Source: Trichosphaerium sp. ATCC 40318
Lineage: Eukaryota; Protista; Tubulinea
Reading direction: 5' to 3'
Length of the DNA stretch: 64,000 bases
NCBI GenBank assembly: GCA_038496445.1
Contig: JALMLS010000072.1
Span: 1-64,000 of the forward strand
The translations under genes were made by a program, and so were the position numbers. Positions 1-64,000 of the stretch are shown here, one piece after another. The notes below the pieces were generated by a model. That model was given only the letters and a program-made list of their open reading frames with translations. It was not told where the DNA came from and did no database searches. Position 1 is the stretch's first letter. The number at the start of each line of letters is the position of its first letter.

Positions 1-2090
1 AGAGGTCCACCTATACACGCCATCTGAAAGCCTGTGACTACGCTGTTTGACACTTGTTGTAAATCTTCAATAACTAGCACACATACACTTAGCGCAACTG
101 CATTTTTTGCTATGATACAGTACCTTGACTGTCTTTATCATCAGTGGGTACAATTGGTACTTCGCGATCTATATCAAAGGCCTAGCGTATATACTTGAGA
201 AATAAAAGCCCACATAGCCAATCAACTTACCTTGAGCCAGTACGGCGTGTTTGCACAGGGCTGGAATCTCATTAATGAGTACATTTGGCCCGTTTTTATT
301 TGGGCCAAAGCACCACACTCTTGTGTAAAAGTTAGTTTGGTCCTCGGTTGATTCACTGTACTTGTCGTAGTAGTGTTCCCATGTCGTGCCAGCATCGGTG
401 AAAAGCGCCTTGATCTTCTCTATCGCTTCTTGCTGATGCGGTCCAGAACGGACAGCTTGCTTTATCACACTTCGTTCAGTCATCAGAAAGTTTCGTATGC
501 TACACACGGCACTTAGTAAAGTACTCAACCAGTCTAATGTTACAGCGTGAAAACAGGATGTGCATGTACCTATCTGGTAATGGGAATGCTTCCAGTGTCA
601 ATGTAGCTGCCCCGACATAGGCGTTGGCTTTGATGACGGTGGTTTTAGTGTCCTCTGGCTTTGGCCGTGAGAATAGTTTCCTTGAACCGGATAATAGGCT
701 CAGAAACAGAAATCGCAATTTTAGCGAATCTCTCCTTGAGTTGGTGCACACAGTGCTGATATAAACGTTCCATTAGATACATGTACGATGCTACTGCGCC
801 AAATTTACGGTACCATTAAATGAACCTCGCCGCTCGCCTGAATAATGTGTTCTCCGGTCTTCGTTATCTGAGTCTTGACTGACGAGTCTGCCTTGTTTAG
901 TAGCTCCATACCCGTACGTAACTTTGCCATTTCCTGAGGATTCTCGGCCTCTAAAGCGACACGCATAATAGCGGGTTGTTTGGTCATCATCTCACCGAAT
1001 ACAGCAGGGTTTGGGTGGGTTGAAAGCGAGGCTGTCTTCAAGATGTGCGAAGACAGTCCACTCACACCAGCAACACAGCCAGCGGGCACGGAATCGATGG
1101 GCTGCAGTCCCCTACCAACGTTATTAGGCAAACCAAGTACTTTACTAGTAAGTGCGGCATACCTGCCCATCAGCATGTATAAATCTTGAACACTGGCTTT
1201 CGTTCTATGCTCTGTTGGGTTAGCTGGGTCGTATGCTGGCGACAACACATCAATCTCCATCCCTATGTAGCCAGTTAAGTTGCATTAGGCGTATGTAGGG
1301 GGGTCACCACGCACTTTTTTTAAAACGCCACTAAACACTCTCACCATCGCCACGAATTGGTCTTGTTCTTCTTTTTCTTTCTCTGCTGGCTTCGCAGGGG
1401 CGATGGCAGCGCTGCTCCCAGCTGTGGCAGTGACCTTTGGAGTTGTTGTGTTGGTCGTTGTCCGTTCACCTCGTGGTTGCCGTGCACGCGCTATGGGTAC
1501 GTGTTAGTGACTGTTCGCTAATGTAAAGAGTCTAGTTCTGTACGCACCTGGGATAATGTTTTTGATGATGGAGTTTTGTCGTTTTGGAAAGACTTTTGAT
1601 ACATACGCAAACACAGGCGCTGTTTCGTCTCTGCTGCATGACGTTAACGATTTCCATGCATCAGGAAACTGCTCTTCACTGCCTGAAAATATAGCATTGA
1701 TGCGATGGGCTTGTGCCTCTATAGGGTCGGGTAGTTGCCGCACTATAGTGCGCAAGACTGCTCTTGCCAAAGGCAGCCATCTACATGCGCGTCAGTGCTT
1801 GTTGTTTTTACAAGGAGTGTGTTAATCCAATTATGTTCAGTACCTGCTCATAATCAACTTTACTACAGCGCTGTCATCCTTGGTCTTTGCCACATCATTC
1901 TTTGTAACGTTCAATTTGAGAGATGATACAACTTTGCTGAGCTTTGACATGTTCCTAAATAGAAGAGGATACAACTTAGATTTTCATTCTGAACTGATTG
2001 TGGCCTTGTTCTTGAGGCATTGTACCTTTGAGGAGCGACAGCATTGTATATGGTGTGTATAGGTCCCAGTACGAACTGCACAAACATTGG
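1..2090 (-). repeat. Left arm of a ~2.1 kb inverted repeat (reverse complement of 3708-5798); duplicated internal EFL1 fragment
   Basis: Identical ORFs on opposite strands (805-1260(-) vs 4539-4994(+); 1504-1770(-) vs 4028-4294(+)). Base 1 pairs with 5798. The copies differ by a few 1-2 nt indels and substitutions. Confidence 0.95.
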
Positions 2091-2181
2091 TACCGCTTTG
2101 GCTGTCGAAGCAAAGAAGATAAGCAAACCAATTGATTTTAATGATAGTGCGCACGTGACGGTCGTTTTTTTAAAAATGCGT

Positions 2182-3707
2182 TGTGTTGTAAGCTTCATAC
2201 CTATCACCCAGCACCAACTGGACAGGACTTGTGAGTACAAGGTGCGTAGAAAGAGTCTAAGGACGTACAGTGTTTGGTGTTGGGTCCAACCAAAGCGCGG
2301 TGGTCGTAATTCCACAAGATGCTCTTGTTTGTAGGTGCGAGGTGACCAGAGTGGATGACGGTTTGAACAACCTGCAGAAAACACGTCAGACAAAATGAAC
2401 CACACGAGGAAACAATTAAAATAAAGGCCAATAGAGGCGCGTTGTTGTTATTACCCTATCATGCACCTCGGCACTCTGTAGATCTTGTGTTTGCATGACA
2501 GTGTTGCGTCTTAGATCGTTTGCAAGGTTGGAACGGAATATCACAATCTTCTTTCCGGCGTACTCTAACCGACACGGATTTGTTGTGAACACTGCATTTG
2601 GCAACTTGGAGGTAATGGACGACGTAAACACGCCAGGAATAGGCGGTGAAGGCAAGACAGCGGGTACTAGAAGGCGCATTAATGATTGGAGATTGTACAA
2701 AACAAAAATTAAATCGCCTTCATCCATGTCGATAATGTGTACCTGGGTCGCTAGGTCCTGGAACAAAGATGTATTTGAGTAGCCTCATTGAAGGAAATTG
2801 TAGAATAATCTTGGCAAGTTCTTGAAATCCTTGTGTGAGGATAGCTGTGTTGGATCCTAACACAAATTGTGGGTGTTGCAATAATTACATTTGTTTTAAA
2901 CAATCATCCCACGTGGGGATGGATTATATGACGTACCAATTGGGATTGAGGTAAAGCTACCCATAAAGACAAAGCCACTTAGTTTCATACCAGAATCGTG
3001 CATCCCTCTAAACAGCAACCGTAGTTTTGCAATTACCTACATTTCGACATTAATAAACGCCCACAGAAAAAACATAAAAAAAACCCAAAAGATAGTTGTA
3101 AAGGTGTTGACAAGTATGCGGAATCTATGAGGTGATTGATTACCTCTGGTTTATCTAGCCAGACATCAGATAGGAATACGAGTTGATCCCATGTCTGTAT
3201 CAGTGCTTGCGCTAATTGGTGTGGTGTCGAGAGCCTCAGGAGATGGAGGTAAACTGAGTCTAGATACCACGATGCGGTGAGCTATTGGTTCCAAAATAAC
3301 AAGTCCTGGAAATTTAAAGTGGTACAAATTAAACAAATAATAAAAAATTGAGTGCAATGCACGCACGTGGAAATACGTTGTCTTGTGGGTCCAGTTTGCT
3401 TGTGCCAAAACCACACAGTTTTCAGTTACTAAAACGCTTCCATAGGTCTGAATGGTACATCGAAGTAAGCCAAAACTCATAAAGGGGTACACCTGTTGCA
3501 ATTGAACCATGTCGTGTCATGCTGTCTTGCAATGACTACAAAAGGCCAACACAACTACCAGGTACGTACACGTGTTCAATGTTTACCGGAATGCGTCCAT
3601 CGCAGTCTTCAAGCCAAAATTCATTCTCGCGTAGTTGGCTCAAGAAACCCATAACCAGAGCACTCTCTTTACTGCCAACAAGGAATTGATCGTGCGGAGC
3701 TATTTGA
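2182..3707 (-). repeat. Direct duplicate of an internal POLE2 segment (copy of ~18483-20011)
   Basis: ORF 2416-2766 matches 18716-19066 (offset 16300, one aa difference). Identity begins at TGTGTTGTAAGCTTC and ends at GGAGCTATTTGA, with abrupt junctions into EFL1 sequence on both sides. Confidence 0.93.
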
Positions 3708-6632
3708 CCAATGTTTGTGCAGTTCGTACTGGGACCTATACACACCATATACAATGCTGTCGCTCCTCAAAGGTACAATGCCTCAAGAACAAGGCCACAA
3801 TCAGTTCAGAATGAAAATCTAAGTTGTATCCTCTTCTATTTAGGAACATGTCAAAGCTCAGCAAAGTTGTATCATCTCTCAAATTGAACGTTACAAAGAA
3901 TGATGTGGCAAAGACCAAGGATGACAGCGCTGTAGTAAAGTTGATTATGAGCAGGTACTGAACATAATTGGATTAACACACTCCTTGTAAAAACAACAAG
4001 CACTGACGCGCATGTAGATGGCTGCCTTTGGCAAGAGCAGTCTTGCGCACTATAGTGCGGCAACTACCCGACCCTATAGAGGCACAAGCCCATCGCATCA
4101 ATGCTATATTTTCAGGCAGTGAAGAGCAGTTTCCTGATGCATGGAAATCGTTAACGTCATGCAGCAGAGACGAAACAGCGCCTGTGTTTGCGTATGTATC
4201 AAAAGTCTTTCCAAAACGACAAAACTCCATCATCAAAAACATTATCCCAGGTGCGTACAGAACTAGACTCTTTACATTAGCGAACAGTCACTAACACGTA
4301 CCCATAGCGCGTGCACGGCAACCACGAGGTGAACGGACAACGACCAACACAACAACTCCAAAGGTCACTGCCACAGCTGGGAGCAGCGCTGCCATCGCCC
4401 CTGCGAAGCCAGCAGAGAAAGAAAAAGAAGAACAAGACCAATTCGTGGCGATGGTGAGAGTGTTTAGTGGCGTTTTAAAAAAAGTGCGTGGTGACCCCCC
4501 TACATACGCCTAATGCAACTTAACTGGCTACATAGGGGATGGAGATTGATGTGTTGTCGCCAGCATACGACCCAGCTAACCCAACAGAGCATAGAACGAA
4601 AGCCAGTGTTCAAGATTTATACATGCTGATGGGCAGGTATGCCGCACTTACTAGTAAAGTACTTGGTTTGCCTAATAACGTTGGTAGGGGACTGCAACCC
4701 ATCGATTCCGTGCCCGCTGGCTGTGTTGCTGGTGTGAGTGGACTGTCTTCGCACATCTTGAAGACAGCCTCGCTTTCAACCCACCCAAACCCTGCTGTAT
4801 TCGGTGAGATGATGACCAAACAACCCGCTATTATGCGTGTCGCTTTAGAGGCCGAGAATCCTCAGGAAATGGCAAAGTTACGTACGGGTATGGAGCTGCT
4901 AAATAAGGCAGACTCGTCAGTCAAGACTCAGATAACGAAGACCGGAGAACACATTATTCAGGCGAGCGGCGAGGTTCATTTAATGGTACCGTAAATTTGG
5001 CGCAGTAGCATCGTACATGTATCTAATGGAACGTTTATATCAGCACTGTGTGCACCAACTCAAGGAGAGATTCGCTAAAATTGCGATTTCTGTTTCTGAG
5101 CCTATTATCCGGTTCAAGGAAACTATTCTCACGGCCAAAGCCAGAGACACTAAAACCACCGTCATCAAAGCCAACGCCTATGTCGGGGCAGCTACATTGA
5201 CACTGGAAGCATTCCCATTACCAGATAGGTACATGCACATCCTGTTTTCACGCTGTAACATTAGACTGGTTGAGTACTTTACTAAGTGCCGTGTGTAGCA
5301 TACGAAACTTTCTGATGACTGAACGAAGTGTGATAAAGCAAGCTGTCCGTTCTGGACCGCATCAGCAAGAAGCGATAGAGAAGATCAAGGCGCTTTTCAC
5401 CGATGCTGGCACGACATGGGAACACTACTACGACAAGTACAGTGAATCAACCGAGGACCAAACTAACTTTTACACAAGAGTGTGGTGCTTTGGCCCAAAT
5501 AAAAACGGGCCAAATGTACTCATTAATGAGATTCCAGCCCTGTGCAACACGCCGTACTGGCTCAAGGTAAGTTGATTGGCTATGTGGGCTTTTATTTCTC
5601 AAGTATATACGCTAGGCCTTTGATATAGATCGCGAAGTACCAATTGTACCCACTGATGATAAAGACAGTCAAGGTACTGTATCATAGCAAAAAAAATGCA
5701 GTTGCGCTAAGTGTATGTGTGCTAGTTATTGAAGATTTACAACAAGTGTCAAACAGCGTAGTCACAGGCTTTCAGATGGCGTGTATAGGTGGACCTCTCA
5801 TGGAAGAACCCATGGCAGGTGTATGTATTGTAGTAAAGGATTTGCAATTGTTTGGAGGAGGGGCGGACAAGGGCCCTCTCGTAGGTGAGTACTGACACCT
5901 CTGGCAGTTTTTTTTTCTTTCAGTTTGACTTACGTTGTGCAAACAGGACAGCTCATTGCTACAATGAAAGTTGCCACCAAAAAGGCATTTCTCTGTCACG
6001 AACAGCGATTATTGGAGCTCATGCTGGACGCACATGTGTACATTAGCGATGGTACGCAGCTGTCAAAAAACGAGACATGTTTTGTCTGGTTCTATAAAAA
6101 GTTGAATCTCATTTCATCTTATTTCAATGTCAGATTCATACAAGGGTGCTACCTTCGAAGTGTTAAGGCGTAGGAGAGCAAAAATTCTTGTAGACGAAAT
6201 GAAGGAAGGCAGTAATCATATTTCGCATGTTCACGCATTGTTACCTCAAGCAGAAGCTTTTGGGTTCGCAGCAGGTTTGTCGCTCCCACTACTAGATAAA
6301 CGTTCACTAATTCACGCACGTCCGTAGAATTGTTTACTAAAACATCTGGTGCTGCAAGTGCTCATTTGGCGTTCTATGGTTGGACCATGTTGGACACAGG
6401 TAACGAAGTCATTTCCATTGTTTTTTTTTGTTTTACCTCACCTTCTGTAGATCCCAACTTTGTGCCAACAACAGAAGATGAACTAGAAGAACACGGCGAA
6501 GGTATAGGGTCCATAACACCAAACATAGCTCGCGAGTACATTGACAAAGTGAGAAGAAGGAAAGGTCTACCAGTCAAAGAAAAGCTTGTTGATGGTGCAG
6601 ATAAACAACGAACGCACAGTCGTAAAAGATAA
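3708..6632 (+). CDS. EFL1: Elongation factor-like GTPase 1 (EFL1/Ria1), 5'-truncated, multi-exon
   Basis: EF-2-family motifs PMFVQFVL, GEHIIQASGEVHL, VWCFGPNKNGPN, GPLMEEPM, LLPQAEAFGF, TSGAAS. The C-terminus NIAREYIDKVRRRKGL..EKLV..ADKQRT is typical of EFL1. The GTPase N-terminus is absent at the chimeric junction. Confidence 0.9.
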
Positions 6633-6875
6633 CGAAACAACCACCTGCCTCATCCTAACAATTTACAATAAATCACGTGTTAGTTGGCTTTTGTATTTTT
6701 TTTTTTGTTTCCAAGGCTAGGCCTCTATCTCCAAACAGCTTGTACTCTCACATGTGTGCACTACGTACCATAAAAACGTTGACTTTAAATCCATCAAAAA
6801 CTCCCAGTGGGAGCTGTAAACAGCAACAGCTTCTCAACACGCCAAACGTAGCCACGCGTTTATTGTCTAACCCTC

Positions 6876-8988
6876 ATGTCATCTAAACGAAGACGCAGCT
6901 TTAGTAATCAGGGTAAAGGAGAGCCAAAATGGCTACGACCACCAGTACAAGGTAATAAACGCCGATTTGGCCGATTGCAGTTTGGTTACAAAATAACTGT
7001 AGAATTTACACAATAATTGCTTAGGGCCATCACCACAAGCACGTTGCGCGCATACAACGACTTTTGTAGATGGTAGTCTGTACGTATTTGGAGGTACGAC
7101 GAGTGTACGCATACGTACCAACTTACGCTATTTAAAAGGATGGAACGGCAAATTCATGCTTAACGATGTTTACATTTTACAGCCTGTCAAGGGTACGCCA
7201 CAACGAACCCCCAATATTAACGCAACGAAACTAATGAATGCGTGTGCAGATTCATCAATGACTTGCACATGGACACGCCCAAAAGTATCTGGCTCCATAC
7301 CACAGCCGCGTGCAGGGCACACGGTAGTGTTGGTGGACAATAAACTAATGCTGTGGGGCGGCGGCGATGGAGAAAACTACTTGAACGATTTGTCCGTCTT
7401 TGATGTCGACACGGCCAGCTGGACAAACGCTTACACAGGCACGTACCAACTCAGCATGTAACAACGAAAAAAATGAACCCTTTGAAGAGCTCGATACGTA
7501 TATATCTCGTGTCACGTGCCCAGCTCGTTACGCGCCACACCACTAACACCTAGTAGCTGGTACATCGCCTTGCGCACGCTCACGTCACAGCGCATGCATC
7601 AAGGGTACCCACATGTATGTAATTGCCGGTGGTGGCGATAATGGAGGTGTGCACAATGACGTTTATGTTCTCGACACAGAAACAATGTCGTGGACGCGAC
7701 CACCCACCAAGGTACAACATAACCCTCTTGTTCAAAAAAACCCAAACCGTTTTTTTTTTGTTTACTGACTAACCACAGGGCATTGCGCCCATCGCGCGTT
7801 GGGGACATTCAACAACGTTTGTTGGTGATAACCTCATTGTATTTGGTGGCCATGATGGCACACGCATGTTAAACGACATTAACATCCTCAACACTGTGCG
7901 TCCCTCTTTTTTTATTAGCTACATACACTTCTTGAACGACCTCCACGAACTCAATTGGATTACGCTTAGAAAACAATGACCTGGAGCCAACCGCCACCAT
8001 ACGAACAAAACGATGAACACCCGTCCCCTCGAGCAGGACACAGCGCAACTTACGTTTCATTGGGTGACGTCAACAAACTCCTCATTTTCGGAGGTGGTGA
8101 TGGCAATAAGATCTACAACGATATTTACTTTCTCGATCTCGACGATTTCAAGTGGAGCAGACCCAAGGTAAAGGGTCCTTTGCCTGCTGCAAGATGCGCG
8201 CACACGGCAGACCTGGTAAATGGAAAACTCATCGTTTTTGGTACGTTACTTGTTCGCACATCCTACGTCCTTCTCTTTTCCGCTCACTACCTACTCGATA
8301 GGCGGAGGAGACGGTAGCAGACGCTTCAAAGACATCTACGTACTAAACACCGAACGGTTGTTGCGGTCCCACGAACCGAATAGATTCAAACCTAAAATGT
8401 CTTCTGGAAACAAACTGTCATTGGCTGGCAAGGCTGAAGAATCAAGTGGTACGAATTACTATTTTTTAATTCCTGTCTTGGCCAAGAATCCTTATTTTAA
8501 TCCTAATGCGCCTTTCACCAATAGGAGACATCACGTGTTGGCTTTCAAAGATTGGAATGGCGCGCTACGCGGATAATTTCATAAAACAGGAGATTGATCA
8601 ATCTGTTTTGCCCTTCCTCACCGAAGACCACCTGTTGAGGGTACTCAAAATCCCTACGCTTGGTGCGCGCATCAAAATTATGAACGCGATCGTAGCAATG
8701 CGCAAACAACTCAACCAAAATCAAAACTTGGCGCAAGCGTCAACGCAAACTGACCAACCACGGCCTCGTGGTGCGGTCAATAAACAGCCACAAAGACAAG
8801 TGCAACAAGCAGATAAGGATGACATGGAACAATTGATAAAAGAGTTGAATAGGGCGGCAACAATCCTTGCGGATACCATGACTCGCGTCTCGGCATTAGT
8901 AAAGTCACAGCCACAACCCTCCAACGGCAAAGCGACCCCTTCCACTGTCGCCACTGAAGCGACCAATGGGCCACAAAGCCAAACGTAA
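6876..8988 (+). CDS. Kelch-repeat (beta-propeller) protein with C-terminal SAM domain and coiled coil, multi-exon
   Basis: Repeated PxxRxxH..GGxDG..NDxxxLD Kelch units. SAM motif WLSKIGMARYADNFIKQEID..L..L.I.TLGARIKI. Confidence 0.88.
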
Positions 8989-9184
8989 CGCTGGTTTTAA
9001 AAAAAAAGTAAGATTGTAGATATAGTAAAGGCCTTTAGCGTATACTCTAAGACAATAATCTATTTCACAACCGGTTGGTTAGCGTTGGTTTGCTGTGGAC
9101 GGTGTATTGTTAAGTAAGGTTTGACCAATCTTGAGAGTTTTCACTGTTGTTTTCTCAACACCCCAACATCCCATAAACCACAAA

Positions 9185-10283
9185 ATGGCCCTCAGTCAAC
9201 AAGCTGTACAGAAGCAGCTCGAAAATATGGTCAGCTTCATGAAAAATGAGGCTAAAGAGAAAGCGAAAGAGATCGCTGTGAAAGCAGAGGGAGAGTTCAC
9301 AGAAGAGAAGGCGAGGCTTGTACAAGCACAAAAATTAAAAATTATGAATGACTTCAAGCGTCGTGAGCAAAAAGTCGAAGTAGCGAAGAAGATGTACGTG
9401 TAGTGATAATTATTGCCAAAACCACTGATTGTAGCGCTAAACAAAACCCGTAGCGCATTTTCGAACGAAAAGAACAGAGCGCGTCTTAAGAAGCTTAAAG
9501 CACGCGAAGAGGTAATGACAACAATTCAAAACCAACTTCACTGCGTAATTTGACCCAACAAACGCGTAGGGCCTATTGAGCATCTTCGAAGACACAAAAC
9601 AGAGTCTACTAGAGTTAACAGCAGACAAAGCCAAGTACACAGAGTTGCTCAAGAAAATCCTGACTCAAGTACGCACCACAGCCCCATTTTAATTTTACAA
9701 GCCTTTCTAATGAGAAAAAAAAATCTAGGGTGCCCTCAAAATGGACGAAGAGAATCTGTCGGTGAAATGTCGTGAAGTAGACAAATCCCTTGTCGAGTCC
9801 CTACTATCTCAAGTTGCTGATACTGTCCAATCAGAACACAAACTAAAGGTGACATTCAAACTCGAAGACACTTTTTTGGCTCCACCACCAGACCCAAACC
9901 AACAACAAACAAGAACATGGTAAACATACATTTTCACTTTAGCTGTAAAAAAGGACTCAAAAAAAACTCAAAAAACTACATTTTGACACACGCTTCCAAA
10001 AACTCACACTTTGGTAGTTACGGTGGTGTACAAATCTCCAGCAGCAATGGTAAAATCGTAGTTAACAACACTTTGGATGCCAGGTAATTTACAAACTATT
10101 GTTTGCGCTAAAAGAAAGAGACGAAGGGGTGATTGCCATAAAAACCCCAGACGTTCCATTTACAAAACGGAAAAAACACGAAAATCAGCTAACAAACCCT
10201 GTAGGTTATCCATTGCTTGTGAAATTGCACTTCCTGAAATTCGTGCTCTCTTGTTCGGTCGCGCAGACAGAGGCAACATCTAA
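9185..10283 (+). CDS. ATP6V1E: V-type H+-ATPase subunit E, multi-exon
   Basis: MALSQQAVQKQLENMVSFMKNEAKEKAKEI..AEGEFTEEK; GGVQISSSNGKIVVNNTLDARL; LPEIRALLFG. Confidence 0.95.
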
Positions 10284-10546
10284 GGGTCGTTTTGAAAACC
10301 ACACGGAAGCAAAAATGCTGTTTTTGACCTTGTAAAAAAGAAACAAGACAATAAATATTACATAGCCTCCCTGCACAAATGTTTTGTAGGGCAACCACGT
10401 GCATCACACGTTAAAAGTGCGCATGAAGTAAGACACAAAGGAGTGCAGGCAATATTATTTTATTGGCTTTTGTACAAAATGTGTGCTAGGTAGGCACGGT
10501 ACATCTTTCCGAGCGTATCTTGCGTAGGTGATGATTAATAAGCCAT

Positions 10547-11462
10547 TTATTTTTTCTTGCTGGCCTATTACGGAGTGAGAAATAGCCTTGGTGCGTGCGA
10601 AATGCCGCAAACAAATAGAGCAGCGTTAGCGTACGTATTTCTTTGTCCATTCCTTGACCGTTTTGTTAAATGCACTCTTGTTCGTGCGGTACTGTACAGC
10701 CACAGTCTCTTCGAGAGGGGAGTCTAGGTTTTTGTTAAATAACAAAAAGGGAAATGTTTTATAGTTGTTGTGCTGTTAAAAGCAAGTAAAAAAAAAAAAA
10801 GAGCATTACAAAAAATAGTACGCACCAACGTTTGGTTCGGCGAGCATTTGGCGTATGGTAGCGAGCACTAAAGGTGAGTTGGTATATAAAGCATATTCGT
10901 AGTAATTAAAGGCATACCATCACTGATTTTTAATTGAGGACTCCAAGAGTTACCAAGGATTTCAGCGCAAATTTGTCCGTCTAAAAAACTCGTTTAGCGT
11001 GCGAAATCATAAACGATTTTCACGGAAAGAACCATATATACAAACCTTTTTGACGTATGTTTGGGTGGTAAGTCTTGGTTAAGAACGTAACCTAAAATTG
11101 TTGGTTAACACAAAAACGTTTGGCTTTCGTTTAAAACAACTCCAAAAACTTCTTTGGCGTTTCTAACCTCTGGAGGTTTAAATGGATACTCGCTCGGTAC
11201 TGCGAGTTGTATGCTGAAGGTTCCTTTCTCGTATGGCGAGTCTGGCTACGCAGGTTTAGATCAGATGTTAAAACTTATGGTAGTAACCGTACAGGCCCTT
11301 TAATAGTGCACTTCCAGCTGTAAAGATTCTCCCCATCCAGGTCCGTTGTTGCCCATGGGATAGGCGAGGTCTTGAGCAATTTGTACTCCTGCAATCCACC
11401 AGTAAACAATTGACAAGCGCCGGTAGCGAATTTACCTTTTGAAGTCTTCTTTGTGCTGTCAT
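10547..11462 (-). CDS. Ubiquitin-conjugating enzyme E2 (Ubc4/UBE2D/UBE2L-like), multi-exon
   Basis: Spliced: MTAQRRLQKE..KGPDSPYEKGTF..YPFKPPE..YHPNI..GQICAEIL..WSPQLKI. Catalytic Cys and HPN motif are present. Confidence 0.92.
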
Positions 11463-11601
11463 CTGTGTAACGTTGTGAGCACTGAAAACCGAAGCAACTT
11501 GACTGGCCTACAAAAAATGACGCGAGACAAAAAAAAAGAGCAAACTATCATTTCGCTAAAACACTGCCAATAATCAAACCCCTACCTCCTTGGTTCTCAA
11601 T

Positions 11602-12234
11602 ATGCCTAGACGAGCCTCAAAAAAACGAATACAGCAAGTTGTACAATCTCAAACAAAACAACCACCAGCTTTTGCCGTGAAGAGCAGTAACATAAAGAAA
11701 AAGAAGAGAAAACGCGAAGGAGAGAGGAAATTGCTGTTAGAAAGTACGTTTTCACCTTGTAGTCATTGCATACGCCAAATTATGGCCTTGAACGCGTTGT
11801 GACGTTGTTTGTACTGTTGAGAAATTAATAGTTATGTTTTAAGAATTGGCGTTACAAAAACTTGAAGAGCGCAAGTTAAAGGGTGGTGATGACATTGACG
11901 TTGGTACGTGACAACACATTTTTTTTGTATCAAATTGACACATGTGTCCTTAGGATCAATGGAAGATCCTCTCGTCGACGTTTTGCGTAAACGTAGAATA
12001 CCTGTGCGACAGCAACAATCTGCCCAGGCTGCGCGAAGAGATATATTGGCGTCAGGTTAGTTGCATTTAGACAAATACATTTGATACTAACGTACAACCC
12101 TATCTGTAGAGCAAAAGCAGTACCAGGCAGTGTTGAATCACCAATCGTTCAAATCAGATCCGTTTGCAACTATACAAATGCATCTACGGAACAAGGTAGC
12201 CGCACAGCGTAAAGAAATTTTCAACGAGGAATGA
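11602..12234 (+). CDS. Ribosome biogenesis protein SLX9/FAM207A-like, 4 exons
   Basis: Basic N-terminus KKKKRKR. C-terminal EQKQYQAVLNHQSFKSDPFATIQMHLRN resembles the SLX9 signature. Confidence 0.7.
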
Positions 12235-12465
12235 TGACATGTCTGTCACATTCAATTCCCAGACTGAAATTGTACTATAAAAATAACTTGTACAACAGTG
12301 CCTTTACTGAGTAGCTGTACCACGCAAAGCAAGCATAATGTATTAACCTGCGTTGACTTTTCTTGACCGAATTGCATTTTTTTGATCTTTTAAAGCATCT
12401 ACGCCACTGCAAAGCGCATTTACGAACGTCACTTTTACCGACTTGTATAACCACAAAACCTCACC

Positions 12466-13058
12466 ATGTCAGCACCAGAAGAGAAAGGAAAAGCAACCAC
12501 CTCTGAACATATCAACCTTCGCGTTATAGCTCAAGTACGTACACACGTAATCCTTCTACCCATCCGCGTTTTCCGCGCGGGAGTTTTTTGGTGTTAAACT
12601 AAATGAAAGTGAATTAAAACGGTTGGTAGGACGGAACGGAGGTGTTGTTCAAGATTAAAAACAAAACGCAATTACGCAAACTTATGGACGCTTACTGCCA
12701 ACGACAAGCCATTGACCCTAACAGTGTCAGATTCTTATACGATGGTGAAAGGATACAAGAGGATCAAACACCAGCTGGTGTACGTAAAAATGCCATTTGG
12801 GGTCCAACCACAGCTGAATAATTTTTTTTTTTCGATCAAAGCTTATTTTCAAAACATTTTTATTTACTACCTGACTGCGCTTACACGCCTCATAGCTCGA
12901 TATGGAGGACCAAGATGTCATTGATGCCGTACTACAACAAACCGTAAGCTACCCTTTTTTTATTGTGCTTTTGTCTACACTTTGGTTGTATTGCTTGGTT
13001 TTTTCGCTATGTTAGTAATGGCAGTTGCGCTGACTTTTTTTTGCAGGGTGGTTGTTAA
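12466..13058 (+). CDS. SUMO: Small ubiquitin-like modifier (SUMO), 4 exons
   Basis: [69 protein letters not shown]. Confidence 0.97.
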
Positions 13059-13203
13059 ACGCGAATATTGAGAAAAAAAAAATGGGCTTGTTATTTTACA
13101 GGGCCTGTTGCCGTCCACTATATGTACATTGATTCTAATAAATGGAACGTCGCTTTGGTGTCCCGCCATCATTCTGTCTTTTGGATTTTTGTGATTGGAT
13201 TGT

Positions 13204-15349
13204 TTAGTCTCGTGTGCGAATAACGGCTTCGTCCTTAAGGTCTGGCATTGATGAAGTTTTTGTGGCGTGTGCGTTGATGTTTCGGCGTTTCCTCCGTGTG
13301 CTCTCGTCCTGTTTTCGTTTTGCAGCAGCAGCCTTGTGTATACCAGGAGGCAAGTGACGGCTGTTGTTTATTCGGCGCACTTGTGGCATGTGCTTGTATC
13401 GCTCGATCAGCGCTGCGCGGTAGTTTTGTGCGTGTCTCTGTGGTTTGTCTTGTATGCCAATAGGCGTCGATGCGTCCGCCTTCCATATGCGCACGTTACC
13501 TTCTTGACTTCCAGACAATACGTATCGCCCGTCGCGACTGAATCGAGCTGTATAGATCCTAACAAAAAAACGCAAATGTTAGGCATTGCAAACCTTGATT
13601 AACTACACAATCCGTCACGAACTGTTAGGATAGCTTACCTCTTCATGCGTCTGGTGTGGTACACTTCTTTGCTTTTAAAGCTGTGATCTTTGGAGTCTGG
13701 GAATATCCTGAGCGTCCTGTCAAAGGATCCAGTCACAAACTCGTCTCCAGAAGGTGAATAATCGACATCCAGCCTACATGGCGCAGTTAGTAGGCATTGT
13801 GCATGGAAAAAAAGAAAAATGGATCATTAGGCGTACACTGCAGCAACGTGGCCTCTGAACACTGTAACAGGTTTTTCGAAGCGGCGCATGTCGAATTTAT
13901 ATACATTTCCATCATCGCAAGCCTGGCCACAGAGTCAACGAGAACAAAGCTTGTATGTGACAAGTTAACGTACCAATGCAAAGTAAAATGTTCTTTGTGG
14001 ATTCCAAGATGAAGTGTTGCATTGTTGCTGTACGTGAAGTAAGTTGTTGGTGTTGTTGGGAAAGAACATTTAAAAAAAACAGTTGGTGTTAAATGTTTTG
14101 GAGAAACAAATTATTTTGTGCAATTCACGTACTGCCATGATAACCTTTTTTACTGGTGATCCAGCGCGTGTATCGTAAAGTGTCACAGATCTATAAAAAA
14201 CAGTGTTAGCGGATTGTAGTGGACTGTGTGGTGCGTGCTTGTCAATGGCAGTAGATAGAAGAATGTCACGCTCTACAGGGCAGAAAGACACCGAGGTGAA
14301 GGCTTCACCCCAATCCCATGTGGCAACTGGTTCGCTTCTATCTATGTTCCATACATGGACTTTATCAGATCCTCCTGTTGCGAAGGTGTCCTCTTTGTGT
14401 ACCGAGGTAAGTAACGATATACAAAAAAAAATGTCCATTGACAAAACATTAATGGTCGACAAAGGGGTGGGGTACCTTTCGGGTATTTAAATGCAATAGA
14501 TGAGAATGGTCTGTAATTGGGATCAGCAAATACAATTGCTGGTTTGTGTTCCTTTCTGCTTTGAAGGTAGCTCTGTGGATTGGATTGCATCAGCAATGAG
14601 TCTGTCGACCGTCCAGCAGGCGTAGCATCAATCTGTGCGAGGCTCTCTGTGGCCCATACTTTGACAGTCTTGTCATCACCAATCGACAACAGTATACCGT
14701 CTTGCCTACAAGTGCGTCAATTCAGTACATGCTGACTCTTGCTAGCCCACAAAAAAATAAAAAAACAGGAGCAGATGAAATGACAGTTGATGTGGCTGCG
14801 TGTGAAATGTCGTACCCCATAGCCAAACCGCGTACGAATCCTCTGTGCGCTGATAGAGTGCATGTACACGTCCTAGTGGTGTTTGTTAGCGCAAGGCAGA
14901 CGAGCCTGTAGCTGTGCGTACTGAGCACTTAAGTCCCACAATTTTATCTCTAAATGGTAACGTCACATTTTGATTGTTATTCAAGGATTAATGTCGTACC
15001 GCCATCGCAAGCACCAGAGGCCAGGAATGTAACGTCGGAAGGGTGCGTTTCCATACAGTACACTGCGTCATTGTGATCTGGTAATGCGGCTATAAAGGGT
15101 CTGGCAAAGAGACGGTCTTGTCTAGGTGTCAGTTCGCTTCATTAATACGCACGTACCCATTTTTGTAGCAGTCAATGCCCTAGAGTATTCCCTAGCCCTC
15201 TCTACGTAGTGTTAATGCGTTTTGCGCGTATTTTACGCCTTACCTAACGGGTGTAACGCAGGATCAAGGTTTGTCATTTTTCTGGCGTGTTCCGTGCTCC
15301 TTTGCCTCGTGAATTTCTCAGCATCTCTTGAAATTGCTTTAATCCTCAT
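13204..15349 (-). CDS. DCAF13: DCAF13/Sof1 WD40 SSU-processome protein, multi-exon
   Basis: MRIKAISR N-terminus, NLDPALHP, LFARPF, VTGSFDRTLRIF, YHTRRMKR, and a Sof1 C-terminus (NVRIWKADAS..YKHMPQVRRI..RHLP). Confidence 0.93.
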
Positions 15350-15515
15350 ATTTATTTCTTGCCAGTTTCCTTGGTTGAAGAAAGGTATAAAAGTACAATT
15401 ACAAACGCAAGGGTGCTTGTGGTTACAATAAAAACCTCAGTGAACTAAATTGGATCGCTTAAGCATTTTGTTGGTTTTAAGTGTTAAAACGGTTCAGCTT
15501 TCAACGACAGACGCC

Positions 15516-18231
15516 ATGGCGCATATTCAAAATGCACGCTTGAAGGCTTTCTACGCAGCGGTTGAAGAGCCTGATGATCCTGTCGACATTGACGGGCCAG
15601 CATTTGATGCGCAACAATATCTACAACACGTACTGGAGACGCAGACGCTACCACAATTGTTACAAACGGACAATAATCTTATAACAGGTGACAACGTTGC
15701 TTATATTGAGGTGTAACACTACATAGAGATAAAAGAACTGGACTCTAGCATGAAAACATTAGTTTACGACAATTACAACAAGTTCATTACAGCTGCAGAC
15801 ACTATAAGAAAGGTGAGTCATTGGTGTCGTAAAGTTTTAAAGCTAAAACGGCGATGTAGATGAAAAGCAACATCGAAAATATGGAATCCGAGATGGACAG
15901 GCTCTCAAAAAGCATAGAGAGGATAGACAAATCATCTGATACAATCTCTCACACGCTACAGTCGAAGAGAGATAAAATTGAACAGCTGTCAGGCGTGTAC
16001 CAACTGTTACAAAAGGTACAACGACATGAGACTTCCCATTTCCAACAACCCTAACTAACAACTGTCTACCAAATAGCTGGAGTTTCTAGTGCAATTGCCT
16101 GAGCGTCTACGAGATGCCATTGACATGAAGGCGTATGCAGAGGCCGCCAAATATTACAAGAAAACAAAGAGCGTGCTGGATAAATACAAAGAACATCCTG
16201 CCTTCAAGTCAATCCGCGATGATTCCACCAACATTATACAGAATCTCATTCAACATCTCAGCGAACAATTTAAAGAAGCAGGCTCAGAGTCCATGACAGA
16301 TATTGTAGGTGTGTTATTAGATCTTGATCAAGAACCTGAGCATCTAAGGAAGCACTTTTTGTCAGCGTACGTCTTTTTTCTCAAAGTTTGTGTGACATCT
16401 CAAAGTGTACTAATGTATACTGCTTTAGGCGCAAGAATGAATGTTTAAAAGCTGTTGCGACAATAGTTACGCAGTGTGTAGACCGTGACACACCTTCCCA
16501 AGTGTTTGTTAAACAACTGGCTGGAACACTGCCCAATACACTGTTGCGATGTTCTCGCGACTTTTCAAAGTTGTTTGTAACAAAGGCGGGCATATCAGAC
16601 CAAGAAAAGAAGAAAGGATCCATTGAACTCAAGCACCACGTCAACACAATCATGGATCTGTACCTACAAACCATATCTCAGCAGCTCAATGCGGCCACAC
16701 CTCCAGAAGAGGTTGTATCGGCACTGGATCACCTACATCGGTCACTGGTGGAAATTCATGCCAAGTTTGTTGAAGAGGGTCTTGACTCTATGAGAGTTGA
16801 CAAACATGCGCAGCAGCTCTTACATTGTATCATCGAGAGACAGCTCGAAATGTATTTCAAGACACTCAAAGCAGCGATACAGAGTACGTCACAATTATTT
16901 GCCTTTTTTTTTTCCAACAACACTTTTTACATTTGGCTTTTACTTATCGTGGGCAGAGGAGATTGAACAAACCAGCAGCCAAGATATTTCAAGCTCAGAA
17001 GAGTTGAAAAAGTTGCATGATGGCATTGTTACGCTAACAACTGACGCAATTACACGCTTACAGGCACGCAGCCCTTTAGGCAAATCACCTTGCTGCACAT
17101 GGCACTAACTTTTCTGTTTTACAGCCTTTCTTCCCTACAGATAGTGGTGATAGTTTGTTGCGGAAACAACAGCCTATCCTCCTCCAGAAGTTGAATTCTT
17201 CGTTCCAGGTATTATACAACGACGTGGGAACGGCCTTGGAGGACTTGGCGAATGCAGCAGTCGCAGAATCAGAATCGTACGCACTCTTACCATCACAGGT
17301 TTGTACACCAACTAATTGGCGTAGTCACCTCAGAGTGTATATTTTGATGGCCGCTATCGGCTCCAGGATGGCGGCTGATGCGAAAGATTTAACAGCAGCC
17401 TTGAATGAACTGTTGCCAGCAGGTACATCAGATCAGATCCCTCTTGGTGAACACGTACAAAAACTGGACGCACGCGCCAAGGTAATACCGTTATTTTATT
17501 GCCATGGTTCTTACTGTATCAAATAGTTGTTATTGAACACCTTTGTTGGCCTCATATCCGCAAAGTTGAGTGGGCTGTTGCGTGCCTATATTATGGGTAA
17601 CGATTGGTTGTCAAGGACTGAACCAAAAGCCGTTAACCCAACGATCAAAGTCATTCTAGAAAATATGGTGTCGGCGCAAGACTGGCTCAATCAAATGCTA
17701 GCGCCTACTGAAGGACAATCAACAGCGCCTGGGATACTCTCACGGTCTACACAAGCAAGTATCATGGGCCTGGGCATCGACAATGCCTCTACTCTAAGAA
17801 CCGCACGTGCGCCAAATACGCTGGCAATTGAAGCTATCCTCTCCGCTGCTTTGACAATACCGCTCAAAACCTGGTTGGAGTGCACCAGAGAAGCAACCTT
17901 CAGTGCCTACGGTCACAACGAGATGCAAATCAATCTGTATCACCTCTCAGAACGCCTCCCAGATCCCTTAAAAAAAGATTCTGTAATTCAACAACTATTG
18001 CAACAGATAGAAGACAATGTAGAAGGTACCATCGTGTTTTATAGGAAAATAAGTAGAATCAATCTGGACCTCAATTAGTGGTTTTTTTTGATATTTAGTT
18101 TATTCGTATTATAATACAATCATAAATGAGGACACAAATTATCCATCATCTAATTCTAATGATTTGTAGATCGATGCTTAGAGCCAACACCCCTTGATCC
18201 CGACACTGTCAAGAAAATTGCAATGAGTTAG
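15516..18231 (+). CDS. VPS51: VPS51 (GARP/EARP complex subunit), multi-exon
   Basis: [46 protein letters not shown]; [11 protein letters not shown]; C-terminal [24 protein letters not shown]. Confidence 0.9.
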
Positions 18232-18299
18232 GTAGTGTGTATAAAACCAAGCTGCATCATCCATTGTGTAGGCTTAGCCTCGACCTCAGACCTACCCTC

Positions 18300-20597
18300 C
18301 TAGATCACTTGTGAGTACTCTGTTTGATTGTGCTGATCTAGCAACATGAATGAGGATTCTAGAAGTAGGTGTTAGCGCAAGCTGTTGAGGTGTAGTGAAT
18401 TGTAAATAGCCAATAAAAATCATCATTAGTACGTACCAATAGGGAACGGTCCAGGATTAAAGCAAGTGCATCCGGATGATAATGTGTTGTAAGCTTCATA
18501 CCTATCACCCAGCACCAACTGGACAGGACTTGTGAGTACAAGGTGCGTAGAAAGAGTCTAAGGACGTACAGTGTTTGGTGTTGGGTCCAACCAAAGCGCA
18601 TGGTCGTAATTCCACAAGATGCTCTTGTTTGTAGGTGCGAGGTGACCAGAGTGGATGACGGTTTGAACAACCTGCAGAAAACACGTCAGACAAAATGAAC
18701 CACACGAGGAAACAATTAAAATAAAGGCCAATAGAGGCGCGTTGTTGTTATTACCCTATCGTGCAACTCGGCACTCTGTAGATCTTGTGTTTGCATGACA
18801 GTGTTGCGTCTTAGATCGTTTGCAAGGTTGGAACGGAATATCACAATCTTCTTTCCGGCGTACTCTAACCGACACGGATTTGTTGTGAACACTGCATTTG
18901 GCAACTTGGAGGTAATGGACGACGTAAACACGCCAGGAATAGGCGGTGAAGGCAAGACAGCGGGTACTAGAAGGCGCATTAATGATTGGAGATTGTACAA
19001 AACAAAAATTAAATCGCCTTCATCCATGTCGATAATGTGTACCTGGGTCGCTAGGTCCTGGAACAAAGATGTATTTGAGTAGCCTCATTGAAGGAAATTG
19101 TAGAATAATCTTGGCAAGTTCTTGAAATCCTTGTGTGAGGATAGCTGTGTTGGATCCTAACACAAATTGTGGGTGTTGCAATAATTACATTTGTTTTAAA
19201 CAATCATCCCACGTGGGGATGGATTATATGACGTACCAATTGGGATTGAGGTAAAGCTACCCATAAAGACAAAGCCACTTAGTTTCATACCAGAATCGTG
19301 CATCCCTCTAAACAGCAACCGTAGTTTTGCAATTACCTATATTTCGACATTAATAAACGCCCACAGAAAAAACATAAAAAAACCCCCAAAAGATAGTTGT
19401 AAAGGTGTTGACAAGTATGCGGAATCTATGAGGTGATTGATTACCTCTGGTTTATCTAGCCAGACATCAGATAGGAATACGAGTGATCCCATGTCTGTAT
19501 CAGTGCTTGCGCTAATTGGTGTGGTGTCGAGAGCCTCAGGAGATGGAGGTAAACTGAGTCTAGATACCTACGATGCGGTGAGCTATTGGTTCCAAAAATA
19601 ACAAGTCTTGGAAATTTAAAGTGGTACAAATTAAACAAATAATAAAAAATTGAGTGCAATGCACGCACGTGAAATACGTTGTCTTGTGGGTCCAGTTTGC
19701 CTTGTGCCAAAACCACACAGTTTTCAGTTACTAAACCGCTTCCATAGGTCTGAATGGTACATCGAAGTAAGCCAAAACTCATAAAGGGGTACACCTGTTG
19801 CAATTGAACCATGTCGTGTCATGCTGTCTTGCAATGACTACAAAAGGCCAACACAACTACCAGGTACGTACAGCGTGTTCAATGTTTACTGGAATGCGTC
19901 CATCGCAGTCTTCAAGCCAAAATTCATTCTCGCGTAGTTGACTCAAGAAACCCATAACCAGAGCACTCTCTTTACTGCCAACCAAGGAATTGATCGTGCG
20001 GAGCTATTTGAACGTGTGAGGGGCACTGAGGTACAGGGATTATATTTGAGGTCGCACCTGTTTCTGGTAGCGTGGATGGCGTTGCAAACGGATTTGATGT
20101 ACGCTCAAGCGGCTACGGTACATGTTGACATTGTCTGCTGCAGCGCCAAGAATGGACCGCGTCGTCGCTGATCTACGGAGCGCGTTATTGTTGTAACCAC
20201 TTTCCCTTTTTTGATCAAAGTTACACGTACTTGTACGCTCCTCTGGCGGAATCGAATACCTGTCCTTTGCTGTCAAAGGCGCCAATGACTACGACGTCAT
20301 CTTCAGGGGTTTTGTTGCCTTCACGTGCATTAGATAGCGCTTGTATACATTCCTCTATGATTGTTTCATTGACAACTGATGTATGTACTACCGAATAACG
20401 TTAGATAAAAACCATGATAACAATTCAAACATTTTTAACGTATACGCACTGTTTTTATATTCTATTTGCCTTATAACCGCTTTGATTCCCTTTTGGGGGT
20501 CGGTAGACTGTTGTAGAGCAGCTTGTAAAGAATTCAATCCTTTTGGTGTTATAGAGAGGCCTGCTATCCTGAACTTCTTTGCAATACGTGCGCGCAT
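18300..20597 (-). CDS. POLE2: DNA polymerase epsilon subunit 2 (Dpb2), multi-exon; some apparent indels, probably sequencing errors
   Basis: MRARIAKKFRIAGL, MYRSRL..RLQRHP, GFLSQLRENEFWLED, GLVTENCVVLAQG, TNPCRLEYAGKKIVIFR, SGHLAP..ILWNYDH, CFNPGPF. Confidence 0.9.
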
Positions 20598-20724
20598 GAT
20601 TTATTGTACAAAAAGTTGGCGGGTAAGTGTGAAAAAGTTTGAATCTGGACGAGGTCTGAAAAAATTGTGAAAAACAAAATTGAAAAAGCGAAAAACAGCA
20701 CAGCAATAAAAGTGCGTATTGTAT

Positions 20725-22377
20725 ATGCCCAATGTATTAAATGCGCGCAGGAATGATTGGTAGGTGTTTTACACGCCACAGTAGCTCTACAAGGTCAATC
20801 CAAACCAAGCCATCCCGTAGGCGATACGCGCAAGGTGGGGTTAAATTACAAGCTCTCGTTGGTCGTACAGCCGATCAGGTATTTCAAACTTGATATATTA
20901 GGCTTGTTTACGCCGTTCTAGAAAGAGTACGTGCGTAAATTGGTGGCTCCGTTGCCATTGGTTGAACTTAGAGAGCATGACAAGTCGGTAGGTGCGTATT
21001 CACTTGGTACTGGGTGTATGTTTACCACTGTAGGTTTTGGATTGGTTCTGAAGCATGATGTCACAAAAGGACAAGTGATTATGTCTGAGAAACCCCTGGC
21101 AGCAGCTCCAGAATTAGCATCCTCACAAACAGTACGGGAATCTTTGCTATAGATTCATTAACATCGCAAAAAACAGTTAAAAGTAGAGACGTGTTCAACT
21201 TGCTTGAGACCATTAAGAAGCGTGCCTATGGCTTGTCGCAATCTCCCAGGTACTACTACCTTTAAATAACGCCATTTGTTTGACATTTGTTGGTAGATGA
21301 CTTGAGAACGGGTTTACTTCGAATGCAGGATAGGATGGGCTCTTTTGGTTTGAAGAGCTGTAAAATGTACTAGATATCAAAGTTTCTCTGAGATGAAACT
21401 GCTAATCAATTTTGGCATCTAGGTGCAAAGGAACTCCTCCAGCTGATCCTCCTCTTCCTGATGTTTCGGACAAAAACTGGCCACAACAAAAGATAACACT
21501 GAACGCTTTGATGATACAGGTTATCAAACACGTTGCAGCGACCGCACGCAAACATGGTACCATCCTGCAAAGTCATCTGAATCTGACCATTACCAAGGGG
21601 GTGGAGAGCATGGATTGCACATGGGTCTTCTCCCTTTTTGGAATTTGATGGCATTTAAATTTGATGCATTACCACACAATATTATTCCTCGCATTGAGTC
21701 AATAAGTGAAGATTTGGAAGTAGTCAAAAAGTTCCTGCCAGACGTTGTTAAAGAGTTCCCACAGTGTATCCTTGTTTCGCATCTCATTCCTTTTTTGTTG
21801 ACACTACAGTCCTTGACACGGCAGTATTTAAATATGAACACTACTTTAAGTTGTTTTGTAAAATCAACCTCAACTATTTCCACACACGTGTTTCTCATCC
21901 TCTAATTGTGTGGTTGGGCCAACAACAAAATAACCTAAGAGATCCCGTTATAAGAGACCTAGCAAGCTTCGCACCAACGGTGGAGGTACCAGTAGTCTTA
22001 TTTCCTCAATTTTGTTTTGACTTGCTAAATCCGCTGTAGGGTGCGCACTGGCAAGCTGATAATATGGCTAGTGGTTTTGGCATATACCCTATATCCGCTC
22101 TCATTAATCACAGCTGTCATCCTACTGTTGAACCTATTTGGGTAGAAGGTACCAGGCCTCTCATTTTACCTGAAACAACAGTTTTGATGATGGCTTTTTA
22201 TACTAATGTTAATTAGACGGTACAGTCACGTGGGTACCACTTAAAAACCTACACAAAGGTACCGAACTCGCCTTTTCTTATGTAACAGAAAGTGTACCTT
22301 CAAACGAACGATTTCAATGGCTTAAAGATCACCACTTTTTCGATTGCAAGTGCAATGGGACCTGCGAGGTGGCTTAG
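20725..22377 (+). CDS. SMYD-like SET-domain (interrupted SET/MYND-type) methyltransferase, multi-exon
   Basis: GFGLVLKHDVTKGQVIMSEKPLA, CSTCLRP, GFGIYPISALINHSCHP, GTELAFSY, post-SET HHFFDCKCNGTC. The start codon is inferred through small exons. Confidence 0.8.
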
Positions 22378-22604
22378 AGAGGCGCATTGTAGCAACTAGT
22401 TTTTTCACGTGTTGAAGTGTTCGCACGTGGGCGTTGCACTGGGTGGCAGTCAGATTTATGGGACCTAACAGTTTAAACTCTTATTGTCAGTAAACGCATT
22501 GTACACTTGTTTTTTTTTTTGATTTTCGTGAATTGATGACGAGCTTAAGCCAAAAAAAGCGTCACTTAGCGTTATTGGCACGTATCGATACTTTTACCCA
22601 ATAA

Positions 22605-25415
<2,811 letters not shown>

Positions 25416-25567
25416 CACGTGATAAACATTAACCAAGCGTATTAATCCCAAAAAAAGCTTCGTGGTTAGCTTGTAATAAATACTAAATTTTTCTCTATAC
25501 AGCCCAATAAAAAAACCGAATCAATAACCACGTCATCACTGCTGCTTTAAGGTTGCATCTCATTTTA

Positions 25568-26844
25568 TTATATTTGTTTGCCTTCCCTATCGAAGCGTTT
25601 AACATGGCCTATTGCGTGCCCACCTTCCATTGACGCTTGTCTTTTTAATTGTCCATTGCTATGCCACTCTTTGCATTCGCCGTGTTCTCTACCTTGCTTC
25701 ATCATGTAATGCTGCTGCAATTGTCCGTTGGCGTACCACCTAAATCAGGTAATGAGTAAACAGTATAGGTTGGTTCTTGGTTGATTCTCAATTACCTCTT
25801 AAATTCTCCGTTCACTTCACCATCCGTTAACGTACATTCTGAATCCAATTGGCCATTCTCATGCCAAGTTTTGCAGAGACCAAAATACTTGTTTTGTTGC
25901 ATTGACTTTTCGGATCTCAATTGTCCAGATTCGTACCTTGTAGAATAAATAAAAAAAAGCACGTGAGCAATTTCAAAAAAAAACCATTCTAGGTACCATT
26001 CCTTTAGAATGCCATGGTATGCGCCATCGACCATTGTGCAAGCCAACTTCATGTTGCCATTAGAGTAATATTCATTCAAGTCACCGTGATGCTTTCCATT
26101 CGTTATAGTGCAGTCAACTGCCACTTGCCCGTTTCTATGATAGTCCCTGCACTTGCCATGCTTTTCTCCGTTTTGTAGCGTGTGTTTATATTGCACCTGT
26201 CCGTTATCATACCATTCTGTAAGTTGTCCATGGTGCTTACCGTCTTTCATAGTACATATTACTGCCAGTTTGCCATTTTTGTGCCAGTCTTTAGCCTCAC
26301 CATGTTTCTGGCCGTTTACATAGTAATGCAGGTACTTAAGTTGGCCATTATCATACCACTCCTTTAGCTGTCCGTGTTTTTTGCCCATTTGCATCATACA
26401 TGTTGAAGACATTTGTCCATTGTCGTACCACCCTTTGAATTCTCCATGATAGGCTCCTTGGTGCATGTTACATTGTACAATGAGGTTACCGGATGTGTTC
26501 CACATTTTCATTATCCCTTGTTGCTTGCCATCCTTCATGAAGCACTCAAGGAACACTGATCCATTCCTGTACCATTCTTTATGCTCTCCGTTTTCTTTAT
26601 TATCCTTCATGAAACACTGACACCGGATTGGACCGGCGTTGTGCCATCGCATCCACAACCCTGATTTTTGCATTTTGGAGTCAAAGTGAGTGCTTAACGC
26701 TGCCCTTTTTGATAGCATGTGGTACTTTTTGAATGTTTCCGCGCTGTAGGTACATATATGACGTTGTATATCTTTAGGTAACGAGATTAATGTACAATCG
26801 GCATGCATACGGCCCAACTGTTGATTGCGCTTAGCGGTAGACAT
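25568..26844 (-). CDS. F-box-like plus MORN-variant (YwqK-like) repeat protein, 3 exons
   Basis: N-terminal LISLPKDIQRHICTY, then tandem ~24-aa repeats of the form GxxHGxxKEWYDNGQL. Confidence 0.8.
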
Positions 26845-27110
26845 GTAGGAACGCTCTATTATTAAAAGTAACCCTGTATGATTTTTTACGATTTAACGGG
26901 CGCTGTGAGGCCAATGTCTACCATATACAAGGCACAGATACTGCACTGAACGGTTGTAACATCTGAGACTAAAAGCGACTTAACTTTTTTCTAAGTCGAC
27001 AACACGTGAAATATTTTGTTGCGTAATATGCTACAAACGACATGTGAGAGTGGTGTATGCTAAAGTAATTCAAAATGTACATCTTTTATTTTATTTTTTT
27101 TGGTTAGTTT

Positions 27111-30100
27111 TTACATATTCATGGCTGTGCTCAACGTCTGTTGTTGTTGCGGAGAAAGTGTTGATGCAACATTACTTAATGCAGCATGCGTTGCACACAA
27201 GCCTTTGACAGTCTTGGCTAATTCAGGCTTCAAAGTAGCAGGAACGAGTCTGTCTTCCAAAATTGTCAATAAAAGTGTAAATATTTTAGGGATGCACGGC
27301 AAAACCTAAAAAATTGTAAGTCTCCAAACAACGTATGGTTACCAACGTTTAAAAAATCAGCTCAAAAATACGTACGGCAGGCATTTGGGATGATGCCAAC
27401 TTGACGAGTGTGGCGTATGTGTGATTAATTTCAACGACATCCTTACGAATAGGCAAAGCATTCAACCACACTGGGAGTACCTTTTTGTAGAGAGTTAACA
27501 TAAAAAACAACCAAATAAAAAAAGTGTGGTTACCTTATCGAGAGGCATCTTGTCTGGGTGTGCTGCAATCATTCTAGCGATAGCGCCACAGCAGTTATCC
27601 AATAGGAAAGAGTCTTGTGATTGGAAGAACGGCATAATGAGGTTCAAAAAATTGGATGTCAAGCTGGTAAAACAAAAATGGTCAGACAGAAAAACACAAA
27701 ATGGATTGGAGAGTAAAAACGCACCTTGGTGCAGCTTGTCCGCCATACTGTACAATTAAACCAGCCATGAAAGTAGCGTTGTTTCTTACATTGCTTTGTT
27801 GATCGTTCAAACCAGCAGTGCACAGCTCAACGAAGAACTAGATAGAGTTAGGATCAAAGAAAGTATGCAAGCAACATCATCACTTACGTTCATGTGTGGT
27901 ACAGAGGCAGGTCCCATAGCCTCCACTACTTCAGCACAAGTACCTACAATCTCGGCCTTGATGCCAGCATGTGTGGTAGGGGTCTAAGGCGGTAAATTAG
28001 GAATGCAAATATAGTTATTTATAGTGAATTGATGATTTGTTCTCGTCAGTAATGTACGCACCATGACAGTAGTAGCCAAAGCTTGGCAAACTTGCAAGTA
28101 CTTTCCAAATGCAGGTCCGTAAGCCTTTGCGATCTTTGTCAAGCAAAGACAGACAGCTTCAATAACCATAACATTTAATGATTCATTCTAGGGTAAAAAA
28201 CAATAAGACTTGGATCCAAAAAACCTTATAAATGAGGGTACCCTATCCAAGTCTTCTGGTTCCACGCCCTCTGGTGCTTGTTCAACACAGTCAGCAGTGA
28301 GATCGTATGCAATCTTAGGAATACGGTCCATGACTATGGATGTGATGTCAGTATTACATAGGGTACAACTACTAGAGCGTACCATGTTCGATAGATGCAG
28401 GTCCCATAGTCTCCACCATTTCTCCTACAGCCAGAAGAGCAGCGGAAACAACCTCTTGGTCATCGTCGCTCTCTGCAATATCCAAAATATTTGGATAAGC
28501 GGCTTTTACAAGTTCTGTAACATTGTCAGGCAATGCATTTCCAGGAGCCTAGATTGAGCATTAATTTTATACAACATCTAAAAGTACAAAACCAAAAAAA
28601 AAAAAAGTACGTTTGGTGCGCCTGGTTTCCAGTGCGGTTGTGGACCACAAATGTTCTTGTAATATGCTTTACAAAGCGCTAATGCTTGTGTTAATATGCG
28701 TCCAAATAAAAGTGTTGATTTGATGACGCACTGGTGAATGTCGTGATGGCGTATTTGCGGACGTCCTCTTGAATGTATCTGATCATTACGCACATGTAAT
28801 CATAACAAGTGTTGAAGAATGGCATAAATCCAGGTCCTAATTAGCAGTAATGAGCACATGGAATGTGTGGGTGTGCGTGTCAGACATACCAGAGTATTCA
28901 GCAATATTGGCTAGAGCCTGTAGCGCAGCTGTTTTCTCGTCAACAAAAGCGCTGGTAGTTGTGTAGTTTAAGATTTGCTCCAAGGCGGCTTGATCAGGCT
29001 CATCAGAATCTAGATCTTCCTCATCTGGGTCGTCCTCAAAGACACGCTTGAGGGCTGCAAATAGGTGAGTTTATGGTTAAGGCTATGTTAAATGTGTGGT
29101 ACCACCAGAGTGTGCTGTATCGGCCTCTTCAACTCCGTCAGTGCTCATAATACCGCCAAGTACCATTGGTAGGATTGTAGGCAAGTATTGGACCATATCA
29201 GTCTAAGGGGGTACACGGTAAGTGCCAATGGGGTGGAGTAGTTGAAAAAGCTGGTACCTTAAGCATTTCTGCAATGTAAGAGTAGAAGCTGAATGTGTAC
29301 TCGTGTAGTTCGTTCAAGAATGCTGTCTCTGTGATGGCAAGGCCTTGGTGAGCAGCTTTCAAAAAGAACCTAACGCTATCAGTACAACAATCCAGAAGAG
29401 AAAACGAGGAACAACAATACTGAAAGAGGAAAAATAAATTTAGAGTCCGCCGTACTCAAGTTTTGGCGCAAAAGCTTCTTTTCCAATAGCAGCGCCAATA
29501 GCACCAGCACACTCAATAGCTTTGGCTCTTAGGAGCTATCACATAATATATTAGAATAATATTGCTCCGAGTATTGTGCTTTACAGCAGTACTTACGATT
29601 TTGTCTTTGTCGGTGATCTGAACTAGTTGTGCCATGAGCTCCAATACCACCTAGTCGTACAAATTGTTAGACATATCACCACGCGAAACTTTAGTGATTT
29701 GTGGTTATATGGTATAATCAGCCGTCGTTTGAATGTAATCAAAAGAGTCAGGGGATCGGACGAAAGTCATCACAAGAGAGGTAAAAAAGAGCAAAAACGT
29801 GGGGAAATTAGTTTTCTCGTGCGTACTTGGGAGTAACGTGCAAACTGCTCTCCAGCAGTACATGCTGTCTCTGTCATAGCCATGATACATTGATCTTGTA
29901 AGTCAGTGTTACCAGTACGCAAGAGCTCCATGAGGTATAAAACAATTCTTTCCAAATAAGGAAGGATCAAGGATTGCTCTATACGTTACATAGTTAGCAT
30001 AAAAGCCGATGAATTGACCACTTTCGCTCTATCGAGCGTACCTAGATTCTGTACAAATTGAACGAGCGCATAGCACATGCTCTCGCGAACAGATTCATTA

Positions 30101-32193
30101 CCTTCTTCTACAATACAAAGTAAGCTTATAGCTAACAATGGATCTTGTTTCAAATGTATAAAAAATATTTGGCGCGTGTACCTAGACCTTTGAAAATAGC
30201 TGGTACAATTTCGTCTTGGTATGAATAAATATCTGGTTTCAATTGGCATGAGAAACGGCCCAAAGTAGCGCAAGCTTGAGTTCTAACTTTTGGGTTGGAA
30301 TCGATTGTGCCTTGGAGTACCTTGAACGCACTATTAGTCACTTGTAACAACGATTTACGCCAATAACGTACAATAGGTAGTAAAGCATGTAATTGCTCTC
30401 CCATGACATCATCACAACCTTCGCATAGTGCCTTTGTAAAAGTATTACAAAAATATTCCATTCATGATAATATAGTACCATCAATACGCCGTATGTTCCT
30501 CTTCGGACAGTCCATTCACCAGCTGCTTTCATTTGTTGAACGTACTTGAGAATAGGTTCGTATATTTGGGATGAAGGAAGTTGACGTGACATTACAAGGA
30601 TGATGGAGCTAGCAAACTGAAAAAGGTGGTTAGTGTCAAGTATTTCAAATAATACAAAAAAAAAAAGGTACTTTGTATGCTGTCTCTTCATCAGCGTCTA
30701 CGCCTTCATCTTCTGGTTCGCACAAAATTGGCATCATTACTTGGAGAACAGGCTCAATGAGCTTGTTTTGAGTGATAGCCTTAGGATTACTAGAAAAAAA
30801 AATTAGTTTCGTTATTTCAACTATTATTCCAAGTTTTGAGAAAAACGCACTAAATACATGTCCATTGGATGAATGATAGGGCGGCAGAACGGAGAGAAAA
30901 GTCTAGGTTCTTTTGTGATCCGATTTCAAGAACGAATTGTAGAACAAGAGGGATTTGTTGAGCAATAATTGGTGAAGGCTAAAATATTGGTGAGTCGAAC
31001 AAGCCCAAAGACTGAAATCTACTGGCGACGTACCGTCTCTACAAGATCAGCGAATACGTGTAATGCCTCAGTAGCTTCATCGTGAAAGTCTGTTACGAAT
31101 ATTAGAACAATTTTAAGCGCTCAATGCAAAATAGAAAATATGTATGCACGTGCTTTGTGCAATGCAAGATTTTACGACTTCAGCCATTGCAGCGACCATA
31201 TTCTGCATAGATGCCTACAAAATCATCGTTACAACATGTTAAATACGCCGTTAAATCGTACGACTTCTTCGTTGGTTTGTACAAGAAGGAGAAGCTCACC
31301 GGCTACCCTACATGGAAATTAAGAAATTAAGAAGTGCGAGAGAAGCTGTTTTAGAAAAACAAAAAGTGACACTTTGACAAAAATGTTGAACATAATTTTG
31401 TGCGTTGTTGGCGTACTTTACAGCTTGTAACTTTACTTTTGGGTGTTCAGCACCACTCATTGACTTTTGTAAGAGTTGCACCAATTGAACAAAGTTAAAG
31501 TCCAAAAATGCGCGGGCTGTTTTGATCTCGGCAAAAGCGGAGTCCAAGATGGAAAAACCAATCTAAGCGCTGTCGTTAACAACTGTATAGAGTTAATTTT
31601 ATTTTTTTTGTACCTCACGATGTTCTGCTTTTGGGCTTGTGCAAAATTGATAAATATCTTTCATAAAAGAAGGCCATTTGCCTTGAGGGCGTTAGTTCGA
31701 CGTATTTTAAAAATAGCGGGAAACAAACCTAGTGGCACTGTCAAACGCGCCAAAAGAACTACCAATGGTGCAATGTTCAATCGTACGAGACGTCTAACCC
31801 GAATAAGATGTTTGAACGAATTTCACGTCAAATGAAGAATTAATCGCTTACTCTGGCTCCTTTACTAACGCTTCGATCAATCCTTTGCGTAACTCGAGTT
31901 TGTTTGCGTCTTGTAATTTTCCCCAGTGTTTTGTCAAGCGGTATCGCAACAACACAGCAGAGAGTTGTCGCACCTAAAAAACGTGTTTTTCTACAGAACT
32001 TCTCAAATTTTACGCGTACCTGCGGTAATGCGCTCTGGCAAATTAATTGAAACATAACAGGGACAGCTTGGACATTATTGATGTACTTTTTAATGCTGAC
32101 TTCTGCATTTCTCACGGCTTCAGTATTAGGAGTCGTAAACTGTTTTAGGACTTCTTGGAACTGCTCTACGGTCAGTTGTGGGGCATTTGCCAT
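27111..32193 (-). CDS. IPO4: Importin-4 (Kap123-like karyopherin-beta), many exons
   Basis: IBN_N start (PNTEAVRNAE..PQVRQLSAVLLR), HEAT repeats, FVDEKTAALQAL, VRNNATF, LDNCCGAIARMI, LPIRKDVVE. Confidence 0.85.
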
Positions 32194-33196
32194 TATGATT
32201 TGCTCTTATGTCACGAAAGCGTACAAAAACGTAAGTCAACCAAATAGACCGAAGAAGACCCGACCTGTATTGTTGCTCACAACTCAACTACATTCGTTGA
32301 GACGCCATGACGCTATAAAAGGAAAAACAGACTTCAAATTGTTCTATTATTCAATACGGAACAAATTCAGAGATTGGTACAATTTACTTGCAACTTACAA
32401 TAGATTGTAGATACTGCATCGTCTACGGCGCTTTGCCATAAGCTCGTAGAGTTTTTATGCTTGTGGTAGCAGTTATTCTTGCCTTTGTTTTACTCCCTCC
32501 TCTTTTAGTTGCCACAACTACGACAAAGACAAAAGGCACCACCTTGGCAACTGATACACCTTCTCAACAGCTATTATCGCTTGCAAGAGAATAGGAAGTG
32601 TACTGAAATTATAAGTACTTCCAACTAGTTACGTCTTTTGTTTTAGCTAGCATGTGCCTACAACCCATATTATCTTCACCAGGGCCACTAATTATATCAC
32701 TAACCTACAAACGCCTCCACCTTATTATTAGTTTAAGAGTCATGTTGACTCATGTTCCAAAATCAAACTATGAACATCACTTTTGCGCTACATTTTACCT
32801 TGCATGATCTTTATGACTAGCAGCTATAGATTCTTACGGAAGGAGAAATTGAATATACCGTGTGAAAGGCGTCAAATACGTACTTGACAATCATCACCGA
32901 GAAATAACAGACAAGAAAAAAGTGAGAAAAAAACCTTGAAGAATTACAACAACTGTTCCTTGTGAAAACTGTATTCTTTGGTAGGTATGAATAAACACTT
33001 CTTTGTTTTGGCTTTTGTGTATGTTAAGTTGCTGTAACAGATTCTTATACTTTTAGGAGCTGATTTTCTGAAAAACTGTAAGAATGCGCGTGGAGCTTCA
33101 AGGCATTTGTGGCCCAAAGTGGGAAAAAAAGAAAGTTCGCTTAACTTTTTTTCTTTCTTTTTTAAACCAATATTACCAGAGCGTAACATCACGTCA

Positions 33197-33874
33197 ATGA
33201 ATTATTTCTACCTCGCCCTTATTTTTGTAGCGTCTTTCGCGCTTTTGTCGCTCGCTCAAACGGATCCAGACCCACCAGCGCTAAATTACCCAATGACGTC
33301 TACATTACTTCGTACACATGCCTACAGAGATGGTAAGCCATTCCTTTCTGTTGGAGAGACATTATCTCAGAAAATGGTTGGAGATTTGCTCTACGAGGTA
33401 TACTATATCGTCCCTGGATTCCCTTTCAGCATCAGAGACCCGTCTAACACTATAGTAAACGGTATAAGACTTGTTAACATCTACGACTTTAAAGCAAATA
33501 CAAAAAGAGGAGTTTATTTTTTGATAAGTACAGAAAACGAGGAAAACTGCATGTCAGACACAACCGTCAAAATGGAAGAGCCTCGTATTACATTCACTGG
33601 TAACACTACTATCAGAGGACTTGACACAATGGGATTTAGATACCAATACAAAGAATACACTGAAGATATTTTCTATACCGAAGATGTACACGGTTGGGTA
33701 AATTTCAGGACCATTCATATCTTCCCTGAAACACATGATGAGAGTCAATGGTTACTGGATGCTGGTACACACTTTAAACTTGCTCTTGATGATAAGTTTT
33801 TCGATACCACGTGCAATACATCTGTACTTTCCGAAACGATTTCGAAAAGAAGTCTTGAATCCTTTATTCATTAA
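33197..33874 (+). CDS. Secreted protein, intronless; possibly ependymin-related fold
   Basis: Signal peptide MNYFYLALIFVASFALLSLA and a 225-aa ORF. The ependymin-like call is a weak visual match only. Confidence 0.65.
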   Translation: MNYFYLALIFVASFALLSLAQTDPDPPALNYPMTSTLLRTHAYRDGKPFLSVGETLSQKMVGDLLYEVYYIVPGFPFSIRDPSNTIVNGIRLVNIYDFKANTKRGVYFLISTENEENCMSDTTVKMEEPRITFTGNTTIRGLDTMGFRYQYKEYTEDIFYTEDVHGWVNFRTIHIFPETHDESQWLLDAGTHFKLALDDKFFDTTCNTSVLSETISKRSLESFIH

Positions 33875-33917
33875 TAAATGCGATTACTTCCCCTTTTGTG
33901 ATGTTTTGACTCTAATT

Positions 33918-34360
33918 CACTCAAGGGAGTCCATGCTATTAATCTGCGTAAACCAAAGTAACAGACGAAGGTATTAAATCGCTTGAAGGAGTTCACACTA
34001 TTTACTTTTCGCGTGTTCCAGTAACTGACGAATGTATCAAAGCGCTTGCTGGGGTTCACACAATTCTCCTCGATAGATTTAGTGATAGACGAGTATTAAA
34101 GCACTTGCCTAGCTGCATGTTATACAAGGCACCTCAGTGACAGATAAGGGCATCAAAGCTGAAAGGTATACGAGATTGAGCTTGGTGGTACTTCAGTGAC
34201 AGATGAAGGCATCAAAGCGCTTGCTGGAGTATATAAAATTAACTTATGTGGTACTTTAGTGACAGATAAATGTATCAAAATCCTACAAGGAGTACGCTTC
34301 ATCAACATCGCTAACACAGGTGTGACAGATGAAAGCATCAAATCACTGAAAGGCGCATAA
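33918..34360 (+). pseudogene. Degenerate leucine-rich-repeat gene fragment (~22-aa VTDEGIKALAGVHTINL-type repeats)
   Basis: Recurring GT(A/G)ACAGA(C/T)GAAGG(C/T)ATCAAA-like units about every 60-66 nt, encoding VTDEGIK/VTDECIK/VTDESIK, with frameshifts and no start. Confidence 0.75.
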
Positions 34361-34768
34361 TATTTTCGTGGTTAGATTAGTGTTCAAACACCGAAACACA
34401 TTTATCTTTAAATATTCGCTGTCACGCGTACCTTACAAAGATGCGTTATAAAAATAAAAATTCGTTAAAGAATGCATTAGTTGAAAACGTTGTATTTGCA
34501 ATTGTTTACATAAACACTTTAACATGCAAAAGTCTAAGGGAATAATTTAATGTAAACTGTTTTTCACCGTAGCGTTTACATGGAACTTGCACACAAAGTG
34601 GTGACGTTATGGGTTAAACTTGCGTTGATAATCATATCAGAGCGTTGAATGTAACGTAGATAGAACTTTACACGTTTGTCATTTTAATAGTTGGAAAAAT
34701 AAGGGCGTAAGCTGTCACATCAAGAGAGTTTTAGTTAATGATTGACTTAACATTTTCCCACATTCATG

Positions 34769-35725
34769 TTAAAGCACAGACACGGAGCTTGTGTTAAACT
34801 GTACGCCGCTATCATAGATAGCTCCTGGTTGAACAGAAGGTATAATGTTATTTGATGTAATGACTTGACCGTCTTCAGAGGTAACCCGGATAGACAACGG
34901 CATTGCTAATCCAGAACCTTGAACTTGAATCAGCCAATAGTTGTAGTCTTGTCTAGCTGGTTTTTCCCATGTTGTATCAGTAGCTTGCTTCAACTCAAGA
35001 AGTTTAACACCGCCTATGCCACCGACATTGAATGCTTGCAGTTCAAACCACCACTTGTTTGAACCAGTCTTCACTCTGTACTACAGGTATTCAATACAAC
35101 ATGCAAACGTATTCTCCTTTACCTTCAGATTTCCAGATACATCACAAGTTACTTGGCGATATTGTGTCTCCATTACGCCAGCAACGGGATTGGCTAGAAT
35201 AGTGAATGCCTCTTCGCTGAGATCCAAATGGTCCTGGACAGGTGAGTATAACCCATAAGAACTATTTAAACGAATTCCTTGTACCTTATCACCGCAGCAC
35301 CATTTAGGATTAGGCCCACAAGGACATTCATCTGTAACCTGTACAACAACTGTTGCGTTCGGTACACAACTTCCTTGTTTGTAGGGCGTGCTTTCAGCAT
35401 TCAGAAAGTAGGCACGTGCGTGACCGCAAAATTTCAAAGATAAAACAAGTACCTGAGGCATTGTATCTCAAAACATTCGCCACATACGCCAGCTTTATTA
35501 TAAAACGCTTCATTAGGGGCAGCGATGTGCCTGAATGGAAACGTTTTGGAAGGAATAGGTCCGTAACCACATGCACCATCGTCAGGAGTGGTGTAGTACG
35601 TAGAACGCCCAGGCTGACTTGTTGTTAGCTTATTCCGTCTTGTTTAGACTAACCTTCCAAGGCCCAAGTGGCTTGAATGAAACGCAAAGTAAAAGTAGAG
35701 TCGAGAGTAACAAAAGATAACGCAT
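34769..35725 (-). CDS. Expansin-like secreted protein (DPBB plus CBM63-type domain), multi-exon
   Basis: Signal peptide; STYY..GACGYG; CGECFEIQC; VVQVTDECP; HLDLSEEAF; YRQVTC; C-terminal RQDYNYW and PLSIRVTSEDGQ. Confidence 0.9.
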
Positions 35726-36190
35726 TTTAATTCTGGGTTGTACTCACTTTTGACTTAAAATCACGTGACATTTACAATGTACTAATACCCTTAGCGCTAT
35801 GATAAGTATACAACAGACAACGCAATACACTATTTTTTCAAGCGCACATTAGGGACGTGCCATGGCTTTAAATTAGGCTAAATTTCCGAGGAAGAGATTG
35901 CTTAACAACTGTATCTGTAGTATAGCCTTAGAATGTGTTATGTTGTAGTGGTAGCGCATCTAGAGACGTTTTGTTGTACAGCTTACTTAAAGTAACGTCA
36001 GGACGTGGAAAATTGTTTGGATTGCGTGGCATACTTGAAAATTAGCGAGTTTTCTACGGAAAAAATGTCATATAACAATAAATAGCACAAAGAGTGCAAT
36101 AACTAGACAAAACAACTAATAGAGTACGTTTGCGACATGTTGTAGTGTCAAACCAGTTTGTTTGTTTAAAAAACGTGCTTACGTGCCTAG

Positions 36191-37572
36191 TCCACGGTGA
36201 GGACTATTTTATCATTCGGTTGGACATCAGGGAGTACCTGTAGGTCAGCTAGGTACAATATTTAGTAAAACCTGATTCTCTAGCGTATTAACGTTTTAAA
36301 AGGCGGTTTATCCAAACCGCTCTGACCTCAGGCGGCGTTGATGCGTCCTCCACCAGCAATGGTGTTGAGGTAAGAAATTTTCACGTTACCATTCATGTTT
36401 ACGCGTGTAGGACCTCCGCCTCCGCCCCTCAAGGAGATTTAAGCGACGTGTGACGCGCAAAGGCAAAATTTTGGCATCTCAACAAGAGCGCACAGAAAAA
36501 TCAGGCAGAACAAGAACACGCGTACGACGCAGGAACCCACATAACAGAGCCCAAAAAAAAGAACAAAAAGCTCTAGATGTGAACAACACAGATCAATTTC
36601 CAAAGCTCTCTGTACGCTTTCACATTGATATTATCAGCGTATACGCCCTTTTGAATCCAAAACTCGCACATCGTTCCCAAAAACCGACCATGAATTCTCG
36701 CTTATTAACGTTAATACGATTGTTAGGAATCTGAGACTATTGTATCTACAACTCCTGTTGCAACAAGCCTACAAACATACAAACAAGTACTTCAAGAGTC
36801 ACAAAGAAAGACACTCATCCTCTCTGCAACTCCTTTCAAGAAGCAACGCATGTTGGTACGTGTCCAGAAGCCAATACATAATTTTTCCATAAAAGTAAAT
36901 GAGTTTGACACGCCAATCTCAAAAACTCATTTTTGGTGACTCTTCTCCACTAACTCACCTCAGGTTGGCATAAGCAAAGTAAGAGACGAGTTTATTGCAC
37001 CAACACTTCCAGTTCCAAAAGTACAAGAAAGAATCATGCGCAAAGCGCCACGGTACAAGACATTTTTACCAAAAATGATGTATCCATTTTTTTACTAAAT
37101 TCCACCAAGTACTTCCATCACTCGTACTGTCAAGGACAAAACTTTCGTACCACTTCTTCCAGTATATCAAGCGAAACAAACAACAACACGCACATCATAC
37201 AAACAAAAAGCTCAACGTGCTGTACGCATCTATGTTTGGCCTTCACTGCTATAAATACCAATGTCTTACTTGTTGTATTAGTGGATTGCTAAGTTGCTCG
37301 CCCGTCGTGGTATTCACTTGCTTGTACCTTCATACATGTTCAATACAATGGCTCAAACAGACAAGTTGACGTTCCTTAAGAGCCCATCATCAACAAATGT
37401 AAGATTGTTTGTCTCACACGTGATATTTTTAATCTGATTTTTTTAGTCCGGTATTCTAGCGTATAGACCTAAAAATCAAACATCCAAACTTCCTTCATTT
37501 ACATCATGCTCAAGACAACTTCAAAATCAATTTCAAAACACATGGCTACCACAAACAATACTAAGCTGTTAG
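36191..37572 (+). CDS. Uncharacterised basic, low-complexity spliced ORF upstream of and overlapping hisB; start codon unresolved
   Basis: Frame stays open across 7 GT-AG introns (donors ~36253, 36370, 36612, 36856, 37053, 37222, 37399) to TAG 37570-37572. First in-frame ATG is only at ~36850. Confidence 0.55.
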
Positions 37573-38513
37573 AAGCAACAAAACTCATCCTTTGTACGCC
37601 TAAAATCTCCTTTAGTTTTTGTCCTACTGTTTGTAAAATCTAACACGTGGTCTAGCTTCCTCCGATACAGAACTAGCTGCTGTGATGACTAAACTATCAT
37701 CAAGTGATGCACTTAAACTTGTAGAAAAAGTGTCTACTGCTTCAAAAAGTAAACAGAAAAAAACAACTTTAAGAAAAGCCACTGTAGAGCGTAAGACAAA
37801 AGAGACTCAAATCAGTGTATATGTCAATTTAGATGGTATGTGATATAGGCACTCTTTTAGCGCAAATACTAAATTAGTTTACTTTTGTAGGTTCAGGAAA
37901 AAGTAAAATCGATACAGGCATTGGTTTTTTGAATCACATGTTTGATGCTTTATCTAAGCATAGTATGATCAATATTGAAGTTACTTGTAACGGAGACTTA
38001 CACATTGACGATCACCACACAAGTGAAGATTGCGCATTGGCTCTAGGATCAGCCATTAACAAAGCCATTGGAGACAAAAAAGGCATTACAAGGTTCGTAC
38101 TTTTTATTTTAGTTTCTTTGCGCCTCTCTCCCATTGAAGCTTACTTTGAATCACTAATGCATTGCTAAAGATTCGGTATTGGATTTGCACCTCTTGACGA
38201 GTCATTGTCACGTGCTGTTGTAGATTTCTCAGGACGTCCATCAGCCCACGTTGATCTCAAGTTCACCAGAGAAAAAATTGGCGATATCTCAACTGAAATG
38301 CTCACTCACGTGTTTGAGTCAATTGCTATGAACGCAAACATGACACTACATGTTGAAGTACTTAAAGGAACTAATAACCACCACAAGGCAGAATCAGCAT
38401 TTAAAGCCCTTGCCCAAGCACTGCGACAAGCTGTCGCAATTGACCCAAAAAGACTAGACCAAATCCCATCAACAAAAGGAACATTAGGAGAACAACAAAG
38501 TCAAAAACCATGA
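37542..38513 (+). CDS. hisB: Imidazoleglycerol-phosphate dehydratase with N-terminal extension, 4 exons (alternative in-frame ATG at 37506)
   Basis: RKTKETQISVYVNLDG, TGIGFLNHM, GDLHIDDHHTSED, APLDESLSRAVVDFSGRP, GTNNHHKAESAFKA, IPSTKG. Confidence 0.96.
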
Positions 38514-40459
38514 GCACAGACAAACCTAAAGGTAAATAGAGAACATTTGAATCCATTGGAATACTAACGATATTTGCGCATAGTTATTTTGGTAAAGACG
38601 TCTACGTCCAACTTGGGATCGATTATTGCTGCTTTTGAACGCTGTGGAACAACCCCAGTTATCTCAACAGATCCAAAAGATATCGAAACAGCTGATCATG
38701 TTGTTGTACCTGGAGTTGGAACAGTCGGACAAGCTATGGCCGTCATTAATGAAACAAAAGTGAACAAAGTTTTATGTGAACGCATCAGAAAGGTATGTAC
38801 ATACTCCACTTACGTTGTTTTACTAATATACTTCTTCCTAAAGGGACTTCCTTGTCTGTTTGTATGTGTTGGCACTCAACTATTGTGTAATGATAGCGTG
38901 GAGAACCCAGGAGTACAGGTAAGATTTTAATGACCATGCATTTTGAAAGAAAAGTCTTGACACGATTTAGGGCCTCGGTATTATTGATACAACAGTCCAG
39001 CGATTCCCAGATACTGTGGTTGTACCACAACAAGGATGGAACAAAGTTTACGTTGAAGGAAAGAGTAACTATATTGATGAGGATGGCTATGCGTTCTTTT
39101 CAAACTCTTTTTGCTTGAGACACAAACCTAAGGATTGGACAGTTACAATGTGTACTCACGCAGGTCCATTTATTGCGTGCATGGTACGAACACTACTACC
39201 AATAGCCCAATGTCACTAAGCATTATAATTTTAGGAATACGGTGCTATCCTTGCTTGTCAATTCCATCCTGAACTCTCTGGCACTTTCGGTTACAGCGCA
39301 CTTCGAAACTGGTTGAAAAAATCAAAATCACTCGTAAAACCGTACACTATCAGAGGCGGCGAGGATATCATAATTGCAAAAGATGATGCTTCATCAAACC
39401 TTGCAAGAAGAGTAGTGCCTTGCTTAGATGTGAGGAACGGTGTTGTAGTAAAGGGTATACACCAACTTTTATTTCCATGTTTGTATTTAATTGCTAATTG
39501 GTTTTAGGTATTAAGTTTCAAGGACTTAAAGAAGCCGGTGATCCAGCCGAGCAAGCTGCAAAATACGAAAGAGATGGTGCTGATGAGTTAGTCATGTTAG
39601 ATGTCTCTGCAACACCTGAAGGCCGTAAAACATGTACGATTTTTTGAGCTTCATTGCTTTTTCTTATTGTTGTTTAGCTCTCGAGACAATCAGGATTATT
39701 CGTGGTCAACTGTCTATTCCACTCACTGTAGGTGGTGGTATAAGGACTGTTGATAACGCACGGGCAATTCTAGAGGCTGGCGCTGATAAAGGTATGTTAA
39801 TGGCACTCAGTCTAGAAGTTGTTTAACAATCTAACGCGTATTTTTTAGTATCCATCAACACAGCTGCTGTGAGAAACCCTCAAATTCTTACTGACCTTGC
39901 ACACCAATTCGGTCGTCAATGTACTGTTCTAGCCATTGATGCTTCGTCTTGTGGTGAGGGCAAATGGGAAGTTGTTGTCAAGTCTGGAAAAGAACGTACA
40001 GGCATGGATGTTATCGAATGGGCAAAATCTGCTGTAGAAAAAGGAGCAGGAGAGATCTTGCTTACTTCCTGGGACAGAGATGGCACCAAACAGGTACTAC
40101 AAAACGCCCTCACCTGTGTAATAATATTCGATGATAGGGATATGACATTGAGCTACTTAATGCTATGCGCAAGGCCGTGAGCGTTCCAATTGTTGCATCA
40201 GGTACAATTCTTTGAATGTTGTTAGTATACTGTTTTGTTTACGCTTTATCTTTAGGTGGTGTTGGAAACCCAAAAGATCTAGTCGATGGACTTAAAGCAG
40301 GAGCCGATGCTGTATTAGCTGCATCAATTTTTCACTACGGCGAGTATACGCCAAACCAAGTTAAAGATATTCTACAAAAAACCCATAAAATCAGACACGT
40401 TAATGTACGGTTGCTTTATTAATAACTCTTATCAACTAAAACTATTATTTCAGAAATGA
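38510..40459 (+). CDS. hisHF: Fused imidazole-glycerol-phosphate synthase HisH-HisF, 11 exons (ends at 40422 if the last intron is retained)
   Basis: HisH: [29 protein letters not shown]. Linker, then HisF: [60 protein letters not shown]. Confidence 0.95.
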
Positions 40460-42246
40460 TAGTTCCTTCAATCAGTATTAAAGGTGGAGAGGCTTTACAG
40501 CTGTCAATTGACGATCCAAGCGTCGTATTGGTAAATGCTGGTGATCCAGTTCCTCTAGCAAAGAAGTATGGTATTATTGGCGAAATAACAGTTTTTGACT
40601 TGGATGCTTCCATGGGCACTGGATCAAACGAATCGACCATCAAATCATTACTCAAGCTTGCAAATTGTAGAGTAGGAGGTGGTATTAACACTGTGAAAGC
40701 AGGTATTGATTGGTTGAACGCTGGAGGTAAGCAACTCGTTTGTTGTTGGCCAAGAGTACTTATGTTTTCTGTAGCCTTCAAGATAATTCTTGGGACCGCA
40801 TCAACTCCTGAAATTCTTGCAATGCTTCCTAAAGATAGAGTGGTCTCATCTTTAAAAGTAATGACAGGAGAAAATGAGGTCAGCAGCTGGAAGACTGATG
40901 ACGGCAAACTCTTTATTGAAAAACTTGAAGAACTCAAACCGTTCGTCTCTGGATTCCTCGTTACCTTTATTGAACACGAAAGGCGTATGGAAGGTATGGC
41001 CATAAATAAGTACAGCGCATTGTTCTAAGTTACATGATAAAGGGATTGATGTCACAATGGTGAGAAAACTGAAAGAAGCTGTTGGCAAAGCTCATGAATT
41101 AACTGTCGCTGGAGGCATTTCATCTGTTGGTGAAGTCAAATCTCTTGCTGACATGAAAGTACGACAATACAGTCTCGACGAAGACGCTTTTACTAAATTA
41201 TATTACTTTTTAGGTCAAAGCTCAAGTCGGTATGGCCATACACACAGGAAAGCTAAACCTAGGCGAGGCGTTTGGTAGCCTTATCATTTCTGATCGTCCG
41301 GATGGTTTGTTCCCAACCGTAGTCGTTAATGAGTACCAGCAAGCTCTTGGTTTTGTGTATTCGTCGAAAGAGAGTATAGCAAAAGCCGTGGAGATGCAAG
41401 CAGGTGTTTACTGGTCTAGAAAACGAGGACTTTGGATTAAGGTAAAAATCATTGATTCAAATTTTCATTGTTGACATCATTCAACTGCAGGGTCTCACTT
41501 CTGGTGCCACGCAAAAGCTCATTAGTATAAAAACCGATTGTGATACCGATTCTCTATGCTTTGTAGTCGAACAAAAAGGTACTAAAATAGCCCAAGAGCC
41601 TTCCTCGGAAACTCATCCCTTTTGTAGACCCTGGATTTTGTCACTTGAACAGAATGTCATGTTTTGGTCGTGGTACTGGTTTACCAGATCTCATGAATAC
41701 CCTAGAAAACAGGTACCATCATTAACAAGTTTAGTATCACATTAACATGTTTTTAAGGAAAATAAACGCACCCAAGGGATCGTACACAAAGAGACTTTTC
41801 GATGACCCTAAACTGCTTGATGCCAAAATTTTGGAAGAAGCCAATGAACTTATTGATGCTACAGAGAGAGAAAATATGATCGGTGAAGCCGCCGATGTTA
41901 TATACTTTACACTTGTCAAATGTGCCAAACACAACATTTCGTTGACGGACGTGGAAAAAGGTGCGGAAATTGTTTTGGAATTTTTTTTTGCGGAGAAATT
42001 TTGTCCCTGGTTTCTTTCTGACGTAACAATTTGTACCACACCATACGAGGCGTAGTTTGACTAGATTATCATTAAAATAGTCGTATGATGGGCTTTTAAA
42101 GGCGGTTTTAAAGTATTTTATCTAATAAGCCTTTAGAACTCGACAGACGCGCTAGAAAAGTATCTCGTAGAAAAGGAGACGCTAAGGAACATATTGTAAA
42201 ACAATTAGAAGCACACAGAAAACAACAACAAGAAGAATCTAAATAA
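40456..42246 (+). CDS. hisIE: HisA-like TIM barrel fused to PR-AMP cyclohydrolase (HisI) and PR-ATP pyrophosphatase (HisE), 8 exons
   Basis: TIM barrel: DLDASMG, RVGGGI, ILGTA, TVAGGI, VGMAIHTG. HisI: YWSRKRGLWIKGLTSG, DCDTD, FCH, SCF. HisE: GSYTKRLF, KILEEANEL, EAADVIYF, RRKGDAK. Confidence 0.93.
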
Positions 42247-44973
42247 TGGCAACAAGAAACCTTAAAATCGTTACAGAAAGCGACGTAGCTGCTATTAGCA
42301 CTAAAACTGATCCTGTCAGCCCAGAAACACTCGGTAAAGCCGCACAAATCGTCGCAGACGTTCGCAAACGTGGTGATGAGGCTTTACAAGAGTATGCCGT
42401 TAAATTTGGAGACCTGAAGGTATGAATCACTTTCAAAACGCTGTGCGTTCACACTTTTCGCTAAACATCGTCATCAGGAAGGCGAAAGCATGATAGTTCC
42501 AAAGGAGGACCTCAAAAAAGCCTTTGAAGCTCTAGACAAAGAACAACAAGAAATGTTGAATCGCGTTGCCTCGAGGTATTTTTTTGGCCTACTTTTTTTG
42601 AATTGAAAGTTTTTTTCAAATGTTTCCACGTGTCTAACCCTTGTTAAGGATCAGAACCTTTGCGCAAGCACAGAGAAGTAGTGTCACAAACATGACACAA
42701 CAAATTGACGGTGGAAGCGCTGGGCACTATGTTGATCCAGTAGAATCTGCCGGTTGTTATGCACCAGTACGCCATTATTCATTTTTAATTGCTCGAGTCT
42801 AATGTACGATTAAGGGTGGTCGCTACCCATTGCCTTCGAGCGTGTTGATGACATGTATTACCGCACGTGTTGCTGGCGTTAAGAACGTTTGGGTCGCTTC
42901 TCCAAAGCCACAACAAATCACAAAGGTAGGCTATTTTAAATCAAGTCTCAGAGTCTTACTTTCATTAGGCTGCTGCATATGTCGCTAACGCAGATTCTCT
43001 TCTTTGTGTTGGCGGAGCTCAAGCCATCGCTGCTTTGGCTCACGGCACAGCTACCATTCCAGCATGTGATGCAGTAGTAGGACCAGGAAATGCTTTTGTA
43101 ACTGGTACACACTTATTTTTCTCATTACTGGATTAATTTCTGTTTTAGCTGCCAAACAACTCATTGCTGGTAACGTTGCTATCGATACCTTGGCTGGGCC
43201 TTCAGAATGCTTAGTAATCGCTGACGAACAGGCAAACCCAGCAATCGTAGCTGCTGACCTTTTGGCTCAGGCTGAACACGATACTGACGCTAGAGCTATA
43301 CTCATTGCGCTTTCTCAAAAAGTAGCTGATGATGTTGACGCAGAGATCTCAAAGCAACTCGAGACCCTCCCTACAAAAGAAGTCGCTGCTGCAGCTTTAA
43401 AGAACAGTTTCTGTCTTATTGCTAAATCAAGAGAAGATGCTGCCAAACTCGCAAATCAAATCGCCCCAGAGCACTTAGAACTCCACGTTCAGCGTACACA
43501 CGAACTTGAGCGCAAAGTACAACACTACGGTGGTCTATTTATCGGTCAAGGCGCAGGCGAAGTCCTTGGTGATTACGGTGCTGGTCCAAACCACGTACTA
43601 CCAACACGTGGAGCAGCACGTTCTTCTGGCGGTCTATCAGTTTTCACATTTTTGCGTATTCGCACGTGGATGAATATTACAAATCTTCATGGTACGTAAA
43701 TTCTCCAAGAGTTTTGGTTTCTTCGTATGCTTTGTACTGGATTAACGTGTTTCCTTTAGCTGCAGAAAAGCAAATTAACGATAGTGTTATGCTTGCTCGC
43801 TTAGAAGGTCTTGAAGGACATGCTAGAGCCGCTGAGAAGCGTCTAGAACTCGTTAAAGATGAAAGTGTTCTTCCACCATCTGTTCTCAGAATGGGACTAC
43901 CAAAGGGAAGAATGGAACAACAGCTCATTAAGATTCTAGGAGGTACGCTTGTTTTTGAGTTTGTAGCGGTGTTTTTTTCCCTTTTTCTAAGATTGGATTG
44001 TAGACGGCGGTATTAAGATTGAAGTACCACCTAGAGGTTACAGACCTTCTATTTCACTAGACGGTGTTGATGTAAAGATGCTCAAGCCTAGAAATATTGT
44101 TGAAATGATCTCCGTCGGTTCTCGTGACGTTGGTTTTAGTGGCAGAGATCTTGTCGAAGAATTAAATGCTAATGTCAAGTTTGAAATGGATCTCAAGCTC
44201 AACCCAGTCAAGATAGTAGCAGCCGCACCTCATGATTTATTGGTTCAAGACGCAAACGCACCACATGGATGGAGACTTAAGGACTTGAATAGAGTACGTT
44301 TCTACTCAACAATTTTGAGATACTAATTTTACTATTTTTTAGCCATACCGTGTTGCCACTGAATACACTACCATTACTGCAAAGTGGATTAAAGAAAACA
44401 ATCTCAATGCTACCCTCGTACACACTCGTGGATCTACCGAGGTGTTCCCACCAGAGGATGCTGACTTTATTGTCGACAACACAGCAACTGGCTCTACACT
44501 GAAGGCTAATAAGCTAGAAATCTTTGACATCTTAATGAGATCTACTACTTGTATGTTCTCTAACGCCGAAGCTTCTGAAGACCCTCACAAGCGTAAGATC
44601 ATTGATACACTGAAATCTACCATAGAAGCAGGTACGCGAGTTACTACACACGTTTTTGTTTTCAGCAACTAAATGTTGCATTAGTTCTCACTGCTAGACC
44701 ACGCTACATGTGCGAATTCCATCTTGAAGAACACAGACTCGAAAGCGCATTGGTAACACTGCCTTGCATGCGGTCACCTACCGTTCACCAACTTGTTGGC
44801 GACAAGAACGGTTACTCTCTAAGAATCTGTTCAGACATGGTACATCTCTATCTTTACTGTTAATGTCTTCAAACCTAACAAATACTTAGAACCCACACAA
44901 ACTCATCAAAGCAATTAAAAGAGCTGGAGGACAAGATATAGTCATAACTAAGCCGCTTTTCGTCATCCCATAA
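42246..44973 (+). CDS. hisD-hisG: Histidinol dehydrogenase (HisD) fused in frame to long-form ATP phosphoribosyltransferase (HisG), 11 exons
   Basis: HisD: [78 protein letters not shown]. Then HisG: [48 protein letters not shown], and a C-terminal regulatory domain. Confidence 0.93.
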
Positions 44974-45057
44974 GACCCACGATAATACAAAAAACCAAAT
45001 AAAAAAACCCAAAAACCATTTAAAAAAATACAACATAAAAAAAAAGCCAACCATCAA

Positions 45058-47424
45058 ATGAGCGATAATTCACTTGACTTTATCCGACAAGACCTACCAG
45101 ACCTCAAGGTCTACTCCCCAATCAAGCCTCTGGAAGACAGAGCCGTTCAATTTGGCTTCTCAGTCGAGGCACGTGCACAAAATCAAAAAAAAAACTGGGC
45201 TTCGAAATTAACTGAAAGAAATAGGAGCTAGCCAAATTGGATGCCAACGAAAACGCTCACGGCCCACCTAAGGGTCTCGTAGAGAAACTTAAAACTATCA
45301 ACTATCACATTTACCCTGATCCAAGCCAAATCAAGCTTCGCGAAGGACTATCAGCAGTGGCTGGCATTCCTGCAGATCAAATCGTTGCTGGCGCTGGCGC
45401 TGACGAATCAATTGATTTGGTACTCAAAGTAGTTGGTCCAAACCGACCAATTATCATTACAAGTCCTACATTCTCAATGTACAAGTACTTTTCGGTACCA
45501 TACAATCAAAGTGTCATTAACGTGCAAAGGCTAAGTACGTTCAAACTTTTCGTGTATTTTTTTTTGGGTTGCAAGTATTCTCGTTTCTTGAATCTTGTTC
45601 TCTAGCTCACTTCTACTATTTAGTGCCTAGCTTTGAATTGGATGTACCAGGTATAATTAAGGCCATTAACGAGCACAAACCTGGCGCTGTATTCATTACG
45701 AATCCAAACAACCCTACTGGCAACATTGTAAAAGATGATGTCATAGTACAGCTCTGTGCAGTATGCAAAAAAACAAATTTATCCATCTATTCTCGCGTCT
45801 AACATGTCATCGAAATAGGAAAGCCGAAAGACTCGTACACTTGTTGTTATAGATGAGGCGTATTGCGAATTTGGTGGAAATGACTGTGTACCTTTATTGA
45901 AAGATAATGCCAACTTGGTCCTCTTACGGACATTCAGGTATGTCTATTGATGCAATTTTATTCAAATTCCTTTACTAAGCAAGCTTAGCAAATGGTCAGG
46001 ACTAGCTGGCTTACGCATTGGATACTCCATAAGCGCAAAGGCAATCGCCAATGTAATGATGTCTATCAAACAACCATACAACATTAGTGTTGCTGCTGAT
46101 GTTGCGGGACGCTACGCTCTAGAAAAGCGTGATGAACTTCTGGCCACCTGCGCTCAATTAATGTACGACTATTATAAAATACATCCTTGCCTTACAAAGT
46201 TATAGTAAGGAACGAGATCGCATGGTATCTCTGCTTGCTGAATTTTCCGATTTGATTCAACCGCTCCCAACGTACTCTAATTTTGTTCTATTCACTGTCA
46301 CTGGCGGCAATAAAGTTGCAAAACAACTACATGATGACTTGGAAAGACTTGGAGTGCTTATACGGTACTATGGCGGCAAACCAATCCTACAAAACTACAT
46401 CAGGTAATTTTTTTGACAACAAAAAACACTAAAGAACACCAGTCACGACTATCAAACTCACTTTTTTTAGAATATCTGCTGGACGCTCTGGAGATACTGA
46501 CAAGCTCATAGCGGCAATGCGATTGCTCCGCGATTCAAAAATACGAGAGAAAGTGACGAAACCAAAGGCCGTAAGTCCTGTTGCCAATACGAATTTGCTT
46601 TAGCTGCAATATCATAGTTTTTTATTTCTTATTCTATTGCTTAGATAATATTTGACATGGATGGTGTTTTGGCTGAAGTGTCGTCCTCATACCGTCAAGC
46701 GATCATCCACACTTGCAAGCATTTTGGAGCGAATATCACACGTGATGACATTGCTGAAAAGAAGGCATCTTCTGGTTTCAATAATGACTGGGATTTATCT
46801 CTTGCACTTATCACTGAACATGTTAAAGAAAATGTGCCATCTTTCCAACAAGTCAAAGATGTATTCCAAGACCTTTACCTTGGCACTGACGAAAAAAAGG
46901 GATTCTACACAACAGAGTCTCTCATACCTTCTAAATCCTTACTGGCATTTTGTGCTAACAAGGTACCACTTGCTATTGTAACTGGAAGACCAAAGGACGA
47001 AGCAAAACTGTACGCTCAAATTGAAAATCAAAAACACAAATTCTTATGTTTTGTTTTAGGTTCCTAGATCTATACGGCATTGGTGACTACTTCGGTCATG
47101 CAGTGTGTATGGAAGATACAGAAAAAGGCAAACCTGATCCTCAACCCGTTAAAAAAGCTCTGGATCTTCTTGGAATCACAGCAGGCAAAGATGGTGCGCG
47201 TTTTGTTCTACAAACCAACATTGACATTTTCATTTTTAGTAATCATGATTGGTGACACTCCGGATGACTCAAGAGCAGCTGTTGCAGCTGGGATAGTCGG
47301 ACTGGGTATTTTACCACCACATGATAAGGCAAACAAAAAACTTGCTGCTGTAATGACATCAGATAGTGTTGGTGCTACCTACGTTCTCCAAGACTTGAAT
47401 GAATTGCGACTACTCTTGTCGTAA
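45058..47424 (+). CDS. hisC: Histidinol-phosphate aminotransferase (HisC) fused to a HAD-family phosphatase (putative histidinol-phosphatase), 10 exons
   Basis: HisC: KLDANEN, YPDP, GAGADESI, NPNNPTG, VIDEAY, RTFSKWSGLAGLRIGY, SNFVLF, YIRISAG. HAD: IIFDMDGVL, IVTGRP, KPDP, MIGDTPDD. Confidence 0.93.
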
Positions 47425-48443
47425 ATAAAAAACAATTTTTCTTTCAACGAGTCTTTCATTGGTTTTTCGTATATTACAGGCCATTTACACTGTCTCGTTC
47501 GCATTTCACATTGCTGGTCACCAAAAAGCAACTGAGACAATCCAAGTACTTCTTTGTGTAACAAACGTGAAGGTGTTTACGTTCCTCAAACACACCAAAC
47601 TCAAAGTGGGGTATTTCCGTGTAGAAAAGAGCAACAAGAATTACTGTTGGTTAATTTGAATTTATTACTATTATTGTGGTTAATTACTAGTATTTGTAAT
47701 ATTCAAGTACGCTGCAGTTTTCAAAGTAAAGGCGATTGGTCATAAATCTACAACCTCACGCTATTCGTTTGCTGGAAACTACTTTTGTATTGAGTCAGGA
47801 ATAGCTTGTGAAACATTGGGAATTTTCAGTTGTTGTGGAGTTTGTCGGAGCGTATCGATCAACATCACACTTCCAGAACGCGCAATTATAGATCAACCAA
47901 TAATGATACAAGGTGATCTTAATATTGTCAGTCAGGCAACACGCTCTTCCTGTAATAAGTAGGTACTTTAGGTGCAAGGTGGCCGTTGTTTGTTTTCGTG
48001 CATAGTTTTTATTCAGGAGCGTATCTAGTTTTAAGCACAACGCATTGACTGCTATAATGCAGCGACGTTAGGGTATTTTTAGCAAACATACCTGGTGCTA
48101 ACACTACCGAGTACATGCTTGCATGGCTACATGCGTTCTGTGCCAGTTCCTAACAAATGCAAGAAAATTCTGATTTTTACCATTTTCAATTTTTGAGGTC
48201 AGAATTTTTCATGAGATTTTCTCACGAACACCAACAGGTACATGACCCAATCCTCTGGTACAAACATTCAACACCCTATGCTAACATATCAGATGTATGC
48301 CTTTTGTGAAAAAGTAGTTCTTGGTGCACAAACGCTAACTTTTTGTACAGTTGCACGGCAAAAAATTTTTTGCAATGTCACATTTTTCGATTTTTGGCAT
48401 CACTGACCTCTCCACCATGCATAAAACGTTGCAAAAAGGTATT

Positions 48444-48514
48444 GGGCCTTGCCTGGAATCGAACCAGGGCCACTTGAACCCAAATCAAGTATTTTACCAC
48501 TTAACTACAAGGCC
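48444..48514 (-). tRNA. tRNA-Pro(UGG)
   Basis: Minus strand GGCCTTG..CAAGGCC acceptor stem, anticodon arm CTTGA-TTTGGGT-TCAAG, T-arm CCTGGTTCGATTCCAGG, and a downstream T5 Pol III terminator. Confidence 0.93.
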
Positions 48515-49088
48515 GTTATTGATAGTTATAACCTTGCCAAAAACTTTTGTTCCAAAAAATTACTAGCAAAACTCGAATATTGGTACCTTCAATTTGCTTG
48601 AAACCGCCTGTATCCGCTTTAATTAACTGCGCCATAATATATTTGAATATAGTAATCACTTTATACGCTCATTACGGTTCATACAACTTTTGTTTTCTAC
48701 AAAAACGTTAATTTAACCCTAAAACGCTTTAAATATTATTAGTAACGTACGTTAGTAACAAATGAAGACACGCTGTGGGTTAGATAGAATTAAAAACGTA
48801 TTTAATTGTGATCCAAAAAAAAGTCAATGACAATCTTAACCAGCGCCACTACATTGATTCCAATAGGCTAAACACTTAAATTAGTGCGTTTAAAAGACAT
48901 TGAAAGGTTTGAACGCGTAAATTATGCCTGTATAGCACAGAAAGTTTAAACATTGCATGTACAGCAATACCTACGCGTAGCGATGCAAAAAAGGAAGGTT
49001 TAAAACGCTTCTGTAGAGTAGCGAGATTTCTTGTTGAAATTTGGGATTTTTTATGTACAAGTTTATTTTATTGTTTTTTTACAACCTT

Positions 49089-55166
<6,078 letters not shown>

Positions 55167-55764
55167 TCTTGGGAGGTTGTAAAATAATGGTCAGGTGCTA
55201 ATATTGACTTGTCAAAAAATTCCGAGCCAAGCACTGAATATCTCAGAAAATTTCTCAGTATGTCCCTCACGTGGCAATATGTAGCAAGATTTCAAGAATT
55301 CTATGAAGCCATCCGATGAAGTTGTGGAGCACAACATAAAAAGTTATGCCTCGCAAGGTATTTGGTTTGTAAAAAGATAATAACGCATGATGCATTTTCT
55401 AAATCCAGATGAGTTACCCATACCCGATATCTATAAAACACATTAGTGGTAGTCCCATTTTTGAGTTCGTTATTGCTCATAACCTAAACCATTTCCATGC
55501 CTCATATTTTGTATGAAGTGTCTAGCAGGTAAGCAAATCATCTTTTGCTGGTTAAAACGAAGCTACTGCTCATGGTGATGAACAAAAAAAGCTCAAAATG
55601 AGTTTATCATTATAATCTTTTTTATAGAAAACGACAACAAGGAGGACGATATCGTCCGTCTTGAGATCCGTACAAGGAGGTTTTTTTTTTGTTATTTACT
55701 GAATTTTTGACATTTGGATTTTTCTTTACAACTTTTTTCTCGAACTGTCTCTTCTTTTTTTTCT

Positions 55765-58054
55765 TTATGTGCTACATTGAGTCAAGTCTCTAAATAATCG
55801 CTTTTGCATATAAAATAGTAGATACCTAAAACAGGTTAGACATAAAAAAGTACAGAGATGAGAAAAAAATGTGTTTTTTCGTAAAAAAATACCCTTCTTT
55901 CTTTAAAACATCTTCTGCTGAAATTTGTGTTACGAATCTATCATTACACTCAAACCATGCATTATTTTGACAAACACAAGACACATAGTGTCCTGTTTCT
56001 AGTTTTCCAATATGATTTACAACAGAAATCAATGTAAATTGGCAATCTGTAATTGAATTAAAACTTAAAATACACTTGTTTCAAAAAAAATACTGTCTTA
56101 CCTTGTTGCCTGTCAGAGTTCTCCATCATGTATGGAGTCTACACTTACATAAGTACGATAAAACAGATAACGGTTGAAAAAGGGGAAAGAGTGCGCACCA
56201 TGTCGAGGTTCATATCAAAAGTCACTTTAGTATCAACTTTTGCATATCCACCACTGTTGTTCTGGAAAAAGCGCTACATGCGCTCATAAGAAAAAATAAC
56301 AATCGTCAATGTTACCTTGAAGTGTACGCAAAGAACTTGTGGACAACTTGAAAGGCTGAGACGTTTTACAGCCGAGGCTTTTTCTTTACATGTACGGCAC
56401 ATTATTTTTTCGTTTAGTTTTTCTGGTCGTGTGAACCTATAGTTATTAATACCAATATTTACTAAATTGATAGCCTGACATACTTGTTAAGACATTGTAG
56501 TAGAGACACTGATCCTTTTTCGTCATCTGGTCTTAACTCTACACATACAATAAGTTCGAACTGCAATCTTATAATTTTCTGATTTTTAGTACTTGGAATA
56601 TTTAGCGACAGGTCTAAGATAGGGTCCACAGTAGTTGATTGTTGGTTACAACTTTGACATATTATAGTAGAGCTTTATGAATAGTGTATTAGTATGTAAA
56701 AGAAATAAAAATGAGATGAGTACTTTAGATGTCCTAAGAAAACCTTTCCAACTCCTTTACCAGGTTGGCTCTTCCCTCCTGGGTTAGAGCTATCTGCAAT
56801 ATTTGATAGTGTTGATATCAAAAACTCATGTGCATCCTGTTGAGCATATCCAGCTAAGTTCTTTGCATTTTGCCATACGCTGAACAACTGTGAAAGTCAA
56901 GGTTAAAAGTTGTGTAAAAAACTTTGAAGAGGTCCAAGGATACGAATTGATGAGGCGAGTAGGGTGTTCTTATACCCTTGAATATATCTACAAAAACCCG
57001 TTGCAAGTCACATTCTAAGCACGATGGCTAAGTAAGGAATTAGTAATCATGTGATACGCACATGTTTTCCCAAAGTTGAAATTCAAAAAAAAAATCTGTT
57101 TGACATACCTTTGCACAAGTGTCAGGATTGTGCTGTTTTGATAAATAGTAGTTTCTCATTGGAGGATTATGTACAAAAGATTGTAATACAGCATTCATAA
57201 AACATGTGTTACCAAGGTTTGATATACCTCTAAGACCCTGAAGAGAAGGAGGAGCTAACGATGTATAAAAGTTATTGGGCGTGAACTTTTGGTTAAGGTG
57301 TGACCCATCTACAAACATTAGAAAGCAGCCATTACTGGTATTCGACGATAAAAATGATTGACGTTGTATCAAAGAGTAAATAAGGGCACTTAAGCGTGTT
57401 GTTGACGCGTACGTCAACGAATTTCCCAAAAAGCAAAAAAAAGTTGTTTTTGTCATGTAACCGTTTTTAATTTCAACCCAATAAAAACGATTGGATATGA
57501 ATGGGAGGTATCGTAGCGTACTTGTTTTCTCTGTTATTTGTACGATATTATGTCCTTGTCTACAAAGTATACGTTCAATCTCCTCATCGTATATGTAGTC
57601 ACCGCATGCACGGCAAAACACTTGATAATAATTTACATCAATGCCTAGAGCGTCATAAGAGTGTCACACTTTTTTTAATATTTTAATTCATCATAAAATT
57701 AATATTTGAGTGGCCCATACGCCTGTTTGTTGTGCAGTAATGTTGGTTTTAAAACGTACCAAGATTATGACCAGATTCGTTAAAGTGGGCTTCTAAGTGG
57801 CCCTTTGATCGACAACCAATGAAAGTACACTGTAGGCATGCGTGTAGGCGACCGCTAAGTGACTTACAGGCACAGCATCGTGGAATTGGAGTCTAACATG
57901 AATTGGCATTCCTAGCACTGTTGTTGCGTACCCGGTTATGGTCTAGAGCAGCATGCTTGTTGGCTTGTAGATACAGCGACAAATTATTAAAAGGTTGAAG
58001 TCCACCTTTTTTATACGCTGCAATATGGCTACAACCGTCTCTTCGTTTTGCCAT
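55765..58054 (-). CDS. USP22/27/51 (Ubp8)-like ubiquitin-specific protease with N-terminal zf-UBP, multi-exon
   Basis: CSH start, HACLQCTFIGC, FCRACGDYIYD; Cys box GISNLGNTCFMNAVLQ; LAGYAQQDAHEFL; His box NHIGKLETGHYV, WFECND. Confidence 0.9.
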
Positions 58055-58284
58055 GATCCTTTTCAAACGAGCTACAGGCTTACAAAGGCTAATATTGACC
58101 ATTTTATCCAGCACACCCCAATCAACGTTAATTAAGCAATTGGTTGCTCCGCTCCGCCAACGGATTGACGTCATAGGGCTGGAGATAATAATTGTGCAAT
58201 TTTGGGTGTCTTCACCTCAGGTGGTGTTGTAGCCAAGTGGAATAGCTCGATACAGTACATTTAACACTACAGCGCGCAGTTATC

Positions 58285-60554
58285 ATGGAAATGGACTTAG
58301 GCTCAATAGAAAATGAAATACGCGAACTAGAGGAAAATACGAGGTACTGTTGCTCTCGCGAGCGTCTGTTGACCTTATTGCAGAAAAGCAAGCAAACAAT
58401 TGTCTTCAACTTTGACGGAAGTGACGAAACTTCAACAAGGTACCTTTGTCTTATTCATACGCGTTTTTATGAACCTATCCTTTTTTGCTACGCAATTACT
58501 GTTTCAACCAACACTTCAAACAGGCAATCGAGATCTAGAGGAGCAGATTAAACAAGCGCAAGTGTCTAATGGTAAGTACAAATACTGAAAAAAAAAAAAC
58601 CATTGGATGGACACTAACACGTTTAGTAATGGATGAAACATCGCGTCAATTGCTCAAACAAAACGAATTATTAACATCAGAATTGTCCAGTCTACAACAA
58701 ACAATAAAGGAAAAAGCGCGATCAATACGGTACAGCAATAGCATATTACGCCTAAACACTGTCCAAGTATGACAAAACTGACCTAAATAGCCAAAAACGC
58801 CGACAAGTAGCTAAACACGGAAATGCTACAGGTCCATCAAACGGAAACTTCCAGAGAAGGCACGCACCCAGCAAGGCTTTATTAATAACGAAAGGCCACT
58901 CCTCTACAAATTTCTTGATAGCTTTAATCCTTCACTCTTTCGTCTGTAGCAACACGCTTACGAACAGAATAGGCGCCAAGATAGTGAGAGTCTGGATGGT
59001 ACACCTGCAGCGATAAAACAAGTAATGATTTCAAAAGCCAAGGCTCTATACGACTATCGTGGTACGTGTTTTAATAGGCGTATAATGACAAAATCAATAT
59101 GATACTAAAAGAAAAAAGGGTACAACGAGGGTGACTTAACATTCAGACGAGGAGATGTCATCATCATTGTAAATAAAGATGACGTGCGTATATAAACGTA
59201 TTAGTAGATTTAAACTCTTACCAATGATTGTATAGGAGTGGTGGATTGGTTACTTAAAGGGTAAGACGGGATATGTGCCGTCTAATTATGTGCAAGAAAC
59301 AGAACATGGTAATTATTAAACTTACAAGAAAAACTTTTCTCACTCCGAGTGATAGGTTTTAACAGCAATAATAATGGTGTACAAAATGCCCCAAAGTTAC
59401 CAGCTCCAATGGATAAAGATAAGGCTAGAAGAACACTTGAGGTTGCTAAAGAAGGTAACCTTAATTTGTGAAGAATATTTTACTCAAGTTTTACTAGATA
59501 TCAACAAGTTGCGTATGGCTTCTGCTCAGAGAGACTATGAGGATGCTCAAGGCGGTGCGAAAACGCCTTATGGTATGTCCACGTATGGTAGTGATTACAG
59601 CTACGGAGGGGAGTCGTATACAAGCGAGGAATCGTATTCTTACTCTGATGCCGAACAACAATCGCCACAAACTGTACATTTTATTTCAGATCATAGAGGT
59701 GTACGCCTTTTTTCTTTATATAGATGAACATCAAAGTCTTATTTATTCGCCATTTTAGGGACAGGCAGTAGAAGAGGCTCCACCTTCTAATTGGTACGCA
59801 GTGTTCAAAAAAAAAGAGTTATATTGATCGTGTCTTTATTTATTCTCGTTAGGCATTCCAACTACGATAAATTACCGAAACAAAGTCAGCCTCAGAAACA
59901 AGAACCGGCATACTATATGCTACCTTCAAAGGTAAACAAAACATAACCTTTTGACGCCATTAAAGAAATACTTTCTATTTCTTTTTATTGGACCAACCAA
60001 GCCAACTAGTTTCTTTGATTTACTTTGTTTCTAGAAACATGATCGTGCTATTAGCGCTCCAATACAACAATCGCGAAGAGAAAGTAATGTAGTAGAGCAA
60101 CAAGATAAAATACGTGATAAGTTAAAAGATATAATTGGTACAGTACTAAGAGCAGTACATGATACATTGCTTGAGGTTCGTAGAGCCACAACAGTAACCC
60201 AAGTGAAGCAATATATCGTTAAGGTCAAAAAAATAGGTGATGTACGTACTACAAAGCCCCACGTGCTTTTTTTCTTTATTCTCTGAAATTAAACACCAGT
60301 CACGTGACACTTTTTTTTTATAGTTGCTTGAACAAGGAACAACGTACATCACGTTTACTGCAAAGAAAAAATTTGCTAGACCTCAAGGTGCAACTAAAGT
60401 AGAAATGGGAAGAGCTCTTCTTGTTTATCAACTTGAAATTGCTTTATCCCGATTGACTCAGATCCATAGGATCTTAGATAGTCTTAATGGTAATGCTTTA
60501 TTGCATACAGGTAAATTACTATCAATACTTAGAAAGACTGTCCTTCAACTGTAA
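58285..60554 (+). CDS. Coiled-coil plus SH3-domain protein, multi-exon
   Basis: KAKALYDYRGYNEGDLTFRRGDVI..EWWIGYLKGKTGYVPSNYVQ SH3 signature, flanked by coiled-coil exons. Confidence 0.8.
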
Positions 60555-60870
60555 CATAAATAATGTACAAATATCTTTGTAGTCTCTTATAATTTGTTAT
60601 CCTTCCTTACAGCGTATACATTCTATGAATGTCAAGGTTGGTCCACAAATGTGCCTATGTATTATTAAATACTAGTGCAGAATTTCTAGTAGAAAAAGTT
60701 GCGCAAAATCGCTGCTGTGACTATCTAAAAGATGCTACAATAATAACAGAATTGATTTTGTGACCTTTATTTTATTGGATTTGGATAAGCTACAATAGCA
60801 CACATACATCAAGAAGACAAGAAGACAGTAACTAAATGATTATGCAATACTTGCATAGTTGACTTTTGTT

Positions 60871-63800
60871 CTAAAGGTCCAATACGACTTGAACTGAATT
60901 AGTTACTGATACCTTCTTGTATTTTTTCTTGAGGTACTTTACTTTGGACGTATCTCCTAAATGTCTTTGTTATTTCAAAGCTACCAAATATTCGAATAGC
61001 GTGATAATCATAGACATACCGCAAAATACAAGAATAGGCATTTTAATGTTTTGCTTATCTTTCCGTATTGTTTTAACTAGCTTCTCTGCTGCAAGTTCAT
61101 CTCCATCACCTTTACGATAGCTGTTTGTAATTATACGTAACCTGTTATTACAGAATCCTTTAAACTTTTTAAGCCATGCCAAAGCTTCAGATGAGGACGT
61201 CATTACAAGCACCTTTATTGTGGATTAGTGCTTTTTTTCGGAGTGTAAAAGATGGTTGTACTTGTGTCTTTTTTGGTCTTGCTTCTAGTAGCTCCAAAAT
61301 CTTTCTGTTTTCATCGGACAATCTATCATCGACCCATAACACAAGACACTTTGCGTCTCTGTACTTAAGTTTGAATTCATCTAGATGATCACTGCTGATG
61401 CGATTATAGTAAACAAGATATCGAGGAAGAACCTACACAAAACTTAACACCAACAAAACAACCAAAAATGCAAAAAAAAATTGTACTTGGTTTTTGGAGA
61501 ACACTACAATCTCGTCATAGTCAGGTTTCTCATCTTTCTTACATGGGAAGCAAACAGTAGCCTTTCCTTTCTTCTTAACAATAGCGTAGTGAGAATCATA
61601 TCCATCCTTGAGAAAGATATAATTAGTACCAACTCTGAAGGCAAAGTGTCATGACAAAACAAAAAATAAATACCTTGCATCCTTTGCCATACAAAGTTTT
61701 AGGATGACCTGGAATAGGATCCTCAGTAGCTGGGTAAGGTTTTCCCATCATCACCCATGATATTAACATGCATGGATTCTTTACAGGATTCTTTCCCCAT
61801 TCAGCGTACACCTTTCCTAAACAAACAGCCTTAGAAGTCTAATACATTGTATCTGAATCCTACCATAATCAGGGAATTGCGTAAAATAGATACCATTCCC
61901 TTTTTTGAAGAAAGTAAGTAGGTGTCAATCACACACGTGGAGTTTGTACCAAAGTATCCTTCATCTTTCTGTGTATCTGCTTTACCCTTGCTGATCACTG
62001 GTTCTCTAAAGTTTGTTGAAGCAATTTTAAAACTGGTGTCCTGGAGGATCAACAATTAGTATCATGATATTGGAAGGAGGCCGCTCACTTCAGTTGTGCC
62101 ATGGAAACCAGCGATGAGGTTGATTTGCTCATTACCAGAAACACGCATCACATAGTTCTTCAAATAATTCATTGTTCTTTCTTGAGCTTCAAGAGTTTCC
62201 TTATCAACAGAATCTGTCTGTTTGGAACCTTACAGAATGTAAATACGGAGAAGAGATAAGCGTGGGTGTTGATATTATTTACCTGAGGTTTTAGATTGAA
62301 GCACGTTTTTTACAAGGACCTCATGTTGTTTTTTAAACTTATCTTCGAGCGCTGGATTATCAAAGAAAACAATCTTTTCCAATTCAAAGAACGACTCGCT
62401 GTCTGTACCCATGAACTTTGAGAACATAACACGAGCTCTCAAGTACTCGTCATGACGTTCCTAATGCGATTTATCAACAAGAGAAGAACCAAAAATAGTT
62501 AACTATTGTAAAATACCTTATTTGTTTCGTCACTGTGAAGAGTTGTCCATCTCAACCCTGGATATTTTGCTTTATTTTGTTTCCAATCTCCTTGTTTGAG
62601 GAACGCTTGTCCATGAATGCTACTCCAAAAGTTCACACGGCTATTGTCAAGAGCAGGGAATCCTTCTTTTAAATGAGTAGGGGTAACAGAGTGTCCTAAA
62701 GTCATTGCTTGAGTAAAAGATTTGCTGATATGATTCAGCTGAAGAATAGCGCTTACCTGTTAGCTTACATACGTATGAAGGCTTTGATACAACAAAAAAC
62801 CCCCGCTTTGTATCTTAACTGGACATAGTTGAACCTGTTTAGCATCCAAAGGCTCCAAGTACTCATGAAGACATTCCTGTAGAAAAAGTAAATATTTTGC
62901 TAAGATTCGCGTTTAAGTACCGTCCACAGATGTGGTGCTATGCCTCGTATAACAACATTTATCGCTCGGTTGTTAAAATACAAAACAATTGTATTACCAT
63001 AGAAATCAGTTAATACGATCAAATTGGAGAAGAGCCGGAACTCTTTGTTTTGGAATTCTGCAAAATGTAAGAATTATTGATTGATGGTTTTGAGGTACAC
63101 GTACTTCTTAGTCTTCTCTGCAAGTCGTTGAATACGTCTTCCGAGATATCAAGTACTCTTAGCTCATACGCTAAGAACTTTGGGATAGCTTTCACAAGCT
63201 CATATGTAGGAGGGAGTGACTATCAGATAACATTAGATTTTTTTTTAATAAAAATCACTGAACAGGTGCTAGCTATCACTGACGTACAATTTTTTTATCT
63301 TCATTCTCTTTAGTGATTGTATGGACTACTTGGCCTGATATTTCATCGTCTTTTGTTGGCGTATAACATAACATCTTCCACTTTGATGATTTTTTTGATA
63401 AACGAAATACTTGGGGTAACTCAGACTGTTTGTTGTTTGTTGTCTGGACTAAAGTGATACTGTGATCCTGTTTTGTCAAAGGCGGGAAGTATAGCATATC
63501 AGCTTTAGGTAATAGAGATATAATAATATAACCATCAGCACCATAAACTATCTAAACAGATTGTGAATTCACTTGTGTTTTTTTGTGACAAAAATCATGA
63601 AATATGCTAAGTCAACTTACCTTTTCTTCTTTTGTCAAGCGAATACAGAATGACATTTGAACCAAGAAGCTCATTACTTGTTTCACTTGATATTTATCAC
63701 ATGTTGGAAATAGTGTAGAGATACGATAGTACACCTCAGATTCAGTTAATACAGCGCAAGTATTCCTGCTCTTGTTTTTTAGCAGTCTATCAAGATGCTC

Positions 63801-64000
63801 TGTAGGAGCTATGAAGGCGCTCATTATACGAGATAGAATAGGTGGGTGCAAACAAATCATGTATGTAGACTACAATAAAGGAATTAAAGTCAGAATTAGA
63901 AGAAAATGATTTCAGAATATGCTAAACCGAAGACGTTCGGAAAAGCCAAGCTCAAAAAAAATACCTCGTCAAACATTATGCTGCCAATAGAATGAAGGTA
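60871..64000 (-). CDS. Large protein, 5' end outside window: COR-like region, PARP-like ADP-ribosyltransferase domain, C-terminal receiver-like domain
   Basis: PARP H-Y-E motifs AGFHGT, GYFGNGIYFT, YDEIVVF..QVLPRYLVYY; C-terminal LVLWVDD..ILVFCG. The upstream LHPPILSRIMSAFIAP/YFPPL segment is only tentatively COR-like. Confidence 0.75.

Follow-up and report, generated by a model that had tools for sequence, protein, structure and literature searches.

Five histidine-biosynthesis genes of the amoeba Trichosphaerium sp. ATCC 40318 are probably read as one operon-like unit in the nucleus. They lie on the + strand at 37506-47424 of the window (the whole 64,000-nucleotide stretch analysed here, taken from contig JALMLS010000072.1) and encode, in order, HisB, HisH-HisF, HisA-like-HisI-HisE, HisD-HisG and HisC-HAD (g1 to g5). 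In the textbook view, eukaryotic nuclear genes are monocistronic and pathway operons are prokaryotic. Two kinds of eukaryotic exception are known to us: transcripts that trans-splicing resolves into single-gene mRNAs, and small gene pairs translated via leaky scanning. Our literature search, which covered eukaryotes at large, Amoebozoa, Physarum and Trichosphaerium, found no his cluster described as polycistronic or operon-like.

A first-pass annotation had proposed five same-strand genes with about 39 introns, set apart by only -4, -4, -1 and 84 nt. We rebuilt the locus with a splice-aware dynamic-programming gene finder, in which a low intron penalty gave wrong models of g1 and g5; the final g5 model and the end of g3 were curated by hand against homologue motifs. 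Translation, Pfam and the rebuilt models reproduced this architecture in full, including the same four spacers from g1 to g5. The 39 short introns are distributed as 3, 10, 7, 10 and 9 across g1 to g5, and in-frame stops are absent from all the gene models that span them. The features of the locus are as follows:

36292..37505, + strand: 5' leader, possibly with a sixth ORF upstream (X1 contig 1; alignment with L013, the closest relative found)
36370-36410, + strand: leader intron of 41 nt, within the 5' leader
37506..38513, + strand: g1, HisB (imidazoleglycerol-phosphate dehydratase), 3 introns, 270 aa (translation, Pfam IGPD)
38510..38513, + strand: junction 1, ATGA, the g2 start overlapping the g1 stop (sequence; contiguous piece 38300-38529 of X1 contig 1)
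38510..40459, + strand: g2, HisH-HisF fusion, 10 introns, 6 of which are RNA joints, 480 aa
40405..40453, + strand: last intron of g2 (RNA joint 40404>40454 in X1 and X2)
40456..42246, + strand: g3, HisA-like-HisI-HisE, 7 introns, 439 aa (Pfam on exons)
42244..42248, + strand: junction 3, TAATG, one base common to the g3 stop and the g4 start (sequence; X1 contig 2, X2 contig 9)
42246..44973, + strand: g4, HisD-HisG fusion, 10 introns, 7 of which are RNA joints, 725 aa
44974..45057, + strand: junction 4, 84-nt spacer (sequence; X1 contig 3 by length)
45058..47424, + strand: g5, HisC-HAD, 9 introns (sequence-based models), 608 aa
47424..47429, + strand: AATAAA overlapping the g5 stop codon (sequence)

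All His domains are visible on the + strand in stop-to-stop translation, and Pfam searches with single exons return IGPD, His_biosynth (HisF and HisA-like), PRA-CH, PRA-PH, HisG, Aminotran_1_2 and HAD. The large HisD exon is 68% identical over 180 residues to P0001, a HisD-HisG protein that carries Pfam Histidinol_dh and to which g4 as a whole is 57% identical; the Histidinol_dh assignment of g4 follows from this homology. When searched alone against Pfam, the HisH exon matched no family, and HisH was assigned because of its collinear alignment with HisH-HisF fusion proteins. The product of g5 joins a histidinol-phosphate aminotransferase to a candidate histidinol phosphatase (the HAD part); its identity to the corresponding HisC-HAD regions of the Protostelium protein P0002 and of L013 is 40-41%. 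An Rfam search gave no match within the cluster. The claim that the cluster holds domains for every step of the pathway stands as far as the domains go, but the HisA-like domain of g3 has lost both catalytic aspartates; full coverage is therefore doubtful, and the five genes account for 9 of the 10 histidine pathway activities.

Stop and start codons overlap exactly at all three of the overlapping junctions, in one case only in spliced RNA. The ATGA overlap of junction 2 (-4) exists only once intron 40405-40453 is removed, which yields AAT/AAA TGA and with it the g2 stop, the ATGA overlap and an AAUAAA hexamer. At junction 3, the last intron of g3 is modelled from an inferred GTG donor at 41961 (41961-42136), which gives a canonical HisE C-terminus. 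X1 contig 2 uses an alternative donor at 42083 instead; this donor would end the g3 frame at 42055, creating a 136-nt spacer in which the -1 overlap is lost. The stretch 41500-42028 is poorly covered by RNA contigs. The junction 4 spacer has no ATG, contains AATAAA at 44998 and is 67% A in the 60 nt before the g5 ATG.

RNA contigs run continuously across junctions 1 to 3. X1 contig 1, which is spliced and 3975 nt long, begins upstream of g1, crosses junctions 1 and 2 and enters g3, and junction 3 is crossed by both X1 contig 2 (42137-42388) and X2 contig 9 (42135-42417). X1 contig 3 extends 2437 nt beyond 44293, and the spliced distance from there to the g5 stop is 2439 nt; by this length arithmetic it probably crosses junction 4 and reaches the g5 stop. 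Among 23 joints reported in 38300-44299, 15 are listed as GT..AG in the RNA contigs, and all 15 fit the models. The contigs, which come from two studies, differ from the window DNA by zero insertions or deletions, so the frame changes are not assembly errors, and the possibility that the overlaps reflect indel errors, raised together with the original proposal, falls away. The polycistronic unit that had been suggested is thus bridged by spliced contigs at junctions 1-3 and by length at junction 4, but these are assembled contigs, in which overlapping transcripts can be merged, and they do not prove single molecules.

L013 shares 53-58% amino acid identity with g1-g4 and 40% with g5. It is an 8597-nt intronless contig, from a source run that is either RNA or DNA, with the order ORF1 / IGPD / HisHF / A-IE-D-C-HAD / HisG. 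Its ORF1 overlaps the IGPD start by 22 nt, and the other three spacers measure 0, 9 and 1 nt, the starts that follow them being preceded by 99-179 nt free of AUG. This contig of a distant relative carries the same layout and is a second case. Synteny among relatives, a check proposed at the outset, gave a divided answer: the layout recurs in L013, but the Acanthamoeba fusion gene, the Planoprotostelium HisHF gene and the HisD-HisG gene of the metagenomic eukaryote L001 each stand alone, and the cluster is therefore not universal in Amoebozoa.

X1 contig 1 also extends 1491 nt upstream of 38300, which takes it to some 890 spliced nt ahead of the g1 ATG. Within this leader, the stretch 36334-36448 aligns, with its intron removed, with L013 positions 55-120 and is conserved. 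A putative leader ORF running through to 37572 can be constructed; its homology to L013 ORF1 is borderline, the observed score being reached in 6 of 300 shuffles. At the opposite end, the AATAAA at 47424..47429 is likely the poly(A) signal of the unit.

Purifying selection acts in each frame. Of the 34 strain differences that separate the window from the RNA contigs, 29 are synonymous and fall at third positions of codons in the modelled frames (P=6e-10), and the ratio of synonymous to other changes is 8:2 in g2, 7:1 in g3 and 12:2 in g4. This synonymous excess indicates that each frame is translated, though selection does not indicate from which mRNA. The starts of g2-g5 also share an unusual setting. 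The preceding 60 nt are 50-67% A, which corresponds to the 97th-99.7th percentile of windows in the spliced mRNA, and 97-168 nt upstream are free of ATG, against a mean ATG spacing of 51 nt (151 ATGs in any frame along the 7.66 kb of spliced coding sequence that lie between the g1 ATG and the g5 stop). The 100-nt windows upstream of these starts are among the least structured in the mRNA, and the -90 to +10 window at internal starts falls in the 86th-100th percentile of least stable windows. TGGGA (UGGGA in RNA), which we take to be the calicivirus TURBS motif, is absent within 120 nt upstream of the internal starts, and no stable upstream structure of the TURBS or pseudoknot type was found near the junctions.

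With a little more than even confidence, we favour a single spliced polycistronic mRNA whose frames are translated through termination-coupled reinitiation. The locus would be a single RNA polymerase II transcription unit, whose fully spliced mRNA would span about 7.7 kb between its first ATG and its last stop, behind a leader of about 0.9 kb or more, and would carry five separate histidine-pathway frames and possibly a sixth upstream. Having ended one frame, ribosomes would most likely resume at an AUG overlapping or downstream of the stop (AUGA, AUGA, UAAUG and, at junction 4, beyond the AUG-free 84-nt spacer), and the A-rich, unstructured, AUG-free tails before every internal start would aid this restarting. 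The layout would descend from an ancient operon-type B-HF-[A-IE-D]-G-C; other Amoebozoa and apusomonads would have welded it into giant fusion proteins, and the lineage of the window would have kept or re-created separate frames. We infer both the single molecule spanning all frames and reinitiation as the mode of translation. Reinitiation after long ORFs in eukaryotes is normally inefficient and requires special elements. Against the single mRNA, the AATAAA present at junction 2 after splicing and that in the junction 4 spacer could end shorter mRNAs, and against reinitiation, AUG-free A-rich leaders would equally fit internal cap-dependent 5' UTRs.

These same hexamers and leaders would suit the main rival, in which the transcripts are nested. 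Each downstream AUG would then have its own capped start 100-170 nt upstream, inside the tail of the preceding gene, with shared or staggered poly(A) sites; only the first frame of each mRNA would be translated, and the genes would be functionally monocistronic. Every internal AUG is indeed the first in 97-168 nt, behind an A-rich unstructured stretch resembling a 5' UTR, g2 and g3 are missing from the small runs X5 and X6, which do cover g4, and assembly would merge overlapping transcripts into contigs such as ours. Nested transcripts provide no reason, however, for the upstream frame to remain open through its A-rich tail up to the next AUG, as it does at 3 of 3 overlaps and, with spacers of 0, 9 and 1 nt, in L013. 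Moreover, the g2 stop is made by an intron ending 2 nt before the g3 AUG, so that a separate g3 mRNA must start inside g2 coding exons, and contig depth, equal across junctions 1 and 2, argues weakly in the same direction. We consider nested transcripts unlikely, while granting them a substantial minority of the probability.

A polycistronic precursor cut into single-gene mRNAs, for instance by spliced-leader trans-splicing at acceptors 40453 and 42136, appears improbable. The bridging contigs could come from unprocessed precursors, and the two acceptors precede the AUGs of g3 and g4 by 2 nt and 109 nt, respectively, but both are seen cis-spliced and junction 1 has no nearby acceptor. Loose contig ends at the junctions, checked for a spliced leader, carried sequencing adaptors only, with the limit that contigs may drop rare forms; we know of no spliced-leader trans-splicing in Amoebozoa. 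We give marginally less credence still to -1 frameshifting or alternative splicing as a way of restoring one giant fused polypeptide of the Acanthamoeba kind. The frame does shift by -1 at all three overlapping junctions. Junction 1 also has an A-run (CAAAAACC) ahead of the stop, and splicing there from a weak alternative donor (GTCAAA), which lies 29 nt before the donor in use, would join HisB to HisH in frame. The RNA contigs nevertheless use the strong donor at that junction, and the ATG of each downstream frame lies exactly where the upstream frame stops. At junctions 2 and 3 the downstream frame is itself closed by stop codons 0-2 codons ahead of its ATG, which rules out fusion by frameshifting, and there is neither a slippery heptamer nor an in-frame alternative acceptor. 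Almost nothing is left of the reading that misassembly produced the overlaps, or that the locus is a pseudogene copy, now decaying, of a fused gene: the frame breaks, lying within the single ORF of relatives, resemble indel errors or pseudogenes, but this reading is refuted by the indel-free RNA match, the intact frames across 39 introns, the strong synonymous excess in every frame and the start codon at each break.

The widest form of the favoured explanation, which we hold tentatively and at slightly less than an even chance, is that of a true nuclear operon: a pathway from a bacterial-type his operon that gained 39 introns, is read from one mRNA by coupled reinitiation on unstructured A-rich tails, and was long kept in at least two amoebozoan lineages as the intermediate that giant His fusions arose from or can split into. 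If this is true, efficient reinitiation after long ORFs exists for cellular housekeeping genes, and its signal is an A-rich, unstructured, AUG-free tail with a stop-start overlap, unlike the structured viral elements. As a living intermediate, the locus would stand between operon, gene cluster and multi-domain fusion protein, and the long-debated route from operon to fusion protein would therefore be directly testable. A further question would be what lets an mRNA of several cistrons escape NMD when dozens of its exon junctions lie past the first stop. Annotation by gene finders will go wrong at such loci, and Trichosphaerium and related amoebae would merit a genome-wide scan for overlapping stops and starts.

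The phylogenies proposed as a check on bacterial acquisition place the window genes among amoebozoan homologues (97% SH-aLRT), with bacterial and eukaryotic sequences in separate clades. This placement, together with the introns shared with Acanthamoeba, rules out a recent bacterial import. From these sequence comparisons, the acquisition is ancient and shared rather than specific to the organism of the window. The first-pass annotation, which had a bacterial operon acquired and then intronised, is thus supported as regards operon ancestry (rotated order, same fusions) and not as an event particular to this organism.

Acanthamoeba castellanii has a single 1682-aa seven-domain histidine-biosynthesis protein (Rice et al. 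2018, PMC6029752), and the seven-domain fusion also occurs in Thecamonas, Stygamoeba and Paramoeba (PMC6029752). Like window g2-g4, the Acanthamoeba fusion has the order HisH-HisF-HisA-HisI-HisE-HisD-HisG, collinear over ~1600 residues at about 50% identity. The three genes taken together are collinear with the Acanthamoeba and Thecamonas fusions, with breaks that fall within linkers, and are identical to P0276 at 803 of 1605 aligned residues. The Acanthamoeba and window genes are alike intron-rich and have two intron positions in common. In Acanthamoeba, however, there is one ORF in a stand-alone gene, whereas the window has three ORFs in three frames (AUGA, UAAUG; stops confirmed in RNA contigs), in a unit that also includes HisB and HisC-HAD.

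Bacterial his operons of Ca. Palauibacter/Gemmatimonadota, Phycisphaerae (Phycisphaerales) and a deltaproteobacterial MAG (L010-L012) have the order G-C-B-H-F-[A-IE-D], with hisA-hisI-hisE-hisD fused and hisH-hisF fused or not. The window's B-HF-AIE-DG-C is a rotation of this order, which supports operon ancestry. As in the window, these operons have 4-nt stop-start overlaps, there at B/H and F/A, and their B, HF, A-IE, D and G are 45-56% identical to those of the window (51-52% for g1 and the operon IGPD). They lack introns, and D is fused to IE, whereas in the window it is fused to G; for the IE/D boundary, the simplest account is that an older A-IE-D fusion was split secondarily. The operon hisC has no HAD domain and is only 29% identical to window HisC.

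Green algae have polycistronic nuclear genes (Gallaher et al. 2021, PMC7896298; PMC11291117) that, as in the window, show several ORFs per nuclear transcript, short inter-ORF distances and a layout conserved between species. Leaky scanning is the mechanism proposed for them (PMC11291117); in the window it is implausible because of the 151 ATGs in the spliced coding stretch. Unlike the green-algal genes, the window has stop-start overlap junctions and five ORFs that form one metabolic pathway. In RNA viruses and the SART1 LINE, AUGA and UAAUG are the hallmarks of termination-reinitiation in eukaryotes (PMC10275272, PMC2699510). The stop-start geometry after a long ORF is identical there, but those cases need structured RNA elements up- or downstream, whereas the upstream regions in the window are the least structured of the mRNA, and the pathway encoded is a cellular housekeeping one. 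Nematodes, kinetoplastids and tunicates have spliced-leader operons, with trans-splice sites in their spacers, that yield single-gene mRNAs. These operons share with the window same-strand genes and one precursor transcript; the window differs in having no spacer at junctions 1-3 and no leader seen in contigs. Fungal HIS4 (HisI-E-D) and HIS7 (HisH-F) show the same partial fusions as the window, probably of the same ancestry, and are there dispersed and monocistronic (PMC6029752).

Five histidine-pathway genes, g1 to g5, were modelled with a splice-aware dynamic program, followed by anchoring on RNA joints and hand curation. Stop-to-stop translation places all domains of the pathway in short open segments on the + strand at 37.5-47.4 kb. 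Pfam searches with single exons recovered IGPD, His_biosynth (x2), PRA-CH, PRA-PH, HisG, class I/II aminotransferase and HAD. The HisH exon on its own matched no Pfam family, and was assigned because g2 aligns collinearly with HisH-HisF fusion proteins. Histidinol dehydrogenase was assigned since the large HisD exon (180 residues, 68% identical) is homologous to P0001, a HisD-HisG protein carrying Pfam Histidinol_dh. The rebuilt models reproduce every number of the first-pass annotation, which had described five genes, about 39 introns and spacers of -4, -4, -1 and 84 nt. These introns measure 41-89 nt, with one of 176 nt, and nearly all donors read GTA.

37506-38513, + strand: g1, HisB, 3 introns, 270 aa
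38510-40459, + strand: g2, HisH-HisF, 10 introns, 480 aa
40456-42246, + strand: g3, HisA-like-HisI-HisE, 7 introns, 439 aa
42246-44973, + strand: g4, HisD-HisG, 10 introns, 725 aa
45058-47424, + strand: g5, HisC-HAD, 9 introns (sequence-based), 608 aa
Junction 1, g1/g2, + strand: ATGA overlap of the g1 stop and the g2 start
Junction 2, g2/g3, + strand: ATGA, arising solely after removal of intron 40405-40453, which joins AAT to AAA TGA
Junction 3, g3/g4, + strand: TAATG, the g3 stop and the g4 start
Junction 4, g4/g5, + strand: 84-nt spacer without ATG (from sequence and arithmetic)

A survey of RNA data yielded four runs matching 21-46% of sampled words and labelled merely "RNA?" or "?". Two studies supplied them, P1 (X1 and X2) and P4 (X5 and X6, one sample). 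Their contigs were compared with the window over 38300-44299. The runs contain 23 joints, and the 15 listed are all GT..AG and all at modelled introns; the runs are therefore spliced RNA. One X1 contig (3975 nt) enters from beyond the left edge, passes through junction 1 (38300-38529 in one piece), the g2 introns, the joint 40404>40454 and junction 2 into g3, and by length arithmetic terminates at the exon end 41441; as with all these data, it is an assembled contig, and spanning two genes does not establish one transcript. Junction 3 is crossed by a second X1 contig (42137-42388) and by an X2 contig (42135-42417) spliced on both sides. A third X1 contig (3946 nt) begins near 42390 and extends 2437 nt past 44293; the g5 stop lies 2439 spliced nt from that point, so that junction 4 and all of g5 are very probably included. 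The first-pass annotation had allowed that the overlaps might be indel errors, a possibility now removed, as the RNA contigs show no indels against the window over 38300-44299. Loose contig ends in this interval hold adaptor sequence and nothing else.

The last intron of g3 has two 5' splice sites, 41961 (GTG) and 42083 (GTATGA), with one common acceptor (42136). The non-GTA donor 41961 gives the canonical HisE C-terminus and the TAATG overlap, and donor 42083, used in one X1 contig, gives a frame ending at 42055 with a 136-nt spacer before g4. The choice of donor could switch translation from coupled to uncoupled and back.

Of 34 differences between the RNA contigs and the window, 29 are synonymous third-position changes in the modelled frames (synonymous to nonsynonymous counts: g1 2:0, g2 8:2, g3 7:1, g4 12:2). 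With transitions alone, 33.5% synonymous changes would be expected by chance, and the probability of at least 29 of 34 is 6e-10. The excess is significant separately for g2, g3 and g4. Purifying selection thus acts in all three different frames, which excludes both a pseudogene and translation in one continuous frame.

The sequence preceding the internal starts was analysed over the 7659 nt of spliced mRNA that begin with the g1 ATG and end with the g5 stop. In the 60 nt upstream of the g2, g3, g4 and g5 starts, A content reaches 53, 50, 57 and 67%, the 97th-99.7th percentile of windows in an mRNA that is 32% A as a whole. The closest upstream ATG in any frame lies 157, 97, 147 and 168 nt away, with a mean ATG spacing of 51 nt, and the -90 to +10 windows belong to the least structured parts of the mRNA (86th, 98th, 96th and 100th MFE percentile). 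These tracts are also the C-terminal tails of the upstream proteins, outside conserved domains, and the upstream frame stays open through the A-rich tract all the way to the next AUG. The TGGGA motif, which we take to be the calicivirus TURBS motif, is absent from the 120 nt searched upstream of the internal starts. AATAAA hexamers occur at the g2 stop (created by splicing; 40402-40459 spliced), in the g4-g5 spacer (44998-45003) and over the g5 stop (47424-47429); these might serve as alternative poly(A) signals and so yield shorter mRNAs.

The closest relative found is protein P0288. It is encoded on L013, a contig that comes from the Logan assembly of run SRR10580902, measures 8597 nt and has zero introns and five consecutive ORFs:

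ORF1, at least 369 aa, no Pfam match, overlapping the IGPD start by 22 nt
IGPD, then a 0-nt spacer
HisH-HisF, then a 9-nt spacer
HisA-I-E-D-C-HAD, 1474 aa, then a 1-nt spacer
7696-8592, HisG, the last ORF

ORF1 holds 0 stops in its own frame, and the two alternative frames hold 15 and 11. ATG-free stretches of 179, 107 and 99 nt lie upstream of the last three starts, and no Shine-Dalgarno-like motifs precede these. Identity of the L013 proteins to those of the window is 53-58% for g1-g4 and 40% for g5. Whether its run is RNA or DNA, this eukaryotic-clade contig has no room for promoters between its genes. Because the tight apposition of stop and start is kept across such deep divergence, despite a differing fusion pattern, it would seem to be functional. 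HisG of L013 is only 26% identical to the HisG part of the window (43760-44973), against 45-46% for bacterial operon HisG, indicating that the two amoebozoan clusters hold HisG from different lineages, at different positions.

These observations lead us to lean, cautiously, towards true polycistronic translation by termination-coupled reinitiation, in which ribosomes terminating on one cistron would reinitiate at the adjoining AUG (AUGA or UAAUG) of the next. In favour of this reading are the exact overlaps, one of them present in mature RNA only, the tight stop-start layout conserved in L013, and a junction geometry that matches the AUGA and UAAUG reinitiation of viruses and LINEs (PMC10275272, PMC2699510). 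The first stop, followed by about 36 exon junctions, would flag the mRNA for nonsense-mediated decay unless downstream translation cleared them, in which case the clearing would be a selective force for coupling. The main rival, held less likely, is a nested set of capped transcripts that begin at start sites inside the cluster; it is favoured by the 5'-UTR-like tracts before the internal starts and by the hexamers at junction 2 (after splicing) and 44998. Spliced-leader processing finds no support in the RNA contigs over 38300-44299. At junctions 2 and 3, the downstream frame has stops 0-2 codons before the ATG and no slippery site is present, which rules out frameshifting into a fusion protein there. 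Between the g1 start and the g5 stop the spliced coding sequence contains 151 ATGs, and leaky scanning is thereby excluded.

Two domains of the cluster deserve separate mention. The HisA-like domain of g3 (40456-41160) has lost both catalytic aspartates (PSID>PSIS; LD>LK, ALDxxxGE>SLKVMTGE), together with other conserved residues. They are kept in Acanthamoeba, Thecamonas and the other aligned fusion proteins, and L013 retains the first (PSID). Given this loss, a functional ProFAR isomerase (HisA) should be encoded elsewhere in the genome, or the step replaced or bypassed. The HisC-HAD fusion (HAD at 46645-47424) is also present in the Protostelium protein P0002, in P0019 and P0031, and on L013. 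Because many unrelated eukaryotes share this fusion (Protostelium, Copromyxa, a marine picoeukaryote), the HAD domain is a strong candidate for the histidinol-phosphate phosphatase of HisC-HAD lineages.

Upstream of the cluster, the 5' leader at 36334-36448 is conserved in nucleotides with L013:55-120 after removal of a predicted 41-nt intron (36370-36410). The conserved stretch, about 1 kb upstream of the IGPD start in both, encodes GGxDxSS..VEDLRL and can fold into a hairpin (GTCCTC...GAGGAC), with an inner stem that is not the same in the two sequences. The stretch may belong to a sixth cistron (compare ORF1 of L013) or be a regulatory RNA element. An expansin-like/barwin-like (DPBB) secreted-protein gene lies at 34772-35650 on the - strand, pointing away from the his unit across about 0.6-1.8 kb of divergent intergenic DNA. 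A tRNA gene (48444-48500+, - strand; Rfam, 38 bits, cut at the searched edge) follows about 1 kb downstream of the g5 stop.

To collect relatives, the large HisD exon was used as query in an exhaustive HMMER search, supplemented by Pfam annotation of the matches and by source names. HisD-HisG occurs in haptophytes and uncultured eukaryotes; HisA-I-E-D-C-HAD or partial forms in Protostelium, Phalansterium, Copromyxa and Arcella; and HF-A-I-E-D-G in Acanthamoeba, Stygamoeba, Paramoeba and Thecamonas. The Acanthamoeba form is published as one gene, verified by PCR, whose 1682-aa product is called "heptafunctional" (PMC6029752). It is collinear with concatenated g2+g3+g4 (803/1605 residues identical), and junctions 2 and 3 fall in its variable inter-domain linkers. 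The Acanthamoeba fusion gene, the Planoprotostelium HisHF gene and a metagenomic eukaryote HisD-HisG gene each stand alone, with no cluster around them. A maximum-likelihood tree of the A-IE-D region, which is unrooted, was built with a quick search setting on an alignment in which many rows are of unusual composition, and gives no direction of transfer, places the window in a clade (97) with Protostelium, Phalansterium, Arcella, Copromyxa and P0288, and all bacterial A-IE-D fusions in one separate clade (100). Two of the 27 introns of g2-g4 match two of the 31 of Acanthamoeba in alignment column and phase (chance expectation 0.17). This clade and the two common introns indicate that the locus is of vertical amoebozoan descent and that at least some introns are old.

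According to the genome paper (PMC10521059), GC content is 37.7%, genes have 8.7 introns each and introns average 75 bp, values that the window fits. The words polycistronic, operon and histidine are absent from that paper, and no account of such a locus came up in a literature search. Green algae, fungi and Cryptosporidium are known to have polycistronic nuclear genes. There is a substantial chance that the locus is more than a variation on these and on the amoebozoan His fusion, both already known.

In bacteria of several phyla, hisA-hisI-hisE-hisD form a single fused gene inside operons. We observed this fusion in Gemmatimonadota, Phycisphaerae and deltaproteobacterial MAGs, and Phycisphaerales also fuse hisH-hisF:

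Ca. Palauibacter (L010): G-C-B-H-F-[A-IE-D], 4-nt overlaps at G/C, B/H and F/A
Deltaproteobacterial MAG (L011): B-H-F-[A-IE-D]
Phycisphaerales (L012): G-C-B-[H-F]-[A-IE-D]

The window proteins are 51% identical to bacterial operon proteins for B, 46% for HF, 45-48% for A-IE, 50-56% for D, 45-46% for G and just 29% for C. The operon ancestry proposed in the first-pass annotation is supported by this gene order, these fusions and these identities, the event being ancient and common to many eukaryotes. As A-IE-D is fused in bacteria and in every other sampled eukaryotic A-IE-D sequence, the IE/D boundary of the window would most simply reflect a secondary split by which a stop-start overlap came back. 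The B/HF and HF/A boundaries may be original operon boundaries. The Phycisphaerales operon, when rotated, has the window order B-[HF]-[A-IE]-[D-G]-[C-HAD]. The fusions of the three bacterial operons are those typical of eukaryotes (HIS4, HIS7), in an order that matches the eukaryotic fusion proteins, and they bear on the origin of the whole eukaryotic histidine pathway.

Follow-up and report, generated by a model that had tools for sequence, protein, structure and literature searches.

A stop-start overlap between hisB and hisH-hisF in a spliced histidine biosynthesis cluster of the amoeba Trichosphaerium sp.

According to the prevailing view, eukaryotic ribosomes reinitiate poorly after long open reading frames (ORFs) unless a viral tethering element is supplied. 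The window analysed here, a stretch of 64,000 nt from Trichosphaerium sp. ATCC 40318 (assembly GCA_038496445.1, contig JALMLS010000072.1, positions 1 to 64,000), contains two histidine biosynthesis genes whose ORFs appear to share four nucleotides, which raises the question of whether this overlap is real and, if so, how the second ORF is translated. The locus would be a natural system for asking how post-termination ribosomes remain on an mRNA. Furthermore, it bears on the survival or rise of operon-like arrangements in eukaryotes and on the birth of multidomain enzymes such as HIS7 and HIS4, as each overlap described below lies one base from a fusion.

The upstream gene, hisB (37506-38513, on the forward strand as are all features below), encodes an imidazoleglycerol-phosphate dehydratase of 270 amino acids in four exons (37506-37593, 37656-37834, 37890-38093 and 38172-38513), the spliced model of which is an open frame. 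Exons 3 and 4 match the Pfam IGPD profile (E = 9e-25 and 1e-29, respectively), the latter match covering the C-terminal half of the domain at 38172-38510. The downstream gene, a hisH-hisF fusion of 11 exons (38510-40459), encodes an imidazole glycerol phosphate synthase of 480 amino acids; in the spliced sequence its terminal TGA overlaps the hisA ATG. Its catalytic motifs are intact in the gene model (Cys in VCVGTQ, HPE, CLDV and AID), the HisF part is recognised with E-values from 1e-19 to 1e-36, and residues 190-251 of yeast HIS7 (1jvn) align with the linker between HisH and HisF. Positions 38586-38792 align with the bacterial HisH 4gud from residue 6 onwards (E = 7e-7), which places the hisH ATG at the start point of a free-standing HisH. 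The gene models were curated against the joints of RNA contigs.

Within 38496-38531, the hisB frame reads CAA AGT CAA AAA CCA TGA, and the -1 frame from 38510 reads ATG AGC ACA GAC AAA CCT AAA G followed by GTAAAT. The hisH ATG (38510-38512), which is the earliest in a frame that is open only from 38444, and the hisB TGA (38511-38513) therefore share the letters ATGA at 38510-38513. Exon 1 of hisH-hisF (38510-38531) encodes MSTDKPK and the first base of a Val codon and is followed, 22 nt past the ATG, by a spliceosomal intron of 52 nt (38532-38583; GTAAAT...ATAG, GT..AG) with a branch-like AATACTAAC (TACTAAC-like). Just upstream of the ATG lies a homopolymer of five A (38503-38507), in which a sixth A would join HisB in frame to HisH-HisF.

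A 3,975-nt contig (X1 record 1) lacks introns altogether and is therefore derived from RNA, its source being a different strain or allele from the window. It contains the 5' leader, hisB with its three introns removed at GT..AG joints, the gapless ATGA with hisH-hisF exon 1 contiguous with hisB, all hisH-hisF exons and the hisF/hisA junction, and extends up to 41442. On 38172-38529 it aligns with no gaps and two SNPs, inserted or deleted letters being absent anywhere, and it then joins 38529 to 38582, which skips 52 nt and corresponds to a GT..AG intron when the cut is moved by +2. Because this spliced contig crosses the junction without an insertion or deletion, the A run is A5 and not A6. 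A contig from another study (X3 record 5, 38364-38514) likewise carries A5 and shows no difference from the window, but ends short of bridging the junction, which is bridged by at least 31 letters on both sides in one run only (X1).

The stop-start overlap of hisB and hisH is thus confirmed, with two co-directional ORFs sharing an ATGA at 38510-38513 that is unchanged in the RNA. The original prediction had located this overlap, named both genes and assigned hisH to the -1 frame, and had also proposed the MSTDKPK mini-exon followed by an intron; the spliced RNA contigs bear out each of these. Its reading of the run as A5 agrees with the RNA contigs of both studies, which leaves no hidden in-frame fusion. 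The dominant transcript carries neither an in-frame fusion nor RNA editing at the A run. Editing by duplication of neighbouring letters has been described for mitochondrial RNA of the amoeba BB2 (PMC5421314); nuclear insertional RNA editing at the present junction was rejected for the dominant transcript, as RNA equals DNA at the A run.

The contigs and the window differ at 24 coding positions, and 23 of these differences are synonymous in the modelled frames, including all eight in hisH-hisF, all five in hisA~I and all four in hisD. As its eight SNPs are synonymous, the frame in which hisH-hisF evolves as a protein is its own, and the synonymous SNPs in the frames of the other downstream cistrons likewise indicate that these encode functional proteins. 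Purifying selection is shown by this pattern to act on each cistron in its own frame, and the frames of the downstream cistrons are unreachable from hisB without a new start.

Both genes belong to a larger his cluster (37506-47424), for which gene models and profile matches give the order hisB / hisH~F / hisA~I~E / hisD~G / hisC~HAD. Its GC content of approximately 40% is similar to that of the flanking DNA and its introns number more than 20, so the cluster must have been resident for a long time, and a 4-nt overlap would therefore have drifted apart without constraint. Upstream, hisB is separated from the neighbouring gene by a gap of about 1.8 kb (about 35700-37505). At the hisF/hisA junction (40405-40459), removal of a 49-nt intron (40405-40453) creates AAT AAA TGA over the hisA ATG (40456-40458), and a piece of the X1 contig begins at 40454, right behind the acceptor. 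This second ATGA exists only after splicing, which is hard to explain unless selection sees the mature mRNA. A third overlap, TAATG, is predicted at hisE/hisD under one splice model. Given that hisF/hisA also yields ATGA once spliced and that hisE/hisD would yield TAATG under that model, the overlap at hisB/hisH is not considered a product of chance.

The conserved end of the HisB family, PSTKGTL (38466-38486), directly precedes a non-conserved, A-rich C-terminal tail, GEQQSQKP (38487-38509), which doubles as a 23-nt leader of the hisH AUG; alignments with homologues stop at about residue 105 of the 113 in the query, mostly where the homologue itself ends. The 30 nt leading up to the hisH AUG contain 17 A, which is within the top 4.7% of 30-nt windows in the hisB mRNA, and the A content of the hisH-hisF tail falls within the top 0.6% for that gene. 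A short A-rich tail of this kind, non-conserved and with low predicted structure, lies before all three junctions, the final 30 nt ahead of the three restart AUGs containing 17, 17 and 19 A (57-63%). The hisB mRNA contains 13 AUGs upstream of the hisH AUG, which rules out leaky scanning, and read-through of the UGA was rejected as well, as a TAA closes the hisB frame after a mere 11 further codons (AQTNLK and, past the splice, LFW). No Shine-Dalgarno sequence was found at working distance of the hisH ATG, the sole AGGAG ending 19 nt upstream. TGGGA, GGGA and TGGG are all missing within 109-120 nt upstream of the three junctions, a search confined to the viral-type motif, from which a lineage-specific tether may differ. 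The arrangement had been likened to termination-reinitiation in eukaryotic viruses, and this likeness holds as a mechanism but does not extend to the TURBS core UGGGA, which is complementary to 18S rRNA and lies within about 90 nt upstream of a viral restart site; its lack speaks against TURBS-type reinitiation at the three junctions.

We favour, with a probability of roughly 0.5, a spliced polycistronic his mRNA that is translated by termination-reinitiation, for which we infer both the single molecule and the reinitiation; contigs assembled from 31-letter words can merge overlapping transcripts, and the contig does not in itself prove a single molecule. In this model, a single spliced nuclear mRNA bearing most of the histidine pathway would carry hisB and hisH-hisF as successive cistrons. 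A ribosome finishing hisB would terminate at the UGA (38511-38513) and leave a part of itself (40S or 80S) on the unstructured A-rich mRNA; this part would then move two bases and reinitiate at the AUG (38510-38512) to produce HisH-HisF, and the restart would be repeated at the hisF/hisA AUGA. Known eukaryotic reinitiation after long ORFs needs a TURBS-like tether (PMC10275272), which counts against the model. In its favour, yeast can translate bicistrons by an 80S reinitiation that is independent of cis-elements and gains in efficiency as the spacer shortens (PMC11952965). Here the upstream ORFs are long, and the stronger version of the proposal, in which serial restarts at AUGA overlaps follow ORFs of 270 and 480 codons on one capped spliced mRNA with no TURBS-like tether and with short A-rich tails as the only help, is put forward tentatively and with somewhat more doubt than trust. 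Serial reinitiation would mean steeply falling yields along the cluster, which counts against the polycistronic reading. If true, efficient reinitiation after long ORFs would have evolved naturally in a cellular mRNA of a eukaryote, and the locus would stand as a living intermediate linking operons to multidomain fusion enzymes; it would also show how a message with ten or more exon junctions past the first stop escapes nonsense-mediated decay.

Alternatively, the proteins could be made from separate or alternatively processed mRNAs, with the hisH AUG reached by cap-dependent scanning and the ATGA persisting as a compact relic, the main rival explanation, which we consider unlikely but worth appreciable weight. 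Transcripts of hisH-hisF might start inside hisB, or a precursor might be cut or trans-spliced upstream of 38510 while other molecules are polyadenylated past the hisB stop, and the contigs cannot distinguish one long transcript from such overlapping ones. Both an AG at 38499-38500, 10 nt before the hisH AUG, and the real 3' splice site 2 nt before the hisA AUG could serve as trans-splice acceptors. In addition, the overlap could be inherited, as metagenomic bacterial loci contain an exact ATGA (L011, L012) or a GTGA (L006) at hisB/hisH. However, no loose (non-matching) ends were detected at 38490-38515 in the contigs of three runs, bearing in mind that assemblers clip short tips, and since the ORFs overlap by 4 nt no single cut spares both, so that one precursor cannot give both complete monocistronic mRNAs. 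Promoters and poly(A) sites inside coding exons would also be odd beside the gap upstream of hisB. Finally, the formation of the hisF/hisA overlap by splicing argues for selection on the mature mRNA, and since bacteria do not usually have the order H-F-A, this second overlap was not simply inherited.

A fused HisB-HisH-HisF protein produced by a change of frame is improbable. One extra A, added by stuttering or editing, or a -1 slip (AAA 38505-07 to 38504-06) would give an in-frame fusion, and so would splicing from a cryptic donor, GTCAAA (38500-38505), to an acceptor at 38583, which would bypass the stop; large his fusions do occur in other eukaryote-like contigs, e.g. a 1,401-aa HisD-HisC-HAD-HisB (L001). 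A run of five A is short for transcriptional slippage, though, and the RNA contigs carry A5 with no insertion. Canonical -1 frameshifting does not fit, as an X XXY YYZ slippery heptamer is missing at the three junctions (CAA AAA CCA TGA, AAT AAA TGA and TCT AAA TAA) and the spliced 90-mers downstream are no more stably folded than shuffled sequences (z = +1.2, -0.5 and +0.3), giving no sign of the stable stimulatory structure expected 5-9 nt downstream. The geometry of the 38500 to 38583 splice allows a fusion, but the donor is weak, with a C at position 3 that occurs in none of the 20 modelled local introns (A in 19, T in one), it is unused in the RNA contig, and a counterpart of this splice is missing at hisF/hisA. 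Moreover, a fusion would have no need of an ATG at exactly this point that opens a natural HisH N-terminus.

Internal ribosome entry, in which the A-rich unstructured 25-30 nt recruit 40S subunits directly and independently of hisB translation, is if anything a little less probable than a frame change: the high A content and little predicted structure before all three junctions are what it would call for, but the A-rich tracts are short and also protein-coding, and the exact stop-start overlap would be superfluous. An assembly artefact that hides a true A6 and a single fused ORF is very improbable, for although homopolymer errors are common in long-read assemblies, Illumina-derived RNA contigs of two studies agree on A5, one of them carries SNPs and thus does not stem from the assembly's own data, and the same kind of error would be needed at all three cluster junctions.

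The geometry of the junction is identical to that of bacterial and archaeal ATGA coupling, including hisB/hisH of his operons (PMC6728339, PMC10666635), the same two genes being involved and the second being read in the -1 frame. Unlike bacterial operons, the amoeba locus is nuclear and intron-rich, with an intron 22 nt past the AUG and no Shine-Dalgarno sequence at working distance, and in place of the bacterial H-A-F it has a hisH-hisF fusion with hisA behind it. Viral TURBS reinitiation, as described for calicivirus VP1/VP2 and influenza B M1/BM2 (UAAUG; PMC10275272, PMC3035654, PMC2793014), likewise follows a long upstream ORF, with stop and start a few nucleotides apart and the downstream ORF in a different frame. 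The amoeba locus differs from the viral cases in lacking UGGGA within about 110-120 nt upstream, in being a cellular metabolic mRNA and in having two or three junctions in series. In yeast, 80S reinitiation requires no specific cis-element and is better with a shorter spacer, and it has been put forward as the way in which operons taken up by eukaryotes become active (Sun, Bock and Li 2025, PMC11952965). The yeast state is laboratory-induced in selected strains and synthetic constructs, whereas the amoeba locus would be a natural, evolved and spliced case, in which either ribosomal species (40S or 80S) may reinitiate.

Eukaryotic gene clusters and polycistrons offer further parallels. The enterobactin operon of Wickerhamiella/Starmerella yeasts, a bacterial operon acquired horizontally for which bicistronic transcripts have been reported, is also a same-strand pathway cluster with bacterial-looking junctions (bioRxiv 10.1101/399394, PMC11043216). 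In contrast to that operon, the amoeba cluster has dozens of introns and several domain fusions, its HisB falls into no supported clade and its HisH-HisF linker aligns with yeast HIS7; it may stem from a bacterial operon or have been assembled within eukaryotes. Polycistrons of green algae are capped nuclear mRNAs with two to six ORFs, each of which is translated (Gallaher et al. 2021, PMC7896298). In the algae, spacers lie between the ORFs, and translation of the second ORF was linked to how Kozak-like the surroundings of the first AUG are (PMC7896298), whereas in the amoeba the two ORFs share 4 nt and the second start comes after 13 other AUGs. Spliced-leader operons of nematodes, tunicates and kinetoplastids, in which each downstream cistron receives a trans-spliced leader at an acceptor ahead of it, can be separated into complete monocistronic mRNAs, which does not apply to ORFs that overlap by 4 nt. 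Yeast HIS7 is a HisH-HisF protein and fungal HIS4 a HisI-HisE-HisD protein. Like the former, the amoeba has HisH~HisF joined by a linker of comparable length, and its I-E-D order is that of the latter. Unlike in fusions of the HIS7/HIS4 type, B/H, F/A and possibly E/D are unfused in the amoeba and set apart by a one-base frame offset and a stop-start overlap.

Close relatives of the cluster were not detected by a representative search, a word search or two metagenome scans. All matches of the representative search were at most 70% identical, the word search returned bacterial matches at about 70%, an exact look-up of the hisA ORF retrieved no record, and literature searches on amoebae gave nothing specific about polycistrons or a his cluster. 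The single apparent HisB-GATase fusion in the representative search (P0132) proved to be a frameshifted high-GC bacterial read. The best matches of the HisB C-terminal exon were alphaproteobacterial (about 70%, compared with 62-64% for eukaryotic entries), and in a HisB tree of 74 rows the amoeba HisB joined no supported clade. The adjacency of B and H is the bacterial order, whereas H~F-A, E-D and D~G differ from the common bacterial his order. The predicted masses are approximately 30 kDa for HisB and 52 kDa for HisH-HisF, compared with approximately 82 kDa for a hypothetical HisB-HisH-HisF fusion.

The window is an intron-rich piece of eukaryotic chromosome (GC ~40%), whose 20 modelled introns are 44-78 nt long, run from GT to AG and frequently contain CTAAC-like branch sites. 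It encodes the whole histidine pathway on the forward strand from 37506 to ~47.4 kb, in the order hisB / hisH~hisF / hisA~hisI~hisE / hisD~hisG / hisC~HAD (~, fusion; /, separate cistrons). The hisB frame ends ...CAA AGT CAA AAA CCA TGA (stop, 38511-38513), with five A at 38503-38507, and the -1 frame from 38510 reads ATG AGC ACA GAC AAA CCT AAA G before a 52-nt intron (38532-38583). The final hisB exon encodes the C-terminal half of the imidazoleglycerol-phosphate dehydratase (IGPD) domain (E 1e-29). Alignments with HisB homologues stop at around residue 105 of the 113-residue query, in the PSTKG(T/V)L region, which is usually the homologues' own C-terminus, and only eight further residues (GEQQSQKP) precede the stop. 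Downstream of the intron, the alignment to bacterial HisH 4gud starts at residue 6 (E 7e-7), and over the complete spliced HisH portion the identity to an alphaproteobacterial HisH is 47%, beginning at residue 1. Judged from these alignments, the hisH ATG, which is the earliest ATG in a frame open only from 38444, is placed at the exact start of a free-standing HisH. An AGGAG at 38486-38490, 19 nt 5' of this ATG, is too distant for a Shine-Dalgarno sequence; it may be fortuitous or vestigial.

Contigs from four public runs were aligned to 37300-43200, and matches were obtained from three; the matching contigs in all three runs lack introns and are therefore RNA-derived. Record 1 of contig set X1 (3,975 nt) contains the 5' leader and all hisB exons, covers 38172-38529 with 0 gaps, joins 38529 to 38582 by skipping 52 nt (GT..AG), and continues through the hisH-hisF exons, the hisF/hisA joint (next piece from 40454) and hisA~hisI to 41442. 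Together with the sequence and the domain matches, this joint bears out the predicted ATGA overlap, its -1 downstream frame, the gene identities and the intron. Record 5 of X3, from a separate study (38364-38514), also reads five A and stops at 38514, two nucleotides beyond the ATG, without bridging the junction. No inserted or deleted letters are listed anywhere in the contig-window comparison over 37300-43200. The A5 run is thus real, and the A6 run giving an in-frame HisB-HisH fusion, which the original prediction had named as one possible refutation, was not seen in the RNA contigs of either study and is ruled out. Mitochondrial RNA editing that duplicates neighbouring letters is known from amoeba BB2 (PMC5421314); at the A run the dominant RNA is unedited, the contig letters being those of the window. 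Between X1 and the window there are 25 differences in 5.9 kb (~0.4%), nearly all of them at third codon positions; X1 is therefore not the assembly's own data, and public RNA data include another strain or allele of this species. Contigs of a further set, X6, labelled as another organism, match the window at 99% or more.

When the 25 differences were mapped onto curated exon models, one fell in the leader and 24 were coding, 23 of the latter being synonymous (hisB, 6/7; hisH-hisF, 8/8; hisA~hisI, 5/5; hisD, 4/4). Since only about one random change in four is expected to be synonymous, the counts show purifying selection on every cistron in its own reading frame. Furthermore, the gene model preserves the catalytic motifs of both HisH (Cys in VCVGTQ, HPE) and HisF (CLDV, AID).

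The best reading, to which we assign a probability of roughly 0.5, is that hisB and hisH-hisF would be carried on one spliced polycistronic mRNA, the second cistron being translated by termination-reinitiation at AUGA. Its weightiest support comes from RNA continuity across the junction, selection on each frame, and the hisF/hisA overlap, which arises only once a 49-nt intron is spliced out (RNA contig and gene model) and thus suggests that selection acts on the mature message. Reinitiation after long ORFs normally needs TURBS, a tethering element of viral termination-reinitiation (PMC10275272), the UGGGA core of which was not found within 109-120 nt 5' of each of the three junctions (hisB/hisH, hisF/hisA and hisE/hisD). 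In selected yeast strains reinitiation proceeds without a cis-element and is favoured by short spacers (PMC11952965). Common to the junctions is a short tail on the upstream protein, A-rich in its coding sequence and not conserved, with 17, 17 and 19 A in the final 30 nt; these windows rank in the top 4.7% for hisB and the top 0.6% for hisH-hisF, and predicted structure is low.

The main rival, which we consider rather unlikely, places a separate 5' end for hisH-hisF within hisB, or derives hisH-hisF from an alternatively processed precursor; the contigs, built from 31-letter words, are compatible with either, and the splice-dependent hisF/hisA overlap speaks for the polycistronic mRNA. Frame-change routes to a fusion are improbable. 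Canonical -1 frameshifting is unsupported, as the X XXY YYZ heptamer is absent at all three junctions and folding of the 90 spliced nucleotides downstream is no more stable than that of shuffled sequences (z +1.2, -0.5 and +0.3); UGA read-through meets a frame that closes after 11 codons. A cryptic donor, GTCAAA at 38500, paired with the acceptor at 38583 would yield an in-frame fusion; GTC donors occur in 0/20 local introns, this one is unused by the RNA contig, and it has no counterpart at hisF/hisA. Internal entry on the A-rich tract is slightly less probable still, and an assembly error, given the A5 run in RNA, is very improbable. Leaky scanning is excluded, with 13 AUGs 5' of the hisH AUG on the hisB mRNA and 32 before the hisA AUG on the hisH-hisF mRNA.

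RNA-verified overlaps in the cluster number two, not three, because the TAATG overlap of hisE/hisD (42244-42248) requires removal of a 176-nt intron (41961-42136) with an unusual GTGCGG donor. X1 record 2, the sole RNA contig there, has only 54 nt (42083-42136) spliced out and retains 42029-42082, a form in which the hisA~hisI~hisE frame ends at TAG 42053-42055, ~136 spliced nt 5' of the hisD AUG; X1 contig coverage has a gap at 41443-42028. The hisG/hisC junction (44970-45060), unlike the others, has a ~90-nt A-rich spacer and no overlap.

Precedents exist separately for operons in eukaryotes, for stop-start reinitiation in viruses and for acquired bacterial operons. The searchable literature holds no description of an intron-rich nuclear biosynthetic cluster chained by bacterial-style 4-nt overlaps. 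New for hisB/hisH are the demonstration of A5 in RNA, the evidence from SNPs that selection is frame-specific, the elimination of routes by frameshifting, scanning, read-through or editing, and the reservation about the third junction.

The geometry is shared exactly with bacterial his operons: two metagenomic bacterial loci (L011, L012) have the same ATGA at hisB/hisH, and a third (L006) has GTGA. In searches with the C-terminal exon, the nearest HisB proteins are alphaproteobacterial (~70% identity), and eukaryote-like entries including chytrid and sponge reach 62-64%. Within a 74-row tree the amoeba HisB falls in no supported clade, the HisH-HisF linker exon aligns with residues 190-251 of yeast HIS7 (1jvn), and the gene orders H~F-A and I~E-D are not bacterial but eukaryotic or fungal-like, which together argue against a simple bacterial origin. 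The cluster may have descended from a transferred operon or been assembled in eukaryotes; whichever the origin, each overlap is one base short of a domain fusion. A 1,401-aa HisD-HisC-HAD phosphatase-HisB fusion is encoded without introns on a eukaryote-like metagenome contig (L001, 10001-14206), where RRM and UCH/USP9X-type genes are among the neighbours; the IGPD portion of this fusion shares 62% identity with the final hisB exon. Eukaryotic his genes thus occur as fusions in many different combinations. None of the collections searched yielded a close relative of the cluster.

HisB carries a Ser/Thr/Lys-rich N-terminal extension of ~65-70 aa (37506-37710) before the IGPD domain, which could serve as a targeting peptide or be the remnant of a linker like the one preceding IGPD in the HisC-HAD-HisB fusion proteins P0035 (774 aa) and P0008. 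The hisB 5' leader is spliced (intron 37399-37446), the RNA contig extending ~830 nt 5' of 37447. An upstream ORF from ATG 37349 (MAQTDKLTF...) spans this intron and overlaps the hisB ATG (37506) out of frame, and could gate entry to the first cistron. The upstream neighbour gene (34700-35700, reverse strand), ~1.8 kb from the hisB ATG, encodes a Cys-rich protein, possibly a secreted one of expansin- or DPBB-like type (motif ...CPCGPNPKWCCGDK...). Directly 3' of the cluster lies a tRNA-Pro(UGG) gene on the reverse strand (48444-48514; ARAGORN; Rfam 67 bits).

Follow-up and report, generated by a model that had tools for sequence, protein, structure and literature searches.

A stop-start overlap joined by splicing in the intron-rich histidine biosynthesis cluster of Trichosphaerium sp. 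ATCC 40318

How eukaryotes use gene sets derived from operons is treated as an open question (PMC11952965; bioRxiv 10.1101/399394). The locus described here raises this question in a particular form: how would a downstream gene of such a set be translated when its start codon overlaps the stop codon of the preceding gene, and when that overlap is brought about by splicing? The window, which is the whole 64,000-nt stretch of DNA analysed, contains a cluster of histidine biosynthesis genes on its forward strand. A preliminary description of it had placed an intron at 40405-40453 between hisF and a hisA-like gene, and had proposed that its removal makes the hisF stop overlap the next ATG.

Organization of the his cluster

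The cluster has the order hisB, hisH-F, hisA'-I-E, hisD-G, and hisC-HAD, and is interrupted by about 38 short introns. The gene for imidazoleglycerol-phosphate dehydratase, hisB (37542-38513), was modelled with four exons encoding 258 amino acids and the stop codon TGA at 38511-38513; its introns were removed in a contig of the RNA-derived run X1, and homologues of the enzyme were found at the corresponding position in the loci L001, L002, L084, L086, and L088. This stop overlaps the start of the hisH-hisF fusion gene as ATGA (38510-38513) in both the sequence and the X1 contig, and ATGA is also found at the hisB/hisH junction of the bacterial locus L001. The hisH-hisF gene (38510-40459) consists of 11 exons, the last being 40454-40459, and encodes 480 amino acids ending with ..KIRHVNK*. 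The introns recorded for it in the RNA comparison were removed in the contigs, and the model was 51-57% identical to HisH-HisF fusion proteins. The following hisA'-hisI-hisE gene (40456-42246) has eight exons, 439 codons for amino acids, and the stop codon TAA at 42244-42246, which overlaps the start of hisD-hisG as TAATG (42244-42248) in the sequence and in the contigs of X1 and X2. Finally, hisD-hisG (42246-44973) was modelled as an in-frame fusion gene with 11 exons encoding 726 amino acids. Single-exon references and database proteins served as queries in the homologue searches. The only Rfam match was one tRNA, and an exact look-up of a MORN-repeat ORF gave no match.

Matches on both sides of the hisF/hisA' junction assign the encoded proteins to the HisF/HisA TIM-barrel family (PF00977). 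The last large hisF exon (40256-40404), which ends with ..CAC GTT AAT, matched HisF structures in the PDB with E values down to 8e-12; against Pfam His_biosynth (PF00977), this 54-amino acid fragment scored 20.5 bits, just under the cut-off of 23.6. Exon 1 of hisA' matched PF00977 above the cut-off (E 7e-11), and homologues of the whole gene product contained PF00977 together with PRA-CH and PRA-PH. In agreement with the HisA-like assignment of the preliminary description, the downstream frame encodes a barrel of the HisA-like type to which HisI and HisE are fused.

Splicing at the hisF/hisA' junction

The 49-nt intron begins with the donor GTACGG, whose first base is 40405, and contains a branch-like CTAAA, whose A (40439) lies 14 nt before the 3' end, followed by a T-rich tract and the acceptor TTTCAG ending at 40453. 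It is in phase 0 under the hisHF model with ten introns. The introns of the cluster ranged from 43 to 176 nt with a median of 51.5 nt (n = 38 modelled), and GTACG was the commonest donor among them (13 of the 38); in its length and its donor, the junction intron is therefore ordinary for the cluster.

RNA-derived contigs from two public runs, X1 and X2, both labelled 'RNA?', were compared with the window over 6,000 letters. Since GT-AG introns were skipped throughout, these contigs derive from spliced RNA. The joint 40404->40454, which skips 49 nt bounded by GT and AG, was present in one 3,975-nt contig of X1, in which the neighbouring introns of hisB, hisHF, and hisA' were likewise removed. 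This contig includes sequence upstream of hisB, runs on across hisHF, and reaches part of hisA'IE, an extent to be read with the fact that contigs can merge overlapping transcripts. In X2, the same joint was carried by a 236-nt contig composed of 45 nt of the hisF exon and 191 nt of the hisA' exon. Neither indels nor disagreeing letters were reported at the 40404/40454 junction in the contigs of X1 and X2, and none of these contigs, from which rare variants are dropped, retained the intron. These results confirm that 40405-40453 is a real GT..AG spliceosomal intron in an intercistronic position and that the spliced form is the dominant RNA form there. The check proposed with the preliminary description, namely a spliced junction phased with both hisF and hisA-like exons, was borne out in both runs. 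The other two overlaps were also crossed by RNA contigs, the hisB/hisH-F junction by an X1 contig piece (38172-38529) and the hisA'-IE/hisD-G junction by X1 record 2 and X2 record 9.

The mature RNA reads ..GTT AAT|AAA TGA at the junction, so that HisHF ends with ..KIRHVNK and its stop overlaps the start of hisA'. In the joined segment AAATGA (40454-40459), which provides the Lys codon and the stop of hisHF, AA corresponds to 40454-40455, ATG to 40456-40458, and TGA to 40457-40459. Upon intron retention, HisF would end as ..HVNVRLLY* at an in-frame TAA (40420-40422), and 33 nt (40423-40455) would separate this stop from the next ATG. Retention might, as proposed in the preliminary description, switch coupling on or off. 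Splicing accordingly changes the distance from the hisF stop to the hisA' start from +33 nt to an overlap, and it also eliminates an upstream ATG at 40403-40405. Both the unspliced stop ending at 40422 and the spliced ATGA, as previously described, agreed with sequence and translation and with the spliced contigs, respectively. At hisF/hisA', a 4-nt overlap of the bacterial type is thus present in the window in spliced RNA only.

In trans-spliced operons, an acceptor lies close before the ATG, as does the acceptor here, 2 nt before the start of hisA'. The acceptor at 40453 could on that account be a spliced-leader site resolving an operon, with the cis-splice from 40405 as a by-product. No leader-like loose end was seen at 40454, 38510, or 42246 in the contig data, however, and the other two junctions overlap without an acceptor. 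Spliced-leader trans-splicing has, to our knowledge, not been described for Amoebozoa, and we regard this explanation as highly improbable. Equally improbable is a sequence or assembly error that masks an in-frame HisF-HisA' fusion of the Acanthamoeba type. Such fusions do exist elsewhere at this junction (P0109, P0260; PMC6029752), but the contigs of two independent runs agreed with the window without inserted or deleted letters, and on inspection, the sequence near the junction offered no other GT/AG pair whose use would yield an in-frame HisF-HisA' product.

Relatives and descent of the junction

The closest relatives of HisA' were amoebozoan (Clastostelium and Protostelium), which, with the domain order shared with Acanthamoeba, points to a probable amoebozoan host. 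The bacterial loci contain hisG, hisC(-HAD), hisB, hisH, hisF, hisA', hisIE, and hisD, and hisF overlaps hisA' as ATGA or GTGA in 64 of the 67 related bacterial operons. Judged by these comparisons, the window cluster owes its gene order and its junctions to an ancestral his operon of the bacterial type (B-H-F-A'-IE-D). Among eukaryotic relatives, the junctions are spaced by 1-12 nt or by more, or the genes are dispersed or fused in frame. The eukaryote-like contig L084 has spacers of 8 and 12 nt, the latter at hisF/hisA', and its upstream ORF showed no detectable similarity to that of the window. Another such contig, L086, has spacers of 1 and 5 nt, the latter at hisF/hisA', plus TAATG at hisA'IE/hisC. 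In both, the place of the window intron is occupied by the hisF stop and a short spacer (5-12 nt). The same gene set stands as separate genes with spacers of 118-322 nt in L088, which also has a hisD-G fusion (761 amino acids); tight coupling is therefore not obligatory for the pathway. In Planoprotostelium, HisHF is a lone gene.

The earlier suggestion that the overlap survived intron insertion was upheld in part. It fits the overlaps in 64 of the 67 bacterial operons and the match of the spliced C-terminus with relatives, whereas the spacers of 5 and 12 nt in L086 and L084 speak against it; the overlap may have been either kept through intron gain or formed anew. Given a phase-0 donor and a Met-Ile start (ATGAT.), the prior odds that the acceptor position yields ATGA are about 1 in 3, and Met-Ile-(Ile/Val)-Pro-Ser is indeed the conserved start of hisA' homologues. 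Introns occur in the cluster about once per 200 exon nt, and with three junctions an intron near one of them is not rare either, so that a single post-splicing overlap is not improbable by itself. Chance is exceeded by the joint occurrence of three such overlaps within a single cluster and by the RNA properties that they have in common.

The HisF end itself bears on another explanation, in which GTACGG represents an ancestral Val-Arg at the conserved HisF C-terminus (..G-V-E-V-R-L*), the original functional end is ..HVNVRLLY*, and splicing is secondary or cryptic. HMMER aligned ..HVNVR with ..GVNVR of Thermotoga HisF, and at this place the closest bacterial locus has GTA CGG TT-ATGA, whose first eight letters are identical with the first eight bases of the intron, GTACGGTT. 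Eukaryotic relatives, however, end their HisF as ..THLMRISH* (L084), ..THQIRLSN* (L086), or ..F.VR.* (others), and their conserved Arg, three residues before the end in L084 and L086, shares the register of the exonic K-I-R. Moreover, GTACG, the commonest donor of the cluster (13 of 38), always reads Val-Arg in phase 0, so that these two residues of the unspliced reading simply follow from the local donor consensus, and the spliced form was assembled in both runs. By this alignment, ..KIRHVNK is the homologous end of HisF. The unspliced ..HVNVRLLY* is disfavoured as the true end by the ends of relatives and by the donor reading, and an intron made from ancestral coding sequence is very unlikely.

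RNA features of the three internal starts

In the 40 nt upstream of each of the three internal ATGs, the A content was 53-60%, at or above the 98th percentile, whereas A content was average at the end of hisDG, where no start overlaps the stop. ATG-free runs of 160, 100, and 150 nt precede the starts, with chance fractions of 0.044, 0.13, and 0.062 and a Fisher combination of p ~0.015. The segments from -60 to +20 had folding energies of -3.6, -0.9, and -2.1 kcal/mol, where the windows of the 5.7-kb RNA average -13.9 (sd 4.3), and rank among the least stable 0.4-1.4% of these windows; no structured element of the TURBS type was found upstream of the junctions in this folding. TGGGA, corresponding to the viral TURBS motif UGGGA and not derived from the 18S rRNA of the host, was absent on inspection of the 60 nt upstream of each junction. 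The spliced hisF/hisA' junction therefore resembles the other two in being A-rich, ATG-free over 100 nt upstream, and nearly structure-free. Similar open A-rich RNA occurs in the leaders of hisB and hisC. Position -3 of the spliced hisA' start is T, whereas it is A in the four other starts of the cluster.

These features could indicate internal ribosome entry, in which an unstructured A-rich stretch recruits ribosomes directly and independently of upstream termination, in the manner of poly(A)-leader or A-rich cellular IRES-like elements. The extreme A-richness and the near-zero predicted structure at all three junctions, and the lack of a structured reinitiation element, would suit this mechanism. 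It does not require the proximity of stop and start, though, which is kept here and in L084 and L086, and A-rich elements are usually weak; we consider it improbable.

Expression of the downstream genes

X1 record 2, which crosses the hisA'-IE/hisD-G junction, consists of adapter, 42029-42082, and 42137-42388. Its joint 42082->42137 defines an alternative exon (42029-42082) and a 54-nt intron (42083-42136), both situated within the last intron of hisA'-IE, which is unusually long (176 nt). The alternative exon may mark a separate transcript start for hisD-G. The leader from 42029 to hisD would be 163 nt and contains no ATG on inspection of the sequence. Adapter-flanked contig ends were also seen at apparently random places in the low-depth runs (39348, 39539, and 39958), which makes the end at 42029 weak evidence for a start site.

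This contig bears on the possibility that the cluster consists of nested transcription units, each cistron being expressed from a separate mRNA initiated within the gene before it, with the overlaps as passive relics of an operon. The 49-nt intron would then serve twice, as the last one in hisHF pre-mRNA and as an intron in the 5' UTR of the hisA'-IE mRNA, on which ribosomes would scan from the cap to the first AUG. Such an arrangement would account for the lack of ATGs over 160, 100, and 150 nt of leader, which is unlikely by chance, for open A-rich RNA like that of the hisB and hisC leaders, for the 163-nt hisD leader from 42029, and for the removal of the ATG at 40403-40405 by splicing; the same genes also stand as separate units in L088 and Planoprotostelium. 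Conversely, the contigs showed neither a start nor an alternative first exon in the case of hisA' and of hisH, the end at 42029 is weak given the random ends elsewhere, and promoters would be needed inside coding exons. Nested units also leave unexplained why spacers of -4 to +12 nt occur in three eukaryote-like lineages with about 50% protein identity, and they sit poorly with the T at -3 of the spliced hisA' start. We regard them as a serious possibility that nonetheless is probably not the correct one.

The reading we prefer, with somewhat less than even confidence, is termination-reinitiation on a polycistronic mRNA. Transcription would run through the junctions of the cluster, and ribosomes finishing HisHF at the TGA would restart at the overlapping AUG on the open A-rich stretch, in a manner akin to bacterial translational coupling and unlike the structured viral TURBS signal. 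Splicing would be needed to unite stop and start (+33 nt to overlap). Reinitiation after long ORFs has the proximity of stop and start as a major determinant, and TURBS-dependent efficiency drops past about 30 nt (PMC10275272). In spliced RNA, the hisF stop and the hisA' start fall within the distance of about 20 nt given for stop and restart (PMC10275272); unspliced, they are 33 nt apart. In yeast, bicistrons can be expressed via 80S reinitiation without cis-elements (PMC11952965).

Several observations count against reinitiation. The ATG-free stretches do so because scanning from internal transcript starts requires them, whereas reinitiation at an overlap does not. The same applies to the contig from 42029, which has its own spliced leader for hisD-G, as well as to the separate genes of L088, the T at -3, the missing TURBS, and the prior of about 1 in 3 for ATGA. 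Furthermore, an mRNA that is polycistronic and carries numerous exon junctions further downstream would be expected to attract nonsense-mediated decay, which also weighs against this model.

Discussion

The Acanthamoeba His fusion protein has seven enzymatic domains in the order HisH/F-A-I-E-D-G within 1,682 amino acids (PMC6029752). The window genes hisHF, hisA'IE, and hisDG hold the same domains in the same order, including HisG behind HisD and, between HisF and HisI, a barrel of the HisA type. Where Acanthamoeba has a single reading frame, the window has three ORFs, joined through ATGA in the spliced RNA and through TAATG, with a further ATGA linking hisB to them on the upstream side.

Those bacterial his operons that include a hisA-like gene (Myxococcota and Planctomycetota-type MAGs; L001-L082), in which -4/-1 overlaps couple translation (PMC10666635), share with the window the order B-H-F-A'-IE-D, the HisC-HAD fusion, and the hisF/hisA' overlap, ATGA or GTGA in 64 of 67 loci. 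L001 and L002, however, have no introns and show bacterial gene spacing, whereas the window has about 38 introns, an overlap formed only after splicing, and fused H-F, A'-IE, and D-G.

Among viruses, the AUGA and UAAUG of caliciviruses and influenza B likewise let the stop of a long upstream ORF share nucleotides with the next start, but viral reinitiation needs a structured TURBS complementary to 18S rRNA (PMC10275272); the junctions of the window are A-rich, unstructured, and without UGGGA, and the RNA that holds them is cellular, spliced, and covers several genes. Eukaryotic cellular mRNAs also give more than one protein in green algae, from polycistronic nuclear genes (PMC7896298), and in yeast, by induced 80S reinitiation (PMC11952965). 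Their ORFs are not described as a full bacterial-type pathway operon, neither of the two abstracts mentions a splicing-completed junction, and the coupling proposed for the window is a prediction. The horizontal operon transfer in Wickerhamiella/Starmerella yeasts also brought a bacterial pathway operon into a eukaryotic genome, with bicistronic transcripts being discussed, and differs in pathway (siderophore) and host (bioRxiv 10.1101/399394). We found no published description of stop-start overlaps with a junction intron of the present kind, either in that source or in others.

A fuller reading, which we offer as doubtful, is that the cluster is an intron-rich eukaryotic 'operon' translated by bacterial-style stop-start coupling, with one coupling site assembled only by splicing. 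Splicing would then gate the amount of HisA'-IE made per HisHF, possibly aided by an exon-junction complex deposited just upstream of the restart codon, and the cluster would be a living intermediate on the way from a his operon of bacteria to the giant His fusions that other amoebae possess.

The outcomes known so far for operon-derived gene sets are separate promoters or gene fusion. The window adds a third state in spliced RNA, in which separate frames with bacterial-style overlaps coexist with dozens of introns, one of them filling a junction. Since the relatives range from short or larger spacers through dispersal to fusion, whether partial or complete, the cluster forms part of a natural series, which bears on reinitiation after long ORFs on cellular mRNAs without TURBS and on gene fusion as an escape route where reinitiation fails.

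Structure of the hisF/hisA' junction

Direct reading of 40395-40462 agreed with the preliminary description, in which the hisF stop overlaps the next ATG only after splicing. The hisF frame up to 40404 reads ..CAC GTT AAT and is followed by a 49-nt stretch (40405-40453) that starts with GTACGG, contains CTAAA (its A 14 nt from the 3' end) and a T-rich tract, and ends with TTTCAG; AA, ATG (40456-40458), and A come next. The cluster genes were modelled by hand using three-frame translation, giving a hisH-hisF fusion gene of 11 exons (+ strand) upstream of the junction with the 49-nt intron in phase 0. Spliced HisHF has the C-terminus ..KIRHVNK, and its TGA (40457-40459) overlaps the following ATG; unspliced HisHF ends in ..HVNVRLLY at a TAA (40420-40422), 33 nt upstream of the ATG of hisA', the HisA-like gene after hisF. 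The downstream ORF opens with a conserved HisA-like barrel start (Pfam PF00977, E 7e-11) and runs on into HisI and HisE. The 38 introns modelled in the cluster were 43-176 nt long (median 51.5), with the donor GTACG in 13, and the 49-nt intron is an ordinary member of this set.

A search found three runs containing the stretch, and contigs of four sequencing runs were compared with 37300-43299. Contigs of the runs labelled 'RNA?' skip GT-AG introns throughout and are therefore derived from spliced RNA. The joint 40404->40454 (skipping 49 nt, GT..AG) was found in two public runs: in X1 within a 3,975-nt contig spanning hisB, the whole of hisHF, and hisA' to 41442 with introns removed, and in X2 within a 236-nt contig in which 45 nt from hisF exon sequence are joined to 191 nt from the hisA' exon. 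Both runs thus contain the joining of hisF to hisA-like exons that had been named earlier as the test of this intron. Such contigs can merge overlapping transcripts and drop rare isoforms (e.g. a retained intron), and expression levels are not usable. The intron is real and is removed in the dominant RNA form, and the overlap is present in mature RNA; that its 3' end is instead a spliced-leader acceptor is scarcely credible. The X1 and X2 contigs showed no reported insertions, deletions, or mismatches across the junction, so that an assembly error masking a fusion is unlikely, and sequence error as an explanation is extremely improbable.

Organization of the his cluster

Translation and gene models placed hisB, hisH-F, hisA'-I-E, hisD-G (an in-frame fusion), and hisC-HAD in the window, all on the + strand. 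Two further stop-start overlaps, ATGA at hisB/hisH (38510-38513, +) and TAATG at hisE/hisD (42244-42248, +), are crossed by RNA contigs. The post-splicing overlap is one facet of this larger cluster. The 3,975-nt X1 contig holds about 927 spliced nt 5' of the hisB ATG (arithmetic on record coordinates), and therefore an upstream ORF shares that contig.

The ORF upstream of hisB (region ~36200-37572) ends with TAG at 37570-37572 and overlaps the hisB ATG (37542) by 31 nt. In the eukaryote-like contig L084, an upstream ORF overlaps the IGPD start by 34 nt, with no sequence similarity to the window found, and two tightly packed ORFs precede IGPD in another such contig, L088. HisB of the window has, at 38480-38513, an A-rich 7-residue C-terminal extension compared with bacterial (..KGALG*) and eukaryotic (..KGSL*) relatives, and this extension holds the ATGA overlap in frame. 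The HisD-HisG fusion (43760-43945; 726 aa) is common to L088 (10825-13110; 761 aa), and the HisC-HAD fusion to L088 and the bacterial locus L001. Elsewhere in the window, a tRNA-Pro (TGG; 48444-48514, -) was the sole Rfam or ARAGORN match, and an intronless 350-aa ORF of MORN_2 repeats (25795-26844, -; Pfam E 2e-35) has no exact match on record.

Ancestry of the overlap and the HisF C-terminus

A search with the HisA' ORF gave bacterial homologues with identity up to 49%, and two homologue contigs were operons with hisG, hisC(-HAD), hisB, hisH, hisF, hisA', hisIE, and hisD. A further 80 loci from bacteria were examined, most of them MAGs with the label Myxococcota or Phycisphaerales/Planctomycetota. 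Among the 67 bacterial loci in which the HisF end could be located (L001 and L002 included), 64 had the hisF stop and hisA' start overlapping as ATGA or GTGA; in its ancestral bacterial form, this junction was therefore an overlap. The his cluster of the window descends from an operon. The further loci (L003-L082) form a large his operon family with the HisA-like gene directly 3' of hisF and a near-universal 4-nt overlap, and some members already have HisH-HisF or HisA'-HisIE fused (e.g. Planctomycetota proteins P0328 and P0021).

The unspliced end ..HVNVR, which aligns to ..GVNVR of Thermotoga HisF, was first favoured as the genuine HisF end, and was overturned by the C-termini of eukaryotic relatives. 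These are ..KSTHLMRISH in L084, ..VSTHQIRLSN in the eukaryote-like contig L086, and ..F.VR plus one residue in another group. In all of these, the conserved Arg aligns with the window's exonic K-I-R, a residue short of bacterial G-V-E-V-R, and the proteins end 1-3 residues later, like spliced ..KIRHVNK. The Val-Arg translated from the intron arises because the local donor consensus GTACG lies in phase 0. L086 has AAT TAG AGATC ATG where the window has AAT [intron] AA ATG, indicating that the intron occupies the exact place of the relatives' stop and spacer. The nearest bacterial junction, GTA CGG TT-ATGA, shares eight identical bases with the intron start; intronization is nevertheless very unlikely. 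The earlier proposal that the overlap survived intron insertion is consistent with the bacterial loci but stands only in part: spacers are present in those relatives where hisA' is adjacent, and the overlap may have been kept continuously or formed anew.

The best-ranked proteins in an exhaustive profile search came from amoebozoan transcriptomes, including A'-I-E-HisG of Clastostelium recurvatum (777 aa) and A'-I-E-D-C-HAD of Protostelium nocturnum (1,501 aa). Acanthamoeba is reported to have one 1,682-aa protein with domains in the order HisH/F, HisA, HisI, HisE, HisD, HisG (PMC6029752), which is the order of three blocks of the window. These similarities make an amoebozoan the probable host. 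The junction is an in-frame HisF-linker-HisA' fusion in the related proteins P0109 and P0260. Short spacers occur in L084 (8 and 12 nt across IGPD/HisHF/HisA'IE) and L086 (1 nt, 5 nt, and a TAATG overlap), the latter adjoining an ATP10-like eukaryotic gene. L088 has separate genes with spacers of 118-322 nt and an inversion, and D-G and C-HAD fusions as in the window; dispersal is complete in Planoprotostelium fungivorum. In L084 (2641-2658), the HisHF TGA and the HisA' ATG lie 12 nt apart in the same frame, so that stop-codon read-through would yield a fusion protein.

Possible modes of translation of the downstream ORFs

The spliced hisB-to-hisDG RNA (5,712 nt) was built, and its three internal starts were compared with the remainder. 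The 40 nt preceding each start contained 53-60% A (98th percentile or higher among all 40-nt windows); the hisDG end, which has no overlapping start, was average. The nearest upstream ATGs were 160, 100, and 150 nt away, gaps equalled by just 4%, 13%, and 6% of ATGs (Fisher combination p ~0.015). Folding energies of the -60 to +20 windows were -3.6, -0.9, and -2.1 kcal/mol, within the least stable 0.4-1.4% (mean of windows -13.9, sd 4.3); the unspliced hisF/hisA' junction gave -8.8. The junctions have start-site-like RNA, and since A-rich, ATG-free, weakly folded upstream RNA is a hallmark of translation starts, all three ATGs very probably serve as starts. Direct internal ribosome entry on the A-rich stretch is unlikely.

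Our leading, still tentative, explanation is termination at the hisF TGA and restart at the overlapping AUG. Ribosomes ending at the TGA would resume at this AUG, and splicing would supply the stop-start proximity required by reinitiation after long ORFs. TURBS-dependent reinitiation drops in efficiency beyond ~30 nt (PMC10275272), and the hisF/hisA' junction offers either 33 nt (unspliced) or an overlap (spliced). As proposed earlier, retention of the intron might act as a switch of this coupling. Reinitiation is favoured by the RNA properties common to the three junctions and by the fact that three eukaryote-like lineages only ~50% identical in protein have kept junctions of -4 to +12 nt. 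No viral TURBS-type UGGGA motif or stable structure was found at the three junctions.

The main rival, nested transcription units read by ordinary scanning with the 49-nt intron doubling as a 5'-UTR intron, is a substantial possibility of lower probability. Scanning requires ATG-free leaders, whereas overlap reinitiation does not, and removal of the intron deletes an upstream ATG at 40403. Moreover, an X1 contig starts (after adapter) at 42029 and has 42082 spliced to 42137, giving hisD an ATG-free leader of 163 nt. However, contig ends flanked by adapter are also seen at seemingly random positions in the low-depth runs, and the 42029 end is thus weak start-site evidence. The segment 42029-42136 lies in the last intron of hisA'-IE, which at 176 nt is the longest in the cluster, with the motif TGACGTAA just upstream (42019-42026); it may be the first exon or promoter of hisD-G itself.

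Several elements are known from previous work: the order of the His domains and the concept of fused His genes in amoebae (PMC6029752), -4/-1 overlaps in bacteria (PMC10666635), viral reinitiation at AUGA/UAAUG (PMC10275272), polycistrons in eukaryotes (PMC7896298), yeasts with an acquired operon (bioRxiv 10.1101/399394), and inducible 80S reinitiation (PMC11952965). Within an incomplete coverage of the literature, no account was found of a eukaryotic his cluster that is rich in introns and whose separate ORFs meet at overlaps, nor of a stop-start overlap completed by splicing. The anatomy of the junction is solid and unusual. Its exciting part would be coupled translation, a tentative reading that is only slightly more probable than a mundane explanation.

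What the first reader, a model, noticed from the sequence alone, without database searches (positions are those of the whole stretch)
43760..43945. In-frame HisD-HisG fusion joins the last and first enzymes of the pathway
Seen: within one exon, the HisD end ([15 protein letters not shown]) runs through [13 protein letters not shown] directly into the HisG start ([10 protein letters not shown]) with no stop. Established: long-form HisG is the histidine feedback-inhibited first step and is usually hexameric, while HisD is a dimer that makes histidine. The E. coli order is hisG then hisD, unfused. Inference: the product-forming enzyme is tethered to the feedback sensor. I do not recognise this among the classic His fusions (HisIE, HisNB, HisHF, HisIED).
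Basis: partly seen in the sequence, partly recalled or inferred. Interest (0 to 1): 0.72.

Follow-up and report, generated by a model that had tools for sequence, protein, structure and literature searches.

The report
Known amoeba-type HisD-HisG fusion enzyme
This amoeba-like genome really does make one protein joining the last enzyme of histidine synthesis (HisD) to the first, histidine-inhibited one (HisG). The same join is already published for Acanthamoeba and occurs in many related protists, so this is a new member of a known kind.

Summary
Exon 43760-43942 runs in frame from the HisD C-terminus ([15 protein letters not shown]), through a short linker, into the HisG N-terminus ([10 protein letters not shown]). 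Spliced RNA contigs from three runs in two studies cover this exon and its flanking introns without any stop or indel.

With RNA-supported splice sites, 11 exons (42246-44973) give one 726-aa ORF: a complete histidinol dehydrogenase plus a complete long-form ATP phosphoribosyltransferase (HisG + HisG_C). These are the only HisD and HisG copies found in the 70-Mb assembly.

The novelty claim fails. Rice et al. 2018 (PMC6029752) described a 1,682-aa HisH-F-A-I-E-D-G protein in Acanthamoeba with the same D-to-G junction. The junction exon aligns across that junction (E 2e-12). The join also occurs in Thecamonas trahens and in at least a dozen metagenomic eukaryotic proteins, including stand-alone D-G proteins (closest P0001, 732 aa, 57% identical end to end).

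The HisG parts of all the D-G fusions sampled fall in one clade. Prokaryotic loci carry hisG upstream of hisD as separate ORFs.

The scan had noted the surrounding his cluster on this same window before.

The parts
42246..44973 (+). Whole HisD-HisG gene model: 11 exons (42246-42419, 42478-42575, 42649-42766, 42815-42925, 42969-43104, 43149-43691, 43760-43942, 44004-44293, 44343-44631, 44685-44839, 44890-44973 including the TAA stop). Together they give one 726-aa ORF.
   Evidence: Six of the ten introns are RNA joints listed. The other four are fixed by being the only GT..AG choice that keeps the frame open; two of them (42926-42968, 43105-43148) also fit the piece lengths of RNA contig X1 record 1. 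The model aligns end to end in a single HSP with P0001.
42246..43845 (+). HisD (histidinol dehydrogenase) module, residues 1 to about 422. It carries the [25 protein letters not shown] and EGLEGHARA motifs.
   Evidence: Pfam PF00815 hits exon by exon cover profile positions 10-380. TIGR00069 scores E 3e-63 on the large exon. The same exon aligns to solved HisD structures 4g07 and 4gic. The motif residues are invariant in the alignment of 14 fused homologues.
43760..43942 (+). Junction exon: last ~28 residues of HisD, the linker, and the first ~20 residues of HisG, in one exon with no stop.
43846..43884 (+). Inter-domain linker [13 protein letters not shown] (residues ~423-435), the shortest among the homologues. 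It carries one of the only two non-synonymous strain differences (D427G at 43859).
   Evidence: Junction alignment, spacer lengths and variant effects.
43885..44973 (+). Long-form HisG (ATP phosphoribosyltransferase) module with the C-terminal regulatory HisG_C domain, residues ~436-726. It has the LPKGRM start, the [16 protein letters not shown] loop and the SPTV motif.
   Evidence: PF01634 covers profile 1-59 and 66-156 of 158, and PF08029 covers 1-45 of 73. TIGR00070 and TIGR03455 also hit. The closest solved chain is 2vd3.
42244..42248 (+). TAATG: the TAA stop of the upstream hisIE reading frame overlaps the ATG of HisD-HisG by one base.
   Evidence: RNA contig X2 record 2 covers 42135-42417 without a gap.
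44974..45057 (+). 84-nt A-rich spacer between the hisG stop and the hisC-HAD ATG. RNA contigs cross it, and it carries indel polymorphisms.
   Evidence: One search gives the sequence. One search shows X1 record 1, X4 record 9 and X2 record 5 crossing it, with indels at 45007 and 45011.

Best explanation
The locus encodes a real, expressed, bifunctional 726-aa polypeptide. A complete histidinol dehydrogenase (HisD, steps 9-10) is joined by a short flexible linker to a complete long-form, presumably histidine-inhibitable ATP phosphoribosyltransferase (HisG with HisG_C, step 1). It is the organism's only HisD and only HisG. It is an orthologue of the HisD-HisG junction already known from the Acanthamoeba and Thecamonas heptafunctional HisH-F-A-I-E-D-G proteins and from stand-alone D-G proteins of other uncultured eukaryotes. 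The join is most simply a legacy of gene or domain order in an ancestral eukaryotic his supergene or cluster (order H-F-A-I-E-D-G-C-HAD). In that setting, neighbours fuse because eukaryotes lack operon translation, and fusion guarantees co-expression at 1:1. The two modules probably fold and work independently (inferred). HisD would dimerise and HisG would form its usual dimer or hexamer, so a hexamer of the fusion could carry three HisD dimers (inferred, untested).
For: Shown here:
- Open frame within one exon, confirmed by spliced RNA contigs in three runs of two studies.
- A single 726-aa ORF with RNA-supported introns.
- Complete domain coverage by Pfam and NCBIfam, exon by exon.
- Catalytic and ligand motifs present and invariant in homologues.
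- 16 synonymous against 2 non-synonymous strain differences.
- Single copy in the 70.3-Mb assembly.
- The best database hit is a 732-aa HisD-HisG-HisG_C protein, encoded by an intronless stand-alone gene on a eukaryotic contig. It is 57% identical end to end in one HSP.
- The Acanthamoeba protein (1,682 aa) and the Thecamonas protein (1,720 aa) carry the same D-to-G order, and the junction exon aligns across the Acanthamoeba junction.
- All D-G fusions sampled lie inside one HisG clade with support 96/88, which also holds Mastigamoeba H-F-G and two short unfused proteins. The window sits in a 100/99 clade of D-G-only proteins.
- The architecture is published in PMC6029752.
- The linker is variable and has low pLDDT in the AlphaFold model of P0001, where the two modules are confident.
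Against: No protein-level data exist for this organism. The RNA evidence comes from assembled contigs, which cannot show transcript ends, processing or abundance. Enzyme activity, histidine inhibition and oligomeric state are all inferred from family membership. How the ATG at 42246 is reached is unresolved, because it overlaps the stop of the upstream hisIE frame and RNA contigs run across that boundary. The ancestral-supergene reading rests on shared order and one HisG tree with mostly unnamed metagenomic rows.
Confidence: 0.85

Rival explanations
1. One reading: the fusion exists because tethering the histidine-producing enzyme to the histidine-sensing first enzyme gives a kinetic or regulatory benefit, such as local product sensing or coupled assembly.
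For: The D-G link is the commonest HisG fusion in the relatives found: 14 of the 20 proteins carry both PF00815 and PF01634. It persists here even though the other links of the heptafunctional order are broken by stops. The HisG_C domain and its SPTV motif are retained. The window's linker is the shortest.
Against: The linker is unconserved in sequence and spans 19 to 76 residues between invariant anchors. It is predicted disordered, with no fixed inter-domain geometry (pTM 0.55). HisG is fused to HisF (Mastigamoeba), HisE (Clastostelium, P0165), a HisZ-like domain (P0170) or HisC (P0083, P0160, P0168) in other lineages. From general knowledge, tethering two active sites a few nanometres apart does not measurably raise the local concentration of a freely diffusing small molecule. 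No assay was done.
Confidence: 0.1
2. The ORF is translated as one chain but is then cleaved in the linker, so the cell actually holds separate HisD and HisG enzymes.
For: The linker is exposed and disordered in the homologue model and tolerates substitutions such as D427G. Nothing here tests the protein.
Against: No protease motif is conserved in the linker. Rice et al. give a predicted mass of 179 kDa for a single 1,682-aa Acanthamoeba chain, but did not show the protein.
Confidence: 0.08
3. The true product is larger: ribosomes shift frame or read through at the TAATG (42244-42248), producing HisI-E-D-G as in P0153, or more.
For: Relatives have I-E-D-G, A-I-E-D-G and H-F-A-I-E-D-G as single ORFs. 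RNA contigs run across the boundary. The upstream frame's tail plus the HisD head together match the length of the Acanthamoeba E-D linker.
Against: The stop and frame change are present in the RNA contigs with no indel. HisD starts with its own ATG, and the model aligns from its residue 1 to residue 1 of the stand-alone P0001. I did not look for a slippery sequence or stimulatory structure.
Confidence: 0.05
4. It is an artefact or a pseudogene: an assembly error, a mis-called splice, or a decaying gene.
For: None found.
Against: Independent spliced RNA contigs from two studies match the model. The synonymous to non-synonymous ratio is 16:2. All motifs are intact. It is the only HisD and HisG copy in the genome.
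Confidence: 0.02

Closest known systems
Acanthamoeba castellanii / A. polyphaga heptafunctional histidine-biosynthesis protein (1,682 aa; XM_004333465, MF062697, MF062696; Rice et al. 2018, PMC6029752; here P0158)
   Same: It has the same HisD to HisG(+HisG_C) junction, in the same order and orientation. It is 49.7% identical to the window's model over residues 974-1676 in one HSP, and the junction exon aligns across residues 1353-1427. It falls in the same HisG clade. The window's neighbouring his genes lie in the same H-F-A-I-E-D-G order.
   Different: In Acanthamoeba all seven activities are on one chain. Here HisD-HisG is its own 726-aa ORF with its own ATG, separated from hisIE by a TAATG stop-start overlap. 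The linker spacing is 19 residues here against 35 there.
Stand-alone HisD-HisG proteins of uncultured eukaryotes (P0001 732 aa; P0161-P0164 752-795 aa; P0166)
   Same: They have an identical two-module architecture and size. P0001 is 57% identical from residue 1 to the end. The window nests in their clade with 100/99 support.
   Different: P0001 is intronless and isolated from other his genes. The window's gene has 10 introns and sits inside a complete his array. Their linkers are longer, with spacing of 32-64 residues. The organisms are unnamed.
Thecamonas trahens ATCC 50062 1,720-aa 'histidinol dehydrogenase' (P0155)
   Same: Its order is GATase-HisF-HisA-HisI-HisE-HisD-HisG-HisG_C. It is 44.8% identical over the D-G part.
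   Different: It is an apusomonad, not an amoebozoan, and the protein is a single heptafunctional chain.
Fungal HIS4 (HisI-HisE-HisD trifunctional) and other classic His fusions (HisIE, HisNB, HisHF; Fani et al. 2007, PMC1963479)
   Same: These are multifunctional chains built from neighbouring his genes, and in HIS4 HisD is a module of a larger chain.
   Different: In HIS4, HisD is C-terminal and HisG (HIS1) is separate (general knowledge). The only hisG mention in the 2007 review is the E. coli operon name hisGDC[NB]HAF[IE], so no hisG fusion is described there.
Bacterial and archaeal hisG-hisD operon neighbours (for example the E. coli hisGDC[NB]HAF[IE] operon)
   Same: They are the same two enzyme families, and many are long-form HisG. 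The two genes are adjacent.
   Different: In 28 of the 29 prokaryotic loci with both genes among the best 80 hits, hisG lies upstream of hisD as a separate ORF, about two-thirds of them in another reading frame. The exception, L062, has hisD-hisNB-hisG. HisG identity to the eukaryotic fused form is only 24-33%, except 47% in L062.

Membership tests
Histidinol dehydrogenase (HisD; Pfam PF00815, TIGR00069) | Full-length match to the family profile | tested here: met
   Exon-by-exon hits cover profile positions 10-38, 77-115, 116-147, 157-201 and 203-380 of 411. The last ~30 positions lie in the junction exon, which aligns to the HisD C-end of P0001 and P0158. TIGR00069 scores 214 bits on one exon alone.
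Histidinol dehydrogenase (HisD; Pfam PF00815, TIGR00069) | Zn-binding and catalytic residues. The E. coli numbering Gln259, His262, Glu326, His327, Asp360, His419 is recalled from memory, not checked here. | tested here: met
   The motifs [26 protein letters not shown] and EGLEGHARA are present in the exon translations. They align to solved HisD, and the corresponding columns are invariant in 14 fused homologues.
Long-form ATP phosphoribosyltransferase (HisG-L; PF01634 + PF08029) | Catalytic HisG domain with the PRPP-binding loop | tested here: met
   PF01634 covers profile 1-59 and 66-156 of 158. The [12 protein letters not shown] loop and LPKGRM start are present. The closest solved chain is 2vd3.
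Long-form ATP phosphoribosyltransferase (HisG-L; PF01634 + PF08029) | C-terminal regulatory (histidine-binding) HisG_C domain, so no HisZ partner is needed | tested here: met
   PF08029 covers profile 1-45 of 73 in exon 44685-44839, and TIGR03455 also hits. The last exon aligns to the end of P0001's HisG_C.
Long-form ATP phosphoribosyltransferase (HisG-L; PF01634 + PF08029) | Feedback inhibition by histidine, and a hexameric inhibited state | not testable with these tools
   This needs enzyme kinetics and SEC-MALS or cryo-EM. Only a single-chain prediction of the homologue was possible.
Amorphean HisD-HisG fusion (Acanthamoeba type, Rice et al. 2018) | HisD C-terminus continuous with the HisG N-terminus on one chain, homologous on both sides of the junction | tested here: met
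   The junction exon aligns across the junction of P0158 (E 2e-12) and of P0001 (E 1e-15). The whole model aligns in single HSPs.
Amorphean HisD-HisG fusion (Acanthamoeba type, Rice et al. 2018) | Common descent of the fused HisG module | tested here: met
   In the HisG tree, all D-G fusions sampled fall inside one 18-row clade (96/88), together with Mastigamoeba H-F-G and two short unfused metagenomic proteins. The window lies inside it. No HisD tree was made.
Heptafunctional HisH-F-A-I-E-D-G single polypeptide | All seven activities in one uninterrupted ORF | tested here: not met
   The upstream hisIE frame ends at TAA 42244-46, and HisD starts in another frame at ATG 42246. RNA contigs show no indel there. 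Earlier notes report further stop-start overlaps upstream, which I did not re-test.

The most novel reading that the evidence does not exclude
The HisD-HisG link is selectively maintained because the two modules co-assemble. A HisG hexamer would carry three HisD dimers in a ~480-kDa particle, so that assembly state, and hence feedback sensitivity of the first step, is coupled to the last enzyme. That would explain why this link survived in this genome while the H-F/A, A/I-E and I-E/D links of the ancestral heptafunctional chain were broken, and why the linker here shrank to the shortest seen.
Probability: 0.1. Interest if true: 0.6.

Novelty: new member of a known kind. Interest (0 to 1): 0.28.

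Why it matters
The value for this finding is mostly corrective. The HisD-HisG join is not a new fusion type. It is a conserved feature of a protist lineage, already published for Acanthamoeba as a drug-target pathway, although it is missing from the standard reviews of His fusions.

The modest new points are these:
- A stand-alone two-module D-G form exists and is transcribed in an intron-rich amoeba-like genome, where it is the sole HisD and HisG.
- Database survey shows the junction in Amoebozoa, apusomonads and many uncultured eukaryotes, with a common origin of the HisG module.
- The linker is a free-form tether, which argues for fusion by neighbourhood rather than a designed feedback device.

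The wider locus is the more interesting object, but it belongs to other findings of the scan. It holds all ten steps in one co-linear array, with stop-start overlaps exactly where relatives have continuous chains.

Tried and rejected
- The junction exon alone gives no significant Pfam, NCBIfam or PDB hit because each half is too short. Pairwise comparison with fused homologues resolved it.
- I first suspected one giant deca-functional ORF from 37.6 to 47.4 kb. That was rejected for the stretch I analysed. The hisIE frame stops at 42244-46, hisG stops at 44971-73, and hisC has its own ATG 84 nt later.
- I looked for a prokaryotic D-to-G fusion as a source. Among the 80 best loci of 185,579 species genomes none has it, and 28 of the 29 loci with both genes are G-then-D.
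- The Reyes-Prieto 2012 paper and two further literature searches added nothing on this architecture.
- The window's own protein was not found in the protein libraries (best hit 62% identity on the query exon), so no reference for the joined protein existed.
- Database searches, family scans and structure prediction of the joined (spliced) protein were therefore left out. Those tools were fed exon by exon by reference, and the fold was done on the homologue P0001.
- The joined model was built only inside the sandbox from window.fa. It was compared there with proteins already fetched.
- The organism's name was not determined. Earlier notes call it amoeba-like.
Full report
**1. Observation**

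The window is eukaryotic, with short GT..AG introns. At the reported place the sequence has an acceptor AG at 43758-59 and a donor GT at 43943-44. In frame (window:43762-43941:+) it reads [60 protein letters not shown] with no stop.

I laid four public runs on window:41900-47600. They are kept as assembled contigs, and those contigs are spliced, so they derive from RNA.
- Joints 43940/44002 (cut +2 gives intron 43943-44003) are seen in X1, X4 and X6, which come from two studies.
- The exon is contiguous with 43148-43690 in X1 record 1, which gives intron 43692-43759.
- No indel falls in the exon. The only difference is A>G at 43859.

Contigs cannot show transcript ends.

**2. Gene model**

I took the RNA joints listed. 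For the four introns among the joints not listed, I used the only GT..AG choice that keeps the frame open. This gives 11 exons from ATG 42246 to TAA 44971-73 and one 726-aa ORF. Exon lengths from 42815 to 44293 reproduce the piece lengths of the 3,946-nt RNA contig X1 record 1.

Family scans, exon by exon and by reference:
- Histidinol_dh profile positions 10-380 of 411.
- HisG positions 1-59 and 66-156 of 158.
- HisG_C positions 1-45 of 73.
- The matching NCBIfam equivalogs.

The remaining ends of HisD and HisG_C lie in the junction exon and the last exon. These align to the corresponding ends of the homologues.

The motifs expected of active enzymes are all present:
- [25 protein letters not shown] and EGLEGHARA in HisD.
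- [18 protein letters not shown] and SPTV in HisG.

The corresponding columns are invariant across 14 fused homologues. The large HisD exon aligns to solved HisD chains 4g07 and 4gic. A HisG exon aligns best to 2vd3.

The RNA contigs differ from the window at 18 positions inside the ORF. Sixteen are synonymous in this frame and are spread over both modules. The two non-synonymous ones are V275I and D427G, the latter in the linker. This is the signature of a translated frame under purifying selection on both sides of the junction.

Six-frame searches of the organism's own 70.3-Mb assembly find Histidinol_dh, HisG and HisG_C only at this locus. The fusion is therefore the organism's sole HisD and HisG.

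**3. Relatives**

I ran it with a HisG exon.
- The best hit, P0001 (732 aa), has Histidinol_dh 30-420, HisG 495-647 and HisG_C 657-725. It is an intronless stand-alone gene on a 78-kb eukaryotic metagenome contig, beside a USP9X-like gene.
- A word search with the HisG part of another hit, followed by Pfam scans, gave proteins from named organisms. These are Acanthamoeba castellanii Neff (P0158, 1,682 aa) and Thecamonas trahens (P0155, 1,720 aa). Both read GATase-HisF-HisA-PRA-CH-PRA-PH-HisD-HisG-HisG_C.
- The same search gave environmental proteins with I-E-D-G (P0153), A-I-E-D-G (P0154, P0167), full-length seven-activity forms (P0156, P0157), D-G only (P0161-P0164, P0166) and HAD-D-G (P0152, P0054).

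Inside the sandbox, the spliced model aligns in one HSP with each of them:
- 57% identity to P0001, residues 1-726 against 1-732.
- 49.7% to Acanthamoeba, residues 974-1676.
- 44.8% to Thecamonas.

By reference only, the single junction exon aligns across HisD end, linker and HisG start of P0001 (E 1e-15) and of Acanthamoeba residues 1353-1427 (E 2e-12).

An ML tree of the HisG module puts all D-G fusions sampled inside one 18-row clade (96/88), which also holds Mastigamoeba H-F-G and two short unfused metagenomic proteins. The window sits in a 100/99 clade made only of two-module D-G proteins.

**4. Literature**

Rice et al. [quoted passage not shown] Its activities include histidinol dehydrogenase and ATP phosphoribosyltransferase, and the authors called it a novel molecular arrangement. 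In the Fani et al. 2007 review of His fusions, hisG appears only in the E. coli operon name. Further searches found no other paper on this architecture. The fusion is thus described and present in public databases, but it is little known.

**5. Prokaryotes**

I scanned one genome per prokaryotic species with P0001 and kept the 80 best loci.
- 29 loci hold both genes.
- In 28 of them hisG lies upstream of hisD as a separate ORF, about two-thirds of these in another reading frame.
- The exception, L062 (a Bdellovibrionales MAG), has hisD-hisNB-hisG-hisH-hisF. Its HisG is 47% identical to P0001, against 24-33% for the others.

No prokaryotic D-to-G fusion was seen. The scan is not exhaustive.

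**6. How it most likely works**

Shown: one ORF, transcribed and spliced, with both modules complete and conserved.

Inferred: it is translated as a ~79-kDa bifunctional enzyme whose modules act independently. Three observations support independence.
- The spacing between the invariant HisD Arg and the invariant HisG Pro of "PKG" ranges from 19 residues (this window, the shortest) to 76. The sequence there is unconserved and often S/T/A/P-rich.
- The AlphaFold2 model of P0001, built with the 14-sequence alignment, has confident modules. Residues 424-443 have pLDDT below 50, and pTM is only 0.55, meaning no fixed mutual orientation.
- HisG is fused to different partners elsewhere: HisF in Mastigamoeba balamuthi, HisE in Clastostelium recurvatum and P0165, a HisZ-like domain in P0170, and HisC downstream in P0083, P0160 and P0168.

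These fusions all respect a common order, H-F-A-I-E-D-G-C-HAD. The window's his genes lie in that same order. The simplest reading is that neighbours in an ancestral eukaryotic his supergene or cluster were fused or split repeatedly. On this view D-G is a neighbourhood fusion that secures co-expression, not a device linking product to sensor.

From general knowledge, a flexible tether does not concentrate a freely diffusing small molecule at a site a few nanometres away. Stoichiometry is compatible with co-assembly, since six chains would give one HisG hexamer and three HisD dimers, but this was not modelled.

**7. Boundaries and context**

The ATG at 42246 overlaps the TAA (42244-46) of the upstream hisIE frame. 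That frame's last exon reads ...ISLTDVEK/ELDRRARKV...EESK* if the intron is 41961-42136, which I inferred. The RNA joint actually listed is 42083-42136. RNA contigs cross this boundary without an indel. Because the model aligns from its residue 1 to residue 1 of the stand-alone P0001, I take 42246 as the start.

Downstream, an 84-nt A-rich spacer separates the hisG stop from the ATG (45058) of a 610-aa HisC-HAD ORF. RNA contigs bridge it too. Whether this reflects polycistronic mRNAs with reinitiation or overlapping transcripts cannot be decided from contigs. Those questions belong to other findings of the scan on this same window.

**8. Procedure notes**

- The joined (spliced) protein has no reference. 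It was therefore not sent to any database search, family scan or fold tool. Those were run exon by exon by reference, and the fold was done on the homologue P0001.
- The joined model was built only in the sandbox from window.fa and compared there with sequences already fetched.
- Read laying was given 5,701 letters.

**9. Verdict**

The fusion is real and functional-looking. It is a new member, in the stand-alone two-module form, of an already described and fairly widespread protist architecture. Interest is low to moderate at 0.28.

Noticed in passing
window 37682-47424, + strand: All histidine-pathway activities lie co-linearly on one strand: IGPD (37.7-38.5 kb), HisH-HisF, HisA, HisI-HisE, HisD-HisG, HisC-HAD. 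From HisH to HisG this is the same order as the domains of the Acanthamoeba and Thecamonas heptafunctional proteins. HisG-HisC-HAD matches P0160. It looks like a heptafunctional supergene split into ORFs, or its precursor.
   Followed up: partly
window 42244-42248 and 41961-42136: The hisIE stop TAA overlaps the hisD ATG (TAATG). The hisIE reading needs an inferred 176-nt intron 41961-42136, while the RNA joint listed uses donor 42083 with the same acceptor. This suggests alternative or stepwise splicing just before the overlap.
   Followed up: partly
window 45058-47424: HisC (class I/II aminotransferase) and a HAD-type phosphatase form one 610-aa ORF when the nine RNA-supported introns are used. 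One of them is a GC..AG intron at 45169-45224. The HAD domain is a candidate for the missing histidinol-phosphate phosphatase.
   Followed up: partly
window 44974-45057: The 84-nt A-rich spacer between the hisG stop and the hisC ATG is crossed by RNA contigs from three runs. It carries 1-2-nt indel differences between strains at 45007 and 45011, as expected of non-coding sequence.
   Followed up: no
L062:2962-7627: A Bdellovibrionales MAG has the operon hisD-hisNB-hisG(long)-hisH-hisF. Its HisG is 47% identical to the eukaryotic fused HisG, against 24-33% for other prokaryotes. In the tree it sits in the polytomy next to the eukaryotic clade. It could mark a relative of the bacterial source, or a transfer the other way.
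   Followed up: partly
P0035, P0048, P0165, P0170, P0083, P0160, P0168: HisG is fused to many partners: HisA-I-E-G (Clastostelium recurvatum), HisH-F-G (Mastigamoeba balamuthi), I-E-G, a HisZ-like domain with HisG, G-HisC (Obscuribacterales), G-HisC-HAD and a HisG + HisC protein (P0168). Several lack HisD between HisE or HisF and HisG. Some may be transcript isoforms or mis-predictions.
   Followed up: no
window 48444-48514, - strand: A tRNA-Pro(TGG) gene lies about 1 kb downstream of the his array.
   Followed up: no
P0036, P0047, P0052, P0063 and similar (about 450-485 aa): There is a group of proteins with two HisG-domain stretches each, that is a tandemly duplicated HisG. They are about 30-34% identical to the query exon and of unknown origin.
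   Followed up: no
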